DNA of 64,000 nt. It comes from Eledone cirrhosa (Eukaryota). The notes beneath the pieces were generated by a model that saw only the letters and a list, made by a program, of their open reading frames with translations, did not search any database and had not been told where the DNA came from. The stretch spans positions 99,448,001 to 99,512,000 of the forward strand of contig OZ024740.1 of assembly GCA_964016885.1 (NCBI GenBank). Reading direction: 5' to 3'. Below are positions 1 through 64,000 of this stretch, piece after piece (position 1 is the first letter of the stretch; every line of letters begins with the position of its first letter). The translations under genes were made by a program, and so were the position numbers.

Positions 1-98
1 AAACTGTCCTCATACTTTCTTCCTTCTTTTACATGGAAGAAACATGGATACTCTATCAACATATCTATTTTATGATAAATAAGGAATATGACAGCTGT

Positions 99-287
99 AA
101 TAATTGTTTCTACGTTTGGCACAAGGCCAGCAATTACCCAGTGCATTACTGGTACTTTATTTTATCGACCCCATAAAGATGAAAGGCAAAGTTAACCTCG
201 GCAGGATTTGAACTCAGAATGGCAAGGGCCGTAACTCTATGCATCAAAGCATGGCGTCCGACTCTCTACCGATACTGCCAATCCACT
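99..287 (-). mobile_element. tRNA-derived SINE, family A
   Basis: Minus strand reads GTGGATTGGCAGTATCGGTAG (A box) ... GAGTTCAAATCC (B box) ... AGAAACAATTATT tail. Target-site duplication (TSD) GCTGTAATAAT at about 94-104 and 288-298. Many similar copies in the window. Confidence 0.9.
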
Positions 288-1319
288 GCTGTAATAATGA
301 AGAGAATATAAGTGCATAAGAATGATCATCATTTATGAAACCCAAATGCAAATATTTGTCATGAATCTACTTAAGGATACCATGTATGTATGTAACCAGC
401 TCACCGTTGAAGAACACAAACTGTAACAAACTGTCGTTAACCAAGTCAATTTGTTATTTCAGAAAGCATTCTCTACTGGTGTAAAACCTTATAACAATGT
501 GTTCGACAAATTCTGCATTTAAAACTCACTAAAAGTTGGAAACTCTTATAAATATTTTGGAAATACAATAAGGATACCTTTTCATGTAATATTTACCAAA
601 CTGCTATAGATTTGTACCAATGTTAATTTTTGTTAATGCATCCAGGAGAAGGGTTATTGCAGTGGACATTACTCCTTATATATTAACTATAAATATTTTG
701 TGGTGATTTGCTTTCATTGGGAACATAAACATCACTGTATTTGATGAAGTATTGATGAAAGAATTATTATGTAAGTGTACAATACTGTATATGAGGAGGT
801 GTGAAAAATTAGAATATTAAAAAATAAATATTAGATATCACTTCAGCCCTAAACATCTAATGACTCTAAATAAGACAAGTTCTTTCCACGTTACAATACT
901 GTTACATATTTTGAAGGGAATGCAAAACAGTTACACAAACAAATATTTTAGACTACATGATAAAAGATTATCCAACCAATTGGAAAACTTTCAATAACTC
1001 ACTCACTGAAACTGCAGCACACAATTTAATTTTCCGGTGAACAAGGTAGAATTCACCTCATAACACATCGCAATATAACAGGATAGTCTCTTCTTATCAT
1101 TCCAAATGTTTTATATCCTTAAAACTCAAATTTAAATACATTTTTCCATCCTTTATCTCTATAAATGCAACTCTCTGGAACCCAGTCTCATTTTATGTTT
1201 TTATAGCATATAATTTTTCAGACATTTAAGTTACATCACCTCTTGAGGGATCACAATAGTTAAGGTGAGACTGCACATGTTTTTATAATGCACCTCTAAA
1301 AGTAGTGATTTTGTGTATT

Positions 1320-1500
1320 CTCTTATTTTTCACCCACTTATTCCTGAGGTCATGGGCCTCAAACACTCCTTCCAGTGGGTCCTGTCAGAAACAACCAGCT
1401 CCAATTGTTATAGTTGGATAACATCCATAATCTCAGCTGAATCCCCAGCTGTTATACAACTATTTTGCTCAGGGTCTGACCCTAGGTCTCCTTTTGTCTG
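1320..1500 (-). mobile_element. Decayed 3' end of a LINE related to the 52400-54165 element
   Basis: Minus strand ends ...CCCATGACCTCAGGAATAAGTGGGTGAAAA, matching ...CCCTTGACCCTCTCAGGAATAAGTGGGTAAAG at about 54110-54145. Confidence 0.5.
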
Positions 1501-1799
1501 TAAAATCTGTCCGAAATCTTGTATAAACACAACTGTTTCTTATGTTTTAATTTTGTTTAGAAATCTCATTGTATTTAAAGACGACTTTCCTTGCTAAAGC
1601 AGGCTTTAAACTTCCAGGGACCATGACAGCCTTCATACTTATATATGAGGTCGTATCTGAGACAATTTTTTACAGCCAGACACCGTTCTTTGTGCCAGCT
1701 ATTTTAGTCACCTCTTTTGACATGCGGGAATAATGAACCAATTCTAAGCTGTATACGTACATTTATATAAGCACCATTATATTTGATTTATATTGGATT

Positions 1800-1800
<1 letters not shown>

Positions 1801-1871
<71 letters not shown>
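1801..1871. repeat. (TA)n microsatellite
   Basis: Pure TA run. Similar runs at 2088-2149, 6850-6913 and 22522-22562. Confidence 0.98.
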
Positions 1872-1875
<4 letters not shown>

Positions 1876-1907
1876 GAGAAAAACCACAGACCCTCCATCT
1901 CAACTCA

Positions 1908-1945
1908 CCTTTTGAAAAGCAGAAGAACTGCGAAACCGGTAAAGG
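1908..1945 (+). ncRNA. Degenerate minimal type I hammerhead ribozyme
   Basis: CCTT-ttgaaaa-GCAG aagaa CTGC-GAAA-CCGGT-A-AAGG: stem I CCTT/AAGG, stem II GCAG/CTGC, palindromic stem III ACCGGT, GUA cleavage triplet. The core CUGANGA carries two substitutions. Confidence 0.6.
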
Positions 1946-2082
1946 AACCAAATAAATATATATATGTTTTAAAAAAATAAGACTTCAGTTGCATTTTCGA
2001 TTTCATCCCTTTTTCTTTATACTTCCACTCGTGTAGGACACCTCGGTTATTTTTCATTTTGTAAAAAAAAAAAACACCTCAC

Positions 2083-2149
<67 letters not shown>

Positions 2150-2151
<2 letters not shown>

Positions 2152-4334
2152 CATCATCATCATTTAACGTCTATTTTCCACACTAGCATGGGTTAGACGA
2201 TTTTGTTCCATTTGATGCGCGATTGGTCATGAGACTGTGTCTCATTTGCATGGAAGTGTCTCTGGCACGTTTTCTATGGCTGGATGCCCTTCCTAAAACC
2301 AACCACTTTTACAGTGTGGACTGGAAGCCTTTTTACCGTGTCTCCTACACGACCACATTAGTGTGGACTGAGTGCTTTTTGTTGTGTTACCAACACAGTG
2401 AACGGAAATTGGAGGATGGGTTAGGGTGTGTGGGGTAGTGTGTATATTGGGTTAAGAGGTGCCTACTGTGTCTAGGTTTGTATGCAAGGGAAGGTGGGTC
2501 TTCTGTACAAAGATCACCAAAGGGCACCAAAGATCTTGATCCAGTGACATTGACTTACAGAGGTGTAAGTGAGCAAGGCCAATTTTTATCACCTCGTTCC
2601 AGGTTTTTCTTGGTCTACCCATTCCATAGCTTCCATCAATGTTCATTGCTCTGCACTTTTTTATACAGCTGTCATCATTCATATGCATCACATGGCCATA
2701 CCAACGTAATCTCCTCTCCAGAAAACAACATTTGATACCTCTTGTGTTTAGTCTCTCCCTCAATTCGTTTAGGCTTTGCCGTTCACTCACATTCATCGGA
2801 GCATGCAAGCTTCATTTCTTTCTAATCCACGCAAGTCTTCAGCACACAACGCCCAGGTCTCTCTACCATGTAATATCGACTTTCGTATACAAGCATCATA
2901 CAATCTGCCTCTCACTTTTAGTGAAAACCCCTTATAGCCAACAGTGGTATTAGCTCTCTGAACTTTTTCCATCCCATTCTAACTCTGGCTACTACACTTT
3001 CAGAAAACCCTCCTCTACTGCTGATTTTGCCACCCAGGTAACGGAAATTGTCTATTATTTCTATAGAACCATCTGGGCAGTTGAAGGAGATAGCATCCAG
3101 TGGGACTTTGCTACTTACTGCACCTGAGCATTGGCCACATTTAAAATCTACATTGTTAGACAGCTTACCTGAGATCACATTTTCTACCTACTCCTTTCTT
3201 ACACAATGAGGATGGCCATTTCCCAGAGGGCACCTGTGCTCTATTCTCCTTTCTACATACAAGAACTTTAGTCTTAGACAAGTTAACTCTAAGGCCTTTT
3301 GATTCTAGTCCATGCTTCTATGTTTGGAACTTCTTCTCTAGTTCAGCCACGGATTCAACTATGAGAGTTAGATCATCTGCATATAGAAGTTCCCATGGGC
3401 AGCCAGTCTTAAATCCTTCTGTTATAGCCTGTAGGACAATAATCAACAGGAGGCGGCTATGGACGGTGTCCTGGGGAACCCCTACTATTATTCTAAATTC
3501 TTCACTATATTCATTGTTAATTATAACCTCGCTGATTGTTCCTCTATACATGGCTTGTATAGCTCTCACAAGCCATTCATCTACTCCTAGTTTTTGAAGA
3601 GCCCACCATATTAAGGTGCGTGGGACTCTGGGAAAGTATTTCTTCAAGTCAACAAAAGCTAAGTAGAGGAGTTTACTTTTAACTAGGTACTTCTCCTGTA
3701 GTTGCCGTAAAAGGAAAAGAGCATTCGTGGTGCTTTTACCTGGCACAAACCCAAACTGAATTTCATCTAGACCAGTTCGGTCTCTAATCAGTTAAGCAAT
3801 AACTCTTTCTGTGACTTCCATTACCTGGTCAACTAACTTAATGCCCCTATAGTTTCCTCTATCCAGGTTGTCTCCTTTGCCCTTGTAACAGTTGACGGTG
3901 ATGCTGCTACACCAGTCATTTGGTATTACCCCATTCTGTATTACTTGGTTTATTATTCAGGTGAAAATAGTATGTCCCATCATTCCAGATGCTTTCAACA
4001 TTTCAGCAATATCCCCAAAGGCCGAGCTGCCTTGCCTGTATTTACATCTCTGATTGCCTTACTTACTATACTACAATTAACTTGCTCAGCTGGTCCTTCT
4101 GTTGGATCAATGTGGTGCAGACTATCTTTATTCAGTTCATTCTCCTCATTCAGTAGTCTCTTGATGTGACACTTCCAAGCTACTTCCTTATCAGTATCAG
4201 TGAGGGCAAGCATACCATCATCATTACGGATACACATCTCCCCGACAATATCACAATTCTCCTTGACACATTGCCTCACAATCCTGAACACCTCACGCCT
4301 TTGGTCCTCACGTTGTAGAATATCCTTGAACTGA
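2150..4334 (-). mobile_element. RTE-clade LINE, 5'-truncated and frameshifted
   Basis: RT fragments GKSTTNALFLLRQLQEKY, LAFVDLKK, VGVPQ, LLYADD and RRLRWYGHV...GRPRKTW. A (GAT)n tail lies at about 2150 on the minus strand. Confidence 0.93.
3318..3746 (-). pseudogene. Reverse transcriptase core fragment of the RTE LINE
   Basis: ORF contains YLAFVDLKK and WELLYADDLTL motifs. Confidence 0.9.
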
Positions 4335-4769
4335 ATATATATACATACATATACACATACATGCACCTATACACACACACATGTATATATAAGTAAGTAA
4401 AAAACATAGATATAAAAAAGAGATATGAAAACACACATACACGCACATATGCGCACATACGAATGCGTTCGTATACACATACAGACACGCATACACCCTC
4501 ACACGCATAGATACAATATAATAACCAGCCGTATGAATAAATGAGTACAAATTATACATACATAAGGGCGGCTGAGAGACAACAGAATATATCTGAAGTT
4601 GAAAACGCAAGTGACATGTAATAACAGGTAGTGAAGGAAAAAGGAGAAGTAAAATGTGTGGAATTGTGAAGATATTAGGTAAGTGAATTAAAAAGCAGGG
4701 GGGGGGGGGGTCACTGGTGTATGTGAAGTAAAAATAAGGTTAAAAATAAAAATAAAAGTAAAAGTAGTT

Positions 4770-5380
4770 AAAACTAATGTAGGCAAACCATTCCTAGAGC
4801 TCTTAGATAAACATTTCCCTACAACACATAGATACTATAAGATCTTCAATAGAAACTGTGTCAAAATCAGCTACTCCTGCGGTCCCCCTATTAAATCTTA
4901 TATCCTCAATAAGAAAATACCCAGAGAACATCAAAATTGCTCCTGTAGAGTCAAAAGTGAATGCCTATTACAAGGTAAATGCAACACCAAAGCCATTGTG
5001 TATGCGGCTAAAGTGACAACCACCAGCAACAACCTACCAGCCACCAGCGAACGATATGTGGGTATGATACAAGACAAATTCAAAACGCGTTATTACTCAC
5101 ATGTCGCATCTTTCCGACATCCTGAAAAAAGATTTACAACAGCTCTGGCTAGCAGAATATGGGATTTGATATACCAAGGTATCCAATATAAATTGGATTG
5201 GTCAATTTTGGACCAATCTAAAGAATTTGCAAGGGGAACAAGAAGATGCACACTCTGCATAAGTGAAAAATATTGAATTTTACAGAACGTTAAATCACCA
5301 AAAACCTGCCTAAATGCAAAAACAGAAATTTTCACCAGTTTCCCACACATAAAATCACACTTGCTTTCCAGATCATATAA
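4770..5380 (+). pseudogene. Penelope RT-linker and GIY-YIG endonuclease fragment
   Basis: VYAAKV...YVGMIQDKFKTRYYSH...ALASRIWDL...WSIL...CTLCISEK, with stops and frameshifts. Confidence 0.88.
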
Positions 5381-6682
5381 ACTTAACTCACTTTCAGATA
5401 CTTATCCTCCATAAACCTTTGTTCTTCACTTTCCTTAAATTATCCTCTTTACAGACTTCTCTTTCTGATTTACTTTTATTTTTATTTTTAACCTTATTTT
5501 TACTTCACATCGACCAGTGACCCCCACCCCCTACTTTTTAATTCACTTACCTTATATCTTCATAATTCCACACATTTTACTTCCCCTTTTTCTTGTCGCT
5601 TGCGTTTTCAACTCCAGATATATTCTGTTGTCTCTCAGCCGCCCTGATGTCTGTATAATTTGTACTCATTTATTCATACGGCTGGTTATTATATTGTATC
5701 TATGCGTGTGAGTGTGTATGCGTGTCTGTATGTGTATACGAACGCATTCGTATGTGCGCGCGTGTGTGTGTGTATGTGCGTGTATGTGTGTTTTTATATT
5801 TCTTTTTTTTTACATCGATGTTTTTTACATACTTATATATACGTGTGTGTGTGTATAGGTGCATGTATCTGTATATGTATGTATATATATATATATGTAT
5901 GTGTATGTATGTGTGTATATGTATATATATATATAGTCACGTACGTGCGTGTGATTAGATATACATGTGCCTATATATATATGTGCTTCGTGTGTATGTA
6001 TGCGCGCCTTTGTATGTATGTACGCATGTATGTGCTTTTGTCTGTACGTTTTATATATATATATATATTTATATATATGTGTACGTACGAACCTATGTTT
6101 GATTTCTATTTTTCCTAGTGTTACTTTATAATTGATAACTCCTCCCTCTTACTTTTTCTTTGATTTAAAAAATGTTTTCATTCTCATATATGTTTTCATT
6201 TTTATACATGTATCGAGCCTCAGACTGACACTCCTTTGACTAATACACTCCCTTCCCTGTATATCATTTGCATATATGTGATCGCGCGTGTGTGTGTGTT
6301 TATACGCGTGCTTTCATACTTGTATGTGTATATATTTCATTCCTTAATACCTGAATCTGGATGTATGTTAACTATATTATCTTACAATTTCTTTTTCAAC
6401 TCATATTATATAGGTATTTGTGGTCACACATACACTGATATGCTTGCCCTCATGTATGTACTTACGCACACATTTTCACTATACACATGCATTTGTACAT
6501 ACACACATATGTACATTTGTGAGTGAATATACACACATTTATACACATACCCTAACTATATTTCCTTATTTTTTTTATATATCTCTTGCATTACTTTTAT
6601 TTATATATTTTTTTGCCCGTTAAACTTTTGCCTTTCTTGAGGAGATTTTTCAAATATTTCACTATGTTTTAAATTGCCTTGT

Positions 6683-6748
6683 CCGATGAACGAATGAGGA
6701 CGTTTTTTTGTATTCGTCTTATTCGGGAAACTTCTGCTAATGAGGTAA
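6683..6748 (+). ncRNA. Degenerate hammerhead ribozyme in the Penelope pLTR
   Basis: CCGATGA-a-CGAATGAGGACG...CGTCTTATTCG-g-GAAACTTC tgctaat GAGGTA. Stems II and III pair and the triplet is GUA, but stem I is poorly paired and the core has U4C. Confidence 0.5.
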
Positions 6749-6848
6749 TTATATTGTATTGTTTATTATACATTAAATTTAGCTCTGGTACTTACATAGA
6801 GAACTCTTCACTCCTATGACTTTTCAATTTTCTATGGAAACTTCAATA

Positions 6849-6917
<69 letters not shown>

Positions 6918-7320
6918 CAGTTCCCTGTGTATTTTCGTTCAAATTCTTTGGGGATTTACTAAACTATACATTTTTGGAAACGTTAGGATGTATTGAACAC
7001 AAAAATCACTGTTGCCATTTTTTTAAGGTTCCGAATATGGCCGTCTTAGGGCTTCAAAATGGCGACCGTTTCAAATTTAAATTGACCAATATATCCACTT
7101 CCAAGCCATGTAGCCTTTTACTTTCAGTGGCTAAACTTACATTTTAAAGAGCCAGAAGTCTAGAGAAATTGACTACAATCACTTACGTTTAACACGAAGA
7201 AAATCTTTTAAATAAAAATACCAACTTTAATGACAAAACTGCAAACACCACATGCAAATATGATAATTCTTCTCTAGATCCACTCATAATCAGGATATCG
7301 AAACACGAGTCAAACATAAT

Positions 7321-8070
7321 AAAAATAAATTTGTCTTCACGTACCCTTTATTTTAATACATAAAACAAATAAAAATAAATTTGTCTTCACGTACCCTTTA
7401 TTTTAATACATAAAACAAATAAAAATAAATTTGTCTTCACGTACACTTTATTTTTATACATAAAACAAATAAAAATAAATTTGTCTTCACGTACACTTTA
7501 TTTTAATACATAAAACAAATAAAAATAAATTTGTCTTCACGTACACTTTATTTTAATACATAAAACAAATAAAAATAAATTTGTCTTCACGTACACTTTA
7601 TTTTAATACATAAAACAAATAAAAATAAATTTGTCTTCACGTACACTTTATTTTAATACATAAAACAAATAAAATTAAATTTGTCTTCACGTACACTTTA
7701 TTTTAATACATAAAACAAATAAAACTAAATTTGTCTTCACGTACACTTTATTTTAATACATAAAACAAATAAAAATAAATTTGTCTTCACGTACACTTTA
7801 TTTTAATACATAAAACAAATAAAAATAAATTTGTCTTCACGTACACTTTATTTTAATACATAAAACAAATAAAAATAAATTTGTCTTCACGTACACTTTA
7901 TTTTAATACATAAAACAAATAAAAATAAATTTGTCTTCACGTACACTTTATTTTAATACATAAAACAAATAAAAATAAATTTGTCTTCACGTACACTTTA
8001 TTTTAATACATAAAACAAATAAAAATAAATTTGTCTTCACGTACACTTTATTTTAATACATAAAACAAAT
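7321..8070. repeat. Minisatellite, 15 x 50 bp
   Basis: Unit AAAAATAAATTTGTCTTCACGTACACTTTATTTTAATACATAAAACAAAT, near-perfect, with no spacers. Confidence 0.98.
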
Positions 8071-8199
8071 AATTCGTGGACACTTTGCTTTTGTCCATTT
8101 CACGATAAAATCAGTCATGACTTTTAACAGGCAGGAATATAAATTTGTGCACACTTTGTTATTGCCACTTTTAGAACGGAATCAGTCATAACCATGATA

Positions 8200-11100
8200 T
8201 CAGTCATCACTCTCACTATCAGTATTACCTGAGTCAAGGTTTTCATAAACTCTTTCCGCGTCATTTTCACACTGTGTGGTGCACAGGCAAAGGTCGGTGC
8301 ACTGCAGATTCTTTGACTTGCAGGAACATCTTTGTGAGGAACAATCTCCCTTGTACTAGCATCTCACAATCTCAATGATGGCTTTAGGTGCTGGAGGATG
8401 ATCAGTAGTGGTTGGCTTTAGTTGGCCATCATCTCCCTTGTAGTAGCCATTCTGCATTGGATCCAGCGGAACTTGCTGGAGAGTGCTTGCCTGGCTCCAA
8501 ACTCGTGCTTGCACATGTACGCTTAAGATGTGCTGCTTGAGGGCACCAACTGTAGGTGGTAACTTGTCACTCTCTGACATGTATTTACAGAACAGGTACC
8601 ATCGCAACACTGGAATGCTTTTGATTTGGATTCCCTTTGGACAGACACAACTTTCCAAGCTGGTCAGAAGTTCTTCAGTCACTTCAGTATCATCGGACAG
8701 CTTTTTCAGAGCGTCAATGGTGTTATCGTCAAGAAAAATCTTGAACCATGTGGCCTTTCCTACTCTAGCAAACCTTCCCATATTATCGGCGCCGGAGAAG
8801 GCACGGAATACAGGTAAAGCCTTCGCCTTTGCTGGACTAGACCGTCCCAGAATGGCTAGATCTTTAGAACACTTGATGCCATGGAGATGGAGGTGTGCCT
8901 AGGTAACAAATCATAGTTGGCAATTACCAGAACCAGGACATCTGTGTCAGGTGAGAAAAATGTTAGTTGCATATCTCTTGGGTTTCGCCTTGTTGAAGAT
9001 ACTGCAAGGCATATCATCAGTGAGTCAGCTTCCTCATGGTTGTTTTCACTGAAAGGTTCCAAATCCTTGTTGCTCCTGGTTTGGCCAGATGCTGAAGTGA
9101 TGACAAGTTTGGAGGAATATTTGCTGTAGTACAGAGTCTTTTCTACCAAGTACTTGGTCAAATCAGCCTTCGTCTTTTTATGTGACAGGAATCTGCTCAT
9201 GGTTATGTGCTTGATGCTCGTCTCATCTCTGACTTGATACTGGACAGGATCCTTCCCTTGGCTTCTCTTCTGCCTGGTTGCATTCTTCAAGGAATCGGTC
9301 TTATGTGTGTCAAAAACGAGAATTATTTCGTCAAAGTTCTGCGTGAGGTTCATCAGTCTTCCACAGAAACTTTGGCTTAGATCTCTCACTGTAACCCTGA
9401 TAGCTAGTTTCTTAGTCAGCTTCTGAATAAGCACCATTCTATCTACCACCGCAACCCTCCTGTTGTGATTGAGATTGTCCTTTTCAGTGGCTTCATCTTG
9501 CAGTGAATCGCCTTGTGCTGTTTTCTCTGATGCTATCTGCTCAAGGAGATGAATGAGTTTGTACTTGTCAGTGCATGGCAACACTGACCCATTTGGGGCA
9601 AAGAGTGTGCTTGGCGTCAAGGTGAACTCATAATTGCTAATTGCTTCTTTCTGGTTCACGTCTCGGTCGGATCTGGCAAGAACCATAAGGCTGCCATACA
9701 AATCTTTGGTTTCCTTTATGTCAATGGTTTTGTCACGAACCTTTACAGCATGTCTCTTGTTGCCAGATGTGAACATCTCGTTGTTTTGTCTCTTCACTGG
9801 TGCCCAAAGGCTGACGCGCCCATTGATCCGTTCAGCAACATATTCCTCGTACAGCTTATGTCTAGTGTCATCCATCTCCAAGATCTGTGTTACAAACTCA
9901 TCTGGGATATATGCATGAGTTATCAAGTTGTAGAGTGTTTCCTCATCAGCAGCAAATGAATTGCCGTCAGTCAATATAGCACTCTTGATTTTGCTTACTG
10001 CTCCATGATCTCGCTTGATTGCAGCTGGAGATAGGTCATGATGCTCAAGGGCATAGCTTTCACCAACACCGAATTGGTTCTTAAACTCCTTTGCAAGGCA
10101 GGACATTTCAGGAGCTGCCATGAAGAAGCGTTGCCTTGCATTTGGATTATTGGAAATTCCAATGAGACCAGCTTGAACTTTCATGAATTTGTTAAGATGT
10201 TCACAGGCATGGTCACCTCCAATGGATACGAACGGGGTGGCATTCTTGGTGATGGATATATTGCCCTCTTCAAGTTCCCTCCATGTGTCGGGGTGATTGG
10301 TCTTCAATGCGTGCATATCTGCTATGTAGCGTGGCCAGAGTCTCTCATACGTTAAGCTGTCCATTGAGAATAACAGCTTGCTCAGTGCTTCTCCAGCTTC
10401 AAGATGAAGATTCAGATCAGCATTCCGCGATGCCGCTACAAAGTACAGAACTGTCTCTACCCGATGCATATAGTTCTACAATGATCTAAACATGGCATTT
10501 TTAGACTTCTCTGCTTCCCAGTCTTGCAGTTTCTTGATCACATCATACTCTGCTAAGACTTGCTGCAGATGAGCATTTGCATGCTTCACAGACTCAGCAT
10601 TGGTGCCTTTGTTCTGAACCGCCTCTTCTACTTGAATTGTTGCTTCTAGACACAGATCTTTCAGATGAGGATTGTCCTCTAGGAACTGCTCCAATGCCAG
10701 TTTATAAAGTGCCATGTAGGAGTAAATCTGTGCATGTAGCGAACGCTTGTAGTGTGTGCACTTGAGAATGTGTCTGGTTGTGGCAGAACGATACAGAACG
10801 GCTTCCATCCAGGCGTCGACTGTTCCCGAGTTTTCAATTGAATAGCCAAGAGCTCTCAACACAACCATGACAAAATGAAACTCACCAAGTCTTGGCAGCA
10901 CATTGCCCTTCAAATCTGGCCTAGCATCAACCAACTGTACTGCTTTCTCGTAGAGTGCCATATCGAAGGAAATGATAGTGAGGTACTTGTCAGCAACTTC
11001 CAGCTCTTTTAATTTGTTTGCTTGCATCATAACGTTTGGCAATGTTGGCCATTCATGCGCGACTTCTGGGAGCAAAGGTAGAGCTCCAACCTCAGTTAAG

Positions 11101-13007
11101 GGTAGGCTTGTCGACAAAATTGAGTTATAGCCTGCCCAGACTGGAATTCGACTCGAGTCTCCATCGTTCATTCGGGAAACAGCGTAGGCAATGAACCATT
11201 CCAGATGTGTGAGCTGGTAGGTACTATCCACACCTTCTTTGTCAATGGCAAACTGAATCATCCTCTTCTCGGATGGTGTCTTCTGCTTTGGCTTCTCACA
11301 AGGAACTATAGCTGTATAATATGGGGTCACAGAGAGACACTGTGCATCAGTGATATTTAGGGATGATGCAATTGGTTCTCCAGAGGCATCAGCTTTCTGG
11401 TATACGGCAGTGATAGTGCCATGGGTGGTCCCTTTACCATCTAGAGTGTCCTCAGTCAAATCCGCATTGTCTACTGCGAAAAAGACAAACGTGCCTTTCT
11501 TGAGGAATGGTGACACATACATCCCTTGAAACTGTTTGGTGTTCTCCACTACAGCATTGTCAACGGCTGTTTCCATCATTAGCATACGGCTGTATGAAAC
11601 ACAGTAATCTTGGGCGTTGAGGAGATTAACGAGCATCTTATTTCTTGTCTTTTGATGGATGCTCAGCGCCAATCCCACAACTTGGGGATTTTCTCTAACA
11701 TGCTGCGACTGAAAGCCAGCATGCTCAGTTTTGGGCCTGTATGTGATTTGTCTCTTAGACTTGAATCCAAACATCAGATTTTGACTCATTGTAAAGGCAG
11801 CTCTGTTCACATCATGTGTTCTAACTTCAGTCTCCAGTTCATTTGCAGGCCCTGCCATCATCCAGAGAATAAGTATATAGAGTTCCACAGGCACATCTTC
11901 TATTTTGTTGGAAACTGTGATTGAACTTTGTGGCAGTTGTCTTTTGGTAAAATGTTCAATGTTGTGGCGAACAAGCTGTGCTGACCTATATAGATTCTTC
12001 ATGTTGTCCGTGTCATCAGCAGTGATGGCATTTTAAACTCACAGGCTTCAGGGTAATACAACACAGCTGACTTTCGCCTATTGCTTTGCAGAACAGACCT
12101 TACACCTGGTAATTCTGTTAATATTTTGTCTTTCAGCCATTTTCTGATATAGACAGGTCTGTGATTTGGCAAAGCCTCTGCTCCACCTAGCATGTTCAAA
12201 TAGGTATTCTCGATATCTGCCATGGAAAGATATATGCCATCTGTAGTGTACACGTCGATAATGTTCACTAATTCAATGAAACTAGTTGTTTGCTATTGAC
12301 ACCCACTATCTTTCTTTGCTTTGTTTGCGATAGCTTCATCTCTCAGAACATGGAACACATTTATTGTCCAACACTGTTTATGAAATTTGATATCAACAGC
12401 GTGGGCATCTCCTTCCGAGATGCAAGATGCCATTCTTGTTTTTAGTTCTGGATTAGGAGAGATTTCCACAGCTTTTTTTAGAGCTTGGCCCACATTGGCA
12501 GTTCTTACTGCAAACAACTGTTGGTCACCAAAAGTTTGACAAAAAAAGCACAAACCATTTTCTAGTGGGCTTGTTGCTGACCGTGTAAACGGCCCTAAAT
12601 TTGCGTCAGAAGTTGATGGCTCGCTCCTGTCAAAGCTTGAAGGGCGTCCTCGCTTTTTGCGGATATGTGAACCAGTAGACAAAGACCGTTGGTGACGGTC
12701 TCTTGCACGTTGCCTTTTTTACTTTACTGGTGGCGATGGAGAAGCACGGGCGATGCCAAAAAGCCTTATTTCTCTGCAAAGTTTATGTTGTGCAGTCTTC
12801 TAGCCTCTTTTGAATTTTGACAAATTCGCCATCATGCAGTAATGCTCGCTCCTTCACTGCAGCTAACAAACTACGGTATGAATATAATTTTGGTTGTAAC
12901 ACAAACTGGCCTGCATCTTGTAGGCACAAAATACACCGTTTCCAGTCAATTGTTTCTTGTAGCTGTCTACCAAGTTGTGGTAACGTTGCTGTGGCCACGT
13001 TGTTCAT
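8200..13007 (-). pseudogene. Academ transposase (DDE + XPG/PIN-like nuclease + Cys8 zinc finger), disrupted
   Basis: Six consecutive ORF pieces. Motifs: FAVDNAD, ISFDMALY, RLGEFH, GGDHACEH; LVFD, HEEADS, SPDTDVLV, FSGADNMGRFARVGKATW; C-terminal RC*YKGDCSSQRCSCKSKNLQCTDLCLC. In-frame stops at 10476 and 8356 plus frameshifts. Confidence 0.85.
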
Positions 13008-14519
13008 TGGTCTGAAAAATTATAAACACTAAGGAAGTAATTACATGGCATTTGATTATTAATATTATTTTTATCATTATTATTATTGTTATTATGTTAA
13101 ATTAGCCACTAAAATTAGAAGCCTATTTGGTTAGAATTCCAAGATGGCCACCACAGACACCTTGAAAAAAAGCAACATTGGTTTTTGGATTCAGTATGTC
13201 CTACAGTTTTCGGAAATGTGTAGTTTTGCTAATCTCCAAGAAATCTGAACGAATGTACCAATCGTTACATTATGAACTTGACTAATATATATATATATAA
13301 AGAAGAATCCAGGGAAACTGGCAGTGGTATTTTGGCAGCAAAATATATATGGAAGATGTACATGGGTTTGAATAAGTTCATAGGTTATGAGAAAAGTAAT
13401 CTAATGTTTCAGAATTCATCCTTTATCTGAAAGGGAAACACTATTATTTTTAATCTCTTTCAAATAAAACATCTATGGTGATAATCCATATATGTGAATC
13501 TTGGTTTAATGGGTTTCTATTTTTTGTTAAGAGAAAATGCTAGGAATCCAATTTGTTGTATATTTAAATGTAAAGTTCTCATTTCTTTTGAAGGATCAGC
13601 AAATGTGAGTAGCAACTTAAATGCAGGTGCTTTGGAATGTACTGCTATATATGTATTTGTATATAGGTACTTATATGTATATATAATTTTGTTTGAAAAC
13701 CGAATTACATTAAGTAAAATTGATCTCAAAATATTCAGGAATCGTTTCTTTCTCTAATTAAAAGTTTGGTAATAAAATTGTGTATGCTGAACAATGTGAA
13801 GTGCCTTGCAGGTGAAAGAGGTTTATTGTTTGTTTCAGTATTTCTTCTGAGAAAAACATGTAGGTAACATTAAATATTGTTTTAGAAAAATAAGTAGGTA
13901 ACATTAAATTTTAATTAATGTTTTGTCCTTTTGAGCCAAATATTGTTTTGTAATTCTTGATAATGTAGTAATATATCAACACAATTAACATACACTAATA
14001 CTAATAATATTATAGAAAATATATGGTGAAGTAGGGTCTGATAATGTGCCATGTCAAATAATTTAGAGACCTTCACCACTGTGAAAAGCAACAACAACAG
14101 CAAAAGAAAAAAAGAGAAAACTTTGCAGCTGTTGATACACATTAGCGTACATGATGCAGTCATTCTAGTTGAAAATTGTTACCTCTCACATTTCATGCTT
14201 CAGTGGCAACATTAGGAAAGATATTGAAATGCAGTAGAGTTATAGCTAACCAAATCAATGGGATGACAGATTAGAAGCTGAATATTCAATTGTTCACATC
14301 CTGTTTATCAGCATTGACCTGTATTCAATATCAAAATACTTCAGTGTCTCTTGCTAAGTTCACCTAGCTGCAAGTAGGTATCATGACTAAGTACAATTCA
14401 CTGATGCAAGCAACAAGTCCAGCAGTTTTTCATGTTATTGTGTAGTACCACATCAATTCTTATTATCATAAGCTATCCAGACATGACCATCATATTTTAT
14501 TGTTTTAGTATAGTCTATC

Positions 14520-14815
14520 TAACAAATATTCTGGCAGACAGAATTCATTCCTTGCGATGGTGAAAAGATGGAAGTTTGCCAGGTATGGTCATATATCCTG
14601 CCACAACTCCTTATCCAAAACCATCTTTCAGAGCACAGTCAAGGGAGGGCAAAGGAGAAGCAGACAAAAAAAAAACCTGTTCCCAAAACATCAAAGATCC
14701 TTTTACACATGATGATGGTGAACAAAGACCAATGGCAATGACCGACTGCAAAAGCATCTAGACTGTTGCCCCAATGATTGGTTGCACCAGCTGCGGGAAC
14801 ATGATGATGATGATC
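14520..14815 (+). mobile_element. 3' end of an RTE-like LINE
   Basis: Encodes HNSLSKTIFQSTVKGGQRRSRQKKTCSQNIK and ends in (GAT)n. Confidence 0.65.
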
Positions 14816-15281
14816 TAATTTATCTGTATTTGTACAAAGAAAGGATACCCTTTGTAGAAAACCTAGTTATTATTTCTAGCAAGTTAAAAGACAATCTAGA
14901 AGCTTTCTCAATAGCTCATAGTTTTTCATTGTTGTTGCTTAGCTCCTAGATCAACCCTGATTTAACATACCTATCCTATAATCTAAAGGTTTTTTTTTAG
15001 TCTTGAACACTCAATCTTTTTCTTTCTTTCTTCCATTAAAATAATCTATCTTAGATTATATTGTCTAATATTTCTTTTATTTTTCATAGCAAAGGATACA
15101 AGTTGAATAAAATTGTGCTACTATTTCTAGTCGGGGATGAATATATTTTTTTTACTATGTTGTAGTTAGCACCTTAGGCTGTAAAAAAGGCAACATAAAA
15201 CCTGAAATTAATCAGATCAGAAGCTTTACCTGACAAAACATTTTCATTGTAAGAGTAGTTGCTGATAATAACAACAGCAAT

Positions 15282-15475
15282 AATAATTGTTCCTACTTTA
15301 GGCACAAGGCCAGCAATTTTGGAAGAGGGGAAATTCAATTAAATTAACCCCAGTGCATTACTAGTGCTTTATTTTATCGACTCCATGAGGATGAAAGGAA
15401 AACTAACCTCGGCAGGATTTGAACTCAGAACATAAAGGGTCATAAGTAGGCTGTGAAGCATGTTGCTGGACACCA
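15282..15475 (-). mobile_element. SINE family A, long variant, diverged
   Basis: GGCACAAGGCCAGCAATT...CCCAGTGCATTACT...GGATTTGAACTCAG. Confidence 0.8.
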
Positions 15476-16029
15476 ATAATAATAATACAAAGTGTTAGGA
15501 ATAATTGCAGTGGATTTATCTTATCCTAATATGTCATTTGTACTTCTTTTATCAATCTCAGATGTATGAAAACCATGTTGAATTTAACAACACTTGAATT
15601 CAGTACACAGAGAGATTAACTAGATAGTCCAAGGCATTTAATATAATACTAGACCACCCGTAACTCATTGGGTCATGTTCACTTCAAAATAATTTTAAAT
15701 AATTATGATATACAGTCATGTATATAATGTGAAATGAAAATGGAAGGCCCATATATATATACGTATGTGTATATATATATGTATATATCAATGTGTGTGT
15801 GCATACATATATATATATATGTGTGTGTTTGTGTATGTGTGTGTATGTGGGTGTCTGATCTATATACATTGGTTATAGACACACACTCTCACATATATAA
15901 ATACACAACAACACCAGCAACTCTCTCTCTCTCTTTCTCTTCCATTCTCCTTCTCTGTCTCCTCTCCCTCTCGCTATGACTCTCTTCAATCTACTCTCTA
16001 ACAACCACTATCTCATTCTCTCTCTGTTT

Positions 16030-16228
16030 ATGAAGGTATCCAGGAAAACCCCATATCTCGGGAACCCGTGCTTCGATTTACACAAAACTTGTTTTATTCC
16101 ATTTGTATTCCTATTTCAGGGTAAACTTCCTTTCAAAATATTTTCACATTATGTGCCCTTCTGGCTGTATTACATTACAGACAAGCAAGCAAACAAGCAA
16201 TCACAGAGTTTTAGTTGTATATAGATAG
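16030..16228 (-). mobile_element. Possible 5' fragment of a non-autonomous Helitron-like element
   Basis: Minus strand begins TCTATATACAACTAAAACTCTG followed by (TTGC)n-like and TGTCTG repeats, resembling the 5' end at 57164. Confidence 0.35.
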
Positions 16229-16365
16229 ATAATTGAAACATTATAGTGTTAGAAAGTAATTGTTCTGGTTCTCGATATTCTGAGCTCAAATCCCAAAGAA
16301 GTCAACTTTACCTTTTATCCTTCGAGTGTTGATATATAAATTACCAGTCAAGTACTGGGGTATGA

Positions 16366-16469
<104 letters not shown>

Positions 16470-17034
16470 GAGCCTAGAGGTTGTAAGAAATGGAACCATA
16501 TTTAAACCAAAGACCTGGTTTCAGTGCTTGCCACAGAGTCAACACTGAAACTAAAGAGCAGATAGTGTTGTTAATTCTTTCATTACCATTTTCCTCATAG
16601 ATGACATTGCCTAAGATTTTTGAGTATTATTTGAAGATAATCAAGAATTTGTTGGGATTTAGTAATATAATTAACTTTTTCAAAATTTAGCTGGTCTTTG
16701 GAACATAACCTAAAGGTTCTTACATAAAAATCATGAAGGAATGTTTTAGATAACTATAAAGATTTTAAAATAAACAATATTGCGTTATAGAACTAAGGAT
16801 AGATTCAGGCAGTTTGGCATCAAAAGCAGTAAACTGGCTGATGGATTATAATTCTCACCCATGTAGATCACAACAGAACGATAATAAATACCACAAGGGT
16901 TATCATCCAACATCCCCAACAATTCCACCAATCCACTACTGGTCGATACTGGTACTTTGTTTTATTGACCCCTAAAACGATGAAAGGTAAATCTAACCAT
17001 AACAAGATTGGACTCAGAACACAGAGCTAGAACA

Positions 17035-17215
17035 AATAATTGTTTCTACTTTTGGCACAAGGCCAGCAATTATCCCAGTGCATTACTGGTGCTTTATCTT
17101 ATTGACCCCGTAAGGGTGTAAAGCAAAGTTAACCTCAGGGGGATTTGAAGTCAGGCTGTAAAGGGCCATATCTCTATGCTACAAATCATAGCATCCAATT
17201 GTCTACCAAAACCAA
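17035..17215 (-). mobile_element. SINE family A
   Basis: AATAATTGTTTCTACTTTTGGCACAAGGCCAGC...GGGATTTGAAGTC. Confidence 0.85.
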
Positions 17216-20151
17216 TCAACAGTAACAATAACAATTATCTATAATGCTAGCCAAAAAGCCACTAACGGGAAGGTCCTTGCAATGTCCCTTGTATAAAACT
17301 GGTGCATATTTTACTAAGCCCCTGGTATGTGGAAAACAAAGCCAATCCTTCCAGTATTTTAACTAAAAGTGTAAAATTGTGTGATTAAACTGTACATGGC
17401 ATTTGGTCTAGCAATCTTTTGAATCTGATACTTCATCAATTTCCCTCAACAATAACAGCAACAAAGAGAGAATGTGGTCATTTGATCTGTTAGATATAGC
17501 AGTCAAATCTCCCTCAATCTGTAATATAATATTTGTAATAGAACATATTGGACAGTGTTATCCAAAACACACTATTTCCTAAGAAAAGACGGTATGTTCA
17601 TGGATGAAATGGCCTTTTGACAATAAAATTCTTTACGCGAGGCAATAAAACTTATACACAGTAAAACTTTTTAAAATTTTGTTTTATGTCATAATCAGAA
17701 GAAAACTGACAGCACACAACCTTGCGAGGAGCAGCAGAAAATTATCCTAAGATCTGGTTTGAATGCTTACAGCAAAGAGGACTGCACTAAAACTATTGAG
17801 AAAAAAGAAAGTAATGTTAAATATTTGAAGAAAAATCTAATACTTACTAAATAGCAGGCCAATTTTTTAACTTTATAGGCTCCATGACAAGCTTTATGAT
17901 ACTAAATATGGGTAGTTTTTGAGGCAATGACTTATAGCCTCTTCCTGGAGCCAAAACTTTTTGTCACTTCTAATGACACAAGGATATAGTATATCTATTC
18001 TTATCAAGATGCACACAGTAAATTTATTACATACTAGTAATGGTAAACTAAGGCAGTAGATTGGCAAAATTGTGTGATAATCAGACAAACCATCTTTCCG
18101 ATATGTAGTTGTGGGTCTTTACATTCTGATTTCAATTCTTGTTAAGGTTAATGCTGCTTTTCACCCTTCTGTGATTTATAGAATATTTACGTGTTGAGTA
18201 TCAGTGATCGATATAATTTACAGCAAATGAAAGTATGCCATCTATACTTAGTTCTCTAGCCTGCTGTTCATTAACAGGCAGATACAGAATGTCAAACATT
18301 TCAGGCATACATGCACCACATCCAAAAAATATAGCAACATATGCCTCTAAAGGCATTATATTGTAAAAAGAAAAAAAACAAAGAATGAAGTCACAAAGAA
18401 TGACCATTCCACACATTATCCAGTTTACTCCTTTAACAGACAAACATATCTGGAGTAGGGCCTTCTCTAATAAAGTTACTAGTGACAGGTCTTCTACAGC
18501 ATCTTTGTTTTAATAATACATAACAGTTGAAGTAATGGAAATTGTTTCTGGATAGAGCTTTGTAAGGAATTAACACAAAATAATGTATCTGTGATAAAAG
18601 GTGTTAATAACAGATCCTTTACGTGACTACTGTACTTGCTAGAAATAGCAACAAAATTGCCATCAAATTACACCACAGACAAAAATATAATTGAAAACGT
18701 CTACACAAGATGTTTTAGGTAGTGATAAATTGCAGTCAGTGGTTCTCCATCATCTTCATTTCCAGCATCTTGGTCTGAAATTACAGAGGTACTAAAAAGA
18801 AATAGCAGCTAAAGATCTATTAAATAACACCCACCACCTTAAAAAGAAAGCGCACTTTGGACAATCTAGTCCTAGCCATGCAAGGCTCAAGAAAAAGAGG
18901 TGTTGGTCATGGCTGGAATGCATTGATAACAGATCTCTCTGATCTGGTCTAAACAACCATGCTACTAGATATAAAAAATATTTATTGCAGCAAATGAAAG
19001 TATTATGAGTTCAACCTGATATTTATTATACTTGTGTTGTTACAGTGTGACCTGCAATTTATTATACACTTGCATTGTTATATAACAGTACCCCCACATC
19101 CATAACTCTTACATTTCATACACAAATGAAAAAATAGACCTAATTAAACTTCATTAACTAAATTGTAATAATGAGCATCCAACCAGTCCGTGAATATCCA
19201 GGACTATATTATTCAACATGTACTTCTTTAAGACTCATGGTGTGATTAGTGTCATATTTTACTTCAACTTCAAGCAAGTCAGTGAAGAACATAAAGCCTC
19301 CTTCATTTACTTGTGCTATACATAGTATGCTGTTGTTACCTATCCCTTAGTTGGCCCGGTGTTGAACAGACATAGGAACAAAAAGATTGATATTGTGATC
19401 TATGGAGAGAAGACAACACATGACAATAGATGAGGATGATGATTATGACTGAAGTTAAATTAATGGACTAGTTTTGATACTCTCACCATTCTAAAGTAAA
19501 CAGCAGGATATGCAGAAAATAGTGATGGTCTGTGTTGCCAATTAGTGAACCATTCATACATATTTATAACTTTGTGATAATGGAACAAATCATTAATTAT
19601 GACACCTGTTCATTTATAATTTCAGCTCTGCAAAATTCATGCATGAGTTGTTTATATATTTGTTTTTTCCTTTCTTTAATCTTTTACATGAGACAAGTGA
19701 TAGGATAGAAGCAGTGAGAGTTCAGTCATATAGATGCATGTATCTTGTAAAGCTCATAAGACACTTACGTGAAATAAACCTTCCCTGATAAACTAGTACC
19801 TTATCTTTATAGGTAGATAAACTGAGTTATATATATGTGTGTGTGTATGCATGTATGTATGCAAAAAGAAGCAACAGAACCAACAAAGTAAACACAGTAC
19901 AATGAAAGAATATATTACTTTAACGCTTGATATAGAAGGAGAAGTGTTTTGTTTTTATTTTGGACACTTATCAGTAAATAGAATGAGAAAAAAATAATGA
20001 AATAGAAATAGAGGGAGAAGGAGGAGGAAGGTAAAAAAAAACGTTTAGGAGAAAAAGCGCGTGTTTATTCAGCCATCCATCCATTATATATATATGTATA
20101 AATCAGGAAAGATTGACATGGTTTGCTATACAAAAAAGGTTTTTAATCTCA

Positions 20152-20262
20152 TTGCTGACAATTGTTTCTCTGAACTGGTAGGTCTAGAGCTCGCTATTCG
20201 CTTGTTTTAACGTTACTCGATCGCCAATACAAAATTATAACCAGTCACTTCTTCAGAGCATG
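20152..20262 (-). ncRNA. Type I hammerhead ribozyme with extended stem II (intact core)
   Basis: Minus strand: TGCT-CTGAAGA-agtgACTGGT...ACCAGTtcaga-GAAA-CAATTG-TC-AGCA. Stem I TGCT/AGCA, palindromic stem III CAATTG, GUC triplet. Confidence 0.8.
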
Positions 20263-21147
20263 CGAGAATGAAGAGAATATACAGGCATGAAAGGAATATA
20301 CAGGCTACTATATGAAGTAGTAATGGCATTCAGTTACAACAATAACAACAATTACAACAATGCTATTAATAAATTATTTGAGGAGACCCTGACATTACAT
20401 TAGGTGGGGGGTATAGTGTATCTAAGATTTCGGCGTGTAAAACTAGCTGACATAAAGCAGAAGTATAAGTCTGGCATGTACGGAGTGTCGTAGGGTGTAT
20501 TGTATCAATTTTAAAGATAAGCCGGTGTTTACAGTCTTTCTTTTCATCTTCAATAACATACATGAATGGGACAACACTGTCAAAGCTAATACAGAGGTTA
20601 AGGAGGTAATACATATACATATATACTGTGGGCGAGTTAATACAGAGGTTAAGGAGGTAATACATATACATATATATATATATATATATACATATACACA
20701 CACATATATATATACACACACGCATGTGTACATAGACACATACATACACATCAATATACACTCGTACAAAAATATACATACATGCAAAGAGATAAGCGTG
20801 CTGATTGTAATTATGGCAAAAGGAAGGTAAAGTTACATTGTAGTAGTGATTTGAGAAATACTTGGATTTAGGATCAAGTGATGGCAGCAGCTGAGAAGGA
20901 ATAAGTTTATGGGTTGATGAGGTACTTACAGACATTTGTGTGGTATAGACCTGTGAAGGCTAGAGTGTACTTAATGAGTATATTTCTGTGGTGATTTATG
21001 CAGGGTAGTGGGTATCATAGTTTAAAGCTGTGTTGTGTTGGTTCGGTTCAAGGAGATTTGAATCTTATGAATTTAGTGGCAATTCTATGCCTGCAGAAGA
21101 TAGATCTTTCTAACTTATTGTTAAGTAGCCTTTTTATATTTTTGAGG

Positions 21148-21435
21148 ACATACCTGTACAGGCACTCAATGAAAAACCGTGCACTTATGGGTTCCACAAC
21201 CCTCGCCAAAAAAATATGGGAACTGAAGGAAAGCAGCACTAACTACAGTATTAACTGGTCGAAGTTGTCGGCTGCTAAAACCTATAGTACAGGTATGTCC
21301 CACTGCGGGCTATGTGATCTAGAACTGATGTATATCCTCAAAAATGTAAAAAGGCTACTTAACAATAAGTTAGAAAAATCTATCTTCTGCAGGCATAGAA
21401 TTGCCACTAAATTCATAAGATTCAAATCTCCGTGA
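21148..21435 (+). pseudogene. GIY-YIG endonuclease C-terminal fragment (Penelope)
   Basis: Homologous to the 4998-5276 peptide (LAxxIWxL, WS.L, CxLCxxE). Confidence 0.85.
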
Positions 21436-21778
21436 ACCGAAGCAACACAACACAGCTTTAAACTATGATACCCACTACCCTGCATAAATCACCACAGAAA
21501 TATACTCATTAAGTACCATCTAGCCTTCACAGGTCTATACCACACAAATGTCTGTAAGTACCTCATCAATCCATAAACTTATTCCTTCTCAGCTGCTGCC
21601 ATCACTTGATCCTAAATCCAAGTATTTCTCAAATCACTACTACAATGTAACTTTACCTTCCTTTTGCCATAATTACAATCAGCACGCTTATCTCTTTGCA
21701 TGTATGTATATTTTTGTACGAGTGTATATTGATGTGTATGTATGTGTCTATGTACACATGCGTGTGTGTATATATATA

Positions 21779-21817
<39 letters not shown>

Positions 21818-22189
21818 GTATATGTATTAACTCCTTAACCTCTGTATTAACTCACCCACCATTTAGCTTTGACAGTGTTGCCCCATTCATGTATGCTATT
21901 GAAGATGAAAAGAAAGACTGTAAACACCGGCTTATCTTTAAAATTGATACAATACACCCTACGACACTCCGTACATGCCAAACTTATACTTCTGCTTCAT
22001 GTCAGCTAGTTTTACACGCCGGTTTCTTAGATACACTATACCCCCCACCTAATGTAATGTCAGGGTCTCCTCAAATAATTTATTAATAGCATTGTTGTAA
22101 TTGTTGTTATTGCTCTAACTGAATGCCATTACTACTTCATATAGTAGCCTGTATATTCCTTTCATGCCTGTATATTCTCTTCATTCTCG

Positions 22190-22302
22190 CATGCTCTGAA
22201 GAAGTGACTGGTTATAATTTTGTATTGGCGATCGAGTAACGTGAAAACAAGCGAATAGGGATCTCTAGACCTACCAGTTCAGAGAAACAATTGTCATCAA
22301 TG
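22190..22302 (+). ncRNA. Hammerhead ribozyme, mirror copy with a stem I mismatch
   Basis: CTGAAGA at 22196, GAAA at 22284, GTC at 22293-22295. The 3' strand of stem I is ATCA instead of AGCA. Confidence 0.75.
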
Positions 22303-22521
22303 AGATTAAAAACCTTTTTTGTATAGCAAACCATGTCAATCTTCTTTCCTGATTTATTATTACTCCAAGTGTTTACAACATAGGAATTACAGCATACTCG
22401 CAACATCACTATGAAAACGCCTTGTTGAGTCAAACCAAGCCAAGCGTTGATATCATCCACTACCCGGAATACCATAACTGGACTACACCTAAGTGGACTG
22501 CATATAACTATTTGTTACCCC

Positions 22522-22562
<41 letters not shown>

Positions 22563-22565
<3 letters not shown>

Positions 22566-23375
22566 TATGAAGAGAGAAGAAACATTTAGATATAATTCTT
22601 TGTCTCTCTGTCTGTCTATTCCCTATCCATTCTCAAACAACTGGACCAAGTCAAATCAAATTTTACAAGGTAATAGTATTAGACACCAGGAGTGTCAACA
22701 TGTAATTTTCATTTTTATTTGGAATAAAACAATATAACATTTCATCTAAAATAATCTTTCTATAGTCAAATATAGTAAACCACCACAACGTCACATTTTG
22801 TATGAGTATGTGTCTGTGAGCATGTGTGTGTTTGTGAGTTTGTTACATACGTTAGGACTCAGGGACTTAAACACACACACACAACTACACATACATATAG
22901 CCCCGTATAGATGTCACATTTTGTATATGAATATGTGCGTGTCTGTGAGTGAGTGTGTATGCGTTCCTTAGGTACATCATTAAATGCAACACACACATCT
23001 ACATATGTATCGACTGACAAAAAAATTAGGTAAAAAGCTATGCGTCTGTCTGTGTGAATGTATATATGTGTGTGTCTGTCTTAGTATATGTATGTGAGTG
23101 TATGTGAGAGTGTATGTATGTGAGTGCGTAGCAATAATTTATTCATTTGGACACCAACAAAAAATTACACAATAAATATTGTTTACCCGAAGGTGCTTCA
23201 AGATTAACAGATTTTAATTTTTAAATTCTATTATCATTACAATTTTGATATTTTTTTTTGTAAAATATAGATATTTTGAAAAAATTATGATAAAAAAAAC
23301 AAATCTTCATATTTATTGTTTAATAATCTGAATAAGAACAGCAATAACCTGGGCAACGCCGGGTAATTCAGCTAG
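22563..23375 (+). mobile_element. Non-autonomous Helitron-like element
   Basis: 3' hairpin ACCTGGGCAACGCCGGGT followed by CTAG|T at 23372-23375. A (CTGT)n tract lies near the 5' end. Confidence 0.7.
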
Positions 23376-23387
23376 TGTGTATATATA

Positions 23388-23930
23388 TCATCACCGTTTA
23401 CGTCTGTTCTTCCACGCTAGCATGGGTTAGACGGGTTGTCCTGTTGTGGGCAGTGTCCAGTTAGCTGACCTTGACTTGCTCATAGGGGAACTGATTCTGG
23501 CTTGATTTCTACAGCTGGATGCCCTTCCTAACACCAACCTCATTTACAGTGAGTGCTGGGAGCTTTTTTTCCGTGGCGCCTACACGTCCACTTTACAGTG
23601 TGGGCTGGGTGCTTTTTTGCCATGCCACCTCCATGACCACTTCGCAGTGGAAGGGGTGGGGGCATATTGTCTATATGCTTCAGCTTCTGCTTGTAGCCAT
23701 GGGAAGTCGGGTCTTCTGTATTACTGCATGACGCCAGAGTTCACGGTCGTGTGTCATCGCCCTTATAGAGGTGCAATTGGGTAAGGTCAGCTTTTATCAC
23801 CTCATCCCAGGTCTTCTTGCCCCCCCCCCCCCCCCACACACTCCGCGGCTCCCATCGTCTTCTAGTTCTCTGCACCTTTTTATGCAGCTGTCATCCTTCA
23901 TGTGCATCACATATCCATACCAACGCAAAT
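23388..23930 (-). mobile_element. RTE LINE 3' fragment
   Basis: Similar to 2150-2710 (ATCATC...TTCCACGCTAGCATGGGTTAGACG...GCTGGATGCCCTTCCTAA). Confidence 0.85.
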
Positions 23931-23933
23931 ATA

Positions 23934-24418
23934 TCTCTAAGCTATAATGAAGTAAGGAGTGCGAGACTGCGTACGGTTTATAATTTTTTATCCCATTAGT
24001 AAAATAAATTGGATTACTTTGGATAAATAATGAATGAATATTACATAATTTATCTACTAAATTTTGTGGCTGTTGATTAAATATATTTCATTGTTTATTT
24101 AAAGATTCACTTTTTTTTAATTTTCAAATGTCAACATTTCCGGTTAGAGATCGCTTAAATAAACATACATATACTTCCGTCACTAATTTTCTCCCAATGC
24201 AGTTTATATATAATATCGTCTTTTTTCAATGTATCCTGGATTACGTTACTGATTACATAAGACAGTGTAACACAGTCTTCGTTCAATTTCTGTATATATT
24301 GTCAATTACGATTTTATTTGATGTATCATATCTACATGCATACATACCTGCGTATAATATCAATATACACACTACACATGCTAGCAGATAACCACCCGAA
24401 GGGTGGTGTTTCTGCTAG
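23934..24418 (+). mobile_element. Non-autonomous Helitron-like element (copy 1)
   Basis: Ends in the palindrome CTAGCAGATAACCACCCGAAGGGTGGTGTTTCTGCTAG|T. A second copy lies at 42460-42942. Confidence 0.7.
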
Positions 24419-24489
24419 TATATATAATAGTAGAACACAGGTGGGTTATATCCGTAGTAGTAGAGCACTGAGTCCAAGGGACGAGTTTG

Positions 24490-26010
24490 GTAGAAGTAGT
24501 TCCACAACAGTTAATTCCCCATTTCCGAGAATAATGGTTTCACCTTAGTCGAAACATCAGCGTGGATTAAATGAGATTGTACGGAAAAGGACAGACAATC
24601 GTTCGAATTTCCATTGAATGGAGTAATCCATGCCTGTGTGCTTGAGGGACGGTTTTCATCACCCACCACCGATCTAACATGGGTTACATCTCCTTTGGGA
24701 AATGACTTCGTCTACACATAGGTATTCATGCAATTGTTTTTCCTTTTCCGTACAATTTCATTTATACCACACATTATCCAACTAAGGTGAAACAATTGTT
24801 CTCGGAAATGGCGAATTAACTGTTGCAAAACTACTTCTATATATGTATAATACAACTGGTTTTTCCACATTATACATATTGTTAGCACCCCAAACACTTA
24901 AATTGGGTTTATATTTTAAAATATAACCTAATGTTTGTTGAGTGAGATGGTTACCAGTCAGAGTTTAGCTTTAAACTATCTCTGTTGTTGTATTAAATAT
25001 TTACTCTTGAATGGTCAGAGGTGTTCATTTCCAGGTACCTTATGAATTTGACTTGCCGTATTTATTACTGTTCTGAAATATTGTGGCTTTTTTTGGTTGT
25101 AACTTCTCTGTTTTTTAGCCTAGGAATATATATATATATATATGCCTACGTATATAATTACATGCATATATGTGTTTATTTTCTTTTATTAATTGAGTTC
25201 TTTACACGAGGAATTAATATTGGTTTTGAAATAACTAATTAACCCGCGTGTGTTTTATATTTTACTCTTAATAATTCGGCCGGAGAATTATATTCCCATT
25301 TGCCCTTTATAGCATAACTTTCTGCATTTACTGCGGTTATGAGAAGCGGTTCTTATTCGGGTACAACTTCTGATTTAGCCTAAGAAAAAATCTATATGCG
25401 TGTGTAATTTATACAAGCATATATTTATTTTTTTATTTTCAATTGAGTTCTTAAACACGTTGGATTGATAATGTTTTCAAAAAAACTAATTAACCCGCGT
25501 GTATATTATTTTTTTTTCCTCATTTCGTGGGTTGTCTCCCCTTCCCGCTTCGTGTCGCTATGATACTTCCTCAGTCAAAAACTGCTGGAATTTCAAATTT
25601 GGCGGTCATTCGAGGTGAGAGAGACCAACTTTACGGACATGATTTTTGACAGCGGTAAGAAATTGTTTTCTTATATCAATGTTTAATGGGCTTCCACTGA
25701 TGATTTATAAGTGCCCACCTAAATATATTCTTACATGAATATATATTAGGCTTCTACATAAACTGGAAACATTCTCCCAAACTTGTAGAAAACTCATAAT
25801 GAAACAATTGTTTGGAAAGAGAGATATACTTTAACTTTAATTATATCACATAAAATAATACAACTGGTTTTTCCACATTATACATATTGTTAGCACCCCA
25901 AACACTTAAATTGGGTCTATATTTTAATATAACCTAATGTTTGTTGAGTGAGATGGTTACCAGTCAGAGTTTAGCTTTAAACTATCTCTGTTATTGTATT
26001 AAATATATAT
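24490..26010 (+). mobile_element. Non-coding HHR-bearing element with an inverted head and direct repeats (Penelope pLTR or retrozyme-like)
   Basis: Inverted repeat ~24490-24605 vs ~24728-24840; direct repeat of about 155 bp at ~24847-25000 and ~25856-26005; HHR just upstream of the second repeat. Confidence 0.6.
25692..25817 (+). ncRNA. Type I hammerhead ribozyme with branched stem II
   Basis: TTCCA-CTGATGA-tTTATaAGT...[two hairpins]...ACTcATAAt-GAAA-CAATTG-TT-TGGAA. Stem I TTCCA/TGGAA, GUU triplet. Confidence 0.72.
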
Positions 26011-26148
26011 ATATATATCATCATTATCATCATAATTTTACATCCGCTTTTCCCTGCTTGCAAGGGTTGGAAATGGCGAATTAACTATTGTGAAACTACT
26101 TCTATATATATATATATAATAAATGTAATCTGAGTTTTTCGAATATTA

Positions 26149-26342
26149 ATAATTGTTTCTACTTTTGGCACAAGGCTAGCAATTATCCCAGAGCATTACT
26201 GGTACTTTATTTTATCGACCCGTAAGGATGAAAGGCAAAGTTAACCTCGGCGGGATTTGAACTCAGAACGTAAAGGGCCATAACTATATGCTGTAAAGCA
26301 TGGTGTCTGACGCTCTACCGATACTGCTAATTCACCGCCCCT
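26149..26342 (-). mobile_element. SINE family A inserted in the left arm
   Basis: Full-length copy with TSD AATATTAATAA at 26142-26152 and 26343-26353. Confidence 0.92.
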
Positions 26343-26453
26343 AATATTAATAATAACATTCGATTTGTTTGCAATTTTGCAAACAAGCCTCAATTTTATA
26401 GCTATGTCAGTAGAATGAACACTTCATTTTGCTCTTGTGTTGGCATGTAAACA

Positions 26454-26503
26454 GAACTGCAGACACTAATGTTTCTGGGTATCACCCTTCATCAGTACAG
26501 CTC
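26454..26503 (-). ncRNA. Compact type I hammerhead ribozyme (intact core)
   Basis: Minus strand: GAGCTGTA-CTGATGA-aGGGT gat ACCCa-GAAA-CATTAGTG-TC-TGCAGTTC. 8-bp stem I (two G-U pairs), 4-bp stem II, short stem III, GUC triplet. Confidence 0.85.
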
Positions 26504-26832
26504 ACTGTTCACCTGCCACACTGTCAGAGCTAGTGAAAATATATGCTATTTTCAAAACTACACAGTGACTGATCGGCCTGATTTGTATGTTAGATGACTG
26601 GCTTATCAGTCAGGTCTGCATATTAGCAGACTGGCTTGTTTGCAAAATTGCAAACAAATCGAATGTTATTATTAATATTCGAAAAACTCAGATTACATTT
26701 ATTGTATTCAGCCATGTAGAACGAAATTTTCTTTTATATATATATATATATTTATTAAAATAACAGATTATATACTTATCGAGCCCTCTTTGGATTTTAG
26801 TTTTCAAATTTATTATTATTACTATATATATT

Positions 26833-26869
<37 letters not shown>

Positions 26870-26870
26870 A

Positions 26871-27008
26871 CATCATCGTTTTACATCCATTCTTCCATGC
26901 TAGCACGGGTTAGACGGGTTGTCCTGTTGTGGATAGTGCCAGGTCAGGTGACCTTGTCTTGCTCATACGGGAACTGATTTGGCTTGATTTCTACAGCTGG
27001 ATGCCCAC
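26871..27008 (-). mobile_element. RTE LINE 3' terminal fragment
   Basis: Matches 23388-23525. Confidence 0.8.
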
Positions 27009-27524
27009 ATAAATATATGTGTGTGTGTGTGATAGATAGCTCTGATTAAATGATTATTTTTAATTCTTTCAATCAGTGAGCAAAACAGGTCAAGGCAGGT
27101 CACCATAAACACATATATTTATACTTATCTATCTGTGTGTGTGTATTATTACTACTTTGTTCCATTTCCCTTATGGTCAAGTAAATTAGGTGGATCCTAG
27201 CCGCTTTCTTCTAGAAATGTATTACTCAACAAACGTCCAGCCTTTACCCATCTTCCGTGACCACTATACCATTTTATAACTTATCTCTCCTGAGAATTAT
27301 TAACTTGTAATGGTCAGTTCATGAAGTAGTCCATTCATTTGAGTGGTTTCTTGAAAATCTGGCAGCCTACAGCCCTGGTTCACTTTTTTGGTGCACCACT
27401 GCTACAAACTGGTCAGTGAAACTGCAGTTGGGACTTTAGAGAAAAAATAGGTATATTTTGTCTATTCTTTCCTCACATTTAAAATTTGATATATATATAT
27501 ATCTAAAAAAAAGTCTAAAGTCTG

Positions 27525-27793
27525 TCTTAAGCCAGAAGGCTCATTTGGCCGGTGCTTATCCCAGTTTCATCGCGTGAAGCGACTAAGAGTACAAGACTCC
27601 CCCCTGAACAGGATGCCAGTCAATCGCAGAGTTAAACCTCCAGCTATTGCTGGTACTCATTTCCAGCTGAGTATACTGGAGCAACGTGAAATGAAGTGTT
27701 TTGCTCAAGAAAACAACACGCAACCCAGGAATCGAGCCCACGACATTATGATCGTAAGTCCTACACTCTTACCACTAGGCCACGTGCCTCCAC
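27525..27793 (-). mobile_element. tRNA-derived SINE, family B
   Basis: Minus strand GGAGGCACGTGGCCTAGTGGTAAGAGTG (A box), GGCTCGATTCC (B box), core GAGCAAAACACTTCATTTCACGTTGCTCCAG. Confidence 0.8.
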
Positions 27794-28116
27794 TATATAT
27801 TATATATATAATATATATATATATATAATATATATATATATAGGTGTGCATGTATGTGTGTGTGGTGTGTGTTTCTGCTGCCTAAATAGAGAAATATCTG
27901 CATTGAATTTAAATTGCATACAATATGAGCTGGTATTTAAATAATATATTAATAAAGTCATTTCACTTCAACATTAACTAATTGGCATTCAACTTGTCTA
28001 TTAGGTCATCTAGACCTTGCAGATGTGTCAGGAGCAATTGTGGTCATCAATGAATATATGTAAAAGCATAAATTAAATCATGACAAGCGAAAATTATAAT
28101 GCTATATTATTTTTAC

Positions 28117-28303
28117 GGTGGATTGGCAGTGATGGTAGTGGGTCAGACGCCATGCTTTCCAGCATAGTTACGTCCCTTTACGATCTGAGTTCAAATCCCG
28201 TCGAGGTTGACTTTGCCTTTCATCCTTACGGGGTTGATAAAATAAAGTACCAGTAATGCACTGGTTAATTTGCTGGCCTTGTGCCTAAAGTAGAAACAAT
28301 TAT
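28117..28303 (+). mobile_element. SINE family A
   Basis: GGTGGATTGGCAGT...GAGTTCAAATCCC...AGAAACAATTATT. Confidence 0.9.
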
Positions 28304-29746
28304 TTTTACCTTTATCTTAAGACAAATGTGTCACAATAAACTAGTTTAATCAAGTTATGCCAAGCAGTTCTCAGTCTCTCTCTCTCTAAATATATATATA
28401 TTGTATGTACATGTGCAAAGTGTGGGTCTCTCGCTTGCTCTCTCTCTCTATATATATATGTATGTATTTATATATTTATCGAGCCCTCTTTGGATTTTAG
28501 TCTTCAAATTTATTAGTATTACTATTATTATTATTATTATTATTATATACATATATATATATACCTTGTAGTGATAATTTCTATCTAACGTCCATTTTTC
28601 ATGTTTACATGGATAAGAGAGAGGTTTTCCCAGTGAAGCAATGATCACTGAAGCATGGTTAATTTTATGGTTCAGGCATCCTATAGATCTTGACAAGCAA
28701 CTCAATGATGCGTTAACCGTAACTAAAGCTTAAGATATAAACAAATAAATGATAAATGAAATGTTTACCACTATTCATTTTGAAATTATTACTATGGATA
28801 TATATAGCGATATAACATTCCCACTAATTCCCCTATGGATAAATAATCGGTAGAAATAATGGGTAAATTATTGATAAATTTAAAGAAATAGCGTATCCCA
28901 TTAATAGTTTTCAACTGTGCGGGCAAAAGAGGAGTGAAGTGGCAGAATTGATTGAGCTTTTGAGTAAATGCATTGAAATATTAATTTTTAGCTTTCTTTC
29001 TCTTTCTCTCCATCCCCTCTCTCTCTATATATATACACACACACATTGAAGTCCAAATTCCATCACTGTTGACTTTATCTTTCATCTTAAGGGTCAATAA
29101 AGTAAGTAGTAGAGATATAAGGAAATCTATTCAATAGTTTATATCTTTTAAAAGGAAATTGGGATTTTACCTTTGAAAGAATTATTATTAATATAATTTT
29201 ACTTTGCTTTCCATATCTATCCATGAAGGAATAAAACTTATTTTCTTTTTCTTTGTGTTATTCCTTTTATGGAAAAAGACAAAGCGTGATAACATGGATA
29301 AGTAGAGAAGAGAGAAAAAAAATGACAGAGTAGCGGGAGAAAGCATGGGGAAAGAGAAAATAAATATGTATGGGGTGGTAAGTAGTATTACAAATAGATA
29401 GTATTAAAGAGCTAGCACTGTTTACAAACCAATAAGTAGCAGCACATCATCAAAGCCTCATGTTTTGTCTGGGATTTGGACTCTGCTGTAGTATAGGCAC
29501 AGAGATGTTGTTTCAAAGCTTTCTTCAAAACCCCATTGTCTTAGGTCCTGCATAGAACTTAATGTATTTTCATCTATAGTTTGGGGAAACCAATGCCTTG
29601 AAATGAATTTGGTAGACAGGAACTGTATGAAGCCCATATATATATAGAGAGAGAGTGTGTATTTGCATGTGTGTGTACATATGCCAGTCACTGCATGTAT
29701 CATATCAATACCATTTATAAAGCCTGCACTGTCAGTTATTAATATT

Positions 29747-30704
29747 GATTTCTTTATTAGCCACAAGGGCGCAACAAGAAAGGGGACAATACAAAGACAT
29801 GCCGGGGATTTTACATACAGTCGTGTAAAAAATATAAAAACAAACAATTTCAACAATCGAAATCCCCAATAGGGGGGAGGCGCCACAAATGGGTTGTTTA
29901 ATACCCCGTCGATAGAACAACCCTCAACTCAAGGAGCGTGTTGTGCAAGTGCTCCTTTCTTCCTTTTGCTCTCTTCCTCAACCTACAGGCTTATAAACAG
30001 AGAAGGCCCAATCACTCGGGCCATTTTCGCTTCATTCACCCACCTTTCAGTAAATTTACTGGGGTGCAGTGCCTCTCTCTCCACCCTGATTCTCCTTCTA
30101 AAGTAATACTTAAAGAATGGAATCAATTGTTGTCCGGAGAGAAAGGCATCTGTCCTCAGTCCTCTCAACCTCGTCCACCATATAACTTCTTTCACCATAG
30201 CCACCGTACAGAGGAAAACCGCCTCTCTTTCGTTTTTGAAAGAGTCTGGCGGTTTGATCCTTACTATGGATTCGGCAGTCAACTGTATTTGTCCCATACG
30301 CGACAGCAGTTGTTCTGCATAGTTCCACAGGTCGCTTACGCCCGGGCAGTGTACAATTGCGTGCAGAACTGTTTCAATGTCCTGCGCACATCTTCGACAC
30401 GTCCTCTTGGAAGGATCCCTGCCAGGGCGTCCGTGCCTGTAGATCTTGTCACGAACCGGTAGAGCTCCTCGGTAGCACTGCCAGGCCAGGGACCTCTGGA
30501 AGTTGTCCATAGGTCCCGGGCGGAAAGTCCTACCAAACATACTGGTGAGCTCATCGTCTTCGACGCCCAGAGTCTCTCCGAGCACGTCGTCGCCCTTGTA
30601 ACGTACAATCCCTCTATAGAATGTCGAAGTGGAGTATCCACTGATTGCTGCGCCCGCTTGCCAGAGGACTGTGAGCGCCTGAGCGCATTCAATGTGCCAG
30701 GCGC
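29747..30704 (-). mobile_element. L1/Tx1-like LINE, 5'-truncated
   Basis: zf-RVT-type C-terminus (CRRCAQDIETVLHAIVHC), AATAAA near the 3' end, and a perfect 14-bp TSD CAGTTATTAATATT at 29733-29746 and 30705-30718. Confidence 0.88.
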
Positions 30705-30864
30705 CAGTTATTAATATTACCCATTAACAATATGGTCATTAGTGTAGTAGTTTAAGAAAATTCTAGTGGTATACACTATGCTTAGGTGAAGGCGTGGGTT
30801 GATGTCCGGAAGAGCATTCCACCATACAAAACCTGCCAGATATTGATTTCATCAACACATGCCA

Positions 30865-31020
30865 TGGAGGCACATGGCTTAGTGGTTAGAGCATTGGCCT
30901 TGCAATCGAAAGGTTGTGAGTTCAATTCTCAGACCGGGTGATGTGTTGTTTCCTTGAGCAAGACACTTTATTTCACATTGCTCCAGTTTACTCAGCTGTA
31001 GAAATGGGATGATAAGACTG
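30865..31020 (+). mobile_element. SINE family B
   Basis: GGAGGCACATGGCTTAGTGGTTAGAGC...GAGTTCAATTC...GAGCAAGACACTTTATTTCACATTGCTCCAG. Confidence 0.8.
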
Positions 31021-31049
31021 GGGTCCATATCATTCCACTGCAAAGTGGT

Positions 31050-31205
31050 CGTGGAGGTGCCACGGCAAAAAAGCACCCAGCACTCACTGTAAATGAGGTT
31101 GGTGTTAGGAAGGGCATCCAGCTGTAGAAATCAAGCCAGAATCAGTTCCCATCCCACTCTTGCAAGCAGGGAAAAAGCGGACGTAAAGTGAAATGATGAT
31201 GATGA
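31050..31205 (+). mobile_element. RTE LINE 3' UTR fragment
   Basis: Reverse complement of 23490-23540 (TTAGGAAGGGCATCCAGCTGTAGAAATCAAGCC); ends in (GAT)n. Confidence 0.75.
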
Positions 31206-34200
31206 AATGAAAATGATGCCGTATTGAAAAAATGTATGTAAACAATATGATGGCACTGAACTTATGATAATTTCATGCGATTAAATTGTTTTCACACCTT
31301 TAATTGTAACTTTAATTTATCATTCATCCTCAAAATTATGAAAGGTGAACTTGATCTTGATTGGATTTGAACTTATAATATAGGGCTGCTAGAAATACAG
31401 ACACTTATGCAACTCTGCCAATATACCCCACCCGCAATGAAGTATTGAATAAATAGAAATACATGGTTGATTCACTTGATTTCAACTCCAAGATATGCTT
31501 TGGTGCCAAGGAAAAAAGATATGAGAATTTTTTCAATGTGGTCAATCAGCCTGCTGAAAATAGCAGCCAATTCTCTATTAATTCAGACCATATACTCTTA
31601 ACAAAGAAGAAGAACAAATTGAATAATGTAGTTCACACCAGGGTTACCAGACAGTTTGAGATGTTTCTGGTCAAAACCACGCAAACAATGGCCAGATGCC
31701 AAAATTGTTAATAAGATATTACGATACTGTAGTACACATAAAAAATAAGAATTTATCAAAAATAGTATTGCAACCAAGTGAACTTATCTGAATCAATTCG
31801 CTATTTTGAATTCTTAAAGAAACATCATTATGCCTTCCCCTTCTTCATACATCATAGGTGGTAATGTATGCTTTGCTGTTTCTGCCTCTGCAGAAGATGT
31901 CCGACTTGAAATTATTCAACATTCTAGCAGTGATATGCAAATATTTACACAAGATTGAATTATCCATGATACATGCCTGGATTCTAATGATAACATCTAA
32001 AGTATTATGTTACATTCTGTCTTGGCTTTGTTTTAACTATAGTTACAAGTTAAAGTATTCTCTCAGCAGTATAATCATTTGCCATCAGTTACCAAACACT
32101 GAAAATTCATATATTGTCAATTGTTTTGTGATATATTCTAAACCAAAGTATTAATGTTTTCTTTGGAATTGCATTATTTTCGAAATAATTTTCTTGTCTC
32201 CAATCTTCCACAGTAGTTTTCTTTCTGTTCAATTTTGTCGATTTTTTCAACTAAAGTGATATATTAAATATTACAAGAGGATTAAACAATGAACTATTTT
32301 GAACACATTATTTACATCATATAATCTGGAATTCAATTTGTCTATAGCTTCAATAATGAATTTCAATCATATTTTGACAGTGAGAACTTTCTTCTCTGGC
32401 ATGCCAATTTTCTTTGTATCCAATTAGATGATTATGAACCAGTATATATTTGGCTCCAAAAATCAATGTTTTCAATAACATTTTCACAGTTATCAATATT
32501 ATAAATTCTATTCTGTAGCATGATTTTTACCAAGTGTAGCTAAATCTTTACATGGTCCGTAAAGACCAATGTAAGAGGACTGAAACATTGCAGTCATAAA
32601 TACAAATATTATACTATGGTTATATATAACAAACACAAAATACAGATAGTTTATTTTATCATAGAACATTTTCTGTTCAAATATAATTTTTTATAGCTGT
32701 GAAAAAACTTTTAGGTTTTGCCAGTGTAATGATGGGGTAGAGGGCCAACTCAGATGGCACATACTTTATACATTTACTTCTAACAATCAATCTAATTTTA
32801 AAAAAATTCTAAAAGGTGTTATTGCTTGATTTAAAGGAGATGTAATGTTTTGAATACAGATTTGTATTCTTATGCAAGGCACTATTAGGAAGCCAGAGTC
32901 AAATATGAATCACAAACCAAGATATGAGAGAAGTTGTTCAAATGTATACTGAATAGACATAGTCAACATTCTACTCTTGTCATCTCATCCTATCTTAAAT
33001 GTGGTGCCATTACTTACAAAGCCAAATCAATTTTCTAGATGTATACCATGTTCAATTAACTTATTCACAATATATCAATAAGAGACCTGCAGTGGATGAA
33101 ACAGACATTATGCCTGCAGAAGAAAAATTGGAATGGTTCTGATATCTTCACATTATACACATGTGCTACCTAATTGCAATAGGTATTCAACAATAGGTAG
33201 CACAGACTATTTCTATTGAAGACATGTTTTCATATTTACTTCTAGAGCTGAACTATGTTTCTAATTACCTGGAAACACTTATTAAAAGGAACTTTCCTAA
33301 TAATAAAAATGTACACTTACCTCACGATATTCAATAACCATTCAAATGAGTGATAGCTATCACTGAACAATGACAAAATAGGATGGTCAAAACGGGAACG
33401 TCCTTAATGTTATAGCATTGCCAGATTAGAGTTAACCTCAAGCTAAACAAGAACAACATCATGGGTGTTTTAGCTGATAGAAATAGTATTCAAATATAAT
33501 TTCAATTATATCCATCATCTTAAAAAGATTGGCCTCATTAGATAATATAGACATAGATACACCAGAAAAAATATTGGAGGGTCATGGCTGGAATGATCTG
33601 CTCAATAAGAATTAGCCTTCATCTCAATCTGAACAACATACTGTGGATCATGCTTTCAAACTAGTTATATTTTATTCAGCTTCAGTATTTTCTGTCTCAC
33701 TGCTACTTATTAAATATTTTAGAACAAGCCAGGAAATAATTTCTGATATGGAATGAACTGAGAGTCATTGTTCGTTTAAAGAGATGCTGTCTTTTCATTA
33801 TCTTTTCTAATGTTATTACAGAAGAATTACAAACTTCAAATAATGATAATATTCTCTAACATGTACAATGGTAGAAATTCAAGAGGGAATCAGTTGATTA
33901 TATCAACTCTTGTATTTGACATCTACTTTATTTTATGAAGCCCACATGGATCAAAGCAAATTTTAGCTTGTTAGTGGTTGAACTCAGAGCATAACGAACC
34001 AGAACAAATAACACAAAACATTTTCCTAATGTTGTAGCAAATCTGCCAATACATTCTGAGGTTGCAAAATTTCATAGTTTTTACTTACTACAATTTCTAT
34101 GGTCAAATGTCCCACAAAGATCAAGATATATCAGGCAAAATGATGTTGGCCCACAGCACAATAATTGATCATGTCTCGTCATTATATGAAAGGTTCAGGT

Positions 34201-34639
34201 AAAGTATCTCTGCTGATATCATGTGATTTAATTTCAAAACCCCATGCCCCCAAATGATTAGCATAAAGTTACTAGCCAACATACCCAAACCTCTGTCCAA
34301 CAAATTACAGTGTTCATGGCTTTTCAAAGTTGGTTGGTCTTATGCCACATCAAATCCTCCCAGTCTAAACTATTACCACTCACATAATAACCAGTCTACC
34401 TAACACTAAATTATACATTGTATCTTTTCTCCCTAGAAAATCAACCTTCTGGAATTCCTGTCATATTCAGAATGTTTGTGTTGTATTTTCTACAGCTATC
34501 AATGTGCATCTGTTTCCAGAAATATTAACTGCATCAAGCTCACTTTCAAAAGATCCTGATACAACTTCTTTGTGGCCACACTAAAAAGAAAGAAACAACT
34601 GTACTTTGATACAGCTTGGGACGAGTGATGTCACAACAC

Positions 34640-34780
34640 ATTTTTACAGCTGAGTGAACTGGTGCAAAGTGAAATTAAGTGTCTTGCTCAAGAACACAAC
34701 CAGCTGGTCTGGGAATCGAACTCACAGCCTCATGATTGTAAAGCCAATGCTCTAACCACTAAGCCACATGTCTTCACATC
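34640..34780 (-). mobile_element. SINE family B
   Basis: CAGCTGAGTGAACTGG...GTGTCTTGCTCAAGAACACAAC...CTCTAACCACTAAGCCACATG. Confidence 0.75.
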
Positions 34781-34899
34781 ATATGGACGGTGTACTCTCA
34801 TTGTTTTGTGGACAGATTGAAGCAATAACATATATTTCATGAAATTAAATTTTCAGAACCCACCATGTAATTTCCAGTTTTTGTCTACCTGTTTCTTCT

Positions 34900-36020
34900 A
34901 CAACTACAACGGTACGCGATGGGGCCCACCCACAGCCCCTGCTGACAGAATGGAGAAGACGTTTACTCAAAGGACGGCAAGGGAGACGCGCTGGAAAAGC
35001 CACTCCAACTCGCGTGGCTCACACCTGCGGCTGGCCAGCTCAACGCTTATGGTGGCGAGTAAGGAGGTAGCCCTGGGGTCGAGGACACCAGAAGTCTCCA
35101 CTGTCAGGAGTACAACCGCAAACCTGTCGGAGAGCGACCGGTAATTGAGGAGTTTGGCCCCCTCAGCCTGACGTGCAGCAGAACCTGGGTCAGTCGCAGA
35201 CTGCACCAGGTTGCGGCTGCAGAAAGTGACGGTGGAAGTGGCATCCCAGACGATGGGTTTGCCACCGCGGAACGGGAAGATGGTCATGACATCTGGCCCT
35301 TTGCCGTCCCCTCAATTAAGCCCCACCGGCTCGAACTGGGAAGGGCAGCCTGCAGCGTCCAAGCCATGCTTAATGACCTCGTTGAGGGCAGCAAGGCGTC
35401 GAATTCGACCGGCACTGTGACAACAGGAAAGCGGGTGGAGGCCGAAAGAGTCCATGGTGGAACCGCACGACATTGGTGTGGCTGGCAGATCCAGAGGCCG
35501 AGCCTCAGGGAAACACCGATGCGCAGGCTATGGTTGTCTAGCTGCGTGCCAGTGGAGAAGGAGGGCAGGGCATAGAGCCAGGCACCACTGAGGGGTTTGG
35601 AGGCCGCACGAAAACAAGCAAGGCGGTGCTGGTCGAGCTGGCACGTGAGCCTGTGTGAGGACAGGCTGCACTGGATGGCATCCCAAGTGCGTTGGGGGGG
35701 ACTTGACGTCAATGGGGGGAGAAGGAGGTGGGTCGTCTACTGGGCTAAGTCCCAGCCGGTTCCACTTCTCACAGGCGGCCTCACGTTCTCTGAACACAGA
35801 GGTTTCTGTTGTGTTTTGAATAACCCTGCTGATGAGAACGCGGCACGAAAGATACGCCGGCAAAGCTAGTGAGATCGAGGACCGGAAGCCAAGGGCGCCT
35901 TACCTGACAGATAAAGTGGCCTTTTGTCAAACCTGACGTTGCATATCTCCTCGGCTGCTGCTCGGATACAAGTATCGAGGTCAGTGAGGAGAGATGTCTG
36001 GGCGTAGCACGGAGCACTTG
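34900..36020 (-). mobile_element. RLE-type (CRE-like) non-LTR retrotransposon 3' fragment
   Basis: GC-rich island. [10 protein letters not shown]...[10 protein letters not shown]...C.PHQC; GKGPD.MTIFPF..GKPIVWDAT; VETSG; WLFQRVSLAVL. Confidence 0.82.
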
Positions 36021-36558
36021 TACAATTTTTTAAGTCGGTTGTTAATTTCCTAAATTTCTTGCATCCCTATATCTAGATAACATAATTCAACCCGTGAATT
36101 GTCAGAGGTATAAGGGTTCAGTTAAGTTAGAATATCTTGTGGTATTTATTCTAGCTCTCTGCACACTGCATTCAACTCCTTCCAAGGTCCACTTTGTTTT
36201 CATTCTTTCATAGTCTTTAAAATATAGTATCTGTCCTTAGTGTTAGATTGGTAGAATACCATCTGGTATCTGTACCATCACTTTGCATTCAAATTTAAAT
36301 TCTCTCTTGAAATTAAAATGCCACTAATGATATGAAATCGTCATTCATCTATGGACCACAACTGATTATGAAAGTGGAAAAGAGTATATTAGAATTGTGG
36401 CTACCTGCTACAGAAAATGAACGATGATGTTGATAATCAATTCAATATGCTGCAATCAAACCTTTGTTTGTTGTATTTGGAGATGTATTGAACAATGAGG
36501 TATAGATAATAAAAACTCATGTGCACAACCAACACCTGTCAATTGTTCCCCTAAATTT

Positions 36559-38052
36559 TAGGGGTCGGCAACCCCCGACCCGCGGGCTACATCCGGCGCT
36601 CGAGTGATTTGTGTCCGGCCCGCCATCTTACACTGGACACTAATTATCTAATTAGTATCGAATACAGATACAGTAGTTCACTTCAAGGTTGTGCCCATCA
36701 CAAATCCCTGCTCATACCATATATATTTACAGATACCTTTGTAACCTTATTATATTTTCCATTTATTTTTATTTCCTCTTATCCATCTTTTTCTGGGCTT
36801 TCCGCTATGCATTATATCACCTGTATTATTATTTCCTGTGATTTCATGTATGTGTTTTTGTTTCAGTCAACAAACACAAATGTTGCCTGGAAGTATGCAT
36901 TTTCGTCAGCGACTGGAAGGTATACTAACTTACGGTTCGCATGACTCGCTTTTATACCCATATTGTAATTCAATAAAATCACTCGTGAATTATTGTCGTC
37001 TTCGTTTGCCTGACCTTACCTGTGCCCCCCGGCACAAGGTAAAGCTGTCCTTGCAAAAATTACTTCGTTCCCTCCTCCCCAGAGTATTTTCATTTGAGTT
37101 TGTTGCCTGGTGGTATACCAGTAGGTATCTTTATTCGATAATAACGTTTATTTAGTTATTTGTGATAAATTGTGTGAATTATTATTATTAGAATTAGGCC
37201 AAAAGTGGTTTAAAAAAACAAATGGCCACTCTGATCTAACAACGTCGTTAGAAACCTGGTTTTATATAATTTATTCACAATTATCATATTTTATCGCATT
37301 ACTGTATTTGCATTTACATTTGTTTTCATTGTTTCTTATTTCTTCATTCTGATTATTATACTTTTTGTTCTTTTTCCTTTCCATAAATCTTTTTTGTTTG
37401 AACAAAAACAAGCCCATGGAAGCTAAGAAAAGAAAAGTCGATTTGGAGTGCCGAACTTTTAAGAAGAATATCAGTTGGAGTTAATTGACTTACAGTGCGA
37501 CGAATCTTTGAAATCGAAATTTCAGTTCGAATATACTGCTGACGTCTACAAGAAATATATATTGCCAAGCAGAAAATTAAAAAAAACATCTTGACTAATG
37601 CGAAAATGATGATATCATTATTTGGAAGTGCATATGCTTGTGAACAACTTTTTTTCCAAAATCAAATATACTAAAAGTAATTTAAGAACAAGGTTGCGTG
37701 ACAACCACCTGGATGATGTTTTGCTCCTGTCATCGACAAATATTTCACCTGATGTGGAGAAGTTATCGCACAATAAGCAGAAACAAGTGTCTCATTAAAT
37801 CATTTACCATTTCTAACTGTATTTCGTTTGTAGCAAGGAATTTGGTTTTTATTTTTTGTTGATTGTGATAGTAGTTGTTTTTCTTTTGTTCCTGCAGTAA
37901 AATAAGGGGCTTTGTTAAAATAAAATTATATTAAATTCCTTGTCTTGCTTTAAACCTCCAGAAAAATTATTTAGATATTTAATAACATGGCTCTCCTCCA
38001 TGACACTGCATAGTTGTTTGGCCCTCTCTCTCCAAAAGGTTGCCGACCCCTG
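36559..38052 (+). mobile_element. Internally deleted hAT (Charlie/SPIN-like) DNA transposon
   Basis: TIRs (T)AGGGGTCGGCAACC / GGTTGCCGACCCCTG; degenerate TSD CCCTAAA. The N-terminus MEAKKRKVDLECRTF (37416) is joined to a C-terminus FGSAYACEQLF...RLRDNHLDDVL...KQKQVSH* (37798). Confidence 0.88.
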
Positions 38053-38859
38053 CCCTAAAAGATGCAGTTAATTCCTGACACATTGAACTTTGAGGTATTC
38101 AATTATAAAATTGTTCCTGAATGCAAATTTCTTAAAGACCATTACATGTTCAGTCACACTAGTAATGTGATTGGAAGGGTGTAAGCGCCACACATCTAAC
38201 TACCCTTTTTCTAAAACATTTAACACCTTCTTCTTAGACAAAAATACGGCAAGGTGGGTCGAATGGTTAAAAAGCATAGGGTTCTACCACATAGCATGGC
38301 GCTGTTAACTTTCTTTGTATATATCATTTATTAATGTCAAATTTTTCGTCGCACTATCTGTGACCTTCCTATTGTCACACTTTCATTTCAACTGTCCTGA
38401 ATTTCATTTTATTTTCTCTGTTTGGGATGAACATAGTTTCAAATATCAGTTAAATACATATAACTCTCAAATTCTAATTCTTCTTCCAGAAAAATATAGG
38501 TAAATTCCCACTTTTGTTCTACAACCACTACTACAAATATATTAATCATAATCACAAAGGATATCAAGACCAGAATTCCCACTAATCAAGCAAATATATG
38601 GTAATACAAGAGGATGGCAGTCGTGGAATCATATATTGATGATGCGGTGGAATATACTGGTGTGTTAATTTACCAGATGTGGATAGCAGCATTTGTATAC
38701 GTTTACACACACTAATATATATATATATATATACGCACACACACACACACACACACACATTAATATATATATGTGTGTGTGTGTGCATGTGTTGCGAAGT
38801 AAATGTTTTCTCACGGCCACCAAATGAGTGACCTGAGACCTCGCAGAGAAGACAATAAA

Positions 38860-41330
38860 TAAAATTTCCCCGATGTTCTTCCGGCACCAGTTGTAGGAAG
38901 AACATATTCTCGGGCCATCTGTTATCTATCAGTAAAATAACTAGCGTTCATTATAAATAGAGTATATATGGTTCGAAGTCACTCAGTCCTCTCCCTCTTC
39001 AACTACACAACATAGCCTGGATATATAACAGTTTACTACTATACCGGCCAGCCACGCACTGTCAATTGTAACTACTCACTTTTCTTTTAAGGGAACATTC
39101 CATGGCAAATAAAAGATTCGTGCAAAACACTGAGGTTTTACCGAATGCTTCATTGATATGTGAACACTATAATTAAACATTATATTTACGATTCGAAGTA
39201 ATCGTATTTTTTCCTTGTTGTTGAGCTGAACTACAGATATATATTCTACGAGAATTGTTGCTATTTGTCATGTTCGTCATTTCTTCCACGACAAACGAAA
39301 CTGCGTATCATACATACACACACACACACACATATATATATATCATAAACCATGTCATTAGAATCATAGATAATAAATATATATACTATTTCCTCTCCCA
39401 ATTAGCATAATTAACTATATAAAAAATCAGTTAGACCAGGCTATAAGAATAAAGGCTCCTATGGAGAAATATTTGATAAATAACCGAAAGTAGCCTCTTC
39501 GCGGTTGACCACAATAGAGTATTTACCCAACATTTCAACAGCATGTAGAAACTGACCAAATATACCGTCAACCATACACAAGTAGGTATAAATTTAAAGT
39601 TAGAAGAAATGCATACATACTGTAATTATATCCCTACCATGGTTTCGTTCGTATTTTGAGATATCCTATTAAGGACAAATCTCGAGACAAACTCAATAGG
39701 ATAGTTAATTTTCCAAAGCAATCCCGCCAGAAATAGGTTAAAAATATGGCTAAGAATCGTGACGTGGCAGTGGTCAAGTTAGAAAGAATGTGATTAGTTG
39801 CTTACGGCGAGTAGGCTGGTTGCTAGAGAGCGCAGCCCAATATCGCCCAAATTGCATCTCAACACAACGGAAGATTATTAAATATAAAGATTTACATATA
39901 CATAAAGTCACAGATATATATATGGCAACCGTTCACGTGATTGTTTCATGTATTTATTTTACATATGTGTCAATCAATTTCTAGTTGATATAAAATGCTC
40001 GGATCTATTCATTGGAATCTTTGAGCTTATTCTACGGTGGATATGGCGCATGTCTCGGACATGACAACCATAATTTAATATTGGATATATATTGATGAAT
40101 ACATTTATATGTATATAAAAAAGAGAAATCGAAAGAGGCACGCACATTCAATCACAGGCTGTAACAAGGGGCCCTGGCATATCCTCTAATATTTTTAGAG
40201 CCAACCCAATATGTGTAGCATTGCTACGGGTGATCGTTAGGCTAAGGCATTGGAACAACCAAGCACACTTAAGTTTTCATTATTGCTGTTTTAACAGTCA
40301 TATTGGCCATTATTGAGCGATTCTGATAACAAGGGCATTCTAGCCCTGATCATCCTTTATTTTTAATACAGGAAAGTGTGACGAGGAATATATGACTGTT
40401 ATTTATAGCAGGTCGAGAAACCACGTTGAATCTCCTTCGTTGGCTCATCTCTACTGTTTTTGCTATTTCTTGTGTTTGGAAACAAATCCAAATATATCAA
40501 ATTAACAAGTAGATGTTTGTTGACATTTACTGTAAAATCTTTATATATGAAAACCACATAAAAAGAGAATTTGAATAAAAACAATGAATCCACTTTCATC
40601 TTTCTTCTTTTCTTCTTAAAGTATAGTTAATTTTGGTGTGTTAATCACGTTATTTGTTGAACTTCTAATTGCCTCATTAGAAGACGTTTTTTAAAGAGCT
40701 AATTGTGATATTTCTTGTACTCATAATTGCTTGGTTGCACGACATTTTAGATTTTGAAGAATTCGTTTTTCTTTTGGCTTATGTTAGATTTCATTATCGC
40801 TAACAATCAATGTACAATGTTTATTTCGTGTCAGGATAGTGGATAGAAACAGTCGATATTGTTGAGTATAAATCTATATTCATTGCAATGTCTATTTTTG
40901 TTTGGCAGTATCATTAAAGTGCTGGATAGAACACCTTAAGGTATTTAGTTACCGTCATTTACCTTCTGAGTTCAAAACCTCTTAAGGTTTTAAACGCCTT
41001 TAATCTTTTCAGGGTCGATAAAATAAAATATCAGTTAAGTAATGAGGTCGATATAATTGACGGTCCTTCTCCTTTACTTAAGATCCTGTGCCTCTATTGC
41101 AAATCAATATCTATTTCCACTCCTGGGTCATCATTACTTCAAATCTCATTGGAATCGATTGCCATTTTCATCATAAGTTCTTACAAATAAATCCCTCTAT
41201 TATTGTGAGGTCGATTTCTTTGAGTAAGAATCCTACCTTTCAATGTTGGCCTTTGATCAAACCAAATGATATTCATGCTTGAGATTTGGTGGGAAATTTA
41301 TTTTTGATATACAGTTATTTTGTTGGCTAG
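38860..41330 (+). pseudogene. Decayed cytochrome P450 (CYP2-clan-like) relic 1
   Basis: Collinear motifs: FPDVLPAPVVG (38866); PWQ..KRFVQ.TLRFY C-helix (39100-39145, frameshifted); LLFIAGRETTLNLLRWL I-helix (40396-40446); GRFL*VRILPFNVGL*S (41209-41260). No heme Cys is visible. Confidence 0.6.
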
Positions 41331-42207
41331 TTACTTCGTAGTAGTAACCGTAAAACAAAGCAAAATGATATGATTGTCTTATATTCTATTTTGTAGCAAT
41401 GACGTTAATAATCATGAATTATATTTTAAGAATTCCATTTTATTAACACCATTACTACAATAGAGAATATAAGATCAACCTCATACTGAGTGTAAAGAAG
41501 AAATGTAGAAGGACCAGCCAAATTTATGCTTTATTTTTTATCTGTATTCAAAATTCAAATCACGGTGAAATTAAATTTGCCTTTAATCCATAAAAAGGGA
41601 ATAAAATAGCTCCATCATTATTTTGAAGTTAATTCACTCATAAATCCAGCCAGAATAAAACAAATTAGATAATATTCTGGCGGGTAACGTTCATAATTCG
41701 GTTTCAAATTACAATAGGAGGCAGTTTCTTCACATACTTTGAAAAACCCAAGGGAGAGACATATATGAATATGATAAAATATTGTTAATTCTCCTCTGTA
41801 AATCTGAAAATCGGATTACTAGAAAATAAAAAAAATGTTCGGTAAATGGGACGATCGCCATAGAGCAATACAAAAAAAAAATCGCGGTTAGTCAATTGTA
41901 CGAACTAGTTTTGATTTGACGCGCCCGCGCACGCACACACAATATATATACACTAGCGTGTTTTATTAATAGCCTACAGCAATGGAAATGGTACATTAAA
42001 TATTAAAAATAATGATAATAAAGATGTTGGAATGTTACTTTGTAGTTGTTTTATAGTCGTTATATCTCCAGCATGCGAATAACACAGGATATCCTGCCGA
42101 ATCAGCTTCCTGAATTTTTCGTTCGATGAAGGGATTTTCTTCCGAAATATAAGGACCATTAAACAACTCCAAGGTAATATTCCAACATCTTCGTTATCAC
42201 TATTTCT

Positions 42208-42378
42208 TGGCAGTATCGGTAGAGTATCGGACGCCATGCTTTCCAGCATAGAATTACGTCCCTTTGTGGACTGAATTCAAATACCGCCGGGGTTAACTTT
42301 GCCTTTCATCCTTACGGGGTCGATAAAATTACGTACCAGTAATGTACTGGCCTTGTGCCAAAAGTAGAAACAATTATT
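42208..42378 (+). mobile_element. SINE family A
   Basis: TGGCAGTATCGGTAGAG...AGAAACAATTATT. Confidence 0.88.
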
Positions 42379-42459
42379 TTTAACACTTAATGTCCTAATT
42401 TTATTACAGTAGCCTTTTAGTAAGACACACTTACACACACACACACATATATATATATA

Positions 42460-42942
42460 TGAAATATAATAAAGTAAGGAGTGCGGGATTGCGTACGGTT
42501 TATAATTTGTGTTATCCCATTACTAAAATAAGTTGGATTACTTTGAATAAATAATGAATGAATATTACATAATTTATCTACTAAATTTCGTAGCTGTTGA
42601 TTAAACATATTTTATTATTTATTTAAAGATTCACTTCTTTAAAATTTTCAAATGTCAACACTTCCGGTTAGACTTCGCTTAAATAAACATTCATATATTT
42701 CCGTCACTAATTTTATCCTAATGCAGTTTATATATAATATCATCTCTTTTTAATGTATCATGGATTACGTTACTGATTACATAAGACAGTTTAACGCAGT
42801 CTTCGTTCAATTTCTGTGTATATTGTCAATTACGATTTTATTTGATGTATCATATCTACATGCATATATACTTGTGTATAATATCAATATGCACACTACA
42901 CATGCTAGCAGAAAACCATTCGAAGGGTGGTTTTTCTGCTAG
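42460..42942 (+). mobile_element. Non-autonomous Helitron-like element (copy 2)
   Basis: Aligns along its length with 23940-24418; terminal palindrome plus CTAG|T. Confidence 0.7.
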
Positions 42943-43121
42943 TATATATAATGGAAATATCGCTAGATTGAAAATATATAAAGATATGTTGACATTTAAA
43001 CCCTCAATGTTAAGACGCTAAAGTTTCTGAACAGAGGAAATTTACAACAATTTAGATATCCTGTGCAAAGGATATATAGAAAATAGTTAAAACAATGAAA
43101 TATTATTTACTTTATATTAGC

Positions 43122-43309
43122 AATAACTGTTTCTACTTTAGGCACAAGGCCAGCCATTACCCAGTGCATTACTGGTACTTTATTTCATCGACCCCGTGAG
43201 GATGAAAGGCAAAGTTAACCTCGGCGGGATTTGAACTCAGAATGGCAAGGGACGTAACTCTATGCATCAAAGCATGGCATCCGACCCTCTACCGACACTG
43301 CCAATCCAC
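43122..43309 (-). mobile_element. SINE family A
   Basis: Full copy flanked by duplicated ACTTTATATTAGCAATAAC. Confidence 0.9.
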
Positions 43310-43974
43310 AACGCAACTTTATATTAGCAATAACAATGGGATATTACTTACTTTATATTAGCAATATACAGTTCTAATACATGCCCGGACAACCATTTTT
43401 TCTGGTCCCGAAAAACGTAATAACCTCCACATTTAAATGGATAATTTCCTCTCTAAGATACGATCTTTCGATAGTGGGCCAATATTAATAAATCAATTAT
43501 TTAAATAATCAATTAATTTATTAACTAAATATACATGATATCAACTGTCCACGATTAAGTCTGAGACTGGACTCTTGCAAGCGTTGCATGTGAGGCGACC
43601 TGACACGACTCCTACAGTCATGGATAATGGAAGATTGGGGCGGGGGTGCTAGATATAGATCTACACAGGCTGTGTAACACCCACTCTATGTATTTGAACA
43701 TGGAAATGACTATAATGAAAATATTGGTATATTTAAAAAAGGATATCGACTTACTAACAAATATTAACCCCTCAATGTAAAGGCACTATATACAGAACTA
43801 GCATAGATTAAATTAAGATTTATTAAATAGTTAAAATTGTAAAAATTGTTACAATGTCAGCACAATGTAAGATGGAAATATAAGAGTGAAGATAAAATAA
43901 ATATTTAAACGAAACACGAATATACATATTTACCTCATATTTCAATATTTTGCAATTAAATTTACTCTATCAAA

Positions 43975-45130
43975 GAAATAGAAATATGATACAATGCTTA
44001 CAGAACGAAATCACAAACGAATATAATATAAAGGATGGGGTGGACAACCGAGCCACGAACAGAACAAAAGATAGCAGTATCGCGAGGAGCACTGAGAAAC
44101 CTCTCAAATGATTGTTTAGGCAATCCAGCTCGCTCGAAGCGTTACCTCGGGTGATGGCCAAGCTGATACGTTGGAACAACCAAGCGCCCTCGCGAGATTC
44201 ACCAGTTAATTCTGTTTGGCGAGCCGTCAGTGAAGATAGGAATCTCGCAGTCAGCAACCCGACTTTCCCGAACGTCTCGAACGCCACAGGCTGGAAAATG
44301 TAGTTGGCTGACAGATCAAAGTATTTTAGGATTTTGCTTCGTTCGGCTGCGGAAACTGGGCTTTCGCCCTAACCACAGCATCCAGGATGTGGGAAGAAAC
44401 AAAGTATTCACTAACTGTGACGTCCCAGACAAGGCACCTGCCTCTCGACCAGGGTCACACGGTAAAGCCGTCAGGTCTTTTCCCATTACTCCTGGACAAC
44501 CCAGATGAGGGGATGTTCGCCCGGGCCAATGCTCTCTTGAAAATAATGTTTAGTTCCGTGTGACCCGTGATGTGACCGGCATTCAGGCGGCAAGAAAGAC
44601 CGTGAAGTCGAGGAGTTTGCCACACCGACACCTCAAACCCGTACAGACGTCCGCTCTCACTCTGAGGGCAATGGAGACACGAAGTTCGTCCAAGCTGAAG
44701 AGGCCACCAGCGTTAGCCACGGTTAGGGCATCAACCCATTCACTTGAGTAGTTGGCGTTGGCAGATAGTAAGCGGCACCTTGCAAACTGATCTGACTGGA
44801 CGAAGAGGGAGTTGAAGGTGGCCTTCGAACTTATGCTGTCGCAAGCTCTCTGACTTCGACTATCCTCCACCTTCTCAGGAACAGACAAGCCCAACTCACT
44901 CCATTGTTGGAGAGGTCCATCCAACTCCCTGTTGGAACTAGTCCTTGTTGGGGAGGAGAGGGTGTTGTTCACCAGGGTTGGGAAAGCGTGGGTAGAGGAA
45001 AGAAAGCAGGGGAGAGAGAGGGACGAACATTTTCGAAGACCATGACCCTCAAATCGCTTGGGCAACGCAACCTGGTCGCGGGACTCTGGAAAGAGTCTAA
45101 CATTGACCAAGCTGGAGGATGGTGATGAGC
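43975..45130 (-). mobile_element. RLE-type (CRE-like) non-LTR retrotransposon 3' fragment, second family
   Basis: QVALPKRFEGHGLR, SSEWVDAL, LRVSIALRV...CRCG; AFETFG; WLFQRISLAITRGNA. Confidence 0.82.
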
Positions 45131-45677
45131 TGGTAACTTTTGCATGTGGTGATTGGTGTGATGTACAAACTGGTTTTATTACAACAGCCAATCATCTTCC
45201 AGCAGCCTGTCTCTTGTGTTAATGATAATGCCTCCTTCCGGTTCGCTGATTTTGATAATGACCATGAGGTTATATGTGTAATATTACTCTGAGTTGGTTC
45301 TTAACCGAAGACCCAATTACCCAGAGGCGGTTTTTAATGTAATATGCAGTTTGCAAACATAACTTCCTGTGTAAGAACTGCCACAAATATTGCAAACATG
45401 CAGGACACATGGTGCAAGTCCTCAAGCACACATCCACTTTGTTAGAGTAACTGGTTAACATGCACGTATCGTTATTCTGCGTGTGTCAATTCTTACGCAA
45501 GAATTCTGCCAGAGAGAACTCAGAGTGCACTAGCTCTAAGTTTAATCCTTTCTCATAGATCACTTATCGGATTGTAACTGTTTCTATAGATAAAAATGTG
45601 GCAGTTTTGAGATGCAGTGCTATCCTTGGAGATGCAAACCGTCTTTGGTTCTTCTTATTATAATTTTTGGCTTAGGG

Positions 45678-45890
45678 CTTGGCAGAATTGGTTGAGTGTC
45701 GGACACGCTGATTTGTGACATAGAGTTGCGGCTCTTTACATTATGAGTTCATATCCAACCGAGGTTAACTTTGCTTTTCATCCTTACGGGGTCGATAAAA
45801 TAAAGTACCAGTAATGCACTGGCGTCAATTTAATCGACTTTCCCCTTTCCCCAAACTGGTTGGCCTTGTACTTAAATCAGTAACCACTAT
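45678..45890 (+). mobile_element. SINE family A, long variant
   Basis: A and B boxes, common core, plus extra segment GGCGTCAATTTAATCGACTTTTCCCC. Confidence 0.8.
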
Positions 45891-45954
45891 CATTGGCGGT
45901 AGACTGGCAGTATCGGGAGAGCGTAAGACAACATGCTTTGCCGGTAAATCATGC

Positions 45955-46450
45955 TAGATCGAAACCATTCAAGTGGGAGGTGGTCCCTGCCAAATGTGCG
46001 TACTGACAACTCTCCTGTTCATTATTTTCATGAACAGGATTGACATGCGCAGCCGGACTGGAAGTGTTATCCCGACTGGCAGGTGTAAAATCAGTCGACT
46101 GAAATTTGCAGACGATAAGGTGTTACTTATCTCGACTGAAAGTGATCTCCGACTTTAACTTGATAGGTTTGATGTTGAATGTTGCATGGCTGGAATGAAA
46201 ATACGTGCTGTGAAAACTGAGACACTCGTCTTCTCATGGAAGCCTCTGCAGTGTACACTACATGTGAATGGAGTTTCAGTGAAGTAGGTAGAGAAGTTCA
46301 AGTATCTCCGTGGCCGTGTTCTCGAGTGATCGACGGCAGGAGCTGAATTGAATGCAAAAATAGTAATGCACCAGCTTCAGCATTCCGTATTCAGATGAAA
46401 GGGGGTAGGTGTAAAAGCCAAATTCTCTATCTTCAATTCAATTTATTGTA
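45955..46450 (+). mobile_element. LINE RT fragment (RTE-like)
   Basis: LLFIIFMNRI...SRLKFADDKVLL...GMKI...KTE...VEKFKYL. Confidence 0.8.
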
Positions 46451-47413
46451 AATTCAGATTTTACTCCGTACATAGTTGAGCAGCGCTAATTCATAGTGCA
46501 CAAATAGCCCCCAACAGGGTGCTTTTCTGTAGAAGCTGGTTTTGAGTGATCTTTCCTGTTTTTTTTTAAATTAAAATCGAATGTAGAGAAAAACTAGGTG
46601 TTATTTGGGTGGTCGTCAATTCTTTCTAATTTTATTGTATATTTTGACGACCTTGTAACAGAAAGAAGTCAGCATGTTGTCCACGTAGTTGGCGAAAAAA
46701 ACATAAGAGTAGCAGGTGTTAAGTTCAAAATGCTCCAACGGGCCCATAGATGTGATAGCTATCAGCCGAAATAGATTTAGCCCCATCAGTAGCTCGGATT
46801 TTCTAATACAATTTAAGACCATCCGGCAGATTCATTGTACAAAACTGAGTTAAGTAGATTCAAATACCACAGATATTTACATGTCGATGTGCTGTTGGAG
46901 AGTAACAAAATTTCGACCACTTATGTCGTAATCTGTTTGGCTATATTTGCGTCCATCTTTGACAAGATGAGTAAGATAATCATCGAAAATATGTCCTGTA
47001 ATTTGAGCCGTGCTAACTATTTCAACCAGGATTTATAGTGTAATTATTTAATACTGTTTAACCCCAGCTTTAAGGTAAAGATTCATAGGCCTGATTAATG
47101 GGAAGTCATTTGTTTTTAAATAAAGATTTCAACAAGGGAAGTGAATTCTATTTTACAGAAATCGAAACTAATTCTGCATCATTTTGCACACCAAGAGCTT
47201 AACTATCTAGATAAAATTACTTGTAAAAAGAGTTCTGTCACCTAGGTATAATTCTAGTTTCAGTATTTAACTTGAAAATTGTATTTTCAGTATATTACAA
47301 GAAATTTATCTTTGATTTCCTCGAGATAGACACAAAGCTGAATTTGGCAAGATTTTTAGGATATTAGTATCAGTGTATATATATATTTAAGAATGATAAT
47401 AATTGCAGGTGAG

Positions 47414-47850
47414 TGTTGTGACATGGTTTTACTTCATAGAAGTCAAATAAATTGATATAAATAATTGTTACCACATGTTGATGGTCAGTTGGTCACAACT
47501 CCCAGACTGGAGTGTGTGGAGAAGAACAGAAATCTTCTCTTGGTAAGGTTCAAGTGTTTCTTTAGGCTGCCGTCGCAGGAAGTGAGACATGAGTCATCTC
47601 TTGACAAGATCTGAGGTGTTCTTGTTGCGGGCGAAGGAAGTGAGAGAGAATTGCCTCACGTTCTCAAATACATAGTCCCCAGGGGGACGCAACTCCATTT
47701 AGTACATGGATCTGCCACTGGGAGTCGCGACCGTCACAAAGGGACGCAAACATTACGCAAGGCACTTGGTTCGCTAATGTAATGTCTTACGTACTACCGC
47801 TGACATGCAAATAAGAATAGTTTCTCATATAGGCAGTGAATCGCACATTT
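47414..47850. mobile_element. Possible solo LTR
   Basis: GC-richer non-coding block bounded by TG...CA next to a Gypsy relic; no TSD confirmed. Confidence 0.25.
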
Positions 47851-48499
47851 GGAGAGAAAGTATAGTCAATTTAATCTTATCTGGAAGGATGAAAGTAAAG
47901 ATATTAGTGCTATTGTAAGGTGCGACGCTTTTGATCTCTATGTTATATACTATGAATATGGTACATATAATACCATTTATATGTTAATGCTGGTGTATGT
48001 TTTTTGTGTGTTTGCACATGATTATATATATATTGAAAATGGCTATTATTAGAATGATTTGCAAAATTCATTCTGGCTGTCTGTGCTCTAAGTTGAAAAC
48101 AACTTTGCCTTTCGAGGTCGATACAACAATGCCAATCCAGTACTGGACTTCATTACTCATCTCTCTCTCTCTCTGCTTCCCAGAAGGAAATCTGCTGTCT
48201 TCAGGCCTGAAGAGGCTCCTCCAGGCATTAAAAATGATTGCCCAAGACGCGGCCAACAGAGATTATGGTTCTATATATGCATTAATTTTGTTAGTTTGAT
48301 CTGTCAGCTACTGGAGATCCGAGACTACTGCATGGATCACAGTTAACGACAACATTTGGATAAACGCTGTAAAACTATATAACGATGGTATCACCAATAA
48401 CATACGAATCGGTACAAGTTGATCCATCCATGCAGCTACTGTTACATCAACAATAAAAAGAACACGAAATACTGATGATTGTTCTGGTTCTTCCAGAAA

Positions 48500-51310
48500 C
48501 ACAAGACGACACGCATTTAAATGAAATATAGGAGACAATAATAAGATGACGTAAATAATTGTAGAACTAACCGGATCAATGTCTCTGTGTCAGAATTTCT
48601 GTGAATCCATTGTAAAATGTCTGCATTGTTTACTTGGTCGATTTAGATATCATTAAGCTTGATAAGATTGGTCAATGTGACCGGAGTATTGAAGAGAAAT
48701 TCATACAAATCGGACTCAACGAAGATATTATTATACTTCTCATTATTAAAAATTGCTGAAACAGTTGCAGTTAGAGAACTTAGAAAACATATCATTCGAT
48801 GAATGTGTGAACTTCTTACTTTTAAAAGCGTCGATATTTCTCATGATGTACAGTCAAGAGATACCGATGTTTATCACGTAGCTAAAATGGAATCTTCTGA
48901 ACGCAAATTCTGTGATCATGAAAATACGTTTCTTAACAACAAATGCCTTGAATTTGCAAAGAAATATAAATTACACAACAGAAATAATCATTTTTCATCA
49001 GTTTGGAGTTTCAAAAAGAAAAGTGTGAAATGTGTTGATAAAATCGTTGAAATTGAAACAAATATATTTACACTTCAGTATATGGAAAACCATTTTTATG
49101 TTAAATTGAATATAGTTAGTTTAGATACGTAAGTGGATACTTGTGGCAAAGATATTTAATTCTCAGAAAACGTTGTTTACTCTGATTCAAACCAAACCCC
49201 TCAAAATCCGTTTGCAACTTCATGAGTTTGATGGACCAACAATGAAAACTTTCAGCATTTTACAGATATTCTTGAAACAGGCACTCGATAAGAAATTATA
49301 CCAGTAGTGGTCACAGAGTGCGATCGATGCCATGGTCTAGCTGGAACTGATGTATCAAATAGTAATAGTACAATATTGATAAACTCCCTTGTACTTGACG
49401 TTGGGAATATCAGAGTTTTTTATGTAATAAATAAATGGAATTAATAAATTGCAAAATATATCCAACATTAAATTGAAAGTAAATATACATACATTATATC
49501 TTAAATCTCGGAAGGTTCTACTTTATATTTTTCCGACTGGATTTATTGTGAAATGGTTTCACCAAGGAATATTAGAACATGATCCACCTAGCTGTAACAA
49601 GTTGACCTACCTTGTTTGAAATCCAGATGATAGTCAAAAACCGGTGTCCTTGGTCTTTGCACCGAAAAGTCGGAAAGATGGTGGCTAACTGTTGCAGTAG
49701 GTGTCTCTGACCATTCTCCACAGTAACGCTTTTACCGTTTGTCCACGAGACGGAGCTGAGATACCACTCAAACTTGGTGTAGTGTATGTCTCTCCCCACT
49801 CATCCTTTCTGTTGATGCTCGATCCTCTTTCTTTTTCACCTTTTCATTTTCTTTTTCCCCCGATTTTCTCTTCTCTTTAATAGTATGTTTTGTTTATATT
49901 TGATACTACTCAATTATTTTCATATAATGTTAATGGCTTTTCATGATACTGAGAGATTTTGTATATTGAATAAATAAAAGACTTTGTTGTGTTCTATAGC
50001 GCAAAAACTATGAAAAAAAACATAAATTCTTTGAAGTTGTTCTGACAACAAACAGCGAGTGTAAAAATAAACAAGGATATAGATTTACCTACATGTGGTG
50101 ACATCAAGAGGGACATTAATTACAACATTTATTTGGACTATAAACAACCCCTAATATTGAGCATGCGACTTCCTCCTTAATTGGATTCGATAGCTAAAAA
50201 TAAAATCACTTATAGAAATATCCTTATTGGTTTGCCAGTGAGATGAACACAACAAATCTGATAGCATAAAAATTGCAAGTGCCATTTTGTAAAAAAGAAA
50301 CCAAGAAAAGACCTTGTGTTATATCAAAAATAGAGTATTCTAACAGAATGACATCTTTTGGGTGCAAATACTATGAAATTATTGAACCTGAAGAGCAAGA
50401 ATATTCAGGTTCAGTTGAGAGAGGCAGGCATCACTATTGACTTACACAAATATATCTTTAACATTAATAAGATATAAATTTGGAAAGATCCCATTACAAA
50501 AGATAGTTCTGCAGTTAGATGTATGATCTAGAAAATAAATATTAGATGTTTTCCTTCTAATAATAATAAAAGTTGGAACAAATTTGGAGATTGGTAAATG
50601 TTTGCCAAAATATTTTGAAATAGTCGAATGATATACAAAATTGCTTGGACAAATATTCAGCAAAATACATTGAGAACTTAAAAAGCATACCTGCTGAAAA
50701 TCTTGCTCTGGAGATATTTGATGTCCAATAAGATGTTATATTGACAACCGATGCTAATGAGCTTTGTATATCAGTTTATCAAGGAGATTAGCATATGCTG
50801 AAGCTAATTATTCGAATATTGGGAGAGAAGATATAAACATTGTGCTTTCCACAAACTATACCCATCATTTTTTACTTGGTTTGAAATACTTACATACATC
50901 CAATCACAGATCTCTTGAATTTATCATTAATCCACTTTAAAATTTCCAAGGGTTATATCAGGGATATGGAAGTGGGCATTTGATTTTGATCTCATACATG
51001 TTTAAAAGAGATACCATTCTTTGAGTCAATGCACTCCTACAGTTACATTTTTGATTACAAAAGGGATATTAGTTTGGAAAAGGACAATAAATGCATATAG
51101 GAGCTGAATTTTACATCTTGACTGACTAGCTTTTAAAACACTGCATGATCCAATTAACGGACAAAATCATGTCAAGAATAGAAAGACATATCTTGTTTAA
51201 GATTCCCAATACTAAAATACAATACGAACATGTTAACCAAACTCTGGAAAAATGCTATCCTTTGCAATGTTTGTCTCACTGATCCGCCAGACCTATCTTG
51301 AAAGTGAATC
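48500..51310 (+). mobile_element. Decayed Ty3/Gypsy LTR retrotransposon internal region
   Basis: RNase H remnants DVILTTDAN (~50733), LAYAEANYSNIGRE (~50788) and NHRSLEFI (~50902); many stops. The outer boundaries are guesses. Confidence 0.65.
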
Positions 51311-51351
51311 AATAACTATTAATTATGGTATCCAATTATTACATTACTATT

Positions 51352-51455
51352 ACCGAGGTTAACTTTGCATTTCATCTTTATGGGGTCGATAAAATAAAGT
51401 ACCAGTAATGCACTGGGTAATTGCTGGCTTTGTGCCAAATGTAGAAACAATTATT
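51352..51455 (+). mobile_element. SINE family A, 5'-truncated
   Basis: Core and tail only; flanked by duplicated CAATTATTACATTACTATTAC. Confidence 0.85.
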
Positions 51456-53524
51456 ACATTACTATTACATGCTGAAGTATGAAGAATAATAGGCTGATTA
51501 TTCTTGTGATATCATGGAATATATACATAGATGTCTTAATTGTGCAGAAACAAAGAATTTTCGAAATAATAAATTTCATCCATGATCCCAGGAGTCATAT
51601 CACCAAAACGATATTTTGTTAATGTTGAATATACATTCATCTGAGTTAATAGTCATACTTGCATCTCTGAGTTGATCCAAAATACTCTTGGTCTTCAGAT
51701 TCAATTATTACTTGGCAGTTACACCAAAACAGGTCATCTTCATAAATTATTTTATTTTGGTTTTGTCATCCAATCTCTATCCTATTGAAAACTTCCACTT
51801 AAAGTTTATTTAGTATGTCTGAATCTACTTGCCCTATTTTATATATCAGCAGATGTGGTACAAACTCAAGATTTGGCAAACTTTGCAGTCTTTCATGGTA
51901 AAGAAGCACCAGTGATGGTGACATGGAACAACAGCATCAGACATTCATAATCGTGATTTCAACACTCTAAACACTAGGTTATAAAACATATTTCAAATGT
52001 GAAATTGTTAATTAGTATTGTACATATTGTGTTTTGATGTGAATAGGTATATTCAATGTTTATATTATTTATAACCATTATATCAGATGGCCATATCGCT
52101 ATCTGTGATTCGTTCTCTAGCAGAATAAGTTTGCTGTGATATGATGGATTGTTGCGATATAGGTGGGTACCTGGCAGACGAATACACAACCTGGGAATAT
52201 ATAGTGGTAAGATCTAAGGAGGATAAAGCAATGACGTATACTGTTAGCTGTAAAGGAAACACAACCCAGCAACCAGTAAGGCGGGTAAAGAATGCCTAAA
52301 AAACAGCCTAGTTTTAGTAGGCCTGAGAAAATTAACAAAATGGTGACTCACATGAGTCACAGTAATTATAGTATGGTCAGATTCAATCATACTGCATCAT
52401 CCTTTGCACGGTGTAACAAGGGATACATTTGGGACTTCAGTAGCGAGGCCTGTTAAACAAATATATTGCAGATTTCATCTAATATAAAAAAACTGGAGAT
52501 GGGCTTATGACCTGATATGAGAGGACTCACAAATGTTCCGAGACCCAAAAAGATTCCAGAAGAGAGAAAACATTAAATACTGGCAACTGGAACATTAAAA
52601 CTTTTACATTTATGGAGCAGGGATTACTAGAGGATGTAAGATGTTATCAGCTAGATATAGTAGGAATTGAACACAACAAAGTTCTGCAGCTTTGGTGTTT
52701 TAGATTTGGATGGAAACTACCCTATTCAAGTGTGGTGGCAGAAATGACTACACAGGCAGAAGAGGGAATACTCACAAATCCAAGACTGTCAGAATCTGTC
52801 ATGGCATGTATTCCATTCAGGGAAGATTTGTCTCTTGAATCTTAGGCTGAAAGCCCAGCCTCTGTGGATGATGAACATTTATGTGCTAAACAGAGTGTCC
52901 ATATAACAGTCCTTCTTTGATGAGTCATATATCCCAATAAGAGACATCAATGCATATGTTGGGTTTGATCACCTGAAATGGAAAAAAGTGATTGGAAGCA
53001 ACGGTTATCTAGATATTAAATGCGAACAGGGAGGTTTCATTAGACTTCTTCTTCTAAAGTAAAGATATATATAAATATAGTTGGTATAAGGAAAGTCAGT
53101 AATTTATTTTTTTATTGACTCTGATCTCTTTGGTTCTGTGCTGGAAGTCCGCGTTAAGAGGGTGAGAGTTGTCAACTGATCACTATCTAGTTATCTGTAA
53201 ACTAAGATTACCTAATGTCAATCAAAATAAACTACAAAATTAGCAGTTCCAGCTCAACATACAGGATAAAGGGAAGAGTTACTATTTAACTCATCAGAAA
53301 GTGATCCCCGGCATTCACTCGATAGGTTTGTTATTGAGTGCTACATGGTAGGAATGGAAATCAGTGCTGCGAAGACTTATCCACTTGTCCTTTCAAGAAA
53401 GATCTCACAGTGTGTTGTGCATGTGAGTGGAGGTAACCTGAAACAGTTAGAGAAGCTCAATTATCTCACAGCTGTTTTCATCAATTATGGAAGGCATGAG
53501 AGCAAAGATTACTGGATCTGGTAC

Positions 53525-53710
53525 AATAATTGTTTCTACTTTTGGCACAAGGCCAGAAACTATCCCAGTGTATTACTGATATTTTATTTTATCGATCCCG
53601 TAAGGAAGAAAGGCAAAGTTAACCTCGGCGGGATTTGAACTCCGACCATAAAGGGCCGTAACTTTTTGTTGCAAAGCATGGCGTCCGACTCTCTACCGAT
53701 ACTGCCAGTA
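53525..53710 (-). mobile_element. SINE family A
   Basis: Full copy; TSD GTACAATAAT. Confidence 0.9.
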
Positions 53711-53877
53711 CAATAATGCGCCACCTTCAGCATTCGATCAAAACAAGGGGGGTAGTTATAAAAGCCAAACTCACTATTTTTAATTCGCTATTCATGTCAA
53801 CTCTTACCTATGGTAACTAAACTTACGTAATGCTATGGTGTTTCTCTGAAGAGCTTTTGGAGTAACATTATTTGATA

Positions 53878-54065
53878 TGGTGGATTGGCAGTATTGGTAG
53901 AGGGTTGGACGCCATGCTTTCCGGCATAGTTACGTCCCTTTATGATCTGAGTTCAAATACCGCCGAGGTTGACTTTGCCTTTCATCCTTACGGGGTCGAT
54001 AAAATAAAGTACCAGTAATGCACTGGGTAATTGCTGGCCTTGTGCCTAAAGTAGAAACAATTATT
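53878..54065 (+). mobile_element. SINE family A
   Basis: Full copy; TSD ATTATTTGATATGG. Confidence 0.9.
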
Positions 54066-54506
54066 TGATATGGCGTCTGGGTTTGTGGTCAGTAGTTTTA
54101 TCAGGACGTTGCCCCTTGACCCTCTCAGGAATAAGTGGGTAAAGAAGGAGAAAATATTTCTGTGGTTATTCTTTCTACGATATGAAGGCACGTGGCCTAA
54201 TTGTAATATTGTTTGTCTAATAACACCGTGTAACATATTTTTTATTCCCCGGTTCTAAGTGTCATTTCATGGTTTGTTATATCCCATTATTATAAAAGTA
54301 AACACTATTATTTAATCAGAAGTTTGGGTTTGGGGTCAGTAGTTTGATATTTCGAAATTTTCATATTTTTCAAGAAAAATTTCATTTTTAAAAAATGTAT
54401 CAGTTCATATAATTAAATCAATAGAGTATATATTTATTTTATTAGACAAGCTTATCAAAAGCAAACGAGTAAAAACAAATAACACTTATAAAGCAACTTA
54501 TACACG

Positions 54507-55445
54507 TCAGAAATGACTGGATTTCCTGGATTTGCGGTTGTAGTCCAGGTCGCATCCCCGAACTAGCCCCCAGATATAGTCCCCCATCATTTTTTCATTG
54601 TAGTGGCCCTGGTACCTCCGCTCTATCTCTTTCAAATCTTGGTGGAATCGTTCGCCTTGTTCTTCTGAGTAGGCGCCCATATTGTCCTTGACATTTTCCA
54701 GGTGAGCGTCCAGGATATGGAGTTTAAGCGACATTCTGCATCCCATGGCGCCAAAAGCCTTTATCAGATATTGCACCAGCTGCTGGTAGTTTTCAGCTCT
54801 ATAGTTGCCCAGGAAGCCCTTAACAACTGCCTTGAAACAGTTCCATACTGTTCTCTCAATCCTATTGAGCTTATTGGAGAACTCGGTAGACTCAAACACC
54901 TTCTTTATCTGAGGTCCAACAAAAATTCCACCTTTTATTTTGGCCTTAGATAACTTGGGGAAGAACTCAAGAAGGTACTTAAAAGCGGATGATTCTTGGT
55001 TGAGAGCCTTCACAAACTGCTTCATCAACCCCAATTTAATGTGCAGTGGCGGCTTGAGCACAATCCTGGGATCAACCTGTGGCTCCCACATGACGTTCCG
55101 GATTCCAACTACAAATTCTGTTCGCTGCTCCCAGTTCTTTCTTTTGTAGTGGTCAGAGGTGGCTCTGCTGTCCCAAAGGCAGAGGAAGCATTGGAATTTG
55201 ATAAAGCCTCCTTGGAGTCCAAGCAGGAAAGCCACCATTTTGAAGTCTCCAATGATTTCCCAATTGTACTGGTTGTATTGCAGAGCTTCCAAGAAGACTT
55301 TCACACTGCAGTAATCTTCCTTCAGGCAGACTGAATGAGCTAGGGGCAGTGTCAGGCACTTGTTTCCATTGTGGAGGAGGACAGCCTTCAAACTTGTGGT
55401 GGAGCTGTCTATAAATAGCCACCACTCCTTGGGCATAAACGGCAC
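54507..55445 (-). CDS. Chapaev3-like DDE transposase catalytic region (N-terminally truncated)
   Basis: 312-aa open frame: LFIDSS, GDFKM, CFLCLWDSR, PPLHIKLGLMK, KLHILDAH, SEEQGERFHQD. The family assignment is from recalled motifs. Confidence 0.78.
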   Translation of the reverse strand: MPFMPKEWWLFIDSSTTSLKAVLLHNGNKCLTLPLAHSVCLKEDYCSVKVFLEALQYNQYNWEIIGDFKMVAFLLGLQGGFIKFQCFLCLWDSRATSDHYKRKNWEQRTEFVVGIRNVMWEPQVDPRIVLKPPLHIKLGLMKQFVKALNQESSAFKYLLEFFPKLSKAKIKGGIFVGPQIKKVFESTEFSNKLNRIERTVWNCFKAVVKGFLGNYRAENYQQLVQYLIKAFGAMGCRMSLKLHILDAHLENVKDNMGAYSEEQGERFHQDLKEIERRYQGHYNEKMMGDYIWGLVRGCDLDYNRKSRKSSHF

Positions 55446-55679
55446 CCAATAACGTCAAACAGTCCAGGCATGTCATGGCAGAAGCACAGGCCATACCTAA
55501 GAGTGTAAAAGCCTGAGAAAGGTTCATGTCGACTTCTCTGACGTGTCACCTTCACTTCCTCCTTGACCAAGTTCCACTGCTTCATCCTGGAGACGAATGC
55601 TTAAAACACAACTTACCTTTTATTCAGGGTGCGAAAATCCAGTATCAATAAATCCACTTTTTAACAATTTTATACTTTA

Positions 55680-57164
55680 CTAGCAGTGGTACCCGGCGTT
55701 GCACGGGATAAGGTATTTTGGAACGCGAGCCGCCAACAGACATAATCGTGGAAAAAATGCATGCCTCGACAATATGTAAAGAAAATAAACTGAATACTCT
55801 GATGGCTGGATAATCTTTAAGATTTACCTCGATGAAGCAGGAAAAATGCAGGTTTTCACCTAACGCGGGCTCTAGGGCATCAAGAAAATCAATTTCTTTT
55901 ATGTGCATAATATGCTTTGAAATTTCGGGAAAAATCGGCTAGACGTAACGCCTAAAATTAGCCCTAAAAAGCTGAAAAAATAAAGTTTTTCATCTAATGC
56001 GGGCCCTAGGCCATCAAAAAGTTGGATTTTCTTTGCTCACGGTATGAAGAAGAGACTGACTAATACATAGTTACAATTTCAAGGAAATCCATCTGAATTA
56101 ACGCCTCAAAATACCCCTTCAAAGCTGAAAAACGCAATTTTTCACCTAATGCGGGCCCTAGGGGATCAAAAAGTTGAATTTTTTATGTGCATAACACTCC
56201 CTGAAACATAACGCGGGCCGCCAACAGACGTAATCGTGGAAAAACTGCATGCCTCGACAATATGTAAAGAAAATAAACCGAATACTCTGATGCAATTAGT
56301 ATTAGGTATACTTCTCCTTCCACGTGGGGAAAATCGGCTTGGGGCTGTTGCTCTTTAATAAAGTGGCATGAGTTAGCAGGACAGATGTCACCACTTATGT
56401 CAGAGGGAAGTCTGCAATACTTGAGCAAGGCAACGCGTGCAATCGGACAGTATGTGGAGCCTTCTCGAAGGAGTCCACCGCACCTTAGTAAGTAAACGCA
56501 ACTGGACAAACGTTTACCAAACTGTGGGTATAATTTAACAAATTTAAAGAGGAATGATGCAATAAAATGGGCCCCGAGGCGTGTGCGTGTTCACTGGCAG
56601 CCCTAAACAAAAGGGTCGCCATCAGGTATTTCAAGGGCCCTTAAAAGGGCCGTGTAAGTCGTTCACTGACACCCCAGTAAGGAGGAGTAACCATCAACAA
56701 TTTCAAGTGGTGGCCCTAAAAAGGGCCATGTGAGCGTTCACTTGTAACCCTTAATAGTGATTTTGACTGCGTTCTCTGACATTTTGAGGGTGTTACGGTT
56801 GCTTCCACTGGTAGCCTTTAGAATGAATCAGAATGCGTTCGCGGTCCGTTTAACAGCCATACATTGACGCGCCGAGTGCGATGCAGACAGCCAGACATAC
56901 AGATAGATATTATAAGGGTGCGACGTTATATGTATGTATCTATCTAAAAAGAGAAAAACTAAGAATTATAGAGAGAGATCGCTAAATCGCCTAATGCGGT
57001 CCCTAGGGCTTTGAAAATTTGAAATTTCTTTTGCTCAGAATACTCCCTGAAACATAAGTATTACATGTTTAAAGTTTGAAAACAGTCGGTTGCTTGCTTC
57101 TGTAGTTTTAGGGATTGAAACTCACACACACACACACAGACATCCTCAGTTTTATATATATAGA
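55680..57164 (-). mobile_element. Non-autonomous Helitron
   Basis: Minus strand A|TCTATATATATAAAACTGAGG ... ATCCCGTGCAACGCCGGGTACCACTGCTAG|T: 5' TC, 3' hairpin plus CTAG, inserted between A and T with no TSD. Confidence 0.85.
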
Positions 57165-59819
57165 TTGCACTTTATAATTTTCTTTAGGTATTACTCTTTA
57201 TTTTATAATTTTAATTTAACCTGAAACATATATAAAAAAATCATTTAACATAAGCAAATTAAACTTACATACAACGTAAAATCCAGCATACAAGTAATTC
57301 TAGTGAATAGCTTCGAATTTTAAAAAACCCAAACTTTTAACTGTTTAATAGCTCTTTCTTTAATTTATTTGGGACCTAAGCAACACAAAATAAGTGATTA
57401 CAAGCCAGGAACAGAGAAAATATTTTTTTTTTGTAATCTTAAAATAATAGGTACTAATCTCACTCATACAAAATATTTTATACAAAATAGTCATAAACAT
57501 CTTAGGCTTTACATGCACAATAACATGCTAACTGACGTAAAACACTATGAAAAACAGAGTAACAAAATGTATAACAGGAAAACAAAACACTTACCAATAA
57601 AAATATGGGAGTCAACTCCTACGGAAACGCTGGAATTCAGAACACTTTTCACTCTAAGTAGTTGTCTTCTGTCTGTAATCTCCAAGCAGAATTCAACAAT
57701 TATCCCTCTCACATCACACATCTCAATTATGCTACTTCATCTTACTTTGTAAGAAAGAGGAAATCATCCCTGCTCTGCTTATAATAATTGTTTCTATTTA
57801 CGCACAAATCAACAAGTTTTAAGTAACTACCGTTCAACTATTGTTTCAATATGGTCGAATTTCCCAATAGTCGGCTGGTACATATTTTACTGATCCCTGT
57901 GGGATTTGAACTCTGAGGTGTAAAGGGTTCTAACTGAATACTGCAAAGCATCTTGTTCAACAGTCTACCAATCATCACCCTTCTAGTAATAATATTGAAG
58001 AAAAAAGTTGCTCACAAAATGTTACAGAGGCATTGTCAAATAAAGCTGGCAATCTGGAGAGGAGTTTAATTAGAATAGTCACGCTGCTTTATATTGAATG
58101 ACTGGAGAGGAATTTTAATAATTGACAACAAATGATATAACAATTGTTAGGATTTATTTAACTATTAATATTTGATTTATCCACTTTCAACATTGTGTAA
58201 AAGTAAAATTAAAATTATCAGGCAACAATAAGCGTGATTCAAAGAATATAACCTGAAAAATTAATTGCTGTTATTGAAAACAAAGTGTTCAATTGATATA
58301 TCACTATTTATTTTCTTTTGTCTTTACATTCGAAAGTGTGTGCTTATTTTACAGTTAGCAAAAGAATTTCAACATGACGTCTTCACGATTTTCACATTTA
58401 AAGCAAAGTGCGAATGTTTTTAAACAGCGAGGTTGAGACAAAAGTTGGAATTCTTCCGAAGTGTAAAGCTAATGAATGTAAGGGAAAAAATATATATCAA
58501 ACACATTTTCTTTTGCGTACGTGCAAACTGTCTTTAGGCCAGACTTTTTAACAATCAACAAAATCAATGGTTTGTGAAGCGCATACATCATTTTGAATTG
58601 TGTAAAATCACAAATGAGAATTACTCATGAACTTGTTTTTCTTATTCTTTAGCCTGAATAGTAAATTAAACATGTGATAACTTTCAATGTAATTTATCCT
58701 TCAACGAGAATTTCAAGAGCTTGATAATTTTTCTTCTTGTGAACAGCAAAGATTATGCATTTCATCGCAAAATGGTGAAGCGAGAGAAAGTATAGATAGA
58801 AAACACTGCTAAAGGCAGACAGCATAAATTCCAAAGTGGATGTGGTATTAATTACGGAAAACCGTCTTATCAGTTTCCTTTTGTCACAAGGAAAAAATAT
58901 TGTTTCCGAAGCGCACTTCGAAATAAAAGCATTTAAGATCAATAAAGAAAACCATATCACATTTAATTACCCTAGCTTTATCAGGTGAAAATTGTGGTGC
59001 ACAATATTTTCTAAGCAAGAGACTACATAGTGAAACATCAATGTATAAAGCATAACAAAGAAAAACATATACTTAGGCAGTTACTATATTACTGAGCAAT
59101 AAAACTTCTAAGATAATCACTGGAAACGAGAGTAATGCTTGAATGAGTTCACACTGTCACAATAACTTCAATTTATCAGGTTTGTGACAGTAACGTGCTT
59201 ATGCCAAGGTTGCAAAGAATAGTTTAGTGAAGCAGTTAGTATACAAACCTTGTTCAAGATTCAGCATCGTTTTATAAAGAAAAATAGGACTGTTCTTATT
59301 TGGTACGATAAAAATATTGATGCAAATAACTAGTGGTAATAGGAATTCAATATACCATTTAAGGGGCTGCTGTAAAATCGGGACAGTTAAACAACAGGTA
59401 GACGGCTATATATTTCGGCACGAGAATAAGCAAGATTCAGATAAAGTTAAACTCTTTCTCTCATCATATTCTTAAAACAATTCTTCATTACACATTACGT
59501 TTTGTATTCTTCACAATTTTGTTTTGACAGTGTTGACTTACTGACGCAGGATACCTGCAATTAACATCCTTTAACTCTAGTTATATATTCACAGGGAGAT
59601 TTTATGAATTTCAAATACTTTCTTGCGAACCAATATGGATATCTGTTTTATATTCTATTACTTATGATAACAAATATATAAATACTGGTAGATTTACTTT
59701 AGAGAAGCTTGTCTAAATCTTAGGAGCCTATCAGGTCGGAACGTATACATGTTTTCTTGAATGGGGTGTACAAGACCCCCTCATCATCGTAGAGTTACCC
59801 TCAAACTGCTGCTCGTATT

Positions 59820-59948
59820 TATTTTTAACTAGGTTGAGTGAAGCAATATGATATGAAGTGTTTTGTTCAAGAACACGGCGCGCTCTCTGGTTCGAGAATC
59901 AAATCTAAAACATTACAATCGTAATCCTTAACCAATAGTCCGCGGACC
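59820..59948 (-). mobile_element. SINE family B, diverged
   Basis: GAAGTGTTTTGTTCAAGAACAC...CTTAACCAATAGTCCGCG. Confidence 0.55.
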
Positions 59949-60798
59949 TTTATGGTTGAACAAAATATAACATTCACTGAAGTTACAGAGAAACTTACCG
60001 TTTGCTGCAAAGTCACATATCAAACCTACAGTGTTCTTTTAAAAACTTCGATATTACGCTCCATATTAATGACGGGTACCTGTTTGGTTAAAGGCTTGGA
60101 ATGTTTCTTTAGAAACGAAATAAAATGTTATCCTTAATTAGAAAGAATTTTATCGAATCTAATTTGAATTTTACTACGTTCGAACGTCATCGCACTTTTG
60201 AGGAGAGATTTGCCTACAGTGATATAACTGTCTTTAGAGCGCTGCTAGCAATGCTTAAAAACATCATGACTTAATCCCCTTATTAGCAGAATCTTATAAG
60301 TGGTAAGTTATCAACACTTGTTACCACACTCCCGGAAGATAAAATCAACTCTTAGCATTCTCATTACAATTTGCAGTGCATACATTATTCTATCTCTTGG
60401 TCTGAGAGTCCTCAGCATGTGCAGACTAAGTGTCTTAAAACTTCAAATATTTATTGCTTTTACCGCTTCAAATATTTATTGATTTCATTTCAGACTAAAT
60501 TAGAATTCTAATAGCTCTTTACAGCTCTTTCATTAAATTACTTAGCGGATTCCTTCAGCAACAAATGATGGAGTTGGAGTCTGCATTATTTTATCTTATT
60601 TAGTTATATTCTTTATTAGTATCTAACCGAGAAAACCAGTATGGGTTATTACTTAGACATACGACAGTTTCTGTCTACTAGATTTCAAGCTATTGGTCAA
60701 ACTGAAGATGTTATGGAAAAAAACACTTGTTCAAACTGCAACATAGTAGGTTCAGGCCCAGAATATGGTGACTACAAATTGAGTTACTTATCATATCA

Positions 60799-61020
60799 TA
60801 TGGATTGGTAGTATCACTGGATCGTCGGACAACATGCTTTGCGACAAAGAATTGTGGCCCTTTAGGTTCTGAGTTCAACTGCCGCGGAGGTTACCTTTGC
60901 CTTTCATCCTTATGGGGGTCGATCAAATAAAGTACCAGTAATGTAGTGGAGTCGATTTAAATGATGTTCCCTCTCTCAAACCTTGCTGGCCTTGTGCCTA
61001 AATCAGAAGCCATTATTATT
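60799..61020 (+). mobile_element. SINE family A, long variant
   Basis: A and B boxes plus extra internal segment. Confidence 0.82.
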
Positions 61021-61023
61021 GTG

Positions 61024-61215
61024 TTGGATTGGCAGTATCGGTAGAGGGTCGGACGCCATGCTTTGCAGCAAAGAGTTACGGTCCTTTATGGTTTGAGTTC
61101 AAATGCCGCCGAGGTTAACTTTGCCTTTCATCCTTACGGGGTCGATAAAATAAAGTACCAGTAATACACTGGGATAATTGCTGGCCTTGTGCCAAAAGTA
61201 TAAACCATTATTATT
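61024..61215 (+). mobile_element. SINE family A, short variant, in tandem with the previous copy
   Basis: Full copy inserted at the tail of the previous SINE (CCATTATTATTGT duplicated). Confidence 0.9.
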
Positions 61216-61539
61216 GTATTTAATTTATTCCTTATTACTACATTTACATACAATCCTGGGTGTTTCAAGCAAATTACTGATTGATCACGAAAAGAAATAA
61301 TCCCAAAGAACTGCACATATCAAGTAGTCCTCCCCATACCCCACTTCCTTTAATCTTGAGAAAAATGTAACCAGTGCCCTCGTGGTTGCTCTAAATACTA
61401 AGCTTCACAACCATTCGCCAACATACATCTTTAAAATAGCTAGGACCCCATCATAAATACTAGCTAAAAAAATACATAACTCTCTCAACCATCACCACAA
61501 GAAAAAATCACTGACCCTCTACAAAACTCAGGTGAGACT

Positions 61540-62815
61540 CTAAATTGGAATACTATTCTTACATCTTGGATGATGCTGTTGATACTGATATTCTAGATCA
61601 CACCCGGATACAGGTCGCTCGATTGATACGCTTACGGATACTCTTCAGCCTTAAGTTAGTCATATATGAACTACCGCCTCCCACTGCCATTCCTATTACA
61701 GTGGCTTCTACGTATTGGATCTAGTTGGTTTTGTGTCACCTCCTCTCAGATATTAGTTAACTCATACGTCTCTCTTTCTCTCATCATATATGTTGAGTCC
61801 AACCACCCAACATTGTATAAACCAATACACACAATTCTTCTGTATCCAGAACGTCTGCCCTTTTGAATCCCCGCTGCTCATATTATTTTTGCAGGGGTTA
61901 TTAAGCAAAATATCAACATATCTACGTAACTGATATTTGTGTTTATAAAGACCATACAAATGTATATATAAAATTATTAGAAATTCCGTAAATAAACACC
62001 TTTTCAGCCTAATTATGTGCCATGCTATCTGCAAATATATTTTTTGACATTTTTGTAGATACTGTTAAAACACTGCTACGAAATCATCCTTGGCAGTATT
62101 GGTAGAGGGCCGGACGCCATGCTTTGACGCATAGAGTTACGGCCCTTGCCATTCTGAGTTCAAATCCCGCCAAGGTTAACTTTGCCTTTCATCCTTACGG
62201 GGTCGATAAAATAAACTTTGATAATTGCTGGCCTTGTGCCAAAAGTAGAAACAATTATTAAATATTTCTCTCTATTTTTTTGCTTTTCATCAAGCATACT
62301 TTCAACAAACTCCTTGTAATAACACAGCTTTAAGAGAAATATTTGATAAATCAGACTACAAAAGCTATTGATGGCTTTGGTAGTATTGCAGAAACAAGCG
62401 TAATTAGCTCTTGAACATCATGTTCCTTTTGAGATAAATTATAGTGGTATCCTACTAGGTGTGTGTGTGTGTGACAGCGGGAACGGGTTTTCTACATTGC
62501 AAGAAAGGGAATGTAACTCCATTTCTAACTCCGTTTTATCGTTCCAATCCTCTAATGATCCACTTTATTATCTATGTTTCAGGTGTTTGATAATAAATAA
62601 TGTAATATACCTTTAGTACAAGTATCTTTCACCGTCTTAACGAAACCACATCACAATGTGAGTGGTACTATACAAATGCAATACACTTCAGTCAAGAATT
62701 CGATGCTTTATTCACTCAGTCAGTCGCTCTGCCTTCTAAGAAATTAGTAGTTAAAAGTCGAACAATCAAAATTTCCCTGGTAGTGCTTGTGAACCTTGTG
62801 GCAATGTTTTTCATG
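61540..62815 (-). pseudogene. Decayed cytochrome P450 relic 2 (apparently intronless)
   Basis: Collinear on the minus strand: KTLPQGSQALPG (Pro-rich), ELEMELHSL...ENPFPL (D helix), LVGYHYNL...VQELITLV (after E), RRYVDILL (H), DTEELCVLVYTMLGG (I), IQYVEATV (K), IIQDVRIVF/NLESH. Interrupted by a SINE. Confidence 0.5.
62090..62260 (+). mobile_element. SINE family A
   Basis: A and B boxes and tail, with a small internal deletion. Confidence 0.88.
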
Positions 62816-63799
62816 TAAATTTAATTATATTATGAAATACTGTGTTCCATAATGTATTGCTACATTTTAATAACATGATATTGTACAGTTACAAATTGTT
62901 TAACAAAACATACTAACACACTTGATATCTCATTCATCTGGTTCAATAATGAGGATTTAGTGGTTTGATTAACTGAATGTTCAACTCGTTAATTAAAATG
63001 GACGCAGGCTCGTATTCTACAGACGCTTGCACCATTAAAACAATTCTCAAGTCGTATCAGTTTGACACAATATGTGACAAGGCTGGACTTTTACATTCCA
63101 GGGACAATTCATCCGACGCATTTCCATGCAAATTTCGTCAGCACAATTTCAGTAACAAGGCGCAGTTCAACCGGAAACTATGGTAAAGTAACTTTGGGTT
63201 AAACTCGGGACCTCATCATTCAGAAGAGAACTTCCTAACTACTGACATAGTCAACGTAGTGAACAATACAATTTCAATTATCTAAAATTAGCTTTGTTAT
63301 TTGGAAAGAGAAACAAACCGAAAGCAAAGGGGAAACATTAACATTTTCATTTATTGAAATTTCAATTACATATAACTTTTATGACATGAAAACATTCACT
63401 CGAAGACAAATAATCATTTATCATGATAAGAATATTAACATTCCAGGATAGGTTTGCATGTTAGCGTGAGAAACTGCATCTTATATACAATGGACGGACG
63501 ATATGATTATATCACCTTTGCCAAATAGATGATTTTTCAGTATGAAATACTTAGTCAATTCTAAAATATTCCAATATTAATATACTTTCATAAAAATCTA
63601 GTTTTAATTTTAGAATAATCTCGCAAGTATTATCATTTAACATTGGGCTAATTATAATTCATTAGAAACTTCATCCATTTTGAAATCTGTTCACAACTGA
63701 TTCTTTTTTCATTTTCATTTTTTCTTCAACTAAATATCTCCGATATTATGAAGTTTTCTTTTCAACAAGACAAACATATCTGCTCGAATTAAAACTCAT

Positions 63800-64000
63800 T
63801 ATAACTGTTTCTACTTTAGGCAGAAGACCAGCAATTTGAGGAGGGGGCGGGTGAAGTCGATTAAATCGACACCAGTACATTATTGGTGCTTTATTTTATC
63901 GACCCCATAAGGATGAAAGGCAAAGCTAACCTCGGCGAGATTTGAACTCAGAACATATAGAGCCATAACTCTATGCTGCAAAGCATGATGTCTGATGCCT
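63800..64000 (-). mobile_element. SINE family A, long variant (runs off the window end)
   Basis: TGTTTCTACTTTAGGC...GTCGATTAAATCGAC...GATTTGAACTCAG. Confidence 0.85.

What the first reader, a model, noticed from the sequence alone, without database searches (positions are those of the whole stretch)
26118..26735. MITE-shaped mini-element with perfect inverted arms enclosing an intact hammerhead ribozyme
Removing the SINE leaves about 390 bp with 71-bp perfect inverted arms, each containing its own palindrome TTGTTTGCAA(TT/AA)TTGCAAACAA. Inside are the best-formed HHR in the window (8-bp stem I, GUC site) and short GACTGGCTT repeats. No coding remnant is visible. It could be an extremely truncated Penelope inversion product or a distinct non-autonomous ribozyme-bearing family. 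The arms remain identical despite a later SINE insertion, so both events appear recent.
Basis: partly seen in the sequence, partly recalled or inferred. Interest (0 to 1): 0.75.

Follow-up and report, generated by a model that had tools for sequence, protein, structure and literature searches.

The report
Penelope-pasted hammerhead retrozyme, not a MITE
This is a truncated, folded-back copy of an abundant 438-base non-coding repeat that carries a predicted self-cutting hammerhead RNA and was likely pasted in by a Penelope-type retrotransposon enzyme, a known kind of animal element; across its copies the ends pile up at the predicted cut site, which may mean the ribozyme cuts in living cells.

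Summary
In detail: 71-nt identical inverted arms, a SINE with a 12-nt duplication, and a type I hammerhead with GUC at 26464-26462. The MITE reading fails. The element is a 5'-truncated, inverted piece of a 438-bp non-coding tandem monomer (1,876 first-look candidates in the own genome). The family's inversion points all differ, it inserts in (TA)n, and it carries a 32-36-nt 'tail' on exactly one end in 45 of 48 two-ended copies. That is the published Penelope-like (PLE) insertion signature. The hammerhead fold is backed by compensatory changes across three sister families (8 of 16 pairs). So it is a new non-LTR retrozyme (mini-PLE) family, a known kind; the scan noted this class before on other DNA. 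No autonomous partner was found. One extra result: 5' ends of copies pile up just 3' of the predicted cut (22 ends in monomer 135-144, 6 of them exactly at 144, against 2 in 148-157), also in a sample drawn after the prediction (8 against 0). This was not repeated in two sister families, and there are no RNA data.

The parts
26102..26117 (.). (TA)n target tract, left flank
   Evidence: sequence; most outer ends of family copies abut (TA)n
26118..26153 (-). outer end 'A': monomer 1-36, the 3' terminus of the hammerhead strand, without tail
26154..26342 (-). tRNA-like SINE (family type recalled), inserted in the ATTATT loop of the terminal hairpin; 12-nt duplication at 26142-26153 and 26343-26354
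26343..26630 (-). main segment, monomer 25-313 (5'-truncated at 313), 94% identical to the monomer of L022
26365..26386 (.). palindromic hairpin of the 3'-terminal region; related hairpins in sister families F2 and F3
26441..26517 (-). type I hammerhead: stem I 7+8(+4) bp with bulge, CUGAUGA, stem II 4 bp flanked by an A/A mismatch, GAAA, self-complementary helix III, GUC at 26464-26462; predicted cut between 26462 and 26461 (monomer 145|144)
26568..26630 (.). internal ~33-nt degenerate repeats; the octamer motif found in all three families is broken here by one change (26581-26588)
26631..26632 (.). head-to-head inversion junction (monomer 313 joined to 71)
26633..26703 (+). inverted 5'-truncated copy, monomer 71 to 1 (the 'right arm')
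26704..26739 (+). outer end 'B': PLE-type tail, monomer 438-403 (32 nt unambiguous, up to 36 because the last 4 merge with the TA tract)
26736..26751 (.). (TA)n target tract, right flank

Best explanation
The element is a 5'-truncated, head-to-head inverted copy of a 438-bp non-coding tandem repeat with a predicted type I hammerhead (a non-LTR retrozyme or mini-Penelope), likely inserted into a TA tract by a Penelope-like reverse transcriptase/GIY-YIG enzyme borrowed in trans, and later hit by a SINE. Shown: monomer, tandem copies, variable inversion points, two fixed outer ends about 36 nt apart, one tail per insertion, TA targets, a covarying hammerhead fold. Inferred mechanism: tandem source copies are transcribed on the hammerhead strand. 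The PLE enzyme nicks both strands of a TA tract, and each nick primes a cDNA, one from start site A (monomer 1) and one from start site B (monomer ~403, a tail's length further 3'). Both cDNAs stop early and are joined head to head, mostly through short microhomology. The stretch copied twice (here 1-71) looks like terminal inverted repeats. In this copy the long cDNA ran through an uncut hammerhead and stopped at 313. In a sizeable share of other copies the cDNA ends at or just short of the predicted cut, which suggests that some template RNAs had been cut by the ribozyme. This single copy is probably inert: it has one hammerhead, a broken octamer and a competing misfold.
For: Family: 1,876 first-look candidates (40 scored, 127 matches). 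Head-to-tail copies 438-442 nt apart. 47 inversion junctions, variable. Of 62 junctions, 43 overlap by 1 nt or more, 8 are blunt and 11 have added bases (BLAST edges, approximate). One tail in 46 of 48 classifiable two-ended clusters (45 of 48 after splitting L009 by eye); 19 more of the 67 clusters had an unclassifiable end. Sister family F2 also has two fixed outer ends (277 and 333). Contigs of a public run leave the monomer into (TA)n at positions 2 and 403 (52 and 31 contigs). Hammerhead core bases are kept in 62-65 of 65 full copies; 8 of 16 pairs change on both sides across three families, 94.8% of cells paired against 31-47% for slid controls. Helix III is self-complementary in all three families with three different sequences. 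Arms of one locus share a minor allele in 60 of 67 pairs against about 53% expected. 5' ends: 22 in 135-144 against 2 in 148-157 among 166 ends from 91 loci. Literature: inverted truncated copy, a 30-40-bp tail at one end and TA bias in PLEs (PMC8557442, passages; PMC3846280, passages); two RT start sites bounding the tail and cutting of both strands (PMC11167929, parts 1-2 of 4).
Against: No autonomous PLE sharing these termini was found: 50 loci of the two abundant PLE families seen in the window show no terminal similarity, and PLE ORF pieces beside retrozyme copies lie in no consistent arrangement. Cleavage is not shown. The monomer's minimum-energy fold pairs the catalytic core with loop III (-32.1 against -25.9 kcal/mol for the active fold; the double-hammerhead estimate of -58.2 is still above two misfolds at -64.2). 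The core has an extra base before G12, and Rfam does not score it. The pile-up at the cut site was not seen in F2 (1 of 29 ends in the last 10 nt) or F3 (1 of 24). All samples are top hits, not random copies. Mean arm identity within loci (92.0%) is no higher than between loci (92.6%).
Confidence: 0.9

Rival explanations
1. It is the pseudo-LTR stump of an autonomous Penelope-like element whose ORF-bearing copies were not sampled.
For: The anatomy is identical to PLE ends (PMC8557442, PMC3846280 passages). Only 40 candidates are scored per DNA search, so rare ORF-bearing copies can be missed.
Against: The unit closes on itself: position 438 runs into position 1 of the next unit with no ORF between, in many loci, and the tail is the unit's own sequence. 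No truncation point continues into a shared unknown sequence among 26 examined. F2 forms arrays up to about 3.7 units without an ORF (L116).
Confidence: 0.07
2. It is a MITE (class II, cut-and-paste) that captured a hammerhead between terminal inverted repeats.
For: 71-nt perfect inverted arms, TA flanks, small size, no ORF.
Against: The right end runs 32-36 nt past the arm in family sequence. The inverted partner's length differs from copy to copy. Many copies have no inversion, and head-to-tail tandems exist. Copies are truncated from one side.
Confidence: 0.02
3. For the pile-up of 5' ends only: the reverse transcriptase stalls in the long stem I of this family's hammerhead rather than running off a cut RNA end.
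For: 14 ends also fall in 125-134, where the enzyme enters the stem. F1 has the longest stem I, and F2 and F3 with shorter stems show no pile-up. In vitro, a PLE enzyme used mainly uncut RNA, and no RNA-seq ends were seen at the cut site (PMC11167929, parts 1-2).
Against: Counts rise through the stem to a mode at exactly 144 (6 independent junctions) and then drop. The three ends at 145-147 all have junction overlap. The strongest edge anywhere in 60-400 is at 145-148. In the predicted misfold the helix continues past 144, so 144 is not a structural edge there.
Confidence: 0.3

Closest known systems
Metazoan non-LTR retrozymes (Cervera and de la Pena 2020, PMC7229834; read parts 2 and 4 of 6 and passages; supplement not opened)
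   Same: 150-450-bp non-coding tandem units with a type I hammerhead and GC under 50% (here 438 bp, 38% GC); PLEs proposed as the mobilisers; an axolotl variant also has a mismatch at the base of helix II.
   Different: Here copies are dispersed and short (longest continuous run 714 nt), inverted and tailed; 'inverted' has 0 hits in that paper's main text. Circular RNA and cleavage are shown there, not here.
Retrozymes as non-autonomous PLE derivatives (Li, Clavereau, Pollet 2026, bioRxiv 10.64898/2026.07.22.740005; read parts 1-3 of 5; supplements closed)
   Same: Same conclusion on origin and mobilisation; only 1 of 9 tested dimers cleaved in vitro, so activity cannot be assumed.
   Different: Their evidence is co-occurrence and pLTR homology in vertebrates. 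Mine is the insertion footprint (one-sided tail, inversion, TA target), and I found no homologous autonomous element.
EN+ Penelope-like elements: inverted pLTR plus tail (PMC8557442 passages; PMC3846280 passages; PMC11167929 parts 1-2 of 4; PMC4209133 passages)
   Same: Partial tandems, inverted 5'-truncated copy, 30-40-bp tail at one end, TA targets, hammerhead with a base between positions 9 and 10.1 and a palindromic helix III.
   Different: No RT/GIY-YIG ORF; long canonical-type stems I and II rather than a minimal hammerhead; an extra base between 11.1 and G12.
MITEs (general knowledge, recalled)
   Same: Small, non-coding, inverted repeats near the ends, TA context.
   Different: Ends are not symmetric, size and junction are not fixed, tandems and one-sided truncation exist.

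Membership tests
non-LTR retrozyme | tandem units of 150-450 bp | tested here: met
   438-442-nt head-to-tail units in L020 and L022-L026; this copy itself is a partial unit
non-LTR retrozyme | type I hammerhead in each unit | tested here: met
   65 full copies with conserved core; covariation across three families; non-standard extra base; not scored by Rfam
non-LTR retrozyme | non-coding, GC under 50% | tested here: met
   no ORF of 120 aa or more over the element; 38% GC
non-LTR retrozyme | self-cleavage of the transcript | tested here: inconclusive
   indirect only: 5' ends pile up at the predicted cut; misfold predicted; not repeated in F2 and F3
non-LTR retrozyme | expressed as linear and circular RNA | not testable with these tools
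   needs RNA data or a northern blot
Penelope-like element (autonomous, EN+) | RT plus GIY-YIG ORF | tested here: not met
Penelope-like element (insertion signature) | inverted 5'-truncated copy with variable junction | tested here: met
   47 junctions; 62 junctions
Penelope-like element (insertion signature) | 30-40-bp tail at one end | tested here: met
   32-36 nt; 45 of 48 two-ended copies (one cluster split by eye)
Penelope-like element (insertion signature) | microsatellite (TA)n target | tested here: met
Penelope-like element (insertion signature) | termini shared with an autonomous PLE | tested here: inconclusive
   none in 50 loci of two PLE families; other PLE families not sampled
MITE | terminal inverted repeats form both ends | tested here: not met
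   tail beyond the right arm
MITE | uniform size and structure across copies | tested here: not met
MITE | fixed target-site duplication | tested here: inconclusive
   both flanks are (TA)n, so no duplication can be read

The most novel reading that the evidence does not exclude
The genome records the ribozyme's activity and the template's form. About a fifth to a third of this family's cDNAs that reach the hammerhead end at or just short of its cut site, including cDNAs that first read through one intact hammerhead. So insertions are copied from partly self-cleaved linear multimers (or by jumps between cut monomers), not only by rolling round a circle, and each insertion uses the two Penelope start sites once each. 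Truncation maps could then serve as an in-genome assay of which hammerheads cut in vivo. My searches found no paper that reports this.
Probability: 0.55. Interest if true: 0.62.

Novelty: new member of a known kind. Interest (0 to 1): 0.4.

Why it matters
The element itself is one more retrozyme family. I found no description of it in a cephalopod (host likely an octopus, inferred from the SINE type and earlier scan notes, not from a call that names it). Such copies will be mis-annotated as MITEs by inverted-repeat finders. The family data bear on two open points. The near-strict one-tail rule (45 of 48) fits two cDNAs primed from the two start sites found in vitro for a Penelope enzyme. The edge of 5' ends at the predicted cut is indirect evidence that a hammerhead cuts the transposition template in vivo, which the in vitro Penelope study did not see.

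Tried and rejected
Rfam at gathering and at E up to 10: no hammerhead family hit. ARAGORN: no tRNA gene in the window. Autonomous partner: the two PLE endonuclease fragments of the window (4692-5276, 20995-21435) belong to very large families (61,162 and 51,280 candidates); 30 + 20 loci show no shared terminus, and the hammerhead model finds nothing at their 3' ends except a nested F2 copy. A genome search with the model returned only F3-like copies among its 30 loci. A search with a Naiad-like ORF and one with a PLE protein family gave no result; its 3' end, read by eye, does not resemble the monomer. Public runs: no RNA holder listed. Laying DNA-type contigs over the cut site gave no usable test of the pile-up. 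Idea that the SINE specifically targets the retrozyme: rejected, only 1 of its 30 best loci (the window's own) lies in the family, and most others also end in ATTAT. Idea that a SINE-carrying composite was amplified as a unit: rejected, because the 3' nick is shared but 5' ends and duplication lengths differ. Cut-site pile-up in sister families: not seen; an earlier look at F2 gave 4 ends in the 10 nt before the cut and none in the next 28, too few to count. The F2 part used a wrongly cut monomer and was redone. The paper on the newt satellite-2 promoter is not held, so that link is recalled only.

Full report
Observation. All sequence features are real. The left arm (26118-26153 plus 26355-26389) equals the reverse complement of 26633-26703 at 71 of 71 nt. 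A SINE fills 26154-26342 with a 12-nt duplication. The minus strand has CUGAUGA at 26495, GAAAC at 26475 and GUC at 26464-26462. Rfam scores nothing here. The arms are not the element's ends: 26704-26735 (to 26739 with the TA ambiguity) is also family sequence.

The family. The SINE-free stretch has 1,876 first-look candidates in the 3.0-Gb own genome, of which 40 were scored; a query across the unit junction has 2,714. Several loci hold the arm twice in the same direction, 438-442 nt apart, which defines a 438-bp monomer of 38% GC. On that monomer the window reads: 1-36, SINE, 25-313, then inverted 71 to 1 and 438 to 403. The hammerhead strand runs from high to low monomer numbers, so both outer ends are 3' ends of that strand and the inversion joint is where two 5'-truncated copies meet. 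No ORF of 120 aa overlaps the element, and PLE ORF pieces near other copies lie in no consistent position or direction.

Not a MITE. One search lists 47 inversion junctions in 58 loci; apart from two duplicated loci they all differ, and none repeats the window's. Many copies have no inversion or run through the unit junction, up to 714 nt. Outer ends fall at two fixed places, monomer ~1 (A) and ~403 (B), mostly against (TA)n; contigs of a public run leave the monomer into TA at the same two places (52 and 31 contigs; the run may be the assembly's own sample). In 91 distinct loci (120 fetched, 29 dropped as the same place or a duplicated segment), 67 clusters have outward-facing ends. In 48 both ends can be classed, and 46 have one A and one B; by eye L009 is an A/A insertion plus a separate piece, giving 45 of 48, against half if ends were chosen independently. 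Of 62 junctions, 43 overlap by at least one base, 8 are blunt and 11 have added bases (BLAST edges). An inverted truncated copy, a 30-40-bp tail on one end and TA targets are the published marks of Penelope-like insertions (PMC8557442, passages; PMC3846280, passages). In vitro, a Penelope enzyme cuts both strands of AT-rich DNA and starts at two sites that bound the tail (PMC11167929, parts 1-2 of 4).

The hammerhead. In 65 full copies the core bases are kept in 62-65, and the window matches the majority there. Two sister families turned up beside other loci: F2 (~427-bp unit, 61% identical) and F3. Both are non-coding, tandem and inverted. On 16 sequences of the three families (12 distinct), 8 of 16 pairs change on both sides and 94.8% of cells pair, against 31-47% for slid controls (three families are few independent events, and the structure was drawn from these sequences). 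All have an unpaired base on each side of stem II's base (A/A or U/U). A base between 9 and 10.1 and a palindromic helix III are described for PLE hammerheads (PMC4209133, passages); a mismatch at the base of helix II is described in an axolotl retrozyme. Helix III is fully self-complementary in all three families with different sequences (10 of 10, 6 of 6, 6 of 6), which fits a double hammerhead in tandem transcripts. Against activity: the predicted best fold pairs the core with loop III (-32.1 against -25.9 kcal/mol), and only 1 of 9 retrozyme dimers cleaved in a recent test.

A footprint at the cut site. The predicted 3' product starts at monomer 144 (window 26461). In one search I noticed 5' ends near there, wrote the prediction down, and drew new loci with queries that stop at 122-127. 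Of 37 new segments (23 of 60 loci dropped as already held), 14 end in 127-144, none in 145-163; 8 against 0 for 135-144 versus 148-157. Pooled, 166 inner ends (SINE site excluded) give 22 in 135-144, 3 in 145-147 (each with junction overlap) and 2 in 148-157; six independent junctions sit exactly at 144, and the strongest edge between 60 and 400 is at 145-148. The same test on fresh F2 and F3 loci showed no pile-up (1 of 29 and 1 of 24 in the last 10 nt). F1 differs from them in having GUC and a 3-bp helix III, which could make it the better cutter, but also in having the longest stem I, so stalling remains a rival. I put cleavage at about 0.7 for this pattern.

Mechanism. Shown: unit, tandems, ends, tail rule, junctions, fold. 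Inferred: transcription from tandem source copies (an octamer motif lies 111-120 nt upstream of the cut in all three families; that newt satellite 2 uses such a promoter is recalled), binding by a PLE protein in trans, priming on both nicked strands from starts A and B, early stops and microhomology joining. Arms of one locus share a minor allele in 60 of 67 pairs, about 53% expected, so both cDNAs come from the same source. Untested: circular RNA, cleavage, the partner's identity. Fifty loci of the two abundant PLE families seen in the window share no terminus with the monomer.

Age and the SINE. Identical arms are rare in the family (0 of 38 inverted pairs), but the interior carries 7 private differences and the SINE's nearest relatives are 97% identical. 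The copy is on the young side, not necessarily very recent. The SINE's position is no coincidence: 12 insertions in 11 of 58 loci share this 3' nick with different 5' ends. The SINE prefers ATTAT(T) throughout the genome, and the arm offers that motif in a hairpin loop.

Verdict. A new family of a known kind: a non-LTR retrozyme (PMC7229834; bioRxiv 10.64898/2026.07.22.740005) with a Penelope-type insertion footprint. Searches for a cephalopod description found none. The scan has noted the same class on other DNA; those notes came after my reading was formed and are not support. Interest 0.4, carried mostly by the one-tail rule and the possible cleavage footprint.

Noticed in passing
L001, L009, L015, L017 (twice), L028, L030, L032, L033, L042, L049, L053; window 26153|26154: The same SINE family inserted independently 12 times at one nick in the ATTATT loop of the retrozyme's terminal hairpin; F3 copies often carry it at the matching loop too.
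   Followed up: yes
L073:1075-1400 and L091-L120, L291-L320: Sister retrozyme family F2: ~427-bp unit, GUA site, U/U at the base of stem II, two fixed outer ends 56 nt apart (longer than the usual 30-40-nt tail), arrays up to about 3.7 units.
   Followed up: partly
L029:1870-2130 and L171-L230, L321-L350: Sister family F3: unit of about 370-420 bp with a variable TA/TG stretch, GUU site, 2,547 first-look candidates.
   Followed up: partly
monomer 264-271 (window 26581-26588, broken); F2 233; F3 235: An octamer motif (ATGCAAAT on the hammerhead strand) lies 111-120 nt upstream of the cut in all three families and is slightly better kept than its flanks (0.97 against 0.90-0.94), with an AT-rich hairpin between it and the ribozyme; candidate snRNA-type promoter.
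   Followed up: partly
L157:453-527 (minus strand): A fourth, divergent hammerhead of the same layout (U/U at the base of stem II, GUC; E 0.023 with my model) in an unclassified repeat, with a minimal hammerhead about 280 nt downstream.
   Followed up: no
window 4692-5276 (+) and 20995-21435 (+): 3' fragments of two very abundant Penelope-like families (61,162 and 51,280 candidates) with a cysteine-rich motif before the endonuclease and no canonical hammerhead seen in the 3' regions read.
   Followed up: partly
window 8356-12718 (-) and 54507-55454 (-): Long open frames (539, 518 and 315 aa) that look like DNA-transposon proteins by recall; no Pfam hit at E 0.01.
   Followed up: no
window 24505-24825: Another small fold-back element with nested inverted arms (45 and 47 nt); its arm recurs at 26069-26114 just left of this finding (I5, I7, D12).
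   Followed up: no
window 28116-28304: A second copy of the same SINE in the opposite orientation, about 1.8 kb away.
   Followed up: partly
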